This document shows, piece by piece, positions 1 through 56,399 of a stretch of DNA of 56,399 bases. Positions within the stretch are counted from its first letter, which is position 1, and each line of letters begins with the position of its first letter. Source of the DNA: a bacterium (lineage in GTDB: Bacteria > Auribacterota > UBA6266); contig JAQUNG010000002.1 in the NCBI GenBank assembly GCA_028717725.1, positions 1 through 56,399 of the forward strand, written 5' to 3'. The notes under the pieces were generated by a model, which made no database searches, was not told the DNA's origin, and worked only from the letters and a program-made list of their open reading frames with translations. The position numbers were made by a program, and so were the translations under genes.

Positions 1-2
1 AA

Positions 3-416
3 GATACCGGCGCGTGGTCGGCTCCCGCTTTTGTTATGATAGGCGGGATCAGCTTCGGACTGCAAATAGGAGCTCAGGCGGCGGATATCGTGCTCGTTAC
101 AACATCAAGAAAAGGGCTTGAAATGCTTCTGAAAGATAATTTGACTCTTGGCGGAGATGCCGCCGTTGCGGCAGGACCTATCGGAAGAAACGCAGAAATT
201 TCAACCGACATACTTATGCAGACACCTATACTCTGCTATTCAAGAAGCAAAGGGCTTTTTGCGGGAGTAGCGCTGGACGGAGCCGTAATCAGCCAGGATA
301 AAAAAGACAACAAAACCCTGTATGGGGAAGCTCTGACGGCAAAAGATATCGTAATCGATAAAAAAGTATCGCCTACGGAAGCCGGGCAAAAACTTATCAA
401 CGCCATCAATAAATAA
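3..416 (+). CDS. SYLF/Ysc84-like (DUF500) lipid-binding domain protein, 5' end cut by window edge
   Basis: Frame is open from base 3 (DTGAWSAPAFVMIGG...), so the M at 36 is internal. Gly/Ala-rich LGGDAAVAAGPIGR pattern is typical of SYLF domains. A hairpin follows the stop. Confidence 0.7.
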   Translation, partial: DTGAWSAPAFVMIGGISFGLQIGAQAADIVLVTTSRKGLEMLLKDNLTLGGDAAVAAGPIGRNAEISTDILMQTPILCYSRSKGLFAGVALDGAVISQDKKDNKTLYGEALTAKDIVIDKKVSPTEAGQKLINAINK

Positions 417-426
417 ATCTTGTTCT

Positions 427-461
427 ATGGGCCGGGCGGATAAGAAATCTGCCCGGCCCAT
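427..461 (+). terminator. GC-rich hairpin after the SYLF gene (weak T tract)
   Basis: atgggccgggcgga / tctgcccggcccat forms a 14-bp stem with 1 mismatch and a 7-nt loop. There is no clear U run. Confidence 0.4.
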
Positions 462-630
462 CCCATTGTTTACGAAAAAAATATCCATATTTTTTAACCC
501 TGTTTTTCTCCTTATTATCCGACGAGCTTACGACTTACGGAAAGTTTCTCTTTCAGGCCCGAAATAAAAAATATGCTACACAGCGGATAAAAATAGTGTA
601 TAATCCGTGATTAAGGGGGGAGGGGATATT

Positions 631-993
631 ATGTCTTCTTTATTTTTCGGGAAACGTAATAACGCCCAGTCTGAAAAAAGGTCCTTCAAGAGAATTCCTT
701 TCGTTTTCAATGTTGACTACACAAGCAATAATTTCGACAGAAACAAAGGCAAAGGCATAAATCTCAGCAAGGGCGGAATGCTTCTGGGAACAGGATTAAG
801 ATTCACTTACGGTCAGGAATTAAAATTTTTTATCAAAGTCCCCGCTTTTCAGGATCCTGTCACACTTCTGGGCGCTGTGGTAAGAAGCAGGGAATCCGAC
901 AAATACGGCGGATATGAAACAGCTGTGAATTTCAAGAATTTTTCGGGGCCGAAAAACCCTAATCTTGAAAAAATCATCCATCTTTACAGCTGA
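631..993 (+). CDS. PilZ domain protein (putative c-di-GMP receptor)
   Basis: KRSFKRIP (RxxxR-like) and NLSKGG (D/NxSxxG) motifs. ATG at 631 is preceded by the aagggggg agggg RBS; the listed 607 start is GTG. Confidence 0.75.
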   Translation: MSSLFFGKRNNAQSEKRSFKRIPFVFNVDYTSNNFDRNKGKGINLSKGGMLLGTGLRFTYGQELKFFIKVPAFQDPVTLLGAVVRSRESDKYGGYETAVNFKNFSGPKNPNLEKIIHLYS

Positions 994-1062
994 AAAATAC
1001 CCTGCTGCTGTCTGTGCGGAGAATGCTTCTCCAAAGGTATCGGTTTGTGGAAAAATTTTGAT

Positions 1063-1098
1063 AAATATATTAGCATATTATAATATGCTAATATATTT
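1063..1098 (+). promoter_or_regulatory. 36-bp perfect palindrome (candidate ArsR operator) centred on a TATAAT box
   Basis: aaatatattagcatatta|taatatgctaatatattt is perfectly self-complementary. TATAAT at 1079-1084 sits at the dyad, with TTGATA at 1058-1063. It lies 10 nt upstream of the arsR-like start. Confidence 0.6.
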
Positions 1099-1107
1099 GG
1101 GGGCAAA

Positions 1108-1416
1108 ATGGGAGAAAGACAATTAACGCATAAGGCCATTCTGGAAGCGGCTGTAATGCTCAAAGCCCTGGCCCATCCGGACAGGATCAGGATAGTTGAA
1201 TTGCTCGCCGGCGGCAATATGTTGAGTGTCAACCAGATCGCAAAAGGCGCCGGGTTAAAACAGTCTATAACTTCACAACATCTTAAGCTCCTTAAAAACG
1301 GCGGGGCCCTGGATTCCCATAAACTCTCAAACCATGTGTTTTACAGCTTATACAAAAAGGAACTCTTAAAGCTTCTGGCGTGCATTAAAAACTGCTGCGG
1401 ACGGGAGAGAAAATGA
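1108..1416 (+). CDS. ArsR/SmtB-family winged-helix transcriptional regulator
   Basis: LKALAHPDRIRIVELL...LSVNQIAKGAGLKQSITSQHLKLLKNGG is a classic ArsR HTH. The stop overlaps the next start (ATGA). Confidence 0.85.
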   Translation: MGERQLTHKAILEAAVMLKALAHPDRIRIVELLAGGNMLSVNQIAKGAGLKQSITSQHLKLLKNGGALDSHKLSNHVFYSLYKKELLKLLACIKNCCGRERK

Positions 1417-4214
1417 AAGAAGCTATCACCGGTTTCGCCATAAAATATTACAAAGCCATAATAATAATCACCTTTCTGCTGACCCTGATACTCGGGCTGC
1501 AGATACCTAAAATCAAAATAGATACCGACCCGGAAAATATGCTTTCCGAAAGAGAATTCGTGAGAGTATTCCACAACGAGACAAAAAAGAACTTCACACT
1601 GTATGATTTTATAATTTTAGGCATCGTCAACGAGGAAAATCCCAACGGGGTCTTCAATAAAGAAACCCTATCCAAAATCTACAATATCACAGAAGATATA
1701 AAACAAATCGAGCTGAAATCCGGCGGACAGGAAACAACCAGACCGGTCATCATAAGAGACATAATCAGCCCTTCAAATGTAGATAATATCAAAGAAGGCT
1801 CTTCCGCCGGAGAGATACGATTCGAATGGCTTATGAGCAAACCTCCCATGTCGGAAGAAGAATCGCTGGCCATAAGAGATGAAGCCATTGACAACCCCAT
1901 GTTATACGGGACTATGATTTCCGAAGACAAAAAAGCCTTGTGTCTTTATATCCCGATAAAAAACAAAAATCTAAGCCACGCAACTTCCCTGCAAATATTC
2001 GAAATCGTCAGAAAATACCCCGGCGCGGAGAAATACCATATAACAGGGCTTCCCGTGGCCGAAGACACCTTCGGATTTGAAATGTTCAGGCAAATGGCAA
2101 TATCCGCTCCTCTCGCGGGTTTGATTATATTCCTTTTAATGTGGTCCTTCTTCAGAAAAGTCAAACTCGTAATAGCGCCAATGCTTGTAGCTATTATCAC
2201 CGTGATTTCAACGATGGGATTGCTGATAGGGTCGGGGTTCACCGTACATATAATGAGTTCGATGATACCGATATTCCTTATGCCTATCGCGGTTGTCGAT
2301 TCCGTCCATATATTAAGCGAATTTTTTGACAGGTATAATATTTACAAAGATAAGAAAAAAACCATCACACACGTGATGAATCACCTCTTCATGCCGATGC
2401 TTTACACATCCCTCACCACAACCGCCGGATTTGCCTCGCTGGCATTAACGCCCATACCTCCCGTCCAGATATTCGGCCTGTTCGTCGCAGCCGGCGTAAT
2501 GCTTGCCTGGGCGCTGACAGTGCTCTTCATTCCGGCGTATACGATGCTGATAAAAGATAAGTCGCTTGAAAATTTCGGCCTTCACCACGGGGAAGAGGGA
2601 AAAACCGTCTTAACCGGAATACTGCGCAACACAGGCGATTTCACATGGAAACGGTCCAAATCAATAATTGCCGCTTCAATCATCCTGACCGGACTCAGCA
2701 TATACGGATTAAGCCTTATTAAAATAAACGATAACCCCGTTAAATGGTTTACGAAAGGGCACCGCATAAGAATAGCGGACGAGGTGCTTAACAGCCATTT
2801 CGGCGGCACATACACCGCATACCTGATACTGGACAAAGAAGATACCGGAGAGTCTTTCACAACAAACATCCGCAGGCTTAAAGAGAAAATAGAAGCGGAA
2901 AAAACAGATGCCTCTCCGCAAAACATAGATACCCTCCTTTCTTATATCGATAAGGAGAAAGACGCCTTCATAAAAGAGAAGAACTATGACTACACAGAAT
3001 TTACGGAGAATATAATCGGCAAATCGGAAGAATTATCGTCCGACGATGAATACCCGGACAATGTGACGGAAACAATTGAAGATGAAAACATAGACAGCCG
3101 GATATTCAAGAACCCGGCCATGCTGAAATATATGGAGAAACTGCAAAACTATATGGCAGGCTCAAAAACAGTCGGCAAATCAACCTCAGCCGCCGATCTG
3201 GTAAAGAAAGTTTACATGGAGCTGATGGGAGGAAACCGCGAATACTACGTGATACCGCCCACAACAAAAGCCGTTGCCCAAAGTTTGTTCCAGTTTCAGA
3301 ACGGCCACAAACCCGATGACCTCTGGCATCTTTTAATTCCGGACTATAAAACGGCAAACATCTGGGTCCAGATGAAAAGCGGAGATAACAAAGATATGGA
3401 AAAAGTGTTGAAACAGGTTGACAGCTTTATAGAAAGCAACCCTCCTCCGTTTCCCCTGAACCACCAATGGGCCGGGCTTACATACCTCAATGTCGAATGG
3501 CAGAATAAAATGGTGCGCGGGATGATTACTTCCCTGCTCGGAAGCTTTATAATAGTCCTGATAATGATGATTTTCCTGTTCCGGTCGCCGTTGTGGGGTG
3601 TCCTTTCAATGATACCTCTTTCCATAACTATACTGCTGATTTACGGGTTAATAGGTTTAACGGGAAAAGACTATGATATGCCTGTGGCCGTTCTTTCGTC
3701 TTTAACCCTGGGCCTGTCTGTTGACTTTGCCATCCATTTTCTTGAAAGGGCGAGGACATTTTACGCCGAAAACCAATCTGTAGAAAAAACCCTGAAAGCC
3801 ATGTTCGGGGAACCCGCGAGGGCTATCAGCAGAAACGCCATCGTAATCGCCATAGGTTTTCTGCCTTTGCTTGCGGCTCCTCTCATTCCTTATAAAACAG
3901 TGGGGTTCTTCCTGGCAAGCATAATGGCCGTTTCATCACTGGCAACTATCGTTCTCCTTCCCGCCCTCATAAAAACTTTCGCCAAATACCTGTTTAAACC
4001 GGCCGGGATAAGGCGCTATGAGTGCAATTGCGTAAAATGTATTATCAGCGTATCGGCGGGTATACTGATAATCACATGCTTTGCGCTGGATAACCCCGTC
4101 TTGAAATGGAAACTTCTGACTCTTATTTCGGCCGGCGTTATATTAACGGCGGGTGTTATATGCAATATGCTTTCAAAAAGAGAAGCGGGAAAACCGGAGA
4201 CAGAAAAAGAATAA
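1413..4214 (+). CDS. RND-superfamily MMPL/HpnN-like exporter (two 6-TM bundles, two large periplasmic loops)
   Basis: 933 aa with duplicated hydrophobic blocks and soluble loops between them. The MMPL-type topology is visible in the translation. It is coupled to arsR. Confidence 0.8.
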   Translation: MKEAITGFAIKYYKAIIIITFLLTLILGLQIPKIKIDTDPENMLSEREFVRVFHNETKKNFTLYDFIILGIVNEENPNGVFNKETLSKIYNITEDIKQIELKSGGQETTRPVIIRDIISPSNVDNIKEGSSAGEIRFEWLMSKPPMSEEESLAIRDEAIDNPMLYGTMISEDKKALCLYIPIKNKNLSHATSLQIFEIVRKYPGAEKYHITGLPVAEDTFGFEMFRQMAISAPLAGLIIFLLMWSFFRKVKLVIAPMLVAIITVISTMGLLIGSGFTVHIMSSMIPIFLMPIAVVDSVHILSEFFDRYNIYKDKKKTITHVMNHLFMPMLYTSLTTTAGFASLALTPIPPVQIFGLFVAAGVMLAWALTVLFIPAYTMLIKDKSLENFGLHHGEEGKTVLTGILRNTGDFTWKRSKSIIAASIILTGLSIYGLSLIKINDNPVKWFTKGHRIRIADEVLNSHFGGTYTAYLILDKEDTGESFTTNIRRLKEKIEAEKTDASPQNIDTLLSYIDKEKDAFIKEKNYDYTEFTENIIGKSEELSSDDEYPDNVTETIEDENIDSRIFKNPAMLKYMEKLQNYMAGSKTVGKSTSAADLVKKVYMELMGGNREYYVIPPTTKAVAQSLFQFQNGHKPDDLWHLLIPDYKTANIWVQMKSGDNKDMEKVLKQVDSFIESNPPPFPLNHQWAGLTYLNVEWQNKMVRGMITSLLGSFIIVLIMMIFLFRSPLWGVLSMIPLSITILLIYGLIGLTGKDYDMPVAVLSSLTLGLSVDFAIHFLERARTFYAENQSVEKTLKAMFGEPARAISRNAIVIAIGFLPLLAAPLIPYKTVGFFLASIMAVSSLATIVLLPALIKTFAKYLFKPAGIRRYECNCVKCIISVSAGILIITCFALDNPVLKWKLLTLISAGVILTAGVICNMLSKREAGKPETEKE

Positions 4215-4228
4215 CAGGGAGCCTGGAA

Positions 4229-5011
4229 ATGAAAACTTTTTTTTATGCTTTTTTCGCCGTCCTCGCGGCTTTCACAACATTTTCGGCGGGCGAAACCGCC
4301 GGCCAAATCATTAACAAAGCCAACCTTGCCTCGTATTACCAGGGTAATGACGGCAGAGCCTCCGTTTCAATGGTAATAACCGATTCGCAGGGAAGAGAAA
4401 GAACGCGCGAATTTATAATATTGCGTATGGATGTCGAAGACGGGAAAGACCAGAAATTCTATGTTTATTTCCATGAACCCGCAGATGTCCGAAAAATGGT
4501 TTACATGGTATGGAAACACGTGGGGAAAGATGATGACAGATGGCTTTATCTTCCCGCCATGGACCTTGTAAACAGAATAGCGGCCGGCGACAAACGATCA
4601 AGTTTTGCGGGATCAAATTTTGTTTATGAAGATGTTTCCGGAAGAGGAGTGGAAGAGGACATCCATGAACTGACGGATACAACAGATAAACACTACAAAA
4701 TCAGAAATACCCCCAAGGATAAACAAACCGTTGAATTCTCATATTATGATGTCTGGATTGACAGAAGTAATTTTCTGCCCGTAAAAGCGGAATACTATGA
4801 TAAACAAGGAGACAAATACCGAACAGTGGAAGCGCTGGAAATAGAAACTATACAAGGGCATCCCACCGTCATAAAGTCAAAAGTAACAGACCTTAACACA
4901 GGAGGAAATACAGTTTCGAATTTCTCAGACATAAAATACGAGGTAGGGCTTAAAGATGATATTTTCACCGAACGATACCTTAAAAGGGCTCCGAGACAAT
5001 ACCTGAAATGA
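4229..5011 (+). CDS. LolA-like outer membrane lipoprotein-sorting family protein (secreted)
   Basis: Signal peptide MKTFFYAFFAVLAAFTTFSAGE starts at the ATG at 4229. DDRWLYLPAMDLVNRI...SFAGSNFVYEDV is characteristic of the LolA_like family. The listed 4106 start overlaps the RND gene. Confidence 0.75.
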   Translation: MKTFFYAFFAVLAAFTTFSAGETAGQIINKANLASYYQGNDGRASVSMVITDSQGRERTREFIILRMDVEDGKDQKFYVYFHEPADVRKMVYMVWKHVGKDDDRWLYLPAMDLVNRIAAGDKRSSFAGSNFVYEDVSGRGVEEDIHELTDTTDKHYKIRNTPKDKQTVEFSYYDVWIDRSNFLPVKAEYYDKQGDKYRTVEALEIETIQGHPTVIKSKVTDLNTGGNTVSNFSDIKYEVGLKDDIFTERYLKRAPRQYLK

Positions 5012-6294
5012 AAAATATCATATTGCTGCCGGTAATAATATCATGTTTTTTATCCGTTCACGCTTTATCGGAAGAAGCGGAACCGCAAAAGAACGTGTTC
5101 GAAGCCTTAAAAGAAAAAATACCAGTGCACGGTTTTATCGAATACGGTTACGGCAGCAGGATAACCCGTGATGACACCCAAAACCACGACACATTATACA
5201 ATGAAGCGCGCCTGCGGCTTGACTACAACCACGCCTGGGACAATGTTGAGGTGCAGTTTAAAGGCGATGCCGTATATGACGGGTTTCAGGGAGAGGCCTT
5301 TTTTGACTGGAGAGAAACTTATGCGCTGGTGCTTCCGGCCGACTGGACGGAAGCCAAACTGGGACGTCAAATACTCACATGGGGAACAGGCGATTACCTG
5401 TTTATCAATGATATGTTTCCCAAAGACTGGATATCCTTTTTCATAGGCAGAGACGATGAATACCTTAAAGCCCCCTCCAACTCCGTTAAATTGAGTTTCT
5501 TTCCCGATATTTTCGATATCAATATGGTATGGACCCCCAAATTCACCCCTGATGAATATGTCACAGGGCAAAGGCTTTCTTATTACAACCCCCTGACACA
5601 GGAACTATCGGGAAGCCGAAACCGAATTTACGCGGAAGACCCGAAGGGAGATATCGAAAACGGGGAATTCGCTCTAAGGATATATAAAAACATCAAAGGA
5701 TATGAATTTGCGGGATACGCGTATAAGGGATTTTTTAAAAGGCCTGAAGGCTTCAATACGCGATTATGGAAAAATTATTTTCCGAAGCTTGCCGTATACG
5801 GAGGCAGCGTAAGAGGCAATGTTTTCGGTGGGATAGGAAACGCGGAATTCGGATATTATGATTCCATCGAAGACCGCAAAGGCGATAATCCCCTGATAGA
5901 AAACTCAAGCGCAAGGGGCCTGCTGGGATACACAAGGGAAATCGTCAAAGATTTTTCCGCCGGCATACAATGGTATTTCGAATATATAAAAAACTATGAT
6001 GAGTATGATAAAACTTATTTAAATGAACCCGCGCAAAAGGACCGTTTCCGGCAGCTCCTGACACTGAGGCTTACGAGATACGCAATGATGCAGAATCTTA
6101 TCGTATCTCTGTTCACTTTTTATTCCCCCACGGATAGCGACGCTTATTTAAGGCCGTCCGTAACTTATAAGTATAATGACCATCTCTCATTTTCCGTGGG
6201 GGGCAATATATTTCTCAAAAAATACGACTATACATTTTTCGGACAGCTTGAAGATAATACAAACATATATATCAGGGCAAGATACAGTTTCTAA
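5008..6294 (+). CDS. Predicted outer-membrane beta-barrel protein
   Basis: Signal peptide, alternating hydrophobic/aromatic strands, C-terminal ...RARYSF. ATGA overlap with the upstream gene. Confidence 0.65.
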   Translation: MKNIILLPVIISCFLSVHALSEEAEPQKNVFEALKEKIPVHGFIEYGYGSRITRDDTQNHDTLYNEARLRLDYNHAWDNVEVQFKGDAVYDGFQGEAFFDWRETYALVLPADWTEAKLGRQILTWGTGDYLFINDMFPKDWISFFIGRDDEYLKAPSNSVKLSFFPDIFDINMVWTPKFTPDEYVTGQRLSYYNPLTQELSGSRNRIYAEDPKGDIENGEFALRIYKNIKGYEFAGYAYKGFFKRPEGFNTRLWKNYFPKLAVYGGSVRGNVFGGIGNAEFGYYDSIEDRKGDNPLIENSSARGLLGYTREIVKDFSAGIQWYFEYIKNYDEYDKTYLNEPAQKDRFRQLLTLRLTRYAMMQNLIVSLFTFYSPTDSDAYLRPSVTYKYNDHLSFSVGGNIFLKKYDYTFFGQLEDNTNIYIRARYSF

Positions 6295-6299
6295 AAAGG

Positions 6300-6473
6300 A
6301 TGGCAATCATGATATTAAGAATTGTTATCGGAATATTGATAGGCGGACTGACAGGTTTTGCCGTAGGATATTTCGGCAAATGCGCCTCCGGCACATGCCC
6401 GCTGACGTCCAATCCTTTAATCAGCGCTTCCATAGGCGCGGTAATAGGATTTCTCGCAGCTCAGATAAAATAA
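6300..6473 (+). CDS. Small two-TM membrane protein with CxxGxC motif (DUF6132-like)
   Basis: My own translation (57 aa, not in the ORF track): MAIMILRIVIGILIGGLTGFAVGYFGKCASGTCPLTSNPLISASIGAVIGFLAAQIK. The GxCxSGTCP..S.P motif resembles the DUF6132 family. Confidence 0.55.
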   Translation: MAIMILRIVIGILIGGLTGFAVGYFGKCASGTCPLTSNPLISASIGAVIGFLAAQIK

Positions 6474-6477
6474 ACTT

Positions 6478-6933
6478 TTATTTCGCTCTTTTAGCTTCGA
6501 GAATAAAATCTTTAGTCTGCAGGAGTTTCCAGCCGTCCTTATATTTCAAAAGGCTTACCCGAAGCTTCGCGGAACCGTCAAATGTTTTCTGTTCAAATAC
6601 GATATATCCGTCTATCAATTGCCCGGAGGTAAGCACCATCGCTTCTTCATGAGATTCAAGGATATCATAATTCAGTATATCGTCTTTAAAGTCGGAATTT
6701 TTCAGCTTTTCTTTTATGTTTTTTAACTGCGATTTTTCGCTTATCCCGTAATTGAGTTTGGAAATATCCGCCAGGCAGTTCAAATATGTTCTGACATCTC
6801 CTTTTTGAAGAGCCAGCCGCGATGTCTCAAAAACCGCTTTCGGAGAAGACATGTCCGGATAATTCGCCCTGCCACACCCTGCCGGAAGCGCGCAGACAAT
6901 AGCACCCAACATTAAAAATATGTTTAATTTCAC
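6478..6933 (-). CDS. Hypothetical lipoprotein
   Basis: Lipobox LPAGC after a hydrophobic signal peptide. No recognisable catalytic motif. Confidence 0.7.
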   Translation of the reverse strand: MKLNIFLMLGAIVCALPAGCGRANYPDMSSPKAVFETSRLALQKGDVRTYLNCLADISKLNYGISEKSQLKNIKEKLKNSDFKDDILNYDILESHEEAMVLTSGQLIDGYIVFEQKTFDGSAKLRVSLLKYKDGWKLLQTKDFILEAKRAK

Positions 6934-7000
6934 GTTAAAACTCCTGTTTTTGAATATTTTATACCCTTCCCATCATTGTTTTAGTATACTATATTTCTCT

Positions 7001-7495
7001 ATGAGAAAAAAGCCTCTGCCAAAAATCGAAAAACTTAGAGCAGCCGACTTGCCGCAACTCAAGGCCCTTATCAATAATATTTCCAATTTCAAGAGGTCCG
7101 AAAAAGACTGCGCCATGGAATTAATCAGGTTCGCGCTGAAACATAAAAAACAAAGTGATTATATCATATACACCGCGAAAGTTAACTGTATCGCGGCCGG
7201 TTTTATAATATACGGGATGATCGACCTTACAATGGGTTGTTACGACCTTTACTGGATAGCAGTCCATAATGATTACAGGGATAACGGCATAGGCAAATCC
7301 CTTATACAAAGCATGGAAAGAAACATTAAAAAAGATAAGGGGCGGGCTGTTTTTATCGAAACATCTTCCAAGCCCGATTACAGTTCCACCCGTATATTCT
7401 ATGAAAAATGCGGTTACAAAAAAGCCGCCGTCATAAAAGATTTCTACGATAAAAACGACCATAAGATAATATACCGCAAAAATATTACCCGATGA
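7001..7495 (+). CDS. GNAT-family N-acetyltransferase
   Basis: IAVHNDYRDNGIGKSLI (acetyl-CoA motif A). ATG at 7001 chosen; the listed upstream extension is hydrophobic junk. Confidence 0.75.
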   Translation: MRKKPLPKIEKLRAADLPQLKALINNISNFKRSEKDCAMELIRFALKHKKQSDYIIYTAKVNCIAAGFIIYGMIDLTMGCYDLYWIAVHNDYRDNGIGKSLIQSMERNIKKDKGRAVFIETSSKPDYSSTRIFYEKCGYKKAAVIKDFYDKNDHKIIYRKNITR

Positions 7496-8841
7496 AAACG
7501 CCGTCAAAAATACGAAAAGTGGTAAAACGCTCCGGTATGGTTGTGCCTTTTGCCGGCGAAAGAATTCTCAACGCTATATACAAAGCCGCCATAGCCAGCG
7601 GGCACAGGGACAAAAAAAACTCTGAAATACTGGCCGGAAAAGTGATAGATATACTGGATAACTGCTTCTCCCCCGAAAAACCCCCCACCGTGGAAAATAT
7701 CCAGGACATAGTCGAAAACGTTCTGATACAAAACGGGCACGCGCAAACGGCGAAAGCTTTTATTCTTTACAGGTACGAAAGGACTAAGGAACGGCTTGAA
7801 AAAGGAAAAAACAAAGTCATCCCCTTCGACAAAGTCCCATTTTATAAAATCTATTATATTCTCAACTGGGCAATAGACAATAATCTCGAACGAATAGAAA
7901 AAATAAACGAGCGCATAAGGGAAGGCGGTTTCCGTGAGCTTGTCGATATCTGCGAAAAAAAATATAACGAAGAAATACTGAACGCCGCCGAATCTATTCT
8001 GAGAAAGGGGGACGGCCTGAAGATAATTATTGTCGCAGGGCCTTCCTCATCCGGCAAAACGACAACTACTATAAAAATAAACGATTTGCTGAAAAAGAAA
8101 GGTAAAAACCTTGTAACCCTCAATATAGACAATTATTTTTACGACCTTGAACTTCACCCGAAAGACGAGCACGGGGACTACGATTTTGAGACGCCGGAAG
8201 CTATAGACCTTGAGCTTGTTAATACCCATATAAACCAGCTTATGGACGGCAAAACGATAAAAATGCCGGTCTATAATTTTAAAACCGGGAAAAGAGAAAA
8301 AACCTCTGTTCCTTTGAAATTAACCGGTGACGAAATAATACTGATTGACAGCCTGCACGGCCTGAGCAAAAAAATGACCGGTTCTATAGATTCCCGCGTA
8401 AAATTCAATCTCTATATAGAAACCCTTCTGCAGATGAAAGATACCCATAATGAATTTATCCGGTGGACTGATATAAGGCTTCTCAGGCGGATGAGCCGCG
8501 ATTCAAAATACAGAAGTTACAACCCCCAGCAAACGCTCGAACACTGGCACTACGTCAGAAGCAGCGAATTAAGGCATATAATCCCTTTCGTGAATTCCGC
8601 GGACTTTATCGTCAACAGCGCAATGCCGTATGAACTTCCCGTAATGAAAAAAATACTCCTGAAAGATTTCTGTTCATTCGAAAACAGTCTTAAAAACAAC
8701 CTTTCGAAAGAAGATGCGTATCTCAGGGCAAAAAAAGTGATAACTTTGCTTGAATCGTTCGAAGAAGCGAAAGATTTTTCATCCATACCGAAGGACTCCG
8801 TCGTCAGGGAGTTCATAGGCGGGAGCAAATACAAATATTAA
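7492..8841 (+). CDS. ATP-cone domain fused to a uridine kinase/PRK-like P-loop nucleoside kinase
   Basis: N-terminal VVKRSGMVVPF...ENIQDIVENVL...ILYRYERTKER matches the ATP-cone. GPSSSGKTTT is a P-loop and IILIDSLHGL is a Udk-like segment. ATGA overlap with the GNAT gene. Confidence 0.75.
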   Translation: MKTPSKIRKVVKRSGMVVPFAGERILNAIYKAAIASGHRDKKNSEILAGKVIDILDNCFSPEKPPTVENIQDIVENVLIQNGHAQTAKAFILYRYERTKERLEKGKNKVIPFDKVPFYKIYYILNWAIDNNLERIEKINERIREGGFRELVDICEKKYNEEILNAAESILRKGDGLKIIIVAGPSSSGKTTTTIKINDLLKKKGKNLVTLNIDNYFYDLELHPKDEHGDYDFETPEAIDLELVNTHINQLMDGKTIKMPVYNFKTGKREKTSVPLKLTGDEIILIDSLHGLSKKMTGSIDSRVKFNLYIETLLQMKDTHNEFIRWTDIRLLRRMSRDSKYRSYNPQQTLEHWHYVRSSELRHIIPFVNSADFIVNSAMPYELPVMKKILLKDFCSFENSLKNNLSKEDAYLRAKKVITLLESFEEAKDFSSIPKDSVVREFIGGSKYKY

Positions 8842-8844
8842 ATT

Positions 8845-10134
8845 TTATTCCGATACGCTTATTGTCTTGCTGTAGGTGGAAGCATTCCCCTTATCATCTT
8901 CCGCAAGGACATATACCCTGTAAATCCCGCTTTCGGAAGGCGCTATTATATCGACAACAAGCCCGCTGCCTTCAATCACTATCGGGACTTCTTCGTTCAC
9001 ATAATGCAGTAATATCGCTTCTTTCGCGGTTGACGCAAAGTAGGAAAATTTTATTTTTCCGCTTCCGGATACGTTACAGTCGGTTTCCGCCCGTATCTTC
9101 TCGCCGGGTCGAATATTCTTATATTTGCCAAGAACGAGATTCCTGACCAAAGGAGGTTGGTTTTCAACTTTCCGCCCTGTGTAAAAACCCTGCATGCGGA
9201 GATAAGGCATTTTTTTCAGCGACCTATAATTCAGATTCCACCATGTCCCTGATTCCTGTGTGGTATCTCCAAGGTGAAAAACATATCCGCCGAGACAGTA
9301 TCCTCCGTATTTTTTTATCTGCTCCGCTAACCCCATATAAAGGTTGGACTTCAATTTGTCGGAAAGCTCAACGGATTTCATATTAACATCTTTCGCGCTG
9401 TTCCAGGGGCCGTAAGGCCCGTATTCCGTAACTATATACGGAATGTTGAGTTTTTCCGTTATCTTTTTATGTGCGGCGGACAGTCCGCCATAAACATTAA
9501 TGCCCAGTATGTCAAGGCTAGGAACATATTTTTCGATATAATCGACCGCCGTTGTGAATGAGGTAGTGTAAATCACCGGATGATTCGGGTCTATCTTATG
9601 GACGTCTTTGATAAGGTCTTCAAGAAATTTGCAGAAACCGATCCTTTCTTCTTCGCTTTTAGTAAAAAAAATAGTTTCGTTGCCGAGATTCCAGAAAAGT
9701 ATCGCGTGGTTGTTCATATTCTTCCTGACATAATCCAATGCGGCTTCCCTGCTTTCGGCAACATACTTCCCGTCGGTTATATAACTGCAACTGCCGTCCT
9801 CATATACCCTGTTGAACCATACTCCTGCGTCGACAAGAAGACCGTATTCGCACGCTTTTCGCAGATATTCCGGGTTTCCCTGGTCCGTGCCCCATGTCCT
9901 CACGGAATTCGCTCCCATTTCTTTGGCCATAAGAAGGTAATCGGTGCCGTCCTCCCCCTCGGCTCTGCCGACACCAACGCCTTTTAAATCAAAATCTTCG
10001 CCGTTTACCGTTAATCTCCAATTGCCTTTAGAGCCCTCTATCTTCACAATATTGCCCGGACTATCTTCATTGCCGCAGGAAGAACATCCCGCAAACAGAA
10101 GAAAAGCCAGAGCGCTTAAATATATAGACTTCAT
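8845..10134 (-). CDS. Clan GH-A (beta/alpha)8 glycoside hydrolase lipoprotein with C-terminal Ig-like domain
   Basis: WNLGNE (acid/base) and IVTEYG (nucleophile) motifs, lipobox FAGC. The ATG at 10134 has an AAGGAG RBS 6 nt upstream. Confidence 0.7.
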   Translation of the reverse strand: MKSIYLSALAFLLFAGCSSCGNEDSPGNIVKIEGSKGNWRLTVNGEDFDLKGVGVGRAEGEDGTDYLLMAKEMGANSVRTWGTDQGNPEYLRKACEYGLLVDAGVWFNRVYEDGSCSYITDGKYVAESREAALDYVRKNMNNHAILFWNLGNETIFFTKSEEERIGFCKFLEDLIKDVHKIDPNHPVIYTTSFTTAVDYIEKYVPSLDILGINVYGGLSAAHKKITEKLNIPYIVTEYGPYGPWNSAKDVNMKSVELSDKLKSNLYMGLAEQIKKYGGYCLGGYVFHLGDTTQESGTWWNLNYRSLKKMPYLRMQGFYTGRKVENQPPLVRNLVLGKYKNIRPGEKIRAETDCNVSGSGKIKFSYFASTAKEAILLHYVNEEVPIVIEGSGLVVDIIAPSESGIYRVYVLAEDDKGNASTYSKTISVSE

Positions 10135-10169
10135 AATATTCTCCTTTTTCAATATAATAACATTTAAAT

Positions 10170-10679
10170 ATGGGTAACCTCAAACATCTTATAAAAACAA
10201 GAAGAAGCGTCCGGCGGTTCAAAAAAAGGCCTGCGCCCCGGAAAATACTGCTTGAAGTAATAGAAGCCGGCATCAGAGCTCCCAGCGGACTGAATAATCA
10301 GCCGTGGAAATTCCAAATCGCAACCGAACCCGGCCTGAAAAATCTTATTTCAGGATTTACCCTCGACAAATACTCAAAAATAATCCGCGAAGCTCCGGCA
10401 CTTATCATGGTATACCTCGATAAACAAAAAATTTACGACAGGGATAAGGATATAATGTCCGCCGGGGCGTGCATAGAAAATATGCTTCTTTTCATACATT
10501 CAAAAAAACTCGGCGCCGTCTGGCTGGGAGAAATACTCAACAGGAAAAAACAGCTCCAGAATAAAATGCGCAACCGGAAGAACCTCGAACTTGCCGCCGT
10601 AATAGCGCTCGGTTATCCCGATGAGAAACCTAAAAACCCGGGAAGAAGAAAATTGTCATCGTTTCTGCTAAAATGTTAG
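10170..10679 (+). CDS. Nitroreductase-family protein
   Basis: TRRSVRRF...APSGLNNQPW signature. Confidence 0.8.
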   Translation: MGNLKHLIKTRRSVRRFKKRPAPRKILLEVIEAGIRAPSGLNNQPWKFQIATEPGLKNLISGFTLDKYSKIIREAPALIMVYLDKQKIYDRDKDIMSAGACIENMLLFIHSKKLGAVWLGEILNRKKQLQNKMRNRKNLELAAVIALGYPDEKPKNPGRRKLSSFLLKC

Positions 10680-11764
10680 CCGGCCGCTGAAGCGGCAAAC
10701 CTGTAGTCTTTGCCTCTTTTCGGTGTCTTTTTCCTGTGTTCCGTGCCGAACAGGAAAATAGGATTTTTCATATATTCAAGCGCGTCTTCTATCATAGCTT
10801 CCACAAAATTGGCATATGTCCATCCCGCGGCCTTTATTTGTTTTATGGCTCCCGCGTCAGGGCTTATATCGGGATTTGGGTTAACGTCTATGACATAGAT
10901 GTTGTTTCTGGCATCCATACGGAAATCCACACGCGCATAGCCTTTTTTAATAATCGTGTCGAATATTCCCGAACAGGCTTTGAATATCTTCCTGTTTTGG
11001 GCATTTGTTATATCTGCGGGACATATATGCACCGTGGATTTATATTCCACGCTGTCCAAATTCCATTTTGCGTCATACGAGATGATTTTATATTTTCTGT
11101 TATCGGGATACCTGAATTCTATCTCTGATACCGGAAATATTTTAGTCCCCCCTCTGGTATTTATCAAAAAACAGTTGAACTCCCTTCCGTCAATATATTC
11201 TTCCGCAATTAATCCGTCGGAATAAATTCCCAGCAACGCGCCGAGTTTATCTTTCGCTTCACGCGGCGACTCAAAAATGTTCTGCTCCGAAATACCGGTG
11301 CTGCCGTCCTCGCTGAGAGGTTTGACAATAACAGGATATCTCAATTTTACCACGCTATCAAAATGCGACGGATTTTTAATTTCCGCCGCCCTGGGACATT
11401 TTATGCCCATATCTTTCAGGAAAAACCTGTAATTATACTTATTCAGGCAAAGGCCCAATGCCAGAGGAGGAGTCCCCGTATAAGGAATTTTTAAAAGTTC
11501 CAGAAGAGTAACTACATTCATTTCGAATTCCGGCCTTCCGAACACACTCTCGCACAGGTTAAAAATCACATCCGCCCGGCTTTTATGAATATTGGCGACC
11601 ATTCCCTGAATATCATTGTTTATATCGATTTTCAAAACCTCGCAGCCTATCTTGCCAAGGGAGTGTTCAACCGCATCGATATGGTTGTATATATATTCAC
11701 TGCTCATCCCCGGTTCAAGATCGGCAATCAGGTCGGGTTCGTTAAAAAGAAGCGCTGCTCTCAA
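10676..11764 (-). CDS. D-alanine--D-alanine ligase-like ATP-grasp enzyme (paralog 2)
   Basis: ATP-grasp layout (...VIVKP..EDGSTGI...EEYIDGREF...VDVNPNPD). TTG start with an AGGAG RBS. Overlaps the upstream paralog by 23 nt. Confidence 0.75.
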   Translation of the reverse strand: MRAALLFNEPDLIADLEPGMSSEYIYNHIDAVEHSLGKIGCEVLKIDINNDIQGMVANIHKSRADVIFNLCESVFGRPEFEMNVVTLLELLKIPYTGTPPLALGLCLNKYNYRFFLKDMGIKCPRAAEIKNPSHFDSVVKLRYPVIVKPLSEDGSTGISEQNIFESPREAKDKLGALLGIYSDGLIAEEYIDGREFNCFLINTRGGTKIFPVSEIEFRYPDNRKYKIISYDAKWNLDSVEYKSTVHICPADITNAQNRKIFKACSGIFDTIIKKGYARVDFRMDARNNIYVIDVNPNPDISPDAGAIKQIKAAGWTYANFVEAMIEDALEYMKNPIFLFGTEHRKKTPKRGKDYRFAASAAG

Positions 11765-12764
11765 CTTTTTCTCCTATATTATATCTTCTGACGGCATTCT
11801 CTATTATTTTTCTGATTACATCTTCATGCTTTATCCCGAGTTTTTCAGCCATTATAATTAAGTCGCTGTATTCGGGGGAAAGTCCGGGCAAAGGATTTAT
11901 CTCTATAAAATAAGCGTTTAGCTTGCTGTCTATCCTGAAATCCATCCGCGCGATATCCTTACAATGAAGACAATCGTAGGCGGCTAACGCCATCTTCTCG
12001 ATTTTTGTGGCTACTTTCTCTTCAAGCTCGGGGGGACATGTATATTTCACAAGCTTTTCATAATCTCTTTTTACTTCCAGAGAATAAATAAAATCATTCC
12101 TGGTATCCTCTTTAAAACCTATTTCCATCATTCCAAGGATTTGAGGAGGGTTATTCCCGACTACACCCACGGTAATTTCCCGTCCTCTTATAAACTGCTC
12201 TATCAGCACGGGTTGGCCCGAATAATTTTTAGACACCCATTCGACCTGGGTTTTAAGCTCGCCGAAATCATCCACTTTTGAATTCATTCTTATGCCTTTG
12301 CTTGAACCCTCCCATGCGGGCTTGACTATCAGGGGAAATTCCGGAAGATTTTCCGATTTCAATTCCGACACATCCGAAATAACCAGGAATTCGGGAGTGT
12401 TGACTCCGTACGACTTGACAACGTGCTTGGTCATGGATTTGTCCAGCGTCAGGGCAAGAGTAAGAGGATCGGAATGGGTGTACGGCATTTTAAGCAGTTC
12501 AAGCAAAGCCGGTATTTGCGCTTCTCTTGCTCTTCCGTTAACACCCTCGGCAATATTAAAAACCAGCGAAAGCTCTTCATTTTTTATTTTACCTATAACC
12601 TGTTCGCCTCCGCCCAGCTTAACCGCGTCATGCCCCATCTTTGTAATAGCGGCGGCTATCGCGTCTACGGTCTTTTCGCTGTCAAATTCCTCAAGAGCGT
12701 CTTCCGTTGTCAATACCAGATTTTTGAAATCCGTTTTTAAGTTATACGTAATTCCTATCTTCAT
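11742..12764 (-). CDS. D-alanine--D-alanine ligase-like ATP-grasp enzyme (paralog 1)
   Basis: MKIGITYNL..., LIVKPAWEGSSKGI, EQFIRGREITV, FIEINPLPGL. The ATG at 12764 is preferred over the GTG at 12797. Confidence 0.75.
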   Translation of the reverse strand: MKIGITYNLKTDFKNLVLTTEDALEEFDSEKTVDAIAAAITKMGHDAVKLGGGEQVIGKIKNEELSLVFNIAEGVNGRAREAQIPALLELLKMPYTHSDPLTLALTLDKSMTKHVVKSYGVNTPEFLVISDVSELKSENLPEFPLIVKPAWEGSSKGIRMNSKVDDFGELKTQVEWVSKNYSGQPVLIEQFIRGREITVGVVGNNPPQILGMMEIGFKEDTRNDFIYSLEVKRDYEKLVKYTCPPELEEKVATKIEKMALAAYDCLHCKDIARMDFRIDSKLNAYFIEINPLPGLSPEYSDLIIMAEKLGIKHEDVIRKIIENAVRRYNIGEKVESSASF

Positions 12765-12811
12765 ACCAGTACACTCACTTTTAATTTCTGTGTTCACCGG
12801 AAACGGGCTGG

Positions 12812-13939
12812 TTAAGGCTCTATGTATTCATATCTGTCGTTGCGATAATTTTTAAGCGTCCACTTCTTGCCTTCATGCCCAACCACATAATTGGGAGAGA
12901 CAGGTATTTTACCTCCACCGCCGGGAGCGTCAATGACATAAGTGGGAATCGCGTAGCCGCTGATAAAACCGCGAAGATTTTCGATTATTGAAACTCCTGT
13001 CTTAACCGAGGTCCTGAAATGCGCAGTTCCTTTTGCGGGATCACACTGATAAATATAATAAGGCCTAACTCTATTTTTCATAGCCTTAATAAAAAGTTCT
13101 TTCATTATTTCCGGCTTGTCGTTTATTCCTTTTAAAAGAACCGTCTGGCTGCCGAGCACTATCCCCGAATCCGCAAGCATATTCAGAGCCTTCTCTACAT
13201 CGGGCGTCAATTCCCGGGGATGATTTATGTGTATGCTCATCCATACCGGATGGTATTTTTTCAACATCGATAAAAGCCCCTCATCAATCCTCATAGGGAG
13301 GAATATAGGGACTCTGGTCCCTATCCTGATAACATGGATATTCTCTATCCTGCTTATACTGGAAAGAATCATTTCCAGTTTATCTTCCGCGAGTGTCAGA
13401 GGATCTCCGCCTGAAATCACCACATCCCTTATTTGCGGGTTGCCGGATAAATACTTCACTATTTTATCCATCATTTTCGCGGTAAGGACATGTCTGGAAC
13501 TGCCTGCCAGTCTTTTACGGGTACAGTGCCTGCAGTATGAAGCACATTCGTCGGTAGCGAGAAGCAGGACCCTGTCCGGATATCTGTGAACCAGGCCGGG
13601 CACAGGACAGTCTTTTTCCTCAGCGCACGGGTCTTCATAATCAAATTTAGAGGCAATCCCTTCATTGGCTGTCGGGATACATTGTTTTCTTATAGGGCAA
13701 TCCGGGCTGAAAGGGTCTATAAGACTCAAAAAATAAGGTGTTATGCCAAAAACCAGCCTTTCTGTTAAATCAAGCCCTTGTTTTTCTTCCTGAGTCAAAT
13801 GCACATACTTCGAAATCTCTTCTGTTGTCGTAATCCTGTTCTTAAGTTGCCATTTCCAATCATACCAACGGGATTTTTTCACCTTGTAAGAAGCGGAACC
13901 TTCGGACGATATAGATTTCGCCGTGCCGTCTTTTTTCAT
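12812..13939 (-). CDS. KamA-family radical SAM aminomutase (lysine 2,3-aminomutase-like)
   Basis: CASYCRHCTRKR cluster motif, PGGGGKIPV PLP-lysine region, typical about 375-aa length. Confidence 0.85.
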   Translation of the reverse strand: MKKDGTAKSISSEGSASYKVKKSRWYDWKWQLKNRITTTEEISKYVHLTQEEKQGLDLTERLVFGITPYFLSLIDPFSPDCPIRKQCIPTANEGIASKFDYEDPCAEEKDCPVPGLVHRYPDRVLLLATDECASYCRHCTRKRLAGSSRHVLTAKMMDKIVKYLSGNPQIRDVVISGGDPLTLAEDKLEMILSSISRIENIHVIRIGTRVPIFLPMRIDEGLLSMLKKYHPVWMSIHINHPRELTPDVEKALNMLADSGIVLGSQTVLLKGINDKPEIMKELFIKAMKNRVRPYYIYQCDPAKGTAHFRTSVKTGVSIIENLRGFISGYAIPTYVIDAPGGGGKIPVSPNYVVGHEGKKWTLKNYRNDRYEYIEP

Positions 13940-14259
13940 TTTTTCCCTTCTACTTCCTTGGCTATGGATTTACCTCCGCTTTGCGCGAGCGAAGATTCTT
14001 TCTGCATCTCCTTTTGTTTATGTTCTTCCGTTTTATCTATGTTATCGGGCTGACGTGATTCATGCTTTTCGATTATTTTTCCCTTTTTTTCCTTCATCCA
14101 TTCCAGAATCTCTTTTCTGGAATATCTATACTGTCTCCCCACTTTTGAAAATGGAAACTTTTCGTTTTTCCTGAGTTTCCATAATGTAGTCCGGGAAATC
14201 CTTAGAAGCTCCCTGACTTCTTTCTCATTCATCAACTCTTTTTCTTTACCCTCAACCAT
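13936..14259 (-). CDS. Excisionase/MerR-like HTH_17 DNA-binding protein with K/E-rich tail
   Basis: EVRELLRISRTTLWKLRKNEKFP...YRYSRKEILEWM. The ATG at 14259 has a GAGG RBS. The stop overlaps the kamA-like start (4 nt). Confidence 0.7.
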   Translation of the reverse strand: MVEGKEKELMNEKEVRELLRISRTTLWKLRKNEKFPFSKVGRQYRYSRKEILEWMKEKKGKIIEKHESRQPDNIDKTEEHKQKEMQKESSLAQSGGKSIAKEVEGKK

Positions 14260-14463
14260 AAAAAACCTCACAGCAAATTAACATTAAAAGACAATAAAAA
14301 CCCTAACAAAACCTAATAATACATTATTAAACATAATTTGTCAATAATAAACTCTAAAATACTTTGAAACACTTAAAATTACATCGACAACCAAAGATTG
14401 ATGTTCATCTTTGTTAATGTATGATTAAGAAGAGATGTATTGTGAAAAAATGCTTATTAACAG

Positions 14464-14516
14464 CAAAAAAAATCCCCCCGCAGTCTTCGCATACAAAGCG
14501 CTATCCGCGGGGGGAT
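14464..14516 (-). terminator. Rho-independent terminator after the speH-like gene
   Basis: On the minus strand atccccccgc...gcggggggat is followed by tttttttt. Confidence 0.6.
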
Positions 14517-14521
14517 ATATA

Positions 14522-14923
14522 TTACCTTCTTTCGAAAATCCTCTTAACTACCTTTTTCGCTCCGAAGAATTTTCTTGTGAACTCCGCTGCTTTTTCCGGG
14601 TCATATTCGCCGCAGGAAAATATATTTATGTAAGATGTGCCCGTATTCTCAGAAAAGTGCCCCGTAATCGAGCTGGTTTCTATAAACTGAAGAAGCGAAT
14701 ACCCCGCCGTATGCTCGTTGTTCAGGCCAAAATACGGCGTCATACATTCCCCATACTTCTCCATTTTCAGAAGCTCGCACAACTTGTCGACATATTCTCT
14801 TAATTTAGCCTCGGACTTTATGACCTGAAGATTGCAGTCATAAAGGTCCAAAATTGTTTCAACCCCGAATGCGACTTTTTCTGCGGCAGTTTTAACAATC
14901 TGTTCTTTAACAAGCTCTCTCAT
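14522..14923 (-). CDS. speH: S-adenosylmethionine decarboxylase proenzyme, small bacterial/archaeal type
   Basis: ILDLYDC...LLQFIETSSITGHFSE resembles the pyruvoyl self-cleavage region. The ATG at 14923 leaves a 20-nt gap to the upstream gene. Confidence 0.7.
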   Translation of the reverse strand: MRELVKEQIVKTAAEKVAFGVETILDLYDCNLQVIKSEAKLREYVDKLCELLKMEKYGECMTPYFGLNNEHTAGYSLLQFIETSSITGHFSENTGTSYINIFSCGEYDPEKAAEFTRKFFGAKKVVKRIFERR

Positions 14924-14942
14924 TTTCTCTTTTTTCTCCTTA

Positions 14943-15476
14943 TCACATCGACATTGTTGGGGAGACAAAAGTCCCGTTATCGAAGTCCGGGGCTTCTATA
15001 TCGTCTCCAACTTTAAATTCCAGCATCATGCTGCCATCTATGTGAACCTTATTCAGGTTAATTTTATATTCCGAAACCACGGGGAAACAAAATATTTTTC
15101 GTAAAGTTTCAAGCATATTTTGCGGGTAAGATATACTGCGACGGGAGATATTTATTTCTGCATGATGTGATTCGGGCCGGCTGTATATGGTGAAATAATG
15201 CCGGCCTGCGGCGGCCATTCCAAAAATACGTCTGAGACGCGCAAAACCGAGGAGCTTCGTTCTCGGTAAAACCGCCACCCGAGATTTTACCGTTCCCGCC
15301 AAAACAAGTCCGGCGGGCTGAAGGTTATTAATATTTTTCGCGCCTAAAAATCCCGGAAGAAGATGTTTCGCCAAAACAGCTTTCCTCTCCCCGCAAAAGA
15401 TCCTCTTCGATTCTTCGGTTAAACCTTCCATCTTCCTGTTTTTCCTTCTGCTCTTCGGTATCGTTAAAAATCCCAC
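14943..15476 (-). CDS. Hypothetical protein (start uncertain: GTG 15476 or ATG 15431)
   Basis: Long ORF in an operon position upstream of speH. No motif I can recognise. Confidence 0.5.
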   Translation of the reverse strand: MGFLTIPKSRRKNRKMEGLTEESKRIFCGERKAVLAKHLLPGFLGAKNINNLQPAGLVLAGTVKSRVAVLPRTKLLGFARLRRIFGMAAAGRHYFTIYSRPESHHAEINISRRSISYPQNMLETLRKIFCFPVVSEYKINLNKVHIDGSMMLEFKVGDDIEAPDFDNGTFVSPTMSM

Positions 15477-15596
15477 CCCCTAAATTATCAACCGGAAAAA
15501 CCCTCTGCTCTTCCGGTATTCCGCAAACAAATCAGACAAGTTTATGAATTTTGCGGAATTTTGCAAGCATTTTTTTCAAAAAAGATCTTTAAGCGG

Positions 15597-16535
15597 TCAC
15601 ACGGCGCGCGATTCGGCGTCCCGGGAAAACAAATATTTTGTTATATATTCTTCAATGGCAAGCGCTGTTGTATATTTAGGCTCATATCCGATTATATCTT
15701 TTGCCTTTGAAATATCGGCTTCCGTAAAATTCTGATAGAAACCGTACGGATTGTCAAAGTAAACGGGTTTTCTGCCAGAATTGAGGATTTTGTTCAGGAT
15801 TTCAACTATTTCGTTGAAAGAAGTGGACTTTCCTGTGCCCACGTTTATAACGGCATTTTCTTTCGCGGACAATGCGCCTACGGTCGCGGAAACAACATCC
15901 TTTATGTAAACAAAATCCCTTCTCTGTTCGCCCCACTTAAACATCCTCGGCCTGTTGCCCTTTATCATCTGAATCGCAAGCTGGTATATCATACTTGCCG
16001 CCAGACCCTTGTGATATTCCCCCGGACCGAAAACATTAAAATACCTGAGACCTACGATCTTTAACTTCGAATAATATGTTTCGGCGAGGTTTTCCATAAC
16101 CCATTTCGAAAAACCGTATATGTTATTGGGCTTCCCCCCGTCTTCTTCTCTCATTTTCCGGTTAAAACTGCCGTATACCGCAGCCGACGAAGCATACACC
16201 ACCGGCGCCGATTTTTCGACCGCAAAATCCAATATATTCCTGAATCCATCCACATTATCGCGCATCATTTTCTTTTCATCCATAACAGTTGTGTCCGTTA
16301 TGGAAGCTATATGAAAAACGGCATCTATCTTTTTGGTTTTTACAGTTTGAATCCATTCTCCGTCGGCAACATTCGAGGCGATAACATCGCCTTTAAAACC
16401 TTCGAGATTTTTAAAACCGGATTTTCTGAAATCATCGACGACAATTATGTGGGAACCCTGAAAATGCTCCTGAAGATACAGGGCAAGATTTGAACCGACA
16501 AAACCCGCTCCGCCGGTAACAACGATATTTTTCAT
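15597..16535 (-). CDS. hldD: ADP-L-glycero-D-manno-heptose 6-epimerase
   Basis: VTGGAGFVGSN, YASSAAVYG, YGFSKW, RYFNVFGPGEYHKG..AS, RDFVYIKDV are collinear with E. coli HldD. Confidence 0.85.
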   Translation of the reverse strand: MKNIVVTGGAGFVGSNLALYLQEHFQGSHIIVVDDFRKSGFKNLEGFKGDVIASNVADGEWIQTVKTKKIDAVFHIASITDTTVMDEKKMMRDNVDGFRNILDFAVEKSAPVVYASSAAVYGSFNRKMREEDGGKPNNIYGFSKWVMENLAETYYSKLKIVGLRYFNVFGPGEYHKGLAASMIYQLAIQMIKGNRPRMFKWGEQRRDFVYIKDVVSATVGALSAKENAVINVGTGKSTSFNEIVEILNKILNSGRKPVYFDNPYGFYQNFTEADISKAKDIIGYEPKYTTALAIEEYITKYLFSRDAESRAV

Positions 16536-16665
16536 TCTTTATATTTCCTTCACCCCTTACACATCCGAATAATATAAATACATTGGATTTCAAAAAATTA
16601 ATAACATATTTAAGAAAAAAAATAAAGTCCTATTTACTAAAAAATCTTTCTGGCAAGCCGGTTTT

Positions 16666-17328
16666 TTAAATCGAGGACGCCAGACTTATTGCTTTTTCAA
16701 ATCTTTTATCATAAGGCGCCTTGACCGAAAAAGCTTCCGTCAAAGAATTCCCGGGAAAACAAAGCTCGACCGCATGCAGGCAATACCCGTCTTTCCATTC
16801 TCTTATCCCGCCCCCGTAAACGGGATCTCCCATTACGGGATGGCCCAACAGGCTCAGGTGAACCCTTATCTGATGAGTCCTGCCCGTCACCGGCTCAGCC
16901 CTGACAAGAGAAAATTTTCGGTAGCGCTCTATCACCTTAAAATAAGTCAGGGCGTCTTTAAGCAAATCCTTTTTGCAATTGTCCTTAAAATAAGAATGCT
17001 CCTTTAAAGGCGCTCTTTTTTCAACAGATTCAAAATCACACACACCGCGCACGACCGCGTGATAAACTTTTCTTACCATACGCGATTCGATAAGCTTGGC
17101 AAAAACCCTGTGACTGTCTATGTTCAGCGAAACCGCAATACACCCGCTCGTCCACCTGTCAAGACGGTTTAACAGTCTCGGATGCGTTCCTTCCGGCAGA
17201 TATTGCCTCAGAAACTGTATGAGAGTATTGTCGTTCTCTCCAAAACAGGGATGCACCACTATCGGCGCGGGTTTATTGAGGAACAGCACTCCCGATTTTT
17301 CGCAAATTATAAGTTTTGAAATGTCCAT
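16666..17328 (-). CDS. RluA-family pseudouridine synthase (no S4 domain)
   Basis: LNRLDRWTSG catalytic Asp motif and TGRTHQIRVHL motif. The ATG at 17328 is preferred. Confidence 0.8.
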   Translation of the reverse strand: MDISKLIICEKSGVLFLNKPAPIVVHPCFGENDNTLIQFLRQYLPEGTHPRLLNRLDRWTSGCIAVSLNIDSHRVFAKLIESRMVRKVYHAVVRGVCDFESVEKRAPLKEHSYFKDNCKKDLLKDALTYFKVIERYRKFSLVRAEPVTGRTHQIRVHLSLLGHPVMGDPVYGGGIREWKDGYCLHAVELCFPGNSLTEAFSVKAPYDKRFEKAISLASSI

Positions 17329-17407
17329 AAATAAAAATCGCACAAAATAATACAACTAAGAACTGATTTTTGCAATAATATAACATATTGGAGCTTCGGT
17401 GGTGGCG

Positions 17408-17710
17408 ATGAAAAAATCGGTATACGCGAAATGCCCTGTTTGCGGATCAATGATCGAAGTCAACGCGGAAAATGGTTCCGTGATAAGGCATTTCAAACCC
17501 AAAGAAAATAAGGACGGCGAAGATTCTCTCTCAACAGCCCTGAAAGAGCTGAAAACCCGGGAAACAAAGCTTGAGGAAGCCTTTTCGAAGGGAAAAGACA
17601 CCGAAAAAAATAAACCCGACAGACTGGAAAAAATATTTAACGAAGAGAAAGAAAAGGCGCGGAAAGAAAAAGACATTAAACCCGGCCTGAGAGAAATAGA
17701 CCTTGACTGA
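17408..17710 (+). CDS. Small zinc-ribbon protein with K/E-rich tail
   Basis: CPVCGSMIEV... followed by a charged coiled region. The antisense S/F-rich ORF is judged spurious. Confidence 0.55.
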   Translation: MKKSVYAKCPVCGSMIEVNAENGSVIRHFKPKENKDGEDSLSTALKELKTRETKLEEAFSKGKDTEKNKPDRLEKIFNEEKEKARKEKDIKPGLREIDLD

Positions 17711-17722
17711 AAACATTTAAAT

Positions 17723-17764
17723 AGTTGAGCAGAAAGAAAGTTAAGACTATTGAACTGCTGCACT
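17723..17764. repeat. Phased-octamer imperfect palindrome (AGTTNNNN family), copy A
   Basis: AGTTGAGC AGAAAGAA AGTTAAGA ct ATTGAACT GCTGCACT. The outer arms ttaaatagttgagcag/ctgctgcactatttaa pair at 14 of 16 positions. Confidence 0.5.
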
Positions 17765-17785
17765 ATTTAACTTGATAATGGTTCT

Positions 17786-20700
17786 ATGAATAAGAATTTT
17801 AAAAAAATAATTTCCCTGTTATTAATCGCTATTTTAGCCGCCGGCGCGAACGCATACGCCGCAGATAAAAAAGACGACCAGTTCATCAAATACCTCACAA
17901 GCAGGGAAAAACCTTATATTTTTACCGAACACAACCTGAAAAACGGGAAAGGGGGCTTTGTAAATACGGCTTTATGCAGAAGTTTTTACGACCCGCTGTG
18001 CGATCCCCCAACTCCGTACACAAAAATACGGAAAGGGGGAGAACAGTTTGCCATAGATGCCGCAAGAGTAATCACAGGCCATGATGAAATAGTTTATGTC
18101 ATATCGGATTCAGATAACAAACCCCACGGCCCTGCCGACGGGTTTGAAGACGGCCTGGGAAATTCGGCGTTTTTATACGATCAGGCTATGACCATATTCT
18201 GTCTTATAGACGCGGGACTGGAGGACTACGCGCAAAAAATAATGAACACCTACACCGGCAAAGTCTTCATAATGTTCGACGGCTACCAATATGAAGAAAG
18301 GCATCCGAGGGACCAGGGAGAATGGTTCGCGCCCGTAGCTCACAATATGATAGCCCTGAGTTTCGATAAATTCAGAGATGACGGGAAAATACCCAAAGAA
18401 CTTGATAAAGACGACTCCAGGATGCCGGGTTATCCTACCCTTTCGCCGGGCTACGAATTCGGTTATATAATCTACGGGAATACGGCCATAATGGACAACA
18501 AGCTCGATTTCCCGAGAGTAACCGAATTTAACGATTATCAGGATTCCGATGACATCGAACACCTTAAGGAATTGGGGGTAGACCCCGCGACCCTGCCGCA
18601 CCCCGAAGAAGGATTTTTCTACGGAGCTTTCTGGCCTTACGGTATGTTCTGCAATGTTTATGATATCGACAAAGAAATAGAGGAAGGCGCCGACATACCC
18701 AAGAGCGTATCAAGGTTGTGGCCCGACCAGATGGTGGGATATTCGAAATATTTTATGAATTATGAATATGTTTACAGGGAATGGGGTTCTTATTCGGGAG
18801 ACAACCTGTGGTTTTGCCTCTCCATCCTTTTTTACACTCACAAAACCGGTGACACATCATATCTTCCCGCCGCATATAAGATACTGGACACGATAGCCGA
18901 TAACCTTCAGGATTTTAACGGAGGCATACATTTCGGTTATTACGGCCCGCTCGAAACAACACCCGAGGCAACCGAACATTCGCTCGACTGGATGTTCTGC
19001 TGGAATTGGATAGAAAAACTTAAAAGCAAAGGTCTTATCGACAACGAACGTTATAAACTTTACAGAGAAGTGACCTATGGTAATTTAAACCTCAATCCTT
19101 CCGACATAAAAATAATAAATGTCACAGACCTGCCCGATGACGATAAAGCGGTCAAGGGAGCAAAATGGATGATGCAATTCCTGGGCATACCGTGCTCGAT
19201 TTTAAACATACAGTCCAAAGACGTCAGTCTTCCCCTAATGGGGACTAAAGTTCTTATACTGCCCAATACACCCGTTTCAAAATTAAAATGCACGACAAAA
19301 CTGCAGGATTTCATGGATAACGGGGGGTGTGTATTCGGGACATGCCGGTCGGCTCTTTACAATTCCCTGATGGGGGTTAAATTTCTCGGGGTTCAGGAAG
19401 TCGGCCCCATACAGAATTACGGAAGGAATATCGTTATCACTAAAATTTATAAGGACGGCGTAGATAACCCTTCGGAGATGATAGATGTAAACGAAAACTA
19501 TATGCCCGACCTGTCCGAAGTACAGAAAGAACCCGATGAGGCAGATAACTGGGAAGAGCTGGACGGGAGGCTGACTTTCGCTTTTGAAGCCGCGCCGCCT
19601 TACGAACATATCCTTGTCTGGTCGGCTCCCGATTACAAAAGAAGCAGGCTTGTTTATTATCTCCATGACCAGGGGACTGGCGAAGTGAGGGGACCGATAA
19701 GCGAGTTAAACTCGGGGCATACCCCTAATATCAGCGCGAAAGAAGACAGGACAAACAATTCGGGCAATCCCATTTCGACCAACCATTACACTATCATTCC
19801 CATACTTTACGGGGCAAACGAAGACGGGAAAGTGTCTCTTCTTCAGGCTTCGGCCGACCTGGACGGGATAGAGAACTGGGATTACCTCTCGTACAAATAC
19901 GAGCCCGTAGGGGATTTCCTCTATTTTAAAAAGCACGGGGGAAAAAATGAAGGGAAATCACTTTATTTCAGAGGCAACATGTTTGAGTTCTTTTATAATG
20001 TAATGACCCAGCAGGAAATCAAAGGGGTAAAATACAGCCCTTATATATCAACTTACATCCCCAATATGAAAGCTCATTCGCAGATACTCGAAAACGCCCT
20101 TACATGGTTTTTCACAAAAAACCTTGAGCCTTATTATACGGTGAACAAACCCAAACCGTTCTCGATGGATTCAAAGTCCTACGAAACCGACAGAAGGGAG
20201 GGAAACCTTTCGGCATACCTCTGGCGGTCAAAAAATCTTAAACATCTCGGGGTAAAAAATTTCCTTGAGCGTTCGGTCTGGGGAGACGCCGATTACGGAA
20301 CCCGGCTTCCTCCGGGATTTACCGACACGGGAAGAGATGACGATAACGACGGCATCCCGGATGATATCTATTATGAAAAACCCTGGCTCTGCGACACCGA
20401 TACATGGGGTTCTCCGGATACATGGGGCAGAGGAAAAATGTTTATAAGAGGTCAGCTCGACTTTGTAAAAGCGCTTGACACGATTGCTTCCTGGGCCGCC
20501 ATTTACTTCATAGAAGAAGGGAACGAACCTCTGGCGAGGGAGATGATGAAAGAAGCGGAACGGCTTATGAGAATAACTGTCACGGACGGAAACAAACGAA
20601 TTTCCGCTTACGAATATTGGGATTTGCCGAATAACGCTTTCGAGGACGACTTCGGCGACGCGATATGGCTTGAAGGAACAGGCCAGATGGCCTATTGCTA

Positions 20701-21040
20701 TAAACTGCTCGGGGACTACGAAAAATCAATCGAGCTCATAAAGGCGATTTATGATACTTCATATGAATTCACAAATGGGGCAAGAGGAGTCCCTTATTCC
20801 TGGCCTAAGAATAACATAATAGATACAAGAGGGCCCGGGCCGGCGGACGATGTAGTAAGGGAAGACGCCTTATGCCTGGCGGCAACGACATGGGCGTATC
20901 TTGCGAAAAATGATGTGGAAATCTTCGCGAAGGCGCATTTCCCAAGAAAAACCCTGGATAAGAAAAGAAAGGCTCTTTTAGATAAGTTGCGTTTTCCAAC
21001 ACAGAGCGAATCCATATTTTCCAACCAGAATGAGCAGTAA
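17786..21040 (+). CDS. Large secreted multidomain protein of unknown function
   Basis: Signal peptide ...AAGANAYA, 1084 aa. LYDQAMTIFCLIDAG-type alpha/alpha-toroid-like segments, central ThuA/GATase-like stretch (KVLILPN...MDNGGCVFG), DDDNDGIPDD Ca-binding-like motif. Confidence 0.8.
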   Translation: MNKNFKKIISLLLIAILAAGANAYAADKKDDQFIKYLTSREKPYIFTEHNLKNGKGGFVNTALCRSFYDPLCDPPTPYTKIRKGGEQFAIDAARVITGHDEIVYVISDSDNKPHGPADGFEDGLGNSAFLYDQAMTIFCLIDAGLEDYAQKIMNTYTGKVFIMFDGYQYEERHPRDQGEWFAPVAHNMIALSFDKFRDDGKIPKELDKDDSRMPGYPTLSPGYEFGYIIYGNTAIMDNKLDFPRVTEFNDYQDSDDIEHLKELGVDPATLPHPEEGFFYGAFWPYGMFCNVYDIDKEIEEGADIPKSVSRLWPDQMVGYSKYFMNYEYVYREWGSYSGDNLWFCLSILFYTHKTGDTSYLPAAYKILDTIADNLQDFNGGIHFGYYGPLETTPEATEHSLDWMFCWNWIEKLKSKGLIDNERYKLYREVTYGNLNLNPSDIKIINVTDLPDDDKAVKGAKWMMQFLGIPCSILNIQSKDVSLPLMGTKVLILPNTPVSKLKCTTKLQDFMDNGGCVFGTCRSALYNSLMGVKFLGVQEVGPIQNYGRNIVITKIYKDGVDNPSEMIDVNENYMPDLSEVQKEPDEADNWEELDGRLTFAFEAAPPYEHILVWSAPDYKRSRLVYYLHDQGTGEVRGPISELNSGHTPNISAKEDRTNNSGNPISTNHYTIIPILYGANEDGKVSLLQASADLDGIENWDYLSYKYEPVGDFLYFKKHGGKNEGKSLYFRGNMFEFFYNVMTQQEIKGVKYSPYISTYIPNMKAHSQILENALTWFFTKNLEPYYTVNKPKPFSMDSKSYETDRREGNLSAYLWRSKNLKHLGVKNFLERSVWGDADYGTRLPPGFTDTGRDDDNDGIPDDIYYEKPWLCDTDTWGSPDTWGRGKMFIRGQLDFVKALDTIASWAAIYFIEEGNEPLAREMMKEAERLMRITVTDGNKRISAYEYWDLPNNAFEDDFGDAIWLEGTGQMAYCYKLLGDYEKSIELIKAIYDTSYEFTNGARGVPYSWPKNNIIDTRGPGPADDVVREDALCLAATTWAYLAKNDVEIFAKAHFPRKTLDKKRKALLDKLRFPTQSESIFSNQNEQ

Positions 21041-21076
21041 ACTGTCATGTTGTGTCCATTATATCAACACTTTGGC

Positions 21077-21105
21077 TTGACACTTCCGTAATTTGAGCGT
21101 ATATT
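21077..21105 (+). promoter_or_regulatory. Consensus sigma-70-type promoter for the FHA-EBP/kinase operon
   Basis: TTGACA-17 nt-TATATT, 35 nt upstream of the ATG at 21140. Confidence 0.6.
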
Positions 21106-21139
21106 TGAGTGTAAGTTCCTGTTTCCGGAGAGAAGAAAA

Positions 21140-23041
21140 ATGTCTTTTTTAATCATTAATTACGAACTTCCTACCGAAAAGATAATAGAGATAAAGCCGG
21201 CGCCGGAAATTCTGATAGGCCGGGGAACCACCAACCATATAAATTTAAGCGACAAATCCGTTTCCAGAAAACACGTGAAACTGTGCTATGAAATAAACCG
21301 CTGGCGCGTAGAAGACGTTGGAAGCAGTTACGGGCTCTTCATAAACGGCGAAAGGGCAAACGAACATTATCTGAAAACGGGAGATAAAATTACAATCGGC
21401 AACACAGAAATAATATTTACCGAAACTCTCGAAGAAGACAGAAAAGCCGGGGATAAGACATTGCTCGATACTACAGGCTCTTCAACACATGAAGTTGAAA
21501 CCGATATAATGTCGATACTTGCGGGCGGCGATACCAGCTATCTGGAACAAACAGTAAAAAAAGACGACGCCGCTTCGGTCAAAGAGATGAAAAATAATCT
21601 CGCTTTCCTGTTCAGGCTGACATCACGCATCGCCGACATACTTGACAGAGAAGAACTTTTTGACGAACTCTGTCACAATATTATGTCCCATTTCGAAGCC
21701 GATTGCGTCGCGATAATGCTTAAATCCGAGGGGAATGGAATCCTTAAAATAGCCGCCCTGCTTAAAAGGGAACTGGCGCCGGAAAACCTGCCGTCTTTCT
21801 CAACGCCGACATTCGACAGGGTGCTTAACGAAAACGTGGCGGTTCTCGCGACACCGAAGGAATCTTCATCTAAAAACGGGCTTGCCGGGAATATTATGGC
21901 GGCCCCGTTAAAAATGAACAAAATATGCATAGGCGTGATACACGTAGAATCAACCGATAAAGAAAAATATAATGATTCCGACCTTAATCTTCTGTCGGCA
22001 ATCATCCATCAAATCGACAATGTCCTGAAAAATATAGACTTGAAGGAAAAGCTGAACGAAGAAAAACATGAGCTGGAAACAGCGCTAAACATTACCCACC
22101 AGATCATAGGCAAAGACACCGTCATTCAGGAATTATTGAGTAAAATCGCGGTTGTCGCGCCGACAAACTCAACTGTGTTGATAGAAGGCGAAAGCGGAAC
22201 GGGCAAAGAACTCGTTGCGCGGGCCATTCATTTTAACAGCAGACTTAAAGATAAAGCTTTTGTCGTAGTGAACTGCGCGACTTTTACAAAAAACCTGGCG
22301 GCAAGCGAACTTTTCGGGCATGTCAAAGGCGCTTTTACGGGCGCCGCGTACAATAAAAAGGGTCTTTTCGAAAAGGCAAACGGCGGGACCATAGTGCTTG
22401 ATGAGATAGGAGAGCTCGATATGGGAGTGCAGGCAAATCTGCTCAGGGTCCTTGAACACGGAGAATTTTATAACGTGGGAGGAACACAGCCCATAAAAGT
22501 CGAAATCCGGTTAATCGCCTCTACAAATAAAAATCTCGGGGAAATGGTTAAAAGGGGAATTTTCCGGCAGGATCTCTACTACAGGCTTAACATAATCAAC
22601 TTCAGGGTTCCTCCTTTGCGGGAACGGCCCGAAGATATTCCCCCGCTCGTAAAACATTTTATGAAAATTTTTATGGAAAACAGCCCGAGAAAAATAAAGT
22701 CCATATCGAAAGAAGCCATGGATGTACTGCAGACATATAAATGGCCGGGTAACGTAAGAGAATTGAAAAATGTCATTGAAAAAACAATGATTCTCGGGAA
22801 AAACGACCCTATTCTGCCCAATGACCTGCCCTATGAAATACTCCGCGGCATGGCGGCAAAAACCATAGACACCGCTTCAGCCGCGCTTTCCATCAAAGAA
22901 CTGGAAAAAAAACATATATTAAGGACTCTCGAACTTACCGGCTGGAACAAGAAAAAAACCGCCGAGATGCTCGGTATAGACCGCACAACTTTATACAAAA
23001 AAATCACAGCGTATAACATAGAAGAAAAACAGAACAGATAA
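21140..23041 (+). CDS. Sigma-54-dependent enhancer-binding protein with N-terminal FHA and GAF domains
   Basis: FHA (LIGRG...SRKHVKL...NG), GAF-like middle, AAA+ (GESGTGKE, GAFTGA, DEIGEL), C-terminal Fis-type HTH (AEMLGIDRTTLYKKI). Confidence 0.9.
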   Translation: MSFLIINYELPTEKIIEIKPAPEILIGRGTTNHINLSDKSVSRKHVKLCYEINRWRVEDVGSSYGLFINGERANEHYLKTGDKITIGNTEIIFTETLEEDRKAGDKTLLDTTGSSTHEVETDIMSILAGGDTSYLEQTVKKDDAASVKEMKNNLAFLFRLTSRIADILDREELFDELCHNIMSHFEADCVAIMLKSEGNGILKIAALLKRELAPENLPSFSTPTFDRVLNENVAVLATPKESSSKNGLAGNIMAAPLKMNKICIGVIHVESTDKEKYNDSDLNLLSAIIHQIDNVLKNIDLKEKLNEEKHELETALNITHQIIGKDTVIQELLSKIAVVAPTNSTVLIEGESGTGKELVARAIHFNSRLKDKAFVVVNCATFTKNLAASELFGHVKGAFTGAAYNKKGLFEKANGGTIVLDEIGELDMGVQANLLRVLEHGEFYNVGGTQPIKVEIRLIASTNKNLGEMVKRGIFRQDLYYRLNIINFRVPPLRERPEDIPPLVKHFMKIFMENSPRKIKSISKEAMDVLQTYKWPGNVRELKNVIEKTMILGKNDPILPNDLPYEILRGMAAKTIDTASAALSIKELEKKHILRTLELTGWNKKKTAEMLGIDRTTLYKKITAYNIEEKQNR

Positions 23042-25857
23042 TGAGAGATAAATTCGACAAAGACGATTTAAGCTTTCACAAGACTGAACCCCCTGTGAAT
23101 ATTCCGGCCGGCGTCAAAATTGACCAGGAAATCCCCCAGAGGATAGGTGATTACAAAATAATAAGTAATATAGGCCACGGGGCTATGGGAGTGGTTTATG
23201 AAGCTTACCAGACATCCCTAAAAAGAAAAGTCGCCATAAAAGTAATACCTCAATCGTTAAGCGCTTTTCCCGAAATCGTCAAACGTTTCGAGATCGAGGC
23301 TACTTCGGCGGCCCAACTGCGGCATCCGAACATCGTGACCATCTTTGAATTCGGCAAAGACAACCACATCTATTTTTACGCAATGGAATATATCCACGGA
23401 AAAACACTTGAGGACAAACTCAAAAAAGAAAAAATACCCCTTGAAAAGGCTCTGAACCTCATAGTGCGGATAGGCGAAGGCCTCAGCTATGCGCACGAAC
23501 ACGGCATAATACACCGGGACATAAAACCCTCAAATATAATAATCGACGAAGAAGGACATCCCCTTATCGCTGATTTTGGACTCGCGAAAGTCGAAGAAAC
23601 CGAAGAGATAACGTCAAACAAAGTGATGGGGACTCCTTCCTATATGTCCCCCGAACAGGCAAACCCCGAACTTAAAAACAAAATCGACAAACGTTCCGAC
23701 ATTTTTTCCCTCGGTGTTCTGTTTTACCGGATGCTTGTCGGAGAAGTCCCCTTTAAAGGGCGCTCTAACCTGGAAATAATCAAAAAAATAGCGGAGCAGG
23801 ACCCCAAATATCCGAGAAAAGCAAACCCTGAAATTCCGGTGGACATAGAAGCGGTTATCTTAAAATCGATAGAAAAAGCCCCGGCTAACCGTTACCAGAC
23901 TGTGCGTGAATTCATCGATGACATAAACCGGTTTCGAAACGGCGAACTGGTTCTCGCGAGAAGGCCGTCTTCCTTCGACAGGATGATAAGAAGGATAAGA
24001 AAATACAAATTTCTATCTATGGCAATCGCGGCTATAGTTATAATAAGTATATCGAGCGGAAGTTATATCATCAGCCAGAAAATTCTCGAAATGGCGAAAT
24101 GGACACTGATTTTTGAAGATAACTTCAACAGGCGGGAAATCGGCAATAATTGGGAAGCGTTCGTCGGGAACAGAAAAATAGATCTAAAAGAAGACCTCTC
24201 TGTCTGGAAAATAGAGAACGGGGAATTATCGGTTCAAAGCTGGGAAAACGCGTTTATAATACTTAAAAAAATCCCTGTGTCCGGCGACTTGAAGATGACA
24301 TTCGACGCATATACCGTCCCCCCGCACGACAATAACATACAGTGTTTCATATGCGACGAAACAAGGACGACGGGGTATGTGTTCCATATCGGCGGCTGGA
24401 AAAACCAGAAAACCGCCATAACCAAAGGCTACGCTCCCAACATACTGGATCAAACTTCACTGCTCAAGGTCGAACCTGACAGAAATTATAAGATAAAAGT
24501 GGAAAAAGTCGGCAAAAACGTAAAACTTTTTGTGGACAACAGGCTTATTCTCAGGATAGTCGACTATACGCCCTTTATATCGATGGAAAACCAGTACGCC
24601 GGACTGGACACATGGGGTTCACATGTAAAATTCGATAATTTCAAACTCTATAAATTAAGCACTCCCTTAAAAACATCCCCTCTTGTCGCGGGGGAAAAAT
24701 TCCTGGAAAGGGGTTTATACAGCGAGTCTATAAATGAGTTCAACGAGATAATTAACACTTATGCCAATAGAAAAGAAATAGTTTCCCTCGGCCAATTCTG
24801 GATAGGAATGGCGTATGAAAAAATGGAGCAATATTACCAGGCTATAAACGAATACCAAAAAATTATCAAATTGTATCCCGAATACGAAGACCTCGCGGCG
24901 CATTCGATGTACCATATAGGACTCTGTTACCTTTCTCTCGGTCTGGAAAAAGAGGCCGACAGGGTTTTTCTCGAATGTCTGAGGAAATTTCCCAGAAACG
25001 CCGTTTTAAGCAACATAGTATCGACATATACAAATGTCATCAACCAAAAACTTAAAGACCTGCGCGCCGATACGATCCATATTTCGGCTTCAGACCTTTC
25101 CTCGCTTGAAGAACATCTTTCGTTTCTTGTAACCAATTTCCCGGAACATAAGAACCTTTACTGCGACACTCAGGTCCAGATAGGTGAAGCATGGACCGAG
25201 TTCGGAGATTTGACAAGAGCAAGGCTCGCTTTCCAGAATATCCTGCTTTATTACGGTTCTTACAGGGCGCAATGCGCCCTCGCCCTGAACAAAATGGCCA
25301 ATATTTACAGGCACCAGAAAAGATTCGAAGACGCCGTATCGACATATGAAAAGGTAAACAGGACTTACGGCGACCAGAGATATATCTGCGCATGGAACCA
25401 AATCGACCTCTCCCACTGTTACAGGCTTATGGGAAAAATAAACAAATGCATTGAAGCCTTAAAAGACTGCATGGTCAAATACAGCGATATGAAAGAGCAA
25501 TACGGTTGGGCATTGATATGGCACGCCGACGTCTGCTACGACGTAAATGATATAGAGGACGCCGAACACCTTTTAAAAGAAGTAACCTATCAATTCGCAA
25601 AATCCGGTTATGAAGTAATCCATTCCATCAGCCTTTTTTATCTTGGACAGCTTGCATATAAAGACCTTGAACATGTTTTCTCCAACGGAACAAACGAATT
25701 CAATAATGACCCGCCTTATTTTATAGGAAGGAAATTTTATTTTCAGAGTGATTTCCCGCAGACAATCGAATATATGCAGAAATGCGTAAAAGAAACCAAA
25801 GGAATCGACTGGCCGTTAGACCTCGCGCTTAAATACATAGAAGATTTGTCGGAGTAA
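23041..25857 (+). CDS. Hanks-type Ser/Thr protein kinase with TM helix, extracytoplasmic ConA-like (DUF1080-type) domain and TPR repeats
   Basis: GHGAMGVVY, VAIK, HRDIKPSN, DFGLA, GTPSYMSPE. One TM (FLSMAIAAIVIISI), a WKIENGEL...FDNFKLYKL beta-sandwich, then TPR-like repeats. The start overlaps the EBP stop (TAATG). Confidence 0.9.
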   Translation: MRDKFDKDDLSFHKTEPPVNIPAGVKIDQEIPQRIGDYKIISNIGHGAMGVVYEAYQTSLKRKVAIKVIPQSLSAFPEIVKRFEIEATSAAQLRHPNIVTIFEFGKDNHIYFYAMEYIHGKTLEDKLKKEKIPLEKALNLIVRIGEGLSYAHEHGIIHRDIKPSNIIIDEEGHPLIADFGLAKVEETEEITSNKVMGTPSYMSPEQANPELKNKIDKRSDIFSLGVLFYRMLVGEVPFKGRSNLEIIKKIAEQDPKYPRKANPEIPVDIEAVILKSIEKAPANRYQTVREFIDDINRFRNGELVLARRPSSFDRMIRRIRKYKFLSMAIAAIVIISISSGSYIISQKILEMAKWTLIFEDNFNRREIGNNWEAFVGNRKIDLKEDLSVWKIENGELSVQSWENAFIILKKIPVSGDLKMTFDAYTVPPHDNNIQCFICDETRTTGYVFHIGGWKNQKTAITKGYAPNILDQTSLLKVEPDRNYKIKVEKVGKNVKLFVDNRLILRIVDYTPFISMENQYAGLDTWGSHVKFDNFKLYKLSTPLKTSPLVAGEKFLERGLYSESINEFNEIINTYANRKEIVSLGQFWIGMAYEKMEQYYQAINEYQKIIKLYPEYEDLAAHSMYHIGLCYLSLGLEKEADRVFLECLRKFPRNAVLSNIVSTYTNVINQKLKDLRADTIHISASDLSSLEEHLSFLVTNFPEHKNLYCDTQVQIGEAWTEFGDLTRARLAFQNILLYYGSYRAQCALALNKMANIYRHQKRFEDAVSTYEKVNRTYGDQRYICAWNQIDLSHCYRLMGKINKCIEALKDCMVKYSDMKEQYGWALIWHADVCYDVNDIEDAEHLLKEVTYQFAKSGYEVIHSISLFYLGQLAYKDLEHVFSNGTNEFNNDPPYFIGRKFYFQSDFPQTIEYMQKCVKETKGIDWPLDLALKYIEDLSE

Positions 25858-25874
25858 ATAATAGAAATCCGTTC

Positions 25875-27248
25875 TCAGGAAACGCTTTTTGCCGCTTCCA
25901 TATTGATTTCCGAAAAAGTGGGATGGGCGTGCACCATTTCCGCAACGCGCTTCAGGTTCAAGCCGTTGGTTTTGGCAAGCAGGAGCTCGTGTATCAATTC
26001 GGACGCTTCCGCTCCGGCAATGCGAACACTGAAAATATCATAAGTCGAAGGTTCGCATAATATTTTGATTAAGCCGTAAATTTTATCCTCAACAACGGCT
26101 TTCGGGCAGGCTTTATACTGGAAAATAACTTTTTTATAACTTATTTTTTTCTTTAATAACTCATTTTCAGCCGGGCCGAAACCCGCGACCTGCGGCTCCG
26201 AATATACCGCCATGGGGACAGCAGAAATATCCGCTTTGGGACGGCAGTCCCTGCCCGCTATGTAATCCACGGCGATTTCAGCCTCTTTCGAAGCAAGATG
26301 CGCCAGTAGCGGGGAGTTTATCGCATCTCCCACGGCAAATATATTTCTCTCGTCAGTCTGATAATAATCGCCTACCTCGATAAACCCTTTTGCTGTTTTG
26401 ACTTTTGTGTTTTCGAGGCCGATATTTCCCGTATTCGGAATCCTTCCGGCCGCAACGAGTATTTTTTCAACTTCAACGTATTCCTCTTTGCCGCCTTTTT
26501 TTATAAGGATTTTAAACTTATCTCCGTTCCCGCCGGCTAAAAAAACATTGCTCCCCGTATATATTTTTATGCCTTTTTTAAGAAAATATCTCCTGACAAC
26601 CGCAGAAATTTCTTCGTCTTCCTGGGGCAGAATATTGTCCATAAGTTCTACAAGATATGTTTCAACTCCGAAGGAATTCATTATATAGGAAAATTCTATG
26701 CCTATCGCTCCGCTCCCGATTATAAGAATGCTCCGCGGCAGTTTTTCAAGCATCAGAGCCCCTGTGGAAGAAAGAATGCGCTTTTCATCAACATCAAACC
26801 CATCGACCGGACGGAAACTTGAACCCGACGCGACAATTATTTTATCGGAACTGATTACCTGTCTACCGTTAACCGACAGTTCATTTTTCGATTTGATAAA
26901 AGCTGAACCTTCTATAAGCTCTACTTTAGCCTGTTTCAGCAGATAACGGACACCTCTGGAAAGAGTTTCTGAAGACTGTCTTGACTTTTCGAAAACTTTC
27001 TTATAATTAAAACTACCTGTATCCACACTCACACCCATATCTTTAAGAGTTTGTGCAGAATTAAAGATATTGGCATGATAAATAATGGATTTCGTCGGTA
27101 TACAACCAGAGTTTACGCAAACCCCGCCCGGAACGTCTGTTTCAATGACGGCTGTTTTTAACCCTAAACGGGAGGCTTTTATGCTTCCTACATAACCTGC
27201 TGGCCCACAACCTATTACAATTACATCATAATCAAATTTATCGGACAC
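25875..27248 (-). CDS. lpdA: Dihydrolipoyl dehydrogenase
   Basis: GCGPAGY FAD motif, redox disulfide CVNSGCIPTK, C-terminal HAHPT.SE interface motif. Confidence 0.9.
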   Translation of the reverse strand: MSDKFDYDVIVIGCGPAGYVGSIKASRLGLKTAVIETDVPGGVCVNSGCIPTKSIIYHANIFNSAQTLKDMGVSVDTGSFNYKKVFEKSRQSSETLSRGVRYLLKQAKVELIEGSAFIKSKNELSVNGRQVISSDKIIVASGSSFRPVDGFDVDEKRILSSTGALMLEKLPRSILIIGSGAIGIEFSYIMNSFGVETYLVELMDNILPQEDEEISAVVRRYFLKKGIKIYTGSNVFLAGGNGDKFKILIKKGGKEEYVEVEKILVAAGRIPNTGNIGLENTKVKTAKGFIEVGDYYQTDERNIFAVGDAINSPLLAHLASKEAEIAVDYIAGRDCRPKADISAVPMAVYSEPQVAGFGPAENELLKKKISYKKVIFQYKACPKAVVEDKIYGLIKILCEPSTYDIFSVRIAGAEASELIHELLLAKTNGLNLKRVAEMVHAHPTFSEINMEAAKSVS

Positions 27249-27503
27249 GGCTAACCCCTCGACATCTTTTTTGGATTTTGACAGAAAATGGCTTACATTG
27301 CAACCATATTATTCTGGAGCATCGTATAATTTTACAAAAAATATGTTTATGCATGTTATTTCTACATGTTTTCCGGATATGTCGTTATTATCAACACATA
27401 TTGATGTTAGCGTTATCAAAAGCATTCTTCCCTCCAAAAAGCTCTTGTCATATTTCTTTGCGCCTCAATATATTAAAAAAATATCCCAAGATTTATAATT
27501 TTA

Positions 27504-27519
27504 TGGCACAAGACTTGCA
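27504..27519 (+). promoter_or_regulatory. Sigma-54 (-24/-12) promoter
   Basis: TGGCAC-aagac-TTGCA exactly matches TGGCAC-N5-TTGCW, 42 nt upstream of the ATG at 27561. Confidence 0.7.
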
Positions 27520-27560
27520 ACATAAATACTATTGGATTTAAAAAGAGGAAGGAGGAACAA

Positions 27561-28154
27561 ATGAAAAAGCTTTGGGTAGCAAACATCACACTGATATTGA
27601 TACTTGGTTTTTGCCAGGCGTCCATAGCAGCGCCGGAACAGGAAATGCCTTTCAGCGTTTATTCCGACAACATGGCAAGAGGAAATCACTTTATACCTTC
27701 AGGCTGGATGGGAGACTTCCACGCAATCAAATTTTCCCCCACAGCAAAAGAAAACCCCCAATCTGGGCAGCATTGCATTAAAATCAGCTATAACCCCGGC
27801 GATAACGTAAAAGCCGGCTGGGCTGGAATCTACTGGCAAAACCCCGCGAATAACTGGGGTAAAGTAAAAGGCGGATTCAATCTCGTAAAAGCTAAAAAAG
27901 TAACTTTTTGGGCAAGGGGCGAGAATGGCGGCGAAATCGCGGAATTTAAAGTCGGGGGAATCACCGGCGAATATAGTGACACCGATTCAGCCTCTACAGG
28001 CCCTGTAGATCTTACAAAAGAATGGAAAAAATATGAAATAGACCTTGCCGAACTTGATCTTTCTTACATAAGCGGAGGATTCTGCTGGGTTTCCAGTTAT
28101 ATGGACAACCCTGACGGCATCACCCTGTATATTGATGAGGTAAAATACGAATAA
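27561..28154 (+). CDS. Secreted beta-sandwich (carbohydrate-binding-module-like) protein
   Basis: Signal peptide ...CQASIAAP. GWAGIYWQNPANNWG and LYIDEVKYE resemble CBM/galactose-binding-like folds. Confidence 0.65.
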   Translation: MKKLWVANITLILILGFCQASIAAPEQEMPFSVYSDNMARGNHFIPSGWMGDFHAIKFSPTAKENPQSGQHCIKISYNPGDNVKAGWAGIYWQNPANNWGKVKGGFNLVKAKKVTFWARGENGGEIAEFKVGGITGEYSDTDSASTGPVDLTKEWKKYEIDLAELDLSYISGGFCWVSSYMDNPDGITLYIDEVKYE

Positions 28155-28187
28155 CGGATAACAGGCGGATTCTTCTACCCCTCGTGG

Positions 28188-28220
28188 ACGCCCGGCTTCC
28201 CGGCCGGGCGTTTTTTATTT
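28188..28220 (+). terminator. Rho-independent terminator
   Basis: cgcccggc-ttcccg-gccgggcg followed by ttttttatttt. Confidence 0.75.
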
Positions 28221-28258
28221 TATTTGTAAACAGCAAAAAATTTCATAATATATATTTA

Positions 28259-29056
28259 ATGAAAAAATTCCGGGTAATTATAATATCTGATGCTACAGGT
28301 GACCTCGGGGAACGCTTCATAACCTCCATACTGACGCAGCTTCCCAAAGAAAACTTCGAAATAAAAGTGGAAAATTTCGTTAATACGCCCCAAAAATTAG
28401 AAGCGGCTCTGCGTAGAATCAAACCCGATTCGCTTATATTTCATCTCACCATATTCCCCGAACTTAAAAAAATGATAGACCTTTTTTCAGCGGAAAATAA
28501 GATGCCGAGTTATGACCTGACAGGAGGCGCCATGGATTTCATAGTCCGTTCAACAGGGATAAAACCCAGCTGGAATTTAAAAAGAATCCATGAAATAGAC
28601 ACTGAATATATTTCAAAGCAGGAATCGATTGTTTTTACAATCAAACATGATGACGGGCTGAGGCCCGAAGACCTGAACAAGGCTGAGATAATACTTGTGG
28701 GAGTCTCCAGGACTTCAAAAACTCCGACATCCATCTATCTCGCCGCAAAAGGATATAAGGTCGCAAATGTCCCGTTTGTTTCCATCCTGGCCCTGCCCGC
28801 GGCATTGCAGGATATCAAATCAAATAAAATCGTGGCTTTCACCATTAACCCAAAAACTTTATTCTCTATAAGAAAGGAGCGCTCCAAATCCTACAGGTCA
28901 AAAGAAGGGGCGTATTCTTTCTTAGACAGCATATCAGAAGAAATCAGGACAGCGGAGAGGTTCTACGCCGGAATGGGCTGGCCTGTCCTGGACGTGACCG
29001 ACAGAGCGACCGAAGAAAACGCCGCAATGGTATTGAAGCTGCTTGGGAAAAAATAA
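28259..29056 (+). CDS. Pyruvate,phosphate/water dikinase regulatory protein-like kinase/pyrophosphorylase (DUF299)
   Basis: VGVSRTSKTPTSIYLA P-loop typical of the PpsR/PDRP family. The ATG at 28259 follows the terminator. Confidence 0.8.
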   Translation: MKKFRVIIISDATGDLGERFITSILTQLPKENFEIKVENFVNTPQKLEAALRRIKPDSLIFHLTIFPELKKMIDLFSAENKMPSYDLTGGAMDFIVRSTGIKPSWNLKRIHEIDTEYISKQESIVFTIKHDDGLRPEDLNKAEIILVGVSRTSKTPTSIYLAAKGYKVANVPFVSILALPAALQDIKSNKIVAFTINPKTLFSIRKERSKSYRSKEGAYSFLDSISEEIRTAERFYAGMGWPVLDVTDRATEENAAMVLKLLGKK

Positions 29057-29074
29057 AGCAGTGGCCGATTGATT

Positions 29075-29202
29075 TATCAGGGAGAAGAAGTAAGTGTTTC
29101 GAACGGATTCGGGAGCTGAGTGTTTTTCTCAGCGAGCGCCTCGGAGTCCCGCCAGAGGCGGGACGAGAATGAGTGAGAAATACTTACTTATTCTCCCTGA
29201 TA
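29075..29202. repeat. 128-bp element with 26-28-bp terminal inverted repeats and two internal GC hairpins (MITE-like or structured RNA)
   Basis: tatcagggagaagaagtaagtgtttc ... gagaaatacttacttattctccctgata. Internal hairpins are ctgagtgtttttctcag and gtcccgcc-agag-gcgggac. It lies between convergent genes. Confidence 0.5.
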
Positions 29203-29276
29203 TATGTAGAAACATAAAGCGGGTCAGGGAATGGGTTTTAAGGGGTGTTTTTTTGTGAGAGGTTTTTTCCTGACAG

Positions 29277-30188
29277 CTACCAGCGTTTGTAAATCCAGTT
29301 CCACTGCTCGGGATACTGCCTTATAACCTGTTCCAGACTCTCGTTCATCTGCTTTAGGATATGGAGCATATCCTGTTCCAGATTCCCGGTCCTCTCCGGC
29401 CAGACGGTCCTTTCGATTATAAATTTATGTCTCGCGTCTTCCTTTTTCCTGATAAAATAAAGACAGACTATGGGGCACCCGGTCTTAAGCGCGAAATACG
29501 CCGGGCCCTTGTATGTGGACGCAGGCTTACCGAAAAAGTCCAGCATAATCCCGCGATTGCGCGCGTTTTCATCAAACAGCAGGCATATAACCTCATTGGC
29601 GCGCAGCCTCCTGACAACGGAGGACAGGTCTTTTGAAATATCTATCAGTTTATTGTTTCCCCTCAGTCCAAACCATATTTTATTCAGATAGGGGTTTGTC
29701 GAAGGTTTGAACAGGATCGACATATTGAAACCAAGGCGCGCGCCGAATTCCGCAAGCATTTCCCAATTACCCATATGGGCGCTGGCAAAAATGACCCCTT
29801 TTTCACGCTTCAGAAGTTCCCACAGGTAATCTATCTGTTCTTTTTTATAATCAGTCGCCGCGAAAAACTCAGCATCGGTCATATGCGGCATCTTGGGAAA
29901 TTCAAGCGAGGTAATACATATATTTTTATACACATTTTTTGCAATCAGGCGGATTTCTCTCTCAGATTTCACTCCGGAAAAAACCCTGGCAAGGTTATCG
30001 ACAGTCCTTTTTCTCGCGTAACGGACTATATAAAAAGCAAACAAACCGAGAGCTCTGCCGATTTTCACGACGATTTTCCAGGGAAGAATTTTTACGATGA
30101 AACAGGCTGCCATCGAAACTGCATAGATGATGAATCTGCGGATACCGGTGATAAATCTGTTTTTCTTTATTTTTTTCAAAAAACTCAT
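29277..30188 (-). CDS. LpxL/HtrB-family lysophospholipid (lipid A-type) acyltransferase
   Basis: N-terminal TM, HMGNWE catalytic motif, about 300 aa. Confidence 0.8.
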   Translation of the reverse strand: MSFLKKIKKNRFITGIRRFIIYAVSMAACFIVKILPWKIVVKIGRALGLFAFYIVRYARKRTVDNLARVFSGVKSEREIRLIAKNVYKNICITSLEFPKMPHMTDAEFFAATDYKKEQIDYLWELLKREKGVIFASAHMGNWEMLAEFGARLGFNMSILFKPSTNPYLNKIWFGLRGNNKLIDISKDLSSVVRRLRANEVICLLFDENARNRGIMLDFFGKPASTYKGPAYFALKTGCPIVCLYFIRKKEDARHKFIIERTVWPERTGNLEQDMLHILKQMNESLEQVIRQYPEQWNWIYKRW

Positions 30189-30216
30189 TTGTTCCTACAG
30201 AATTCAATAGATAAGT

Positions 30217-30289
30217 AGTTCAGCAGTTGAGTAGTTTTGATTTTTAGTTTTTTACCTACTAAACCATTGAACTATTGAACTGCTTAACT
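30217..30289. repeat. Phased-octamer imperfect palindrome (AGTTNNNN family), copy B
   Basis: AGTTCAGC AGTTGAGT AGTTTTGA ... ATTGAACT ATTGAACT GCTTAACT. Confidence 0.55.
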
Positions 30290-30301
30290 CATTTTTTCTC
30301 G

Positions 30302-31822
30302 TTACCCCATTGTGTTGCAGGTTTCGGCATAACTCCTGAAAGGAACCACATAACAACCGCACATTTTTGTGACTTTTTTGCTTTGCGGATCTATTCTGTA
30401 GTGATGAGTCGCGCAATAAGGCATCTTTTCCCAGACAAAATTATATTTATCACAAGCGACAAGGTAATGTAATTCCACTTTGCCGCTTCCTGTCAGATAT
30501 TCTCTCATTTTCTTTTTCCCGAAAATGGATTTTATAAAGGATGAAAACACTTTAATTAAAAAAGAAGGCCTGATAAAGGCCAACGTCATTATAAAATAAA
30601 ACGGCGCAAAAAAAACAAAAACCAGTATCGTCCATAATAATTTCCCGGGAAAACCCCCGGACAGTTTTGCTTTAACTCTGGCCATCCTGGAAACAAGTCC
30701 CGCGATTTTCGTCCCGTATTTATAAATGTTTTTATCCGGTTCTTTAATAACCATGTCGAGAACCGAAAAAATCGAGCCGTCCGGGTTCCTGCTTATAAAG
30801 CCTGCGCTTCCGCACATCGGGTGAGGCAGTCCGTGCATCCAGACTCTCCCGGGCAATAGACCCGCCAGCTTTAAAAATTCCAGCGTCAGAGAGTAAAACG
30901 TCAAAGCCGCGGTGGCAGCTTTTAAGTTAAGCTTTTCTTTTAATATGTTTTCAACACATTCAGGCGTAATCCTTTTTTCCGCCAGGCGTTCTATCTTATC
31001 CTGTCGACCGCAGAAAACCTCAACCGACACAGACACCCTCCTGACAACATCACTGTTGTCCAAAGCAAATTTAATGACTTCAGGCAGTTCATTCTCGTTG
31101 AGACCTTTGACTACCGTAACAGAGAGCACGACTTTCGCCCTCTTGAATTTTCTAAGGTTTTCTATCGTTTTTCTTGACGCTTCATAAGAACGGTAGCTTC
31201 CTCTTATTTTTTTGCAGGTTTCCTTGTTAACACCGTCAAAAGCAAGATAGTACCATCTAACGCCCGCCTCATAAACCCGCCCGCAGAATTTCTCATCCGA
31301 TAACGTTATGCCGTTAGTGGCAAGATAGCATCTTTTCATAAGCCCGGCTTCCCGCACGGCGGCGAGGATTTTGAAAAAATCCTTATGGATAGTGGGTTCT
31401 CCGCCTATAAGCACAAGATGCGTATCCGGATCGTTTTTTCTGACCTCCTCTATCATCTTCTTTATATCTTCAAGCGGAATATCACTGCCCTTTGTGCTGG
31501 CGTCTATATAACAGATAGGGCATTGCATATTGCATCTCGGGGTCACTTCTATAAAAGTAATCGGGGCTTTGCGCGCCACATGGTCTTTACATGAAAAAAT
31601 ACCGACATTACATCTTTCTATGCTGCAGTTACGGGAAAAATCTTTTCCTGCAAGAGCCATTTTGCCGATAAAAATATCCTTATCCGAAGAAGCAAGGTCT
31701 ATAATGTCCCCGTGCTCGGGACAGGTTTTTTTTATATAGATTTTGCCGGCTTCTTCATAAAAAAAAGCCTCGAGAGGCATGTCGCATACGGGACATATGC
31801 TTTTAAACTTTTTCTGCCACAT
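30302..31822 (-). CDS. Radical SAM protein with N-terminal 4-Cys ribbon and C-terminal TM segment (MJ0619/Tes-like architecture), paralog 2
   Basis: CPVCDMPLEAFFYEEAGKIYIKKTCPEHG, then CSIERCNVGIFSC, then CNMQCPICY. Hydrophobic LLWTILVFVFFAPFYFIMTLAFI, Cys-rich C-terminus. ATG at 31822 (20-nt overlap) or 31876. Confidence 0.8.
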   Translation of the reverse strand: MWQKKFKSICPVCDMPLEAFFYEEAGKIYIKKTCPEHGDIIDLASSDKDIFIGKMALAGKDFSRNCSIERCNVGIFSCKDHVARKAPITFIEVTPRCNMQCPICYIDASTKGSDIPLEDIKKMIEEVRKNDPDTHLVLIGGEPTIHKDFFKILAAVREAGLMKRCYLATNGITLSDEKFCGRVYEAGVRWYYLAFDGVNKETCKKIRGSYRSYEASRKTIENLRKFKRAKVVLSVTVVKGLNENELPEVIKFALDNSDVVRRVSVSVEVFCGRQDKIERLAEKRITPECVENILKEKLNLKAATAALTFYSLTLEFLKLAGLLPGRVWMHGLPHPMCGSAGFISRNPDGSIFSVLDMVIKEPDKNIYKYGTKIAGLVSRMARVKAKLSGGFPGKLLWTILVFVFFAPFYFIMTLAFIRPSFLIKVFSSFIKSIFGKKKMREYLTGSGKVELHYLVACDKYNFVWEKMPYCATHHYRIDPQSKKVTKMCGCYVVPFRSYAETCNTMG

Positions 31823-33320
31823 TTTCTGACCTTCTAAGCCCTTTGTTAAACCCGGGTTTGTTAAAAACCTCGGCAATCTCTTTCATTACAACCTTTTTGT
31901 TCCTTTCCCAGGCGCAGACCGGTATATATTTAACGCATCCGCTTCTGCCATCGGGATAAACAAAAGATGAAGTGCACATCTTTAACCGGACAGCTTCCGA
32001 TGTGTCATAATCCTCAAAGGGAAGAACCATTACCTGAAGAGCTCCCTTCATATTTGTTTCTTCCCTGATTACATCTTTAAGTTTTCGCCCAAGGAGCACC
32101 TTGCTTATTATTTTCATCCATTTGCAAAAGGCCCTTAATCCCTTTTTGCCGACGGCGCTCTCAAAACTAAAATTGTTAAACAAAATCTTCAGGATTGCCA
32201 GATAGACTTTACTCTTCAACAAAAAACTTATTTTCCTGTGGACGGATATTTCCGCCCCGACTTTTCTCAGGTCGCCGATAAGCCCGAACAGTCCTTTTTT
32301 GAGGAATCTTGAAATGGGGAAAAATTTCTCGCCGTCGGAAACAAGAACCGTTATGCTTTCGCAATTAGGATGAACGCCGACAAAAGGCATCTCTTTTAAC
32401 TTAAGCACCTTATTGAAAACTTTTGTGTCAAGGGAACCCAGCGGAACAAATTCAACTCCGCCTCCCACAGCATTATTAACCATATCTTCCACATCTTCGG
32501 GGGTAGTTCTCTCGGGATTATAATCCAGCCTTTCGGGCGACCACATATGCGCCAGAGGCATAATAAAGATGCCTCTCGCTATCTTCTTGTTTTTTATACA
32601 GTAATCAAACAGTTTCTTTAAATCTTCGTTATCCTGTTCTTTCGAAGCCACTGTCATTAAAATAACCTTGCCTTTTTTCCTGTGGGCAAGATTGTCAAGG
32701 GCTTTTAGCTTCAGATCCAGCGCGCCGGGCATCCCCCTGAATATTTCATACATTTTCCTGTTAAAACCGTCGAACGATATAAGTATTGAAACACCTTCTT
32801 CCGTCAGTTTCTCGCAATAAGCCCTGTCGGCAAGTTTCAACCCGTTTGTAACAACCCTCACTGAAAGGCCGTATGATTTAGCAAGTCTGATAATATCAAA
32901 AAGGTCTTCTCTTACGGTCGGTTCTCCCCCGAAGAGCTGGACCGACGGTTTGGGGTCAAGATTCGAGAGATTTTTGAAGATAATCTTAAAATATTCCATA
33001 CAGGGTTCAAATTCAAACCCCATTGAAGGGACATTCGTGATGCAGATAGGGCAGTTCATATTGCATCTGTTTGTAAGTTCCACAAACGCGATATTCGGAT
33101 CTTTATGGGTGCATTCAAGACAGTTCAACCCGCATCCCTCATATTCTGTTTTCTCCATAAAATCGCGCTTGTTTTTATACGCTTTGGCGTTGTTTGAAAT
33201 TAATGTTTCGGTAATGCCGCATTTCGGGCAATTTTTACTGAGCAATATCTTGCCGTCTTTCTCAATATGTTCGGCGGAAACAATCCCGCGGCAATTGTTG
33301 CAAAAAGCTTTATTTCCCAT
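31803..33320 (-). CDS. Radical SAM protein with N-terminal 4-Cys ribbon (MJ0619/Tes-like architecture), paralog 1
   Basis: CNNCRG...NCPKCG ribbon, CGLNCLEC, CNMNCPICI radical SAM motif, C-terminal Cys cluster. AAGGAG RBS before the ATG at 33320. Confidence 0.8.
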   Translation of the reverse strand: MGNKAFCNNCRGIVSAEHIEKDGKILLSKNCPKCGITETLISNNAKAYKNKRDFMEKTEYEGCGLNCLECTHKDPNIAFVELTNRCNMNCPICITNVPSMGFEFEPCMEYFKIIFKNLSNLDPKPSVQLFGGEPTVREDLFDIIRLAKSYGLSVRVVTNGLKLADRAYCEKLTEEGVSILISFDGFNRKMYEIFRGMPGALDLKLKALDNLAHRKKGKVILMTVASKEQDNEDLKKLFDYCIKNKKIARGIFIMPLAHMWSPERLDYNPERTTPEDVEDMVNNAVGGGVEFVPLGSLDTKVFNKVLKLKEMPFVGVHPNCESITVLVSDGEKFFPISRFLKKGLFGLIGDLRKVGAEISVHRKISFLLKSKVYLAILKILFNNFSFESAVGKKGLRAFCKWMKIISKVLLGRKLKDVIREETNMKGALQVMVLPFEDYDTSEAVRLKMCTSSFVYPDGRSGCVKYIPVCAWERNKKVVMKEIAEVFNKPGFNKGLRRSENVAEKV

Positions 33321-33345
33321 ATTGCGAAAATCTCCTTAAAAAACG

Positions 33346-33361
33346 AATTCCCCGGGGAATT
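33346..33361 (-). promoter_or_regulatory. 16-bp perfect palindrome AATTCCCCGGGGAATT followed (minus strand) by a T6 run abutting the RBS
   Basis: The minus strand reads aattccccggggaatt-cgtttttt-aaggag-N8-ATG. Three further CCNGG-centred half-palindromes lie at 33371-33410. Confidence 0.5.
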
Positions 33362-33449
33362 TGTGAAATTCCGAGGATTAAATCCCGGGAATCCTGCAGA
33401 TTTCTCGGGGAACTTTCAATATTCTTATTTCGTATTTCAATATTTATAT

Positions 33450-34292
33450 CTAGTTAAGCGGAATCTCCAGAACCTGACCTACTTTAAGGTCGTTCGGTCC
33501 TTTAAGCCTGCTTTTATTCGCGTCGAATATCCTCGTCCATCTGGCGGGATCACCGTAAACTTTTTCGGATATCTTCCAGAGTGTATCTCCTTTCTGGACG
33601 GTATATTCCTTAACTTTGACTTTCACTTCGGGGGCAATTTCCTTAACGTCTTTCACGGTTCCTTTGGTCCACTCCGCCATCGGCACCTCGACTATATCGG
33701 CCACCATAAACTGCGCGTTTCGGTCTTTTTGCATACCCTCTATGTCTCCGACCGGAGCAACAGCGTTTAACTTTCCTTTGCTAATTATGCGTATCCTTTC
33801 TTCCGGTATCCCGTTCTGCATCATATAATTTTTAACGGCTTCGCCTCTTTTTTCGCCCAGAAGCATGTTGTAGGCTTCTTTACCTCTCGCGTCGCAATTA
33901 CCCGTTATGAGAATAGTGCTCTGAGGGTTTCTGCGCAGAAGATTTATGCCCGTCTCAAGGATGGGAATAGCGTCGTTCCTTATTTCCGATTTATCCGTAT
34001 CAAAATAAACTTTAACATTTTTCAATATTTTCTTTATGACTATGGCGGGTTCACCTTCGGATCCGGGTATTATTTTATTCACATATATAAAACCCCTGTT
34101 TCCATAGGGCCTGATCTGCCCCGGATATTCGGGCCACCACCAGTATCCTCCGCGTTCTTCGTCTTTTACGGGCCCTGGTTTGGCGTCAGTAGGCCACCAC
34201 TGAAAAACTTTTCCTGTTTCCCCGGCGCACACCGCGGCGCATCCCACTCCTATAATAAACAGAAACGACAAAATAACGGCTGTTTTTTTCAT
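33450..34292 (-). CDS. OmpA-family peptidoglycan-binding protein with C-terminal LysM domain
   Basis: VYFDTDKSEIR...ITGNCDARG...YNMLLGEKR matches OmpA_C. YTVQKGDTLWKIS...LKVGQVLEIP matches LysM. The signal peptide starts at the ATG at 34292. Confidence 0.85.
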   Translation of the reverse strand: MKKTAVILSFLFIIGVGCAAVCAGETGKVFQWWPTDAKPGPVKDEERGGYWWWPEYPGQIRPYGNRGFIYVNKIIPGSEGEPAIVIKKILKNVKVYFDTDKSEIRNDAIPILETGINLLRRNPQSTILITGNCDARGKEAYNMLLGEKRGEAVKNYMMQNGIPEERIRIISKGKLNAVAPVGDIEGMQKDRNAQFMVADIVEVPMAEWTKGTVKDVKEIAPEVKVKVKEYTVQKGDTLWKISEKVYGDPARWTRIFDANKSRLKGPNDLKVGQVLEIPLN

Positions 34293-34390
34293 GTTTTCCT
34301 CCTTATTTCGCTTTATAATATAATACCTTCCGTTTAATAGCAATTATAAAATATTATAAACCCCGGGCGCGGAAAAGAATTGTTTTTTCA

Positions 34391-34418
34391 TTGAATATAT
34401 TTTGAAAATGCGTAAAAT
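34391..34418 (+). promoter_or_regulatory. Sigma-70-like promoter
   Basis: TTGAAT-16 nt-TAAAAT upstream of the small K/E-rich ORF. Confidence 0.35.
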
Positions 34419-34448
34419 CGACTAAAGCTCACACGCAAGGGAGGAATT

Positions 34449-34667
34449 ATGGCTGAAGACAAACAGGAAAAGAAAAACGAACCCAAAGAGCAAAAAAAAG
34501 ACGAAGTCCCCGCCGGCGCTCCGGCGGAAAAGGGCAGGAAAAAACTTTCCAAAATGACGTTGAATGAAGTTGAAGACGCTTTAAAAACCGCGAAAAATTC
34601 GATGGGCGGCGGAAAATCAAAATATATAGAACATCTGGAACAGAGGAAGAAAGAACTCGGCAAATAA
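34449..34667 (+). CDS. Small lysine/glutamate-rich protein
   Basis: Strong RBS (gggagg-N5-ATG) and its own terminator. 72 aa with no known motif. Confidence 0.6.
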   Translation: MAEDKQEKKNEPKEQKKDEVPAGAPAEKGRKKLSKMTLNEVEDALKTAKNSMGGGKSKYIEHLEQRKKELGK

Positions 34668-34670
34668 AAA

Positions 34671-34694
34671 ACGGGCTGATGGAAATCAGCCCGT
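34671..34694. terminator. Bidirectional hairpin terminator between convergent genes
   Basis: acgggctgat-ggaa-atcagcccgt is flanked by an A run upstream and TTT downstream. Confidence 0.65.
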
Positions 34695-34715
34695 TTCATA
34701 AATCTCTGCCGTATA

Positions 34716-35291
34716 TCAGCGGTGTTTCTTAAAACACTTCAGGAACAGGTTGCGGGCAGACCTTTCTCCGACAAGCTCAACCGCGTCAGACAAAGGCATA
34801 TCGCTTTTAGTAACATTGGAATTTACAGACCCGTTCCACAACTTTCTGCCTTTATGGTCGGTAATATCATACGCGATTTCGTTCTCTACATAATGCTGGG
34901 TAAGCGCTATGTCCATGGCAAGCCCCACAGGGTTCACGGGAGTCATACCCACGCCTACAATACCGTCATAAACAGGATCTTCCTCCGAATACAGAAATTT
35001 CTTTATATCCGCTTTGATAATAACATCCGCCTCGGCCGGATTGTCAACAACCATAAAATTTTGCGTTGTCCTGCGCTGCATAGCGTTAATAAGCATCTGT
35101 TTCTGCACCGAGGGGGCGGCATCGGGATTACCCGAAGAGTTATCAAAATCCGCGACATATACCCTGCACACTTCCAGTCTTTCAACAAATTCCGTCAGCG
35201 TTTTATCATGTTTTCTCGCCGCCGCGGCATCGGCGGAAAACATAAAAACAACCGCTGTCACAAAAACAAAAACTAACAGTTTTTTCATCAA
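34716..35291 (-). CDS. Secreted hypothetical protein
   Basis: AGGAGG RBS, signal peptide MMKKLLVFVFVTAVVFMFSADAAAA. The antisense 184-aa ORF is judged spurious. Confidence 0.75.
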   Translation of the reverse strand: MMKKLLVFVFVTAVVFMFSADAAAARKHDKTLTEFVERLEVCRVYVADFDNSSGNPDAAPSVQKQMLINAMQRRTTQNFMVVDNPAEADVIIKADIKKFLYSEEDPVYDGIVGVGMTPVNPVGLAMDIALTQHYVENEIAYDITDHKGRKLWNGSVNSNVTKSDMPLSDAVELVGERSARNLFLKCFKKHR

Positions 35292-35312
35292 TATCCTCCT
35301 ATTTCAATTGCA

Positions 35313-35328
35313 TATCCTTATAAGGATA
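35313..35328. promoter_or_regulatory. 16-bp perfect palindrome TATCCTTATAAGGATA in a divergent promoter region
   Basis: Seen directly. A second inverted repeat gtcaatt-aaagtg-aattgac lies at 35348-35367, overlapping a TTGACA box. Confidence 0.4.
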
Positions 35329-35416
35329 AACCACCGCTTAAAAAAAGTCAATTAAAGTGAATTGACAGTAATTCTCCTTTCTGATACGCTAAATCCCTGT
35401 ATTTAAGACCATTGCC

Positions 35417-35872
35417 ATGAAAAAAAACATATCTCACTACCTCGAAAAGAAAAACATCCTTTTCCTTGAAGCTTCATCCAAAAAAGAGGCTTTGTTGGAA
35501 TTAATCGGCGCGCTCGCGCAAAATCCGAATATTACGGATAAAAAAGCTCTTGAAGACGGTATCTGGCAGAGAGAAAAGCTTATGAGCACGGGAATCGGAC
35601 TGGGCCTTGCGGTACCCCATGTCCGCATCAAGACAGTGACAGAGCCGATTATAGCGGTAGGAGTATCCCGTAAAGGCATAACAGATTATAAATCGTTGGA
35701 CGACAGCCCCGTAAAAATAATAATAATGATAGCTGCGGGAGAAAAACAGCACGCCTTGTATATAACCCTGCTATCGGCCGTAACATCTATCCTCAAAGAA
35801 ATACGACTGAGAGAAAAAATACTCTCAAGCGGCTCAACCGAAGAGATATACGTTACTTTGACTGAAAGCTGA
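35417..35872 (+). CDS. PTS EIIA type-2 (PtsN/EIIA-Ntr-like) regulatory protein
   Basis: GIGLGLAVPHVRI phosphorylatable His motif, about 150 aa. Confidence 0.8.
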   Translation: MKKNISHYLEKKNILFLEASSKKEALLELIGALAQNPNITDKKALEDGIWQREKLMSTGIGLGLAVPHVRIKTVTEPIIAVGVSRKGITDYKSLDDSPVKIIIMIAAGEKQHALYITLLSAVTSILKEIRLREKILSSGSTEEIYVTLTES

Positions 35873-35924
35873 TTTTGCCATGGGCATACTTTGCGATATT
35901 AACCTTCTGTTTCAGGAAACAAAT

Positions 35925-37571
35925 ATGAATTTTTTGCTTTTGCTAGGCATCTGTATACTTGCAGGCACAGTGGGAGCGCGCATATTCCAGCGTCTTAAGA
36001 TTCCACAAGTCGTAGGTTACATAGTCATAGGCCTTATAATAGGCGAAACAGGACTAAAGATAATCTCCGCAACTACCATCGAATTTTTAAGACCCTTTAC
36101 TTATTTCGCCCTGGGAATAATAGGATTTATAATAGGCGGTGAACTGAAAACAGACCTTTTCAGAAAATTCGGCAAACAATTCTTCGCGATGGTAATAGGG
36201 GAAGGAATCGGGGCTTTCCTTATAGTAACCCCCTTTGCCGCATTGTTTATATGGTTCATGACCCGCAATTTTGCCCTGAGCATAGCCATATCGATAGTAA
36301 TCGGGGCTATTTCATCGGCTACAGACCCCGCTTCGACTATCCAGGTTTTATGGGAATATAAAACCCGCGGCTTGCTGACAACTGCCGTCATGGCTATAGT
36401 TGCCCTTGATGACGCTCTGGCCCTTACGTTATACGCTTTCGCGACAAATATGGCCGATATTTTCATCGGGAACTCCTCTATAAGCATATCGCATTCGATA
36501 TTTCACTTTTTATATGAGTTGTTGGGCGCCGCGGCGCTGGGAATAATCTTCGGCTATATATTGAAAAAAGCTTTCAGATATCTTAATGAACATGACAAAA
36601 TGCTTCCTTTTTCAATCGGGTTAATCCTTGTGACCATAGGTTTATCCAATGTATTTAATCTGGACATCATACTTTCCTCAATGTTTTTCGGAATAACAAC
36701 CGTCAATCTTATACCGAAAAGAAGCGAGGAGACTTTTGACTTGGTCAAAAAGTTCGCGCCGCCTATATATGTTTTGTTCTTCGTGTTTGTAGGCGCGAGG
36801 CTGCAGCTTTCGCATCTCACACTGATGATTATTATAATAGCCGCAATCTATCTCGCGGGAAGAAGTTTCGGTAAAATAATCGGGGCATATATAGGCGCAA
36901 AGATATCGGGAGCGCCGGATAATGTAAAAAAATATTCCGGATTATGTCTTTTTACGCAAGGCGGCGTCGCGGTCGGGTTATCCATAATGGCCGGGCGGAA
37001 ATTCAGCCCCGAAATAGCCGATATTATTATAACTGTCATTACCGCAACTACCCTCGTCGTCCAGCTTATAGGTCCTTCTTTTGTAAAATACGCCTTAAAG
37101 GAAGCGGGGGAAATAGGGCTTAATTTAACCGAAGAAGAATTAATCGCGTGTTATAAGGTCGGGGACGTAATGGATACAAATCCGCCCATTATCAGGACTA
37201 ACGCCGTGTTGGGGGATATTTTAAAAACATTCAGCAAAAACGATTATTTTGCTTATCCTGTCGCCGATTCCGAAAATATGCTTGCAGGCTTCATAACTTT
37301 CCAGGAAGTAAAACACATTCTCACAACAAGCGGACTTGATATGCTTTTGCTCGCGCATGACATAATGAACCCGATAAGAGATATCGCAACACCCCAAACC
37401 CCGCTTAAAGAAGCTTTTGAGCAGATGAAACAAACAAACGCTAATTTTATATGTGTTGTTGAAAACACGCAAAGTAGAAAACTCGCGGGTTTTCTCGAAT
37501 TAAACAAAGTTAATATGAAGATTGCCGAAGAATTGATAACAAGAAAGAAAAAAGCCGAAGGTATCGCCTGA
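35925..37571 (+). CDS. CPA2-family cation:proton antiporter with C-terminal CBS pair
   Basis: About 12 TM Kef/NapA-like core starting MNFLLLLGICILAG. The C-terminal segments (VMDTNPPII..., IMNPIRDIATP...) match CBS domains. Confidence 0.8.
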   Translation: MNFLLLLGICILAGTVGARIFQRLKIPQVVGYIVIGLIIGETGLKIISATTIEFLRPFTYFALGIIGFIIGGELKTDLFRKFGKQFFAMVIGEGIGAFLIVTPFAALFIWFMTRNFALSIAISIVIGAISSATDPASTIQVLWEYKTRGLLTTAVMAIVALDDALALTLYAFATNMADIFIGNSSISISHSIFHFLYELLGAAALGIIFGYILKKAFRYLNEHDKMLPFSIGLILVTIGLSNVFNLDIILSSMFFGITTVNLIPKRSEETFDLVKKFAPPIYVLFFVFVGARLQLSHLTLMIIIIAAIYLAGRSFGKIIGAYIGAKISGAPDNVKKYSGLCLFTQGGVAVGLSIMAGRKFSPEIADIIITVITATTLVVQLIGPSFVKYALKEAGEIGLNLTEEELIACYKVGDVMDTNPPIIRTNAVLGDILKTFSKNDYFAYPVADSENMLAGFITFQEVKHILTTSGLDMLLLAHDIMNPIRDIATPQTPLKEAFEQMKQTNANFICVVENTQSRKLAGFLELNKVNMKIAEELITRKKKAEGIA

Positions 37572-37573
37572 TA

Positions 37574-37990
37574 ATGAAATCGGTTATAACCGTATGCGCG
37601 GCGATTATCAAAGAGAACTCAAAGGTACTGCTTGCGCAGAGGCCGAAAGGTTCACACCTTGCGCTGCAATGGGAATTCCCGGGCGGCAAGATAATGGCCG
37701 GCGAAACACCGGAACAATGCATACTGAGGGAACTTAAGGAAGAACTTAATATTGAAACGGAAATCATAAAATACTTCGATTCAATTTTATTCGCTTATCC
37801 GGAAAAAGAGGTCGAAATCAATTTTTATATATGCCGGATAAAAAATGGAAGCCGGCCGAGCCCTTTACAGTGCGCATCTTTCATCTGGATTAAACCTGAA
37901 GAAATAAATATGACCGATTTAGTTCCGGCAGATAGGGTTATTTTGCATAAAATTTTAAAATCCGGATTGCCGAATATCCGGGCAACATAA
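37574..37990 (+). CDS. NUDIX hydrolase, MutT-like
   Basis: Nudix box GGKIMAGETPEQCILRELKEELNI. Confidence 0.8.
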   Translation: MKSVITVCAAIIKENSKVLLAQRPKGSHLALQWEFPGGKIMAGETPEQCILRELKEELNIETEIIKYFDSILFAYPEKEVEINFYICRIKNGSRPSPLQCASFIWIKPEEINMTDLVPADRVILHKILKSGLPNIRAT

Positions 37991-38194
37991 AACATCTTTT
38001 AACTCTTTCCAGAGCAATATGTTATAACAACAAAAACAGGAGTTTGCGCTTTTAGGATAAATCTCCCGCGTTATTATATATCATATTGCGCCGCAAAGAA
38101 TTAAATCTTTCACCCCGCCCGTTTTCCGGGTTCCTATAATAAGAAACAGGTTTATTCTCTTGAAAATACGCATATTTTAAAATAGTATATATTT

Positions 38195-38848
38195 ATGTCC
38201 AACGGCAAAACAGCTGTAAAAACAGACACAAATCTTTCCCGTTCGGTCGAGGTCTTTACCGAATACGCGAGAAAAACCAACTTTAACATATCGGGCAATA
38301 TGCTTGACCCTCTATGCGGTTCCGGTTCAAACGGAATAGTTTTTGCCAGAATGAACGTAAACTTCTTCGGGCTCGACCCGGACATGACACGCCTTAAGGA
38401 ATTCAGGGAAAAAGCGGCTTTGGAAAACCTGTTGGGCAATGTCCATCTTTATAATCAGTATGCCGCGCAAACATTCCCTTTTGAAGATAATTTCTTTGAT
38501 TCTGTTCTTGATATATCAACATCTTCAACTTTTCTGAAGGATGCCGATCTTATTTCCTATTCATCGGAAATAACGCGTGTTCTTAAGCCCGGAGGAAAAT
38601 TGATGATATCATATCCTTCCAAAGACGACGGCACCTTAAGAAAGCCGAAAAAAAAATCTTCCTCTCCCTGCATATTCACGGATAGTATCCGCAACGAACA
38701 AATCAGGGTCTTCTCACCGCCCGATTTCAGGGAAATTTATAATTTGAAACTTATTCCGAATTTTCAGACAAAAATCGAGTTTGACGAAACAATAGGTAGA
38801 AAAAAACTCAACAGGAAACTTTTTGTAATGATACTGGAAAAATTCTGA
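38195..38848 (+). CDS. Class I SAM-dependent methyltransferase
   Basis: Motif I LDPLCGSGSNG and post-I/II VLKPGGKLMISYP. Confidence 0.7.
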   Translation: MSNGKTAVKTDTNLSRSVEVFTEYARKTNFNISGNMLDPLCGSGSNGIVFARMNVNFFGLDPDMTRLKEFREKAALENLLGNVHLYNQYAAQTFPFEDNFFDSVLDISTSSTFLKDADLISYSSEITRVLKPGGKLMISYPSKDDGTLRKPKKKSSSPCIFTDSIRNEQIRVFSPPDFREIYNLKLIPNFQTKIEFDETIGRKKLNRKLFVMILEKF

Positions 38849-38849
38849 T

Positions 38850-39815
38850 ATGCAGACTTTTTTTGCCGCCTTTCAACAGAGTTTCACCGCCATACTTTCC
38901 ATTTTTTTTATAGGGATGCTCGGGTTTTATATACTCAAAAAAGGCATCCTGGGCGAATGCTGTTTAAAAACTCTTAGCGATCTGGTAATAAACATAACGG
39001 TCCCATGTCTTATATTCAACACCATAGTGGAAAACCTTAACCCGTCCGATCTTTTTAAAATGTGGGTTTTCCCCGTTATGGCTCTGATTATATTCGCAAC
39101 GGCTCTTCTGATAGCCCATCTTTATACCCTTGCGGATAAGTCGATTGGGGAAAACAGCGGTATTTTCAGGGCTCTTGTATCTCTCCAGAATTCCCTTTTT
39201 CTTCCTCTGCCCATAATAACCCTTTTTTTTGAAGGGGAACGGGAAACTATAATGCTTGCGGGTCTCTTTCTCTACGGGCTGGTGAACGGTCTTCTGACAT
39301 ATGCCTTTGCGCCCTTGCTCATGTCGGGCAGAGAAAAAGAGCGTATTCCGGTTTTTAAGCTGGTATTCAACGCGCCCACTCTATCAACTGTCTTATCCAT
39401 ATTTTTTCTTTTCCTCGGGTTAAGGCGATTTATCCCTTATTTTATCCAATACCCGATTGAACTGGTGGGAAACGCGACCGTGCCGCTGATAATGATATCC
39501 ATAGGGGGTTTTGTACTCGTCCATTTCAGGGAAAAACCGAAAATCAATTATTCTTTTATTATAAAAACAGTTATATTCAAACTGGTTGTCATACCGGCCG
39601 TATTTCTGTGTTTGATTTTTTTCTTCAGGCCGGAAGAATCGGTAAGTTTTATGCTTATATTACAGGCTTCTATGCCGCCGGCTACGGTACTGCCCCTGAT
39701 TGCGCGCTTATACGGGGGAAATCACGAACTTTTAAGCCAATGCCTGATTTACAACCTTATTGTTACCGTGATAAGTTTCCCCATTTTTATCAGTATTTTC
39801 AAGACACTGTTTTAA
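38850..39815 (+). CDS. AEC (auxin efflux carrier) family transporter
   Basis: About 10 TM in a 5+5 arrangement with a central loop; typical length. Confidence 0.65.
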   Translation: MQTFFAAFQQSFTAILSIFFIGMLGFYILKKGILGECCLKTLSDLVINITVPCLIFNTIVENLNPSDLFKMWVFPVMALIIFATALLIAHLYTLADKSIGENSGIFRALVSLQNSLFLPLPIITLFFEGERETIMLAGLFLYGLVNGLLTYAFAPLLMSGREKERIPVFKLVFNAPTLSTVLSIFFLFLGLRRFIPYFIQYPIELVGNATVPLIMISIGGFVLVHFREKPKINYSFIIKTVIFKLVVIPAVFLCLIFFFRPEESVSFMLILQASMPPATVLPLIARLYGGNHELLSQCLIYNLIVTVISFPIFISIFKTLF

Positions 39816-39817
39816 GC

Positions 39818-40957
39818 TCAACCGAACACCTTATCTTTAAAATCAGCAACTTTGTTTAAGAGTTTTCTCCAATCCCGGGCAAAATCGTCATATTTCCCAA
39901 ACCGGTCGTCATCCGACGCGTAGTCGCTCTCAATTTTTGAAAGTATGTTTTCGGCATTTGCCGAAAACCCTTCTTCTCCCGAAGCGGCGTCGCGCGATTT
40001 TAAAAACGCCGACGTTGACCTTATTTTAGGAAGAAGGCCGCTCTCCAGAAATTTCCCCGGATAAGGCTGCAAGGTCGTAATATATACTCTTGTAAATTCA
40101 CCCGGGTTTTCTTTCTGCGTCCTTATTTTCTTCCTCATATGTATAAAAGAAGCCGCGTCACGCCTGAATTTCTCATATTCTCCCGGTTCTTCTCCCTTGT
40201 CCGTCAGCAACGCTAAAAAATCGCCGCATACGGCAATCCCAGAGCCGTTCATTCTGGCCGAAATCAGATAATCGATATCTTCTTTGCTTTCAATGAAAGG
40301 GTCAAAGGGTACTTTTTCAAACAATTTCCTGTGCAGCATCATACAGCCGCCCAGTTCTATTCTTTCTCCTTCAGCGATAACCCCGCCGCCCGTTTGGGCA
40401 TAAAGGGTTTTTACGGCATCGGCTTCGTCCCACGCGCAATTTCCCAAATCAGGAAAACCAGCGCGCCTTTTCCCGCGAGTAAAACCAAGAACACCGTAGA
40501 TGATGCTTTCATCTTCAAGCCTTTTTTCAATTCTCCCGGCCGCCGCGTCTAAAAAATCTTTTGATTCGATGATGTTGCGTTCGTCCATAAGCACGATTGT
40601 CTCGGCACCGGCGATTTCCGCGGCGAGAAGCCCGAGATTCTTCACCTGAGAAGGATTGCCCGGCTCCACATACTTTGTCAGTTCTCCGTTGCCGCTTATT
40701 GTCAGCAGATCCCTTACCCTTGTCATTTCCCTGTAACTGAAGACTTTTGCGTCAATTTTATCCTTCATCAGTCCGCTTATCTCGCGCGCTTTTTTCTGGG
40801 CTTTTATGTCATAAGATTTATGATTCGAAACCCCGACAATTATGACTGAAGCTTCGGGTTCCATCCCTCTTATCCTGTCAAGAACCGCGGGGAGATTGTT
40901 TTCGGCATCGATAGGCGTAAAGTAACCGAAACCATAATCTTTTTTCATATTCTTCAT
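39818..40957 (-). CDS. Hypothetical protein, possibly GT-A-like glycosyltransferase fold
   Basis: The ATG at 40957 avoids overlap with nth. IVLMDERN and GGCMMLHRKLF are loosely GT2-like. Functional call is weak. Confidence 0.55.
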   Translation of the reverse strand: MKNMKKDYGFGYFTPIDAENNLPAVLDRIRGMEPEASVIIVGVSNHKSYDIKAQKKAREISGLMKDKIDAKVFSYREMTRVRDLLTISGNGELTKYVEPGNPSQVKNLGLLAAEIAGAETIVLMDERNIIESKDFLDAAAGRIEKRLEDESIIYGVLGFTRGKRRAGFPDLGNCAWDEADAVKTLYAQTGGGVIAEGERIELGGCMMLHRKLFEKVPFDPFIESKEDIDYLISARMNGSGIAVCGDFLALLTDKGEEPGEYEKFRRDAASFIHMRKKIRTQKENPGEFTRVYITTLQPYPGKFLESGLLPKIRSTSAFLKSRDAASGEEGFSANAENILSKIESDYASDDDRFGKYDDFARDWRKLLNKVADFKDKVFG

Positions 40958-41024
40958 GCTGTTTGAAGGCGGCCCCCAATATGATAAGATCACAAAAGTT
41001 TTTTTCAAAATTTCCCTCCGGAAG

Positions 41025-41684
41025 TTACGGTGTTTTTGTTTTTCGCGTGTAAGAACATATCTTTTCGATTTTGCACATATAACAGGCGGGATTACGGGCT
41101 TTACAGATGCTTCTGCCGTGAAAAACAAGCAGGTGAGAAAACATCGTCCGGTCATTTCTGCCCACGATTTTCATCAAATCAAACTCGATTTTTACCGGGT
41201 CTGTTTCTTCCGTCAATCCTATCCTGCCGGATAACCTTATTACATGGGTGTCCACGACTATACCCGGGATCCCGAATACATTTCCGAGTATAACGTTTGC
41301 CGTTTTTCTCCCGATTCCGGGAAGTCCCGTCAATTCATCCATAGAGGACGGAACTTTGCCGCCGTACTTTCTGTCGATTTCTTTACAGCAGGCGATAATA
41401 TTTCTCGCTTTATTCCTGAAAAATCCCGTGCTTCTGATTTCCTGTTCAAGCGTTCCCGTATCCGCTTTTGCAAACGCCGCGGCGCTGCCGTATTTTTTAA
41501 ACAGGCGGGCGGTAACAATGTTGACTCTTTTATCGGTGCATTGAGCGGACAATATGGTCGCCACCAGTAGTTGAAGCGGGTTGGAAAAATCAAGCTCTGT
41601 CTTAGCGCCCGGATATTCCGCCAAAAGCAAACCGTATATTTTTTTGGCTCTGTCTTTCAGTTTCATGAATTTCCCCTCATTCAA
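41025..41684 (-). CDS. nth: Endonuclease III
   Basis: HhH-GPD motif LPGIGRKTANVIL and C-terminal 4Fe-4S cluster C..6..C..C..5..C. Confidence 0.9.
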   Translation of the reverse strand: MNEGKFMKLKDRAKKIYGLLLAEYPGAKTELDFSNPLQLLVATILSAQCTDKRVNIVTARLFKKYGSAAAFAKADTGTLEQEIRSTGFFRNKARNIIACCKEIDRKYGGKVPSSMDELTGLPGIGRKTANVILGNVFGIPGIVVDTHVIRLSGRIGLTEETDPVKIEFDLMKIVGRNDRTMFSHLLVFHGRSICKARNPACYMCKIEKICSYTRKTKTP

Positions 41685-41713
41685 TAAAATTTATATGTTT
41701 CGTATTTCGTTTT

Positions 41714-43444
41714 TTACATTTTTTTCCTGATGTTATCGAAAAATTTCTTAATTTCACCGGCTGACCGGGTATTAAGCACATCTTTTTTCTCAAGCCATCC
41801 TTTTCGCGCTACGCCCACTCCGTATTTTATATCATCCAGTCCGGCGACATCATGGGCATCGGGATTAACCGATATAAGAACTCCTCGTTCTTTCGCCAGC
41901 CCGCAGAACCTCCAGTCTATATCAAGCCTTTGGGGATGTGAGTTCAACTCTATCGATTTTCCTTCCAAAGCGCACGCGTCTATTATCCTTTCCATATCAA
42001 CCTCGTAGCCTTCCCTTGTCAGTAAAAGACGCCCCGTCAGGTGCCCTATCATCGTGGTATAAGGATTCTTAACCGCCTTTATTATCCTTTCCGTCATATC
42101 TTCTTTTGACATCTTGAAGTTAGTGTGTATCGAAGCAACCACAAAATCGAATTTTCCCAGCACTTTATCGTCATAATCAATACTGCCGTCGGGGAAAATA
42201 TCGGCTTCGATCCCCTTGAAAATTTTAAATCCCCCGCGCCGCGCGTTTAATTCATCTATTTCTTCCCATTGTTTTTTGAGTTTATTCTCATCCAAGCCGC
42301 CCGCATAATAAGCGCTTTTTGAATGGTCGCATATGCCGATATAGGAGTATCCTCTCTTTTCCGCCGCGGCCGCCATATCGGGAAGCGTGGCAGAACCGTC
42401 CGAATAAGAAGTATGCACATGCAAAGCGCCTTTTATGTCTTTATCCTCAACCAGCCGCGGCAATTTCCCTTCTAAAGCCGCTTCTATTTCGCCCCTGTCT
42501 TCCCTTAGTTCCGGAGGGATAAAAGATAATCCCAGCGCGTCGAATATATCTTTTTCGGTTTTGCACGGAATGTTTCTGTTTTTGCTGAACAGTCCGTATT
42601 CGTTCATTTTCATACCCTTGCTTTTAGCAAAAATCCTCATCGCGGTGTTATGCTCTTTGCTTCCGGTAAAATGATGCAGGGCATACGGGAATTCTTTGTC
42701 GGATACGATTCTTATATCGGCATTCATTCCTCCGGCAAGTTTAACGCTGGTTTTCGTGGGGCCTTTCGCTATAACATCCTTAACCCCGGGCAGAGACGCA
42801 AAAATATCCGCGATTTTGCCCGGGTCGGAAGCGCTTGCGACAAAATCTATATCTCCTATCAATTCTTTTTTTCTTCTCAGGCTTCCCGCCGCTTCCATTC
42901 TTTTTATATTATTTTCCCCCTTTTCGCGCATAATACCCAGTATCCTATCCGCTTCCACTCCGGCGTCCGATATAAGGAATTTGCCATGGTTCGCGCTCAG
43001 ATATTTAATGCCTTTAAGTATATTTTCCTGCGTCTTGTTCCCAAACCCTTCCAGAGATGCGATTTTATTCTTCCTGCAGGCTTCTTCAAGCCCTTTTACG
43101 GTCTTTATATCAAGTTTCTCGTAAATCGAACGGATTTTCTTGGGGCCGAGCCCTTCTATCAAAAGCATTTCCGTTATCCCGTCCGGAATCGAGCTTTTAA
43201 GTTCGTCATAATATCCGATGTGCCCCGTTTTCGCAAATTCCGCTATTTTCTCGGACAAACCTTTGCCTATACCGGGGATTTCGGCAAGAGTCCCTTCCGC
43301 CGCGGATTTTTCCAGCGGCCCCTGATATTGCTCTATCGCTCTTGCGGCGTTATGATAGGCCCTGATCTTAAAAGGATTTTCCCCTTTAAGTTCAAGCAGT
43401 GTCCCGATTTCTTCCAATAATTCCGCTAATCTTGCTTTATCCAT
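41714..43444 (-). CDS. polX: DNA polymerase X family protein with C-terminal PHP domain
   Basis: N-terminal HhH repeats, GSLRRKKELIGDIDF nucleotidyltransferase motif, HVHTSYSDG PHP motif. Confidence 0.9.
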   Translation of the reverse strand: MDKARLAELLEEIGTLLELKGENPFKIRAYHNAARAIEQYQGPLEKSAAEGTLAEIPGIGKGLSEKIAEFAKTGHIGYYDELKSSIPDGITEMLLIEGLGPKKIRSIYEKLDIKTVKGLEEACRKNKIASLEGFGNKTQENILKGIKYLSANHGKFLISDAGVEADRILGIMREKGENNIKRMEAAGSLRRKKELIGDIDFVASASDPGKIADIFASLPGVKDVIAKGPTKTSVKLAGGMNADIRIVSDKEFPYALHHFTGSKEHNTAMRIFAKSKGMKMNEYGLFSKNRNIPCKTEKDIFDALGLSFIPPELREDRGEIEAALEGKLPRLVEDKDIKGALHVHTSYSDGSATLPDMAAAAEKRGYSYIGICDHSKSAYYAGGLDENKLKKQWEEIDELNARRGGFKIFKGIEADIFPDGSIDYDDKVLGKFDFVVASIHTNFKMSKEDMTERIIKAVKNPYTTMIGHLTGRLLLTREGYEVDMERIIDACALEGKSIELNSHPQRLDIDWRFCGLAKERGVLISVNPDAHDVAGLDDIKYGVGVARKGWLEKKDVLNTRSAGEIKKFFDNIRKKM

Positions 43445-43525
43445 ATTTTCCTTATTTATTTTATCTGATTATTGTATAATGTCTTTTGCGAAATTAAACT
43501 ATTTTTTGCAAATTTTAAAAATATT

Positions 43526-44080
43526 ATGGAAAAACTCATAGAACAACTCTTAAAAGAACTCGGCGAAGACCCCAAAAGGGAGGGCTTGTCCAAAACTCCT
43601 CTAAGGGTAAAAGAATCTCTCTCTTTTCTCACAAAAGGGTACGGGGAAAACCCTCATAAACTCCTGTCGGAAGCCATGTATGAAGAGAAATATGATGAAA
43701 TGGTCTTCCTGAAGGACATAGAAATGTTCAGCATGTGCGAACACCACCTGCTGCCTTTTTACGGTAAATGTCACGTCGCATACCTGCCGGATAAAAAGGT
43801 CATCGGACTGTCTAAAATACCGAGGCTCGTCGAAATTTACAGCCGGCGGCTCCAGGTGCAGGAGAGATTGACCACTCAAATCGCCCAGACGCTCCAGGAC
43901 GTTATAAAACCTCTCGGAGTCGCCGTTGTCATAGAGGCGTTTCATTTATGCATGGCAATGCGCGGAGTTGAAAAACAAAACGCATATTGCACCACAAGCG
44001 CGATGTTCGGAGCTTTCCGGTCTAACAGTAAAACAAGGATGGAATTTATCAGCCTGCTCGGAGCGAAAAAGAATTTTTAA
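43526..44080 (+). CDS. folE: GTP cyclohydrolase I
   Basis: [12 protein letters not shown] and CEHHLLPF motifs. Confidence 0.9.
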
Positions 44081-44085
44081 CTCAT

Positions 44086-44811
44086 ATGGAACAGGAAATG
44101 AATGTTACATATTTTTTGGCATTTTTTTACGGGTTCCTGTCTTTTTTGTCACCCTGCATTTTCCCTCTGATACCGTCTTACATATCTTTTATGACAGGCT
44201 CATCCATAGACCAATTGTCATCTTCGGATAACAGACTTAAAAATCTTTTAACCATCATCGTGAGTTCTTTGCTTTTTGTGCTCGGTTTTTCCCTGGTGTT
44301 CATCAGTCTCGGGGCTTCAGCTTCGCTGATAGGGAAAACATTTTTCGGGGCCAAAAGAATTATTGAGGTGATAGGGGGGCTGTTGCTTATAGCTCTCGGC
44401 ATCCATATGAGCGGAATAGTAAATATTCCTTTCCTTAATTTCGAAAAAAAACTGCGTTTCAGGAAAAAACCTTTCGGTTTCATCGGTTCTTTTGCTTTAG
44501 GGCTTGTTTTCGCGGCGGGTTGGACACCGTGCCTCGGTCCGCTTGCCGCGGCGGTTATAACATTCGCCAGCCAGACCAAAAATATTTCCCAGGCTGTTCT
44601 GCTGATGCTTTTTTTCTCGCTGGGAATCGGGGTGCCTTTTATTGTTGTATCGGTCGGACTGCAGAGCTTTCTCCAATTCAGTTCTTTCCTGAAAAAATAT
44701 CTGGGCAAAATCCAGGCGGTATCCGGTATTCTTATACTTCTTACCGGCATACTGTTTGTCAGCGGCAAATTCGAACTGGTCACATTGTTCATAACCAATC
44801 TTTTTTATTAA
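44086..44811 (+). CDS. ccdA: Cytochrome c biogenesis/thiol-disulfide transfer membrane protein CcdA (DsbD core)
   Basis: FLSPCIFPLIPSY and GWTPCLGPL conserved Cys motifs, 6 TM. Confidence 0.85.
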   Translation: MEQEMNVTYFLAFFYGFLSFLSPCIFPLIPSYISFMTGSSIDQLSSSDNRLKNLLTIIVSSLLFVLGFSLVFISLGASASLIGKTFFGAKRIIEVIGGLLLIALGIHMSGIVNIPFLNFEKKLRFRKKPFGFIGSFALGLVFAAGWTPCLGPLAAAVITFASQTKNISQAVLLMLFFSLGIGVPFIVVSVGLQSFLQFSSFLKKYLGKIQAVSGILILLTGILFVSGKFELVTLFITNLFY

Positions 44812-44824
44812 ACGGAGGGTGATT

Positions 44825-45142
44825 ATGAAAATTTTTGCTATGTTGGTGTTTTTTGTTCTGCTTGCGCCTGCTTTCACAAACTGTATGTCGGAAGAAAGGA
44901 TTATACGAAGGACTTACAGTTCGGGAGGCCCTTTCTATGAATCGGAAGAAATAGTCACTACGGAATATTCTCCGGTATCACGTTCAACGCGCACAACGGT
45001 AATAGAACGGCCGGGCGAAACGGTTATAATATATCCTTCAAGGAGAGTGGTAGTAAACCCGAACAGGGGATACATTTATCAGTCCGGAGAACGTTATTCA
45101 GCTTCAACAATAACGCGGGAAACCGTCGAAATAGTGGAATAG
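44825..45142 (+). CDS. Small secreted/lipoprotein-like hypothetical protein
   Basis: GGAGGG RBS, signal peptide MKIFAMLVFFVLLAPAFTNC. Confidence 0.6.
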   Translation: MKIFAMLVFFVLLAPAFTNCMSEERIIRRTYSSGGPFYESEEIVTTEYSPVSRSTRTTVIERPGETVIIYPSRRVVVNPNRGYIYQSGERYSASTITRETVEIVE

Positions 45143-45148
45143 GGCAGT

Positions 45149-45403
45149 TTAGTGCAGGCGATTATTTTTCGGAAGAAAAAAAGCCTGTTCATTCGCCGAT
45201 TCCGAGATTTCCTCCAATATATCCGTAATCTCTTCGAAATTTATTTCACCGGCAGGTGAATTGAAGAGGACAAAAGATATCATGTTTTTTATCTTGTCAA
45301 GGGCTTCCTCAAAACTGCATCCGGAAGCCGAAACACCCAGCTCCGGACACGATACCACAAAACCCAGACTTTCTTTTTGCCTGACTTCTATCGAAAACCG
45401 CAT
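45149..45403 (-). CDS. HicB-like/UPF0150-fold small protein
   Basis: MRFSIEV...GFVVSCPELGVSASGCSFEEALDKIKN resembles the HicB N-terminal fold. No HicA partner is seen. Confidence 0.5.
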   Translation of the reverse strand: MRFSIEVRQKESLGFVVSCPELGVSASGCSFEEALDKIKNMISFVLFNSPAGEINFEEITDILEEISESANEQAFFLPKNNRLH

Positions 45404-45436
45404 TTTCCCGCTCCCTCAATAGATAATACAGCCGGT

Positions 45437-46369
45437 TTATTCATTCGTGCATTTACACATTTTTAAGAGATTCTGCCACGCGTCATCAACATCCTGTTGA
45501 ATTTCCTTAAGCAGAGATTCGTTTTCCTTTTTAAAAAGGTGTTTGAACCTCGCCTGCGGTTTTAAAAACTCGGTTACGGGTTTCTTTTTGTCTTTGGGAT
45601 CATAATTCAACCTGTATTTCCCTTTTTCGACTTCATATGAAGGCCAGAAACAGGTTTCTTTCGCGAGCCGGCCAACTTCAACGGTTTTGCTGGGGTCATA
45701 TCCCCAGCCAAGGCGGCAGGGCTGAAACACATTAATAAATTTCGGGCCTGTTATAGACAACGCCTTCTCAACTTTTTTCGTGAGGTCTGTCCAGTCGCCC
45801 ACAACCGCCTGCGCGACATAAGGGACGTGGTGCGCGATAAGCACCGCCGTAAGGTCTTTCTTTTTCTGGGTCTTGCCCTGCTCAACTTTGCCGGCAGGCG
45901 CCGTTGTCGTATTAGCTCCTTTCGGCGTAGCACTTGAACGCTGGATACCCGTATTCATATAGGCCCCATTGTCATAACATACATAAAGAATATCGTGGCC
46001 TCTTTCCATCGCTCCGGAAAGCGACTGCAATCCTATATCGTATGTGCCTCCGTCGCCGCCGAAAGCGATGAATTTCAAGTTTTTATCAATTTTTTTCTGT
46101 TTTTTAAGAGCAAGGTAGCAGGATTCAACGCCGCTTATGGTAGCCGCGGCATTTTCAAACGCGCTGTGTATGAAAGGAACATTCCACGAAGTATAGGGGA
46201 ATATCGTGGAAAAAACCTCCAGGCATCCGGTAGCGTTAGCAACCACTACATTCCCTTCCGTCGCCATCATTACCTGCCTCGCCACTATTGCGGCGCCGCA
46301 CCCCGCGCACCCGCGGTGCCCATTTGTAAAAAATTTAGGTTTTTTTGCCAGTTCTTTTAGAGTAGCCAT
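45437..46369 (-). CDS. porB: Pyruvate/2-oxoacid:ferredoxin oxidoreductase beta subunit
   Basis: GHRGCAGCG and TPP motif GGDGGTYDIG. Confidence 0.9.
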   Translation of the reverse strand: MATLKELAKKPKFFTNGHRGCAGCGAAIVARQVMMATEGNVVVANATGCLEVFSTIFPYTSWNVPFIHSAFENAAATISGVESCYLALKKQKKIDKNLKFIAFGGDGGTYDIGLQSLSGAMERGHDILYVCYDNGAYMNTGIQRSSATPKGANTTTAPAGKVEQGKTQKKKDLTAVLIAHHVPYVAQAVVGDWTDLTKKVEKALSITGPKFINVFQPCRLGWGYDPSKTVEVGRLAKETCFWPSYEVEKGKYRLNYDPKDKKKPVTEFLKPQARFKHLFKKENESLLKEIQQDVDDAWQNLLKMCKCTNE

Positions 46370-46378
46370 TTTTTTCTC

Positions 46379-47566
46379 CTATTCCCTAACGCCAAGATAG
46401 GTGACATTTTCGCCGAATTTCTTTTTTGCCTGGGCAAAATCACATATGTCTTTATAAACATTTTCTATTTCGCTGATTTGCACGTCCCGGCCGCCCAAAC
46501 CGTAAACATAAGAATGTATTTTGGGTTTTCCGGCGCTGTCATAAAGGGCCGCTTTTGTTTCAACGGCAAGAGGACCTTCGAGCCCGCTCATAGCGTCGGA
46601 CCTGTCCATTATAGCCAGAGCTTTGAGCCCTGAAACAGCCCGGGCCAATTCATCAGCGGGGAAAGGCCTGAAAACACGCATTTTTATGAGACCAGCTTTC
46701 CTGCCCGTTTTTCGCATATTGTCCACCACAACTTTCGCCGTTCCCGCCAATGAGCCCATAGCCAGTATGGCTACCTCGGCATCTTCCATTTTATACGTAT
46801 CAAAAAACCCGTATTTTCTTCCGAACTTTTCTCCAAACTCTTCACAGCACTCTTTTATCACGCTTTTCGCATTGCGCATAGCATCAATGGCAACCATCTT
46901 GTGTTCGAAATAATAATCCTGCAGGTCAAGGCATCCGATCGTGATTTTTTTCTCGGGATTCAGAAGCCATGTCTGCGGCTTATATTTCCCGATATAATCT
47001 TTAACATCCCTATCGTCAATAAGATCCATATTTGCCATACAATGCGAAATGATAAAACCATCGGTCGAAACTATCATAGGAAGCCTGACTTTTTCCGCTA
47101 TCTTAATTCCCATCAACACGCTGTCATAAGCTTCCTGGGCATCTTCGCAATAAACCTGCATCCAGCCCGAATCCCTCACAAACATCGTGTCGGAATGGTC
47201 GCAGTGGATATTAATGGGAGCCGAAATAGTCCTGTTGACTTCCGGCATTACAATGGGGAGCCTCAACGCGCTGGCAATTGGAAGCATTTCGGCCATAAGC
47301 ATAAGCCCCTGACTTGAGGTAGCGGTCATACATCTGCCTCCCGCGGCGGCAGCCCCTATGGTAGCGCTCATTGCCGAATGTTCGCTCTCCACCGTAACAA
47401 ATTCGGTGTCTACCAGCCCGTCCGCAACAAACCCGGCAAATATCTGCGCAATCTCGGTCGCGGGCGTTATGGGATAAGCCGCGACAACGTCAGGATTAAT
47501 CTGGCGCATCGCTTCAGCCATCGCCTCATTTCCCGTCCGGGCTACCGTTAACTTTTTATCAGCCAT
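46379..47566 (-). CDS. porA: Pyruvate/2-oxoacid:ferredoxin oxidoreductase alpha subunit
   Basis: GNEA.AEA...AAYPITP N-terminus, about 395 aa, operon context. Confidence 0.9.
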   Translation of the reverse strand: MADKKLTVARTGNEAMAEAMRQINPDVVAAYPITPATEIAQIFAGFVADGLVDTEFVTVESEHSAMSATIGAAAAGGRCMTATSSQGLMLMAEMLPIASALRLPIVMPEVNRTISAPINIHCDHSDTMFVRDSGWMQVYCEDAQEAYDSVLMGIKIAEKVRLPMIVSTDGFIISHCMANMDLIDDRDVKDYIGKYKPQTWLLNPEKKITIGCLDLQDYYFEHKMVAIDAMRNAKSVIKECCEEFGEKFGRKYGFFDTYKMEDAEVAILAMGSLAGTAKVVVDNMRKTGRKAGLIKMRVFRPFPADELARAVSGLKALAIMDRSDAMSGLEGPLAVETKAALYDSAGKPKIHSYVYGLGGRDVQISEIENVYKDICDFAQAKKKFGENVTYLGVRE

Positions 47567-47586
47567 TTTTTTGCTCCTTGTTTGTG

Positions 47587-47919
47587 TTAAATATCATTTT
47601 TGAAATTTTTTTCATCTTCCATGGTTATCGGACGTTTGGAAATATCTTCTTTGCCTTTTGCTTTGTTTATTGGGCATTCGTTCGCGCATATCCCGCAGCC
47701 CTTACAGTGGTCATAGTCGTAACCGACAACTTTACCGTCTTCAACCAATATCGCCGCATCGGGGCAGACAACCCAGCATGTAAGGCAATGAATACAGTTT
47801 TCCCCGTGGAAAACCGGCCTTTGGCTTCTCCAGTCGCCGGTTTTAAACTCAGCGGATGTTCCTGCTTCTATGGAATCAGCGTCCGGAAGCTCTTTCCATC
47901 CCATTTTTCTCTTTTCCAT
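47587..47919 (-). CDS. porD: Pyruvate:ferredoxin oxidoreductase delta subunit (2x[4Fe-4S] ferredoxin)
   Basis: CIHCLTCWVVCP and CKGCGICANECP motifs. Confidence 0.85.
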   Translation of the reverse strand: MEKRKMGWKELPDADSIEAGTSAEFKTGDWRSQRPVFHGENCIHCLTCWVVCPDAAILVEDGKVVGYDYDHCKGCGICANECPINKAKGKEDISKRPITMEDEKNFKNDI

Positions 47920-48500
47920 CAGCTTTTAACCTCCTCATAAGCCCTTTTAATAGCTCTAATGTTTCCGTCAATCACTTCGGGCTTGCTTCTGAATTTTTTC
48001 TCGAGCTTTTTCTTCATATCCTCAAGAACATGCTCTATGTTAAGTTTGCCGTAAATTTTCACAAGGGCTCCAAGCATTGGGGTGTTGGGAATATCTCTCC
48101 CTATCTCCGCTTTTGAAATTCCCGACGCGTCCACCGTATAAATTTTTATGCCCATGCCTTTGATATTGAGTTCTTCCTCGATTTCGCCGGGAGCCTTTTC
48201 GGTATTGATTATTATGCTGTCGCCCTTATCCAATCCCTGAAAAACATCGACGGTTGCAATCAGCGTCGGATCGAGCACTACCACTATATCGGGATTCGTC
48301 ACCCCGCAATGCAGAGTAATCGGTTCAGGGCTTATCCTGTTAAACGACTGGACGGGAGCTCCCATCCTTTCCGGCCCATACTCCGGGAACGCCTGAATAT
48401 GCTGGCCAAGACTCATGGCGGCTTCGCCGAAAAGCAGAGCGGCGGTTTTAGCTCCCTGCCCGCCTCGTCCGTGCCATCTTATTTCAGTAAGGTTGTCCAT
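47919..48500 (-). CDS. porG: Pyruvate:ferredoxin oxidoreductase gamma subunit
   Basis: IRWHGRGGQGAKTAA signature. The stop overlaps the porD start. Confidence 0.9.
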   Translation of the reverse strand: MDNLTEIRWHGRGGQGAKTAALLFGEAAMSLGQHIQAFPEYGPERMGAPVQSFNRISPEPITLHCGVTNPDIVVVLDPTLIATVDVFQGLDKGDSIIINTEKAPGEIEEELNIKGMGIKIYTVDASGISKAEIGRDIPNTPMLGALVKIYGKLNIEHVLEDMKKKLEKKFRSKPEVIDGNIRAIKRAYEEVKS

Positions 48501-48552
48501 ATTAATCTCCTCGCAATTTTATTTTTAGCCTGACGGATTGTATCTGGTTTAC

Positions 48553-48584
48553 AGAAAAATACCCCGTAACGTTATCACGGGTTA
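48553..48584 (-). terminator. Candidate terminator after recR
   Basis: Minus strand: cccgtga-taacg-ttacggg followed by gtattttt. Confidence 0.45.
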
Positions 48585-48641
48585 ATTGTTTAGTCAAGTC
48601 CCTTCTTGTTTGATACCGGGCCGCATTTCGCCGCGGACAGG

Positions 48642-49241
48642 TTATATCTCGCGTCTTCCCTCAAGAGCCCTGGATATCGTCAATTTATCCGCGTAATCGA
48701 GTAATCCCCCGACGGGCAGACCGAAAGCTATCCTCGTCATCCTGATTTTAAGCGGCCTGATTTCTTCGGCGAGATAAACAGCCGTGGCTTCGCCGTCAAT
48801 ATCTGAATTGGTCGCAAGAATAATCTCTCCGAATTTTTCCTTCTTTATCCTGTCTAGAAGATGTTCAACAGTCAACTCTTCGGGACCTATCCCGTCAAGA
48901 GGAGAAATCTTTCCCTTAAGAACATGATAAAGTCCGTTATAATCCGAAGTCGCTTCGATCGAATATACTTCTTTCGGTTCCTCAACCACGCAAAGAATAT
49001 TTCTGTCTCTCGATCCGGAAGAACATATATCGCAAATATCTTCATCTGAAAAAGAATGGCACAAACCGCATTCTTTAACGGATGAACGGGCCTCGCGTAT
49101 CGCGTCCGCGAGAGCAAGCGCTTCTTTTGCATCCCTTTTAAGCATATCGAGCGCTATTCTCTCGGCGCTTCTTTTGCCGATTCCGGGAAACTTCTGAAGC
49201 TCCGAAATCAGCCTTTCAATAGATTTAGGATAACCTGGCAT
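48642..49241 (-). CDS. recR: Recombination protein RecR
   Basis: HhH (FPGIGKRSAERIA), C4 zinc finger (CGLC...CDIC), Toprim region. Confidence 0.95.
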   Translation of the reverse strand: MPGYPKSIERLISELQKFPGIGKRSAERIALDMLKRDAKEALALADAIREARSSVKECGLCHSFSDEDICDICSSGSRDRNILCVVEEPKEVYSIEATSDYNGLYHVLKGKISPLDGIGPEELTVEHLLDRIKKEKFGEIILATNSDIDGEATAVYLAEEIRPLKIRMTRIAFGLPVGGLLDYADKLTISRALEGRREI

Positions 49242-49275
49242 AATTCCGCTGTGCTGCCTTATACAATTTATTTTA

Positions 49276-49590
49276 TTACATCAAACCGGGGACACCGCCG
49301 ATTGGACCGGAAACTTTTCCCATAACCTCTTCGGAAGCTTTTTTGGCTTTATCCTGCGCGTCACGCAAAGAGGCAAGCACAAGGTCCTCCAGCATATCCG
49401 CGTCAATATCTTTTAAAACTTCTGGTTTTATTTTTATATCCTGCACCCTGAGTTCGCCGTTACAAACCGTTTTGACGGCTCCTCCGCCGGCGGTTCCCTC
49501 AACGGTCAGCTCCGACAATTTTTTTTGCGCCTCAAGCATATCTTCCTGAAGTTTTTTCGCCTGCTTCATCAATTTTCCAAAATTAACCAT
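49276..49590 (-). CDS. ybaB: YbaB/EbfC nucleoid-associated protein
   Basis: MKQAKKLQEDM..AQ..L family pattern in the dnaX-ybaB-recR context. Confidence 0.9.
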   Translation of the reverse strand: MVNFGKLMKQAKKLQEDMLEAQKKLSELTVEGTAGGGAVKTVCNGELRVQDIKIKPEVLKDIDADMLEDLVLASLRDAQDKAKKASEEVMGKVSGPIGGVPGLM

Positions 49591-51249
49591 TTATTTATCC
49601 CTCCCGAGCTTAACATCCGTTACCTGCGCATTAAAAATATCTAAAATACGGTTAACATGAGGGTCCTTTTTAAAATCCTGCAAAATACCGTTAGCGACCC
49701 CGCCGGATTTCTCTATCCCGGCATTTTCCGTTTTGCCGTTAAAATCAAACGCCACGGAAACCGGCGCTCCCAATCTCATCCCGAACTGCCTCTCGATAAT
49801 TTTAATGTTTTCCGGGGTTTTAAGCGCGTCTAAATGCACTTTCTGGAAATCTTCATCAAAACTTATTACGAGATTTTCGCCGTCGAAACTCAGAGGTCTG
49901 CCTTCCACAAGATACGCCTTTAAAATAGGCCTCATGCGGTTTATCCCGGCAATGGTTTCATGCCATATGTTTTTAACCTGCTTAAGATTATCCTCGCTTA
50001 GCGTGTTTTTAATATACTCGGCGGAGGGTTCTTTCAAAGATTGTGTTTTATCATCGGGTTGTTGGTTTTTTTTTTCGCGTCCCGCGTCTGCGCCGGCCGG
50101 ATCGTCAAGCCTCTTTTTAAGGTTTTCGAGTTTTTGTATAAGTTCGTCAATGGAAATCCGTTGTTTGATTTTTACCAGCTCCAGCATTTTAACTTCCAGA
50201 AACGTTTTGACGGAAAGAGCGCCGCTTATACCGGATTCGGCGTCGATTAACAATGCTATGATATCGCTTAACGCGTTTATACCCAACCTGTCAGATACGG
50301 AACGGATAACAGCCTCTTCTTCCCGCCCGATACCAAGTTCATCCGCGCCCAGCGCGGAAACTTTTATCATAAGCGCCGTCCGGAAATATTCTATAAGTCC
50401 TCCCAAAAATGTCCCGGGGTCTTTCCCCTCCTCAAAAACTTTTTCAACCACTTTCAGGACTTCGGATGTTTTCCCCTCAACAACTGCTTTCGCGGCCTTA
50501 TCAATCAAATCTTTTTCCACAACCCCCAGCATAGACACAACATCCTGTTCTTTAATATCGGAGTCGGTAAACGAAACTATCTGATCCAGAATAGATTCGG
50601 CGTCTCTCATACTGCCATCCGCGAATCTGGCAATCATAAGCAGGGCGCCTTTTTCCGCTTTTATTTTGTCGTTTTTTACTATCTGATCCAATTTATCGGC
50701 AATGATATTCACGGGGATTTTTCTGAAATCAAGGCGCTGGCAGCGTGAACGTATGGTAAGGGGAACTTTAAGCGGTTCAGTTGTGGCGAAGAAAAATTTG
50801 ACGTGGGGGGGCGGTTCCTCAAGAGTTTTAAGAAGAGCGTTAAACCCTTCTTTGGTTACCATATGGACTTCGTCGATAATATACACCTTGTATTTGCCTT
50901 TTGCGGGCATATACTGGACGGTTTCGCGGATACCCCTTATATCGTCAACCCTGTTATTCGAGGCGCCGTCGATTTCTATAACATCCATACTGCTGCCGGA
51001 CGTTATCTCCAGACAACTCGGACACTTGCCGCACGGCTCAGCATCTTTTGGCTGACTGCAATTCAAAACTTTGGCGAATATCCTCGCTGTGCTTGTTTTC
51101 CCGATACCGCGGGGACCCGAAAGAAGATACGCATGCGCTATCCTGTCGTATTTTATGGCGTTTTTCAGCGTTTTAACTATATGTTCCTGCCCCGCGATTT
51201 CATCGAATTTCTGCGGGCGCCATTTTCTCGCAAAAACTAAATAACTCAT
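49591..51249 (-). CDS. dnaX: DNA polymerase III subunit gamma/tau
   Basis: FARKWRPQ.F, GPRGIGKTS, zinc module C..C..C.SC, DEVHM, SRC motifs. Confidence 0.95.
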   Translation of the reverse strand: MSYLVFARKWRPQKFDEIAGQEHIVKTLKNAIKYDRIAHAYLLSGPRGIGKTSTARIFAKVLNCSQPKDAEPCGKCPSCLEITSGSSMDVIEIDGASNNRVDDIRGIRETVQYMPAKGKYKVYIIDEVHMVTKEGFNALLKTLEEPPPHVKFFFATTEPLKVPLTIRSRCQRLDFRKIPVNIIADKLDQIVKNDKIKAEKGALLMIARFADGSMRDAESILDQIVSFTDSDIKEQDVVSMLGVVEKDLIDKAAKAVVEGKTSEVLKVVEKVFEEGKDPGTFLGGLIEYFRTALMIKVSALGADELGIGREEEAVIRSVSDRLGINALSDIIALLIDAESGISGALSVKTFLEVKMLELVKIKQRISIDELIQKLENLKKRLDDPAGADAGREKKNQQPDDKTQSLKEPSAEYIKNTLSEDNLKQVKNIWHETIAGINRMRPILKAYLVEGRPLSFDGENLVISFDEDFQKVHLDALKTPENIKIIERQFGMRLGAPVSVAFDFNGKTENAGIEKSGGVANGILQDFKKDPHVNRILDIFNAQVTDVKLGRDK

Positions 51250-51274
51250 TTTTCACCTTAAAATATTTTATAAA

Positions 51275-51542
51275 GCCGTGCACCCGGCATTGAGATCTGA
51301 CAGAGCCCCGTTCATAGCTCTCTCACTCCGGTCAGGCAAACCCGCGACACAGTCAAAATCCTGTTTACCGCTGCTTCCTTCCGGACCTGACGGGGTTCAC
51401 AGGCATGCCTTCCGCAGGACCCGACCTTCACAGATCAAGAAACTATTTCAAAGGTATCCGCCGAAACCCTCAACCAGGAATTAAACCCTGCTAAAGCGGG
51501 TTGCAGGTTACAGGGCACCGCTACCTCCCCGTCTAGCACGGC
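51275..51542 (-). ncRNA. ffs: Signal recognition particle RNA, long (Bacillus-type, with Alu-like domain)
   Basis: The minus strand contains GUCAGGUCCGGAAGGAAGCAGC (domain IV). The 5' GUGCUAGACGGGGAGGUAGCGGUGCCCUGUAACCUGCAACCCGCUUUAGCAGGG is close to B. subtilis scRNA. Terminal helix gccgugc/gcacggc, immediately upstream of dnaX. Confidence 0.9.
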
Positions 51543-51588
51543 AAATTTCAATTTCAAAGAAATAATATTTTCGATTATATCATATTCA

Positions 51589-51665
51589 TGGCGCGCCCGA
51601 GAGGATTCGAACCCCTAACCTTCTGGTCCGTAGCCAGACACTCTATCCAATTGAGCTACGGGCGC
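51589..51665 (-). tRNA. tRNA-Arg (anticodon ACG)
   Basis: Reverse complement GCGCCCGTAGCTCAATTGGATAGAGTGTCTGGCTACGGACCAGAAGGTTAGGGGTTCGAATCCTCTCGGGCGCGCCA folds as a cloverleaf with a CT-ACG-GA anticodon loop. CCA is encoded. Confidence 0.9.
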
Positions 51666-51744
51666 AATCCAAAACATTTGTTGTCAAAGAAACAGCAAGT
51701 TCTATCAAACCCTCAATATTTCACCCTATGTTTACCCGCCAACG

Positions 51745-51943
51745 CTTTGTTTTACAAAGTAAAACAGTGGGGGGCGAAACTTATAATAAAGAACCCTACC
51801 TCCGCGTATTGATTTGCAAAGCAAATCAGCGTGGGGAAACCCGCAAAGCATCAGTTGTTCAGTTCAACAGTTCAGTAGTTCAACGGTTTTTAAAGCTTAA
51901 TATCTTTTACCGTTTAACTGCTAATCTGCTCAACTGCTGAATT
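51745..51943 (+). repeat. Diverged third copy of the about 200-bp hairpin/TATAAT/hairpin/octamer unit
   Basis: Hairpin ctttgt-ttt-acaaag, aaaacagtgggg, TATAAT (51782-51787), hairpin tgatttgc-aaa-gcaaatca (51810-51828), cgtgggga. Then AGTTGTTC AGTTCAAC AGTTCAGT AGTTCAAC ... GTTTAACT GCTAATCT GCTCAACT GCTGAATT. Collinear with the units at 55455-55854. Confidence 0.55.
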
Positions 51944-52060
51944 TAATGCTTTTCGGAACCCAAAAGCGCTTTAGGGTAACATAACCATAATAAAAAAATC
52001 AAGCCAGTATTATTTATACTCTAAATTTAATGTTACAAAGCTTTCCAAGCCGACAGCTCC

Positions 52061-52089
52061 TTGACAGAAATTAAATCTGAACGTATATT
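52061..52089 (+). promoter_or_regulatory. Consensus sigma-70-type promoter (TTGACA-17-TATATT)
   Basis: Seen directly. Same hexamers as the promoter at 21077. Confidence 0.5.
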
Positions 52090-52127
52090 ATGTAACCGAT
52101 TACATAAGCGTTAACGGTTTTAGGCGC

Positions 52128-52155
52128 TTGACAATATAAAAAATAACATTATATT
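52128..52155 (+). promoter_or_regulatory. Second sigma-70-type promoter (TTGACA-16-TATATT)
   Basis: Seen directly. A third weaker box TTGATA-17-TATTAA lies at 52179-52207. Confidence 0.45.
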
Positions 52156-52206
52156 TACCCTTGAATCAGCGAAACGTGTTGATAAAACTTCTTGTTCTTT
52201 ATATTA

Positions 52207-52356
52207 ATGGCTATGGTTCTGCCTGTCGCGACAGATTTATATCAGGGATATATGCAGCAATCCCCAGAATAATCCCTCGTTCTATCTGTCTTCTCCTGAC
52301 CGGTCTGGGGCTGTATGGGAAACCAACTCTCCTTTAAGAAGCATAGCCATATTTTT
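52207..52356 (+). ncRNA. Candidate structured small RNA (unclassified)
   Basis: A 9-bp closing helix auggcuaug/cauagccau encloses about 126 nt with internal helices (cugucg/cgacag, ccccaga/ucugggg). Two CU-rich anti-SD-like motifs (UUCUCCUG, CUCUCCUU). Followed by AUUUUU, downstream of tandem promoters. Confidence 0.25.
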
Positions 52357-52426
52357 ACTCTCGATTGACGAGATATTTTTTACTTGGATTTCGCGGACTG
52401 TTTTATATAATATTTGCAGGTGTATT

Positions 52427-52567
52427 ATGAAATCGAAAGTTTTATATATTCTTTTCCTTGTTGCGTTTATTTCGGCAGTATTCCTGTGCGCTTTTTCCCT
52501 AAAAGAGAAAATAATTAACACTCAAAACTTCGTGTCTTTCCAAATGGAACTCCTTAAAGCCAAATAA
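52427..52567 (+). CDS. Possible 46-aa small membrane/secreted peptide
   Basis: My own translation: MKSKVLYILFLVAFISAVFLCAFSLKEKIINTQNFVSFQMELLKAK. Weak RBS. Confidence 0.25.
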   Translation: MKSKVLYILFLVAFISAVFLCAFSLKEKIINTQNFVSFQMELLKAK

Positions 52568-52623
52568 AAATCTTTAAAACTCTTCTACATTTTCGGTTTT
52601 ATTTTTTGTATAATTCTTTGCCT

Positions 52624-53082
52624 ATGACATTAATAAAACCGGATTATATGGCTGAAGCCGTCAAAGAAGCTGTAAAGGCTTTTGATAAGGGAGAGGTGCC
52701 CGTCGGCGCCGTAATAATAAACAAAGACGGGAGCCTGATTGCAAGAGCGCATAACCAGTCTGAGACATTAAAAGACGCGACTGCCCACGCTGAGATGATA
52801 GCAATTACACAGGCCTCAAACGCAACAGGCGACTGGAGGCTGGATGACTGCATTATGTATGTCACCAAAGAACCGTGCACGATGTGCGCAGGTGCCATTT
52901 TTTTATCAAGAATTAAGAAGATTATATACGGATGCCCGGAAAAAAGGTGCGGTGGGCTCATCCAGCTTATTAAAACAGGGAAATTCCCGGAAATCGAAAC
53001 TTCTCTTGAAATAGAATTTCAGGAAAACCGCGTCTGCGCGGAAATACTGGAAGCGTTCTTTGAGAAATTGAGGGGGAAATAG
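52624..53082 (+). CDS. tadA: tRNA-specific adenosine(34) deaminase
   Basis: HAEM (ATAHAEMIAI) and PCTMCAGAI zinc motifs. The ATG at 52624 is preferred over the upstream TTG. Confidence 0.9.
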   Translation: MTLIKPDYMAEAVKEAVKAFDKGEVPVGAVIINKDGSLIARAHNQSETLKDATAHAEMIAITQASNATGDWRLDDCIMYVTKEPCTMCAGAIFLSRIKKIIYGCPEKRCGGLIQLIKTGKFPEIETSLEIEFQENRVCAEILEAFFEKLRGK

Positions 53083-53168
53083 TTATCGAGTTATTGAGCT
53101 ATTTAGTTATTTAGTTCAGGATCTTGATCTTTAACTCAGTAACTTAGTAACCTATTATCTTAATAACT
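53081..53168. repeat. Phased-octamer palindrome (five AGTT octamers / five AACT octamers), copy D
   Basis: AGTTATCG AGTTATTG AGCTATTT AGTTATTT AGTTCAGG -12 nt- AACTCAGT AACTTAGT AACCTATT ATCTTAAT AACT, strictly 8-bp phased. It starts within the tadA stop codon and ends 10 nt before tRNA-Ser. Confidence 0.6.
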
Positions 53169-53178
53169 GTTTTACCGT

Positions 53179-53267
53179 GGAGAGGTGGCAGAGCGGCTGA
53201 TTGTGGCGGTCTCGAAAACCGTTGTTCCCTTTGGGAACCGAGGGTTCAAATCCCTCCCTCTCCGCCA
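53179..53267 (+). tRNA. tRNA-Ser (anticodon CGA)
   Basis: GGAGAGGTGGCAGAGCGG...GGCGGTCTCGAAAACCGTT...long variable arm GTTCCCTTTGGGAAC...GGTTCAAATCCCTCCCTCTCCGCCA. Confidence 0.9.
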
Positions 53268-53288
53268 GTATCCACCACAGGTGGATAC
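53268..53288 (+). other. Hairpin directly after tRNA-Ser (processing/termination signal?)
   Basis: gtatccac-cacag-gtggatac, with no U tract. Confidence 0.35.
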
Positions 53289-53433
53289 AGAGCAATTGAG
53301 CAATAGAAAATAGCGCATTAGACAAAATAAAAACTCAATTGTGGTCCCCGCCTACCGGCAGGCAGGTATTTTCGATTTTCTATTCTCAGTATTTTAATTC
53401 TTTCCGGCGGCACGGTAGAAACAAAGGAATAAA

Positions 53434-53847
53434 ATGAATGACAAATGCAAAAATTGCAGTGAATATAAAAGGTGCAAAGACAGCTTTGCATCGTGGATAT
53501 TTTTTATCATCGGATTAATCGCGACAATCGCCATGCGCCTTGTAACGGTATTCATACATCTTAACCCCCTGTACGGCAAGCTGGCATGGTATGTGGGCGT
53601 AGGCGGCTTTTTTATCTTCTTTGCTTATAAGTTCAGGGTAAACAAAACGCGCGGGGAACTACTGGAAAAAAATAACTTAATAGAAAAACTCCGCAATAAA
53701 GAAACTCTTTCAAACGAAGACTCTCAACTAATAAGTTCTGTATTGTGCGGCATTAGATCCGCTAAAGAACAGATAAACTATTTTGTTATATTCATTCTTT
53801 CGGCAGTCGTCCTGGCGGTAGCCGTATATCTTGATTTCATCAGGTAA
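53434..53847 (+). CDS. Hypothetical membrane protein with N-terminal CxxC..C motif
   Basis: CKNCSEYKRC followed by three hydrophobic helices. Confidence 0.6.
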   Translation: MNDKCKNCSEYKRCKDSFASWIFFIIGLIATIAMRLVTVFIHLNPLYGKLAWYVGVGGFFIFFAYKFRVNKTRGELLEKNNLIEKLRNKETLSNEDSQLISSVLCGIRSAKEQINYFVIFILSAVVLAVAVYLDFIR

Positions 53848-53851
53848 GAAC

Positions 53852-54157
53852 CTAATCTTCATCCGTAATACCGTACCCGGGGGCGGGGGAATTGTAAGGC
53901 CGGGGACCGTCATTTATATCCGCTGAGGACGGCTGGTTAACCGGGCTTGACTCCCCAAAAGGAGCGGCATCCAGACCTTTTTCTACAGAGGGAGTATCAG
54001 GCTGGTTATAAGACCCGAATGCTTTGGGACCCGATCCCTCGGGCGCAGAGGTCCCCTGCAGAGAATGGTCATACATCATCGTCTCCCAGTCTTCCGAAAA
54101 AGCCGCGCAGGAGAGAATAAAAGCAAACACCGTAAAAAATAAAATAAACTTGCCCAT
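53852..54157 (-). CDS. Small secreted Pro/Gly/Ser-rich hypothetical protein
   Basis: Signal peptide MGKFILFFTVFAFILSCAAFS, low-complexity mature region. Confidence 0.5.
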   Translation of the reverse strand: MGKFILFFTVFAFILSCAAFSEDWETMMYDHSLQGTSAPEGSGPKAFGSYNQPDTPSVEKGLDAAPFGESSPVNQPSSADINDGPRPYNSPAPGYGITDED

Positions 54158-54279
54158 ATTTATATTCTACCAGAATTTAGAAAATCTGCGTGAAAATTAT
54201 AAAACTTTTTACTTGTAAGAATCCCAAACAAAAAATAGAATTGTATAGTTACATATTTATGTTTATGGGGGGAAGGGAA

Positions 54280-54651
54280 ATGATCAAACAACCCAAGCTG
54301 GTTGTTAAAGGTCGTCGCAGGGTCAGCCGTCTGAAAGTCCGCGGTAAAATAAAAATATTGGAAAAAGCGCTCTTCGCGAAAACCGAACCCTTCGAAGTAA
54401 AGATGTATGACATATCCGAAGGCGGCGCGAAAATAGTCTCGGAAAAACAATTAAAACCAAAACAGGAAGTAGTCCTTTCCTTTCAGACAAAAGAAATGAT
54501 AAAGCCTATTGAGATGAAGGGAGCTGTTCTCTGGACAAGAATCCTGAAATCTGGCGATAAGGAATACACGCTTGCCGGATTAAAATTCGTTTCTCAAAAC
54601 GAAAAATTGTTCGAGAGAGTAGCGACAATGTTATACGCAAGAATGTTATAA
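54280..54651 (+). CDS. PilZ domain protein
   Basis: RRRVSR and DISEGG motifs. RBS ggggggaaggg before the ATG at 54280. Confidence 0.75.
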   Translation: MIKQPKLVVKGRRRVSRLKVRGKIKILEKALFAKTEPFEVKMYDISEGGAKIVSEKQLKPKQEVVLSFQTKEMIKPIEMKGAVLWTRILKSGDKEYTLAGLKFVSQNEKLFERVATMLYARML

Positions 54652-54673
54652 GCTTCCCGGGGAAAAACCTCTT

Positions 54674-54868
54674 ATGAAAGAAATGAAATGCCCCATCTGC
54701 AAGAAAACAATCTCAAGAGACGCGCTTACCGTTAAACTGCACACAGAAGAACATATTGTCGAAGAGTTTAAAAAAGACCACCCCGAATGGGTTGAAGGAG
54801 ATGGAGTATGCCCGATATGCCTTAAGCATTACAAAGCCCTTTTCAGAAAAAAAATCGATTCTCACTAA
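54674..54868 (+). CDS. Small zinc-ribbon protein
   Basis: CPICKK...CPICLKHY, 64 aa. Confidence 0.55.
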   Translation: MKEMKCPICKKTISRDALTVKLHTEEHIVEEFKKDHPEWVEGDGVCPICLKHYKALFRKKIDSH

Positions 54869-54880
54869 CACAAAAAACAG

Positions 54881-54900
54881 CTGAAAACCCCGCTTTTCAG
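54881..54900. terminator. Hairpin between convergent genes
   Basis: ctgaaaa-ccccgc-ttttcag. The right arm overlaps the stop of the minus-strand PilZ gene. Confidence 0.35.
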
Positions 54901-55262
54901 GCCATATTCGCGATGAGCATTGTGGCAACTCTGTCAAATATAGCTCTTGTCGCGTTCCTAAATTCAATGCCGGCAACGGTAAACCTTTTTTCTCCGGAAT
55001 TTGCCGGCCTGGTCCAGCAGACTTTTCCTTTGATTACAATGGGCACTATCATATCCCTTCCCTGAAAATGCAGATTCACATTACAGGAATCCTTCAGCGG
55101 AAATGGAACCGCGACTTTAACACCGGCCTCGGATATATCAAAAACCCGGGCGCTCATAAAGTCGCCTTTTGAAAAAAGTTTTTCCTCATTTAGCCGGATT
55201 AACCCTTTAACGCTCATCCTGCTCTTTCTACGTCTTTCATAATCTCTGATTACTTCTTTCAT
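54897..55262 (-). CDS. PilZ domain protein (paralog of 54280..54651)
   Basis: RRRKSR and DISEAG motifs. The C-terminus FDRVATMLIANM parallels FERVATMLYARM. AAGGAGG RBS before the ATG at 55262. Confidence 0.75.
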   Translation of the reverse strand: MKEVIRDYERRRKSRMSVKGLIRLNEEKLFSKGDFMSARVFDISEAGVKVAVPFPLKDSCNVNLHFQGRDMIVPIVIKGKVCWTRPANSGEKRFTVAGIEFRNATRAIFDRVATMLIANMA

Positions 55263-55454
55263 CGCTCCACCTCCTTTGCCCCCAATGTCACCTTTATATA
55301 ACACGCGGAGAAGGAGTTGGAAATTACAAGATCCCGCTATTTTTGTAACGGCAAAACCACTTTCGCCGGGACAATATACGCTTGCATTTTTATCTGTGTC
55401 GTGTTAAGTTAATTTCCCGCCACAAGATACTGACGGGGAAAGTTATTGCGCGAA

Positions 55455-55854
55455 AAGCAAAAGGTTTTTTGATATATCAGGGCTCATCCCCTACTGATTT
55501 GCTTCGCAAATCAAAACACTGAGGATACACCTGAATTGATATATAATTTTATTGGGGCTACCCCCTACTGATTTGCTTCGCAAATCAATACGTTGGGGAT
55601 CCGCTCAACTTAGCAACTTATGTTCATTAACATTCCATAAGTTACAGTTTCATGAAGCAAAAGGTTTTTTGATATATCAGGGCTCATCCTACTGTTGATT
55701 TGTTTTACAAATCAAAACACTGAGGATACACCTGAATTGATATATAATTTTATTGGGGCTATCCCCTACTGATTTGCTTCGCAAATCAATACGTTGGGGA
55801 TCCGCTCAACTTGGCAGCTTATGTTCATTAACATTCCATAAGTTACAGTTTCGC
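55455..55854 (+). repeat. Tandem direct repeat, 2 x about 200 bp, each with two copies of a conserved hairpin, a TATAAT box and AACT octamers
   Basis: Units start at 55455 and 55655 (aagcaaaaggttttttgatatatcagggctcatcc...). They are near identical except for a few substitutions/indels. Hairpins tgatttgc-ttc-gcaaatca occur at about 55492, 55566 and 55766, with a covarying variant ttgatttgt-ttt-acaaatcaa at about 55692. Confidence 0.85.
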
Positions 55855-55882
55855 GGAGGAGTGGCCGATCGCGGCGGTCTTG
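55855..55882 (+). pseudogene. Truncated tRNA-Ser(UGA) 5' half (acceptor to anticodon-loop position), with 8-nt D-arm deletion
   Basis: GGAGGAGTGGCCGATCGCGGCGGTCTTG equals nt 1-36 of the intact tRNA at 56226, minus AGAGTGGC (between GTGGC direct repeats). Confidence 0.75.
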
Positions 55883-55989
55883 CCACGTGATTTCGTGCAA
55901 GCACGAAAAACGTGGTCGCGTTTTATATTTAAATTGCCGCGGAAGTTTAAATATAATCACGCGAAAAACCGCTAAAAAATTGTATAATT

Positions 55990-56262
55990 ATGTATTACGT
56001 ATATGTTCTTTTAAGCTCCAGCAAAAAACTTTGTATCGGAAGCAGCGCTAAGCCAGATGAGCGATTAAAAGCCCATAATGCCGGCAGAGGCGGATGGACA
56101 AAAAGATATCGTCCCTGGAAAAGAATACTCCTCGAAGAGTACGCCTCAAAAATGAAAGCCGCCAAAAGGGAACGATACTTAAAATCAGGCTGGGGCAGGC
56201 GCTGGCTAAAGAAAAATATAAGCACGGAGGAGTGGCAGAGTGGCCGATCGCGGCGGTCTTGA
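55990..56262 (+). CDS. GIY-YIG nuclease superfamily protein (UPF0213/YhbQ-like)
   Basis: YYVYVLL...LCIGSS...RLKAHNAG...RPWK..LEE...A.KRERYLK. The last about 12 codons run into the tRNA-Ser gene. Confidence 0.75.
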   Translation: MYYVYVLLSSSKKLCIGSSAKPDERLKAHNAGRGGWTKRYRPWKRILLEEYASKMKAAKRERYLKSGWGRRWLKKNISTEEWQSGRSRRS

Positions 56263-56313
56263 AAACCGTTGTCCCTCACGGGACCGTGGGTTCGAATCCT
56301 ACCTCCTCCGCCA
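56226..56313 (+). tRNA. tRNA-Ser (anticodon UGA)
   Basis: GGAGGAGTGGCAGAGTGGCCGATCGCGGCGGTCTTGAAAACCGTTGTCCCTCACGGGACCGTGGGTTCGAATCCTACCTCCTCCGCCA with a long variable arm. Confidence 0.9.
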
Positions 56314-56316
56314 TAA

Positions 56317-56348
56317 ATAAAAAACACCCCCTTTATGGGGGTTTTTTA
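56317..56348 (+). terminator. Rho-independent terminator after tRNA-Ser
   Basis: aaaaaacaccccc-tttat-gggggtttttt. Confidence 0.7.
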
Positions 56349-56399
56349 TTTATGGCAGGTGTGTAGCTTGAGAACCCACGCAGATACACCAACCACATT

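Follow-up and report, generated by a model that had tools for sequence, protein, structure and literature searches.

Tandemly duplicated structured repeat modules beside an orphan tRNA-Ser fragment in an uncultured bacterium of the Auribacterota

Organization of the duplicated locus

The window analysed here is the whole 56,399-nt stretch of contig JAQUNG010000002.1 (GenBank assembly GCA_028717725.1). Close to its right end, ARAGORN located an intact tRNA-Ser(UGA) gene at 56226-56313, and a GIY-YIG ORF lies between this gene and an orphan 5′ fragment of the same tRNA (Table 1). Upstream of the orphan fragment are two repeated units. Tandem Repeats Finder (TRF) returned a single array at 55455-55852 with a period of 201, 2.0 copies and 94% matches, and global alignment of 55455-55654 with 55655-55854 gave 190 identical columns out of 204; the period of the duplication is 200/201. 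The two head-to-tail, near-identical 200-bp units of the original prediction were thereby borne out, as was its statement that unit 2 directly adjoins a tRNA-Ser 5′ part, and re-inspection of the sequence recovered every part of the units that it had listed. There are a T6 run at 55465-55470, the hairpin TGATTTGC-TTC-GCAAATCA starting at 55495, 55569 and 55770, its variant TGATTTGT-TTT-ACAAATCA starting at 55696, TATAAT at 55542 and 55743, and an 8-bp hairpin, AACTTATG-13 nt-CATAAGTT, at 55615-55643 of unit 1, whose version in unit 2 (55816-55844) has AGCTTATG as the 5′ arm. With up to 3 mismatches allowed, the pattern TGATTTGC-N3-GCAAATCA was found 5 times in the window as compared with 0.49 times expected from shuffles; it is not a chance occurrence. 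In contigs of the metagenome that is the probable source, and of related samples, the duplicated region was represented by short pieces only, which neither contradicted nor strongly confirmed the two-copy state, this fragmentary support being due to the breaking of unitigs at repeats.

Comparison of all copies revealed that each unit consists of three modules in series, A′, A and B. The unit brings together members of two interspersed repeat families with a wide distribution beyond the source genome, a point overlooked previously. Modules A and A′, the latter a variant of the former, are bulged hairpins of ~45 nt. Their G/C-rich outer helix leads, usually through a mismatch and then two pairs, into an A/T-rich inner helix of 8 bp capped by a TTC/TTT loop, and there is a 4-nt bulge (AWRC) on the 3′ side; in module A of unit 1, the outer helix is CCCCC/GGGGG and the bulge is ATAC. 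The tip of module A is GCGAAGC when read on the strand opposite the tRNA. Successive A copies are 74 nt apart in the units and also in a relative (G002). The TATAAT is replaced in other copies, by TATGTAGT on contig C60 and by GATAGT/TATAGT in G002.

Module B is a three-helix hairpin of ~55 nt made up of P1, a TC/TC internal loop, P2, a 4/2-nt bulge, P3 (AACTTATG/CATAAGTT) and an apical loop of variable length (9-17 nt). What had been described as "two AACT octamers" plus an 8-bp hairpin is one such three-helix hairpin. In unit 1, P2 is formed by AACT/AGTT (55607-10/55646-49) and P3 by AACTTATG/CATAAGTT (55615-22/55636-43), with the TC/TC internal loop, and P1 does not form. In unit 2, P1 is CCGC/GCGG (55802-05/55853-56), P2 is at 55808-11/55847-50, P3 is AGCTTATG/CATAAGTT (55816-23/55837-44) and the apical loop has 13 nt; the final GG of this P1 is nt 1-2 of the tRNA fragment.

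Two kinds of short repeats were observed near these modules. Octamer palindromes of AGTT/AACT in 8-nt phase, at 53081-53168 and 51860-51945 of the window, use 4-bp AACT/AGTT units, as do helices P2 and P3 of module B, and such phased octamers at tRNA-Ser(CGA) occupy the place of A+B in relatives G003-G005. The short repeats ATCTGTG/ATCTGCG are often located 5′ of A-type hairpins (window 55385-55400; relatives L102, L103, L120 and L154-L159).

Comparison with the intact gene revealed that the orphan fragment is nt 1-36 of tRNA-Ser(UGA) minus an 8-nt deletion; the missing 8 nt (AGAGTGGC) lie between GTGGC direct repeats. The fragment would have been the original partner of module B. The GIY-YIG ORF runs into the intact tRNA-Ser(UGA). 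The arrangement of an orphan tRNA 5′ fragment, an insert of 85-210 nt and then the full gene recurs at C59:2288-2394, C87 (upstream of 2780), C34:8270-8501 and in relatives (L103, L107), the genes concerned being tRNA-Arg(CCG), tRNA-Arg(CCU), tRNA-Val(UAC), tRNA-Arg(ACG) of G003 and tRNA-Ser(GCU) of G001; several of the inserts at Arg loci begin with the hairpin CCGCCACAARGCGTYGGCGG. In this lineage, the 5′ part of tRNA genes seems to have been duplicated repeatedly.

Table 1 Coordinates of the duplicated locus and of other features in the window
Feature	Position	Strand	Basis
Two more A copies (51732-51780, stem TGTTTTAC/GTAAAACA; 51794-51842)	51732..51842	-	Covariance model R1, 53.6 and 54.9 bits
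Tandem unit 1 (A′, A, B)	55455..55654	+	TRF; alignment to unit 2
Module A′, unit 1; inner hairpin 55495-55513	55481..55529	+	R1, 59.1 bits
A′-A linker, unit 1, with TTGATATATAAT (TATAAT 55542-55547)	55530..55554	+	Part of 74-nt A repeat
Module A, unit 1; inner hairpin 55569-55587	55555..55603	+	R1, 72.4 bits; pair counts
Module B, unit 1	55601..55654	+	nhmmer match; architecture from B-copy alignment
Tandem unit 2 (A′, A, B), ending at orphan tRNA-Ser 5′ fragment	55655..55854	+	TRF; alignment
Module A′, unit 2; inner hairpin TGATTTGT-TTT-ACAAATCA 55696-55714	55682..55730	+	R1, 60.4 bits
Module A, unit 2; inner hairpin 55770-55788	55756..55804	+	R1, 72.3 bits
Module B, unit 2	55802..55856	+	nhmmer match; B-copy alignment
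Orphan tRNA-Ser(UGA) 5′ fragment, 28 nt	55855..55882	+	Comparison with intact tRNA
GIY-YIG ORF, outside repeat	55990..56262	+	Pfam PF01541, E=2.4e-14

Distribution of the modules

A genome-wide count of copies and their positions relative to tRNA genes, which the original prediction had named as a check, yielded further copies, mostly before tRNA-Ser/Arg genes. With covariance model R1, 12 copies of module A were found in the 1.75-Mb source genome (G000), 11 of which precede a tRNA-Ser or tRNA-Arg gene of the same strand. Module B has 8 copies, 5 of them likewise upstream of tRNA-Ser/Arg on the same strand. The tRNA-linked B copies end 1-6 nt before the tRNA or the orphan tRNA fragment, and the others are located either before the RBS of a thi4-like gene, 3′ of a TPP riboswitch, or in an insert beside tRNA-Val. 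The genes carrying modules are 3 of the 4 Ser and 3 of the 4 Arg tRNA genes; by our calculation, an association with tRNA Ser/Arg at 6 of 7 loci would arise by chance with P ~1.5e-18. The two additional A copies in the window lie 66 and 128 nt upstream of tRNA-Arg(ACG) (51589-51665).

The same modules precede tRNA-Ser(CGA, GCU, GGA) and tRNA-Arg(ACG, UCU, CCG) in five relatives of the same family. Within one genome, the modules occur in many copies that are nearly the same at unrelated loci; their number differs between orthologous loci, and they share the orientation of the gene that follows. At tRNA-Ser(GGA), the orthologous leader has one A+B in G000 and G001 and at least three modules in G002; at tRNA-Ser(CGA), modules are absent in G000 and present in G003, G004 and G005. 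In G003, tRNA-Ser(GCU) has a 5′-truncated B, and 3.5 tandem A+B units of 128-137 nt are found with no adjacent tRNA. The first 145 nt of unit 2 (A′+A) match the tRNA-Ser(GCU) leader on contig C5 at 143 of 145 positions and the B modules differ, a near-identity suggestive of recent exchange between the two loci. The module family accounts for the near-identical upstream regions of different tRNA genes, and for the assembly breaks there.

Among the 79 species genomes of the source phylum as grouped here, A is confined to two families and exact B arms to three. A subfamily, A2, is present in G004, G005, G018 and G034 and once in G000 (C63:9940-9989), located 0-15 nt past the stop codon of an opposite-strand gene. 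Its sequence is ATCTGCGTTAATCCCCTGC-TGTTTCGC-TTC-GCAAAACA-AATCGCTGAGGACTATAGTCTGCGTCC (relatives L165-L172 and L153-L164), and in the mRNA sense it would have a GAA loop and G-U wobbles in place of C-A mismatches.

When 185,579 species genomes were scanned with the B arms, more than 120 loci were found, most of them in metagenome-assembled genomes (MAGs) labelled Candidatus Omnitrophota. The consensus of these copies, GGGA-TA-AAT-TC-GGCC-AAAT-AACTTATG-(TC hairpin TC)-CATAAGTT-AT-GGCC-TC-ATT-TA-AGGAG, has the architecture of the window B with other helix sequences. In genes of relatives, the B end is directly before a Shine-Dalgarno (SD) GGAG, and the GGAG that opens tRNA-Ser, its first four bases, falls exactly in this SD slot after B. 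Of 46 copies, 18 are followed by an SD (+10 to +13) and by a start codon (+20 to +28). The genes after B are unrelated to one another (rpsH, ssb, frr, fabF, aroC, glpK and others). Exact-arm copies number 2-24 per genome, and several within one genome have identical apical loops. One of these genomes (G079) has 12 copies of a composite of ~140 nt, an upstream hairpin plus B, that are ~90% identical and have unrelated flanks, one pair being in tandem. The upstream hairpin of these copies (L411-L422) has the order helix, TC-TC loop, helix twice (GTCC-TC-GGCA ... TGCC-TC-GGAC), with TC-TC loops that would be tandem G-A mismatches on the complementary strand.

A-type hairpins were present in 8-15 copies in four such MAGs and in none of five other B-rich MAGs; A and B are therefore separable modules. 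Two RNAs carry module A, in sense orientation, at the apical loop of a helix, namely an FMN riboswitch (RF00050, 83 bits) and a group I intron situated within a tRNA (RF00028, 69 bits), and A is also found in frame in a HEAT-repeat ORF. The 8-kb locus L229 (MAG Omnitrophica WOR_2 GWA2_63_20) is open over its entire length, 2,666 codons with no stop, and has HEAT repeats; it is a giant gene with the hairpin in frame. A search of G089 for further in-frame ORF insertions of A gave only the known one as a clear case.

The exact inner-hairpin 19-mer, TGATTTGCTTCGCAAATCA, has a still wider distribution, being found at more than 118 loci of many bacterial and archaeal phyla among the 185,579 species genomes, as compared with 7 loci for a composition-matched control hairpin with the same tip, which makes it at least 17 times commoner. 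Its carriers include Lachnospiraceae, Faecousia, Pseudobdellovibrionaceae, CPR bacteria, Pacearchaeota, Woesearchaeota and others, among them Clostridia and DPANN archaea (L173-L252), and it is usually situated at the tip of longer lineage-specific hairpins or terminators, often in multicopy repeats. A phage origin was considered for the 19-mer and rejected; it is absent from IMG/VR contigs, as is the control hairpin.

Conservation of structure and interpretation of the units

In 28 distinct copies of module A, 92.1% of the cells are paired. For the inner helix the value is 99.1%, with 3 of the 8 pairs changed on both sides and 0 on one side only, and outer-helix pairs switch between G-C (13) and A-U (10) and between C-G (8) and U-A (7). 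The covariation score was reached by 0 of 500 shuffles, and slid controls dropped to 31-49% paired. For module B, the apical loop was swapped for a fixed tetraloop to hold the register. In 59 distinct copies, 97.8% of the cells are paired, each of the 9 pairs in P1 and P2 is altered on both sides, in as many as 4 pair types, P3 is almost invariant, and the score was again reached by 0 of 500 shuffles. The apical stems of B covary between copies as well (e.g., GCAC/GTGC, GCAT/ATGC and GTCC/GGAC). Counts of G-U versus A-C were 20 and 11 for B and 13 and 17 for A, which do not indicate a constrained strand.

Selection on the structure had been proposed originally from one compensatory difference, a C-G pair of unit 1 reading T-A in unit 2. 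The proposal holds insofar as covariation over the 28 A and 59 B copies indicates that the hairpins are kept as structures, but the single pair does not serve as evidence. Alignment of the units placed it in a cluster of five differences within ~25 nt, namely two indels (a deletion of 2 nt and an insertion of 3 nt), the two differences in the stem and one in the loop; for that one pair, the double change is thus part of a larger indel-bearing patch, a finding that the prediction itself had listed as one that would count against it. The form in unit 2, CCTACTGT-TGATTTGT-TTT-ACAAATCA, is common to the tRNA-Ser(GCU) leader on C5 and to G002 (L116) and is likely to be ancestral. In A′ of unit 1, a 27-nt tract at the 5′ side is identical to the hairpin 74 nt downstream. 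Since the patch bears indels and has this identity to its neighbour, it looks like a short conversion from the neighbouring copy, the simplest reading, and not like two selected point mutations. On this reading, adjacent copies correct each other, and "compensatory" differences between neighbouring copies can be conversion tracts instead of evidence for selection.

A duplicated small-RNA gene, a tRNA-Ser promoter or leader, and a protein-binding DNA element had been suggested for the unit. We regard it as very improbable that the units are independent, duplicated small-RNA genes, each with its own promoter and a U-run terminator. They do contain a TATAAT box, a structured region and a T6 run, and they fold more stably than shuffled controls on both strands (z = -3.4 for the + strand and -5.5 for the - strand). 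However, a scan of 55455-55854 for sigma-70 promoters and terminators found neither, no terminator-like hairpin was called, no G/C hairpin stands before the T6 run, and A and B do not qualify as intrinsic terminators, having no T run directly 3′. The modules are moreover found separately, A alone and B alone, in many contexts that include mRNA 5′ UTRs, other RNAs and an ORF. The prediction had recognised no RNA family in the units, and the covariance search of Rfam that it had named as a check agreed with this, giving no match at E up to 10; nor were there Rfam matches for the canonical B copies or other carriers of the hairpin. Three metatranscriptomes, from which the organism may be absent, had no RNA coverage of the units. 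No RNA run contained the units, and the sole related transcript signal was one depth-2 RNA-seq contig from activated sludge that spans the upstream hairpin, B, SD and ATG.

If the units acted in control at the DNA level, they would be promoters in tandem (TTGATATATAAT), operators whose palindrome is bound by a dimeric regulator of tRNA-Ser/Arg transcription, or both. This is improbable, although it would suit the perfect TATAAT of each unit, the 8-3-8 palindrome formed by the inner hairpin upstream of several tRNA genes, and the tRNA-Arg(UCU) locus, which has no other evident promoter. The promoter scan called no site of the sigma-70 type in the units, the TATAAT is unconserved across copies, and relatives have better promoters upstream of the modules. 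In addition, symmetric double changes, a variable B loop and a conserved asymmetric bulge suit a folded single strand over a duplex operator, and the same hairpin is found inside an ORF, a riboswitch and an intron. Readings as an extended -10, of TTGATA as a -35 and of TTGGCA...TTCA as a sigma-54 site were inspected by eye and failed on spacing or conservation. Antitermination of the rRNA type by boxA/boxB (GCTCAACTTGGCAAC being boxA-like) could not be supported; the MAG has no rRNA operon and a closer boxA-like sequence, GCTCTTTCACAA, is located elsewhere.

At the tRNA-Ser loci of three relatives, 10-of-12 promoter matches were found upstream of the modules (TTGACA-17-TAATAT, TTGTCG-18-TATAAT and TTGACA-17-TAGTAT), so the modules are probably part of the transcribed tRNA leader. 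As far as sequence can tell, they have the position of a tRNA 5′ leader, between promoter-like sites and the tRNA 5′ end and on the tRNA strand. Of the three suggestions made, "promoter/leader" is the closest, the modules abutting tRNA 5′ ends with promoter-like sites upstream in the three relatives. The units are not themselves a clear promoter.

In our view, the 400-bp duplication is probably an amplified array of MITE/REP-like structured repeats in tRNA 5′ leaders. The array would have stood in the 5′ leader of what was originally a tRNA-Ser(UGA) gene, the 200-bp units arising there by local amplification, as one of several such events in arrays of this kind. The modules would be co-transcribed with the pre-tRNA and fold as stable hairpins, and cleavage by RNase P at the tRNA 5′ end would remove them, for which reason they would be tolerated in tRNA leaders. 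Their spread may have been that of MITE/REP-like elements, or have gone through gene conversion from copy to copy, or both. The 200-bp duplication could have come about through slippage, or through unequal recombination involving the repeated modules, after which the A′ hairpin of unit 1 would have been overwritten from the neighbouring A, and a later insertion of the GIY-YIG cassette into the tRNA would have left the array on an orphan 5′ half. Against a reading as leader repeats, the A2 subfamily is opposite in orientation to the neighbouring genes. Most B copies have TA at both ends, but the two TA also pair as part of the stem, and no empty site came to light in clean form; a target-site duplication is therefore not demonstrated. 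No transposase or IS with matching ends was seen in the loci inspected.

Several features exceed the needs of a purely selfish element and point to function, possibly in processing, stability or initiation. These are the strict orientation, the constant placement at the SD or tRNA +1, the conservation of internal loops and the persistence of modules at orthologous loci of two genera. It is possible, if unlikely, that A and B are primarily functional cis-acting RNA motifs, read by a lineage-specific protein or nuclease to define the 5′ end, stability or translation start of the RNA next to them, mRNA at the SD or tRNA at +1, with spread being secondary. The constant orientation of B, which ends 1-13 nt before the SD or tRNA 5′ end, would agree with this, as would the near-invariant P3 arms and TC/TC loop next to covarying P1, P2 and apical stem, the retention of modules in two genera, the frequency of highly expressed housekeeping genes downstream (e.g., rpsH, ssb, frr, fabF and tRNAs), and the RNA-seq contig holding composite, SD and ATG. 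However, an SD adjoins only ~40% of the canonical B copies, several copies of one genome have the same apical loop, as would follow from recent copying, close relatives differ by loss, truncation or amplification of copies, A is found inside an ORF and the loops of unrelated RNAs, and there is no candidate protein. More speculatively, and we hold this to be doubtful, B with its upstream hairpin might represent a new class of cis-acting RNA signal, in which a dedicated factor recognising the conserved three-helix fold would fix the 5′ end, or else the initiation context, of SD-led mRNAs and of tRNA-Ser/Arg, the signal spreading like a mobile element; separately, and equally doubtful, the 19-nt TGATTTGC-TTC-GCAAATCA might be a cross-domain module planted at hairpin tips.

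What had been a local oddity has led to two well-defined structured repeat families with strong covariation and no Rfam entry in little-studied uncultured bacteria. The hairpin sequence was not found in the literature searched, and the repeat family appears to be undescribed. Its fixed placement at SD and tRNA 5′ ends offers a testable case of either tolerated leader parasites or reusable expression or processing signals.

Comparison with known repeat systems

In being short, non-coding and dispersed in multiple copies (12 A and 8 B in G000; 2-24 B in other MAGs), the modules resemble MITEs. The arms P1-P3 of B correspond to MITE terminal inverted repeats, with a conserved asymmetry in that TC is on both arms. 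Correia elements (CREE/NEMIS) of Neisseria and ERIC/IRU of enterobacteria are MITEs of ~100-150 bp with hairpin arms in co-transcribed RNA, often 5′ of genes and flanked by TA (Delihas 2011, PMC3184786). Like these, B and the A+B composites are multicopy and intergenic, have long inverted arms and TA flanks, and often lie on the 5′ side of genes. They differ from them in having no known cognate transposase and no proven target-site duplication, and B differs further in its conserved asymmetry (TC/TC loop and 4/2 bulge), strict orientation, fixed position at the SD or tRNA +1 and low copy number (~10-25).

Module A is similar to REP/BIME and REPIN sequences in being a covarying imperfect palindrome of 40-50 nt, found singly or in short arrays in transcribed intergenic DNA. 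REP/REPIN are mobilised by RAYT and, in the part of PMC3733652 available to us, are described with a conserved GTAG/CGTC tag at the 5′ foot. Relative to the tag as given in that part, A has no 5′ GTAG/CGTC, and it also differs in its A/T-rich stem and in having only ~12 copies. The 5′ flank of A on the tRNA-sense strand is variable (CTAC/CTGC/CCGC), GTAG being present only 3′ of the hairpin on the other strand. A link to RAYT/REP was rejected, the two PF01797 Y1 genes (on C3 and C32) being flanked by inverted repeats of their own that are unrelated to A or B. These IS200/RAYT-like genes (C3:12333-12668, - strand; C32:16216-16533, + strand) each lie within inverted repeats of 25-30 nt, and a second small GIY-YIG ORF follows the Y1 gene of C32.

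Rickettsia palindromic elements (RPE) are palindromic repeats that are tolerated in functional RNAs and in frame in ORFs. They are listed among repeat elements in PMC3184786. The A copies in the FMN riboswitch, group I intron and HEAT-repeat ORF are comparable, but A is far shorter (~45 nt versus 105-146 nt) and only one ORF insertion is verified.

Integron attC sites were also considered, with CCCCTAC / GTTGGGG as R''/R', and rejected; the resemblance is limited to some copies, and A2 and other subfamilies lack the GTT. The mycobacterial MIRUs are located between cistrons in the orientation of the genes. REP2 of Neisseria carries a promoter, an RBS and an ATG (PMC3184786). Module B resembles both in ending ...TCATTTAAGGAG, directly before start codons, and differs in being a conserved three-helix hairpin that also abuts tRNA genes whose GGAG fills the SD position. 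In the available part of PMC13037366, GCGNAGC is described as an extraordinarily stable DNA mini-hairpin, the d(GCGAAGC) motif; judged against that part, the likeness concerns the tip of A only, on the strand complementary to the tRNA. The architecture of B, and its abutment to tRNA genes and SD sequences, is shared by none of Correia/ERIC, REP/BIME, RPE and REP2/MIRU.
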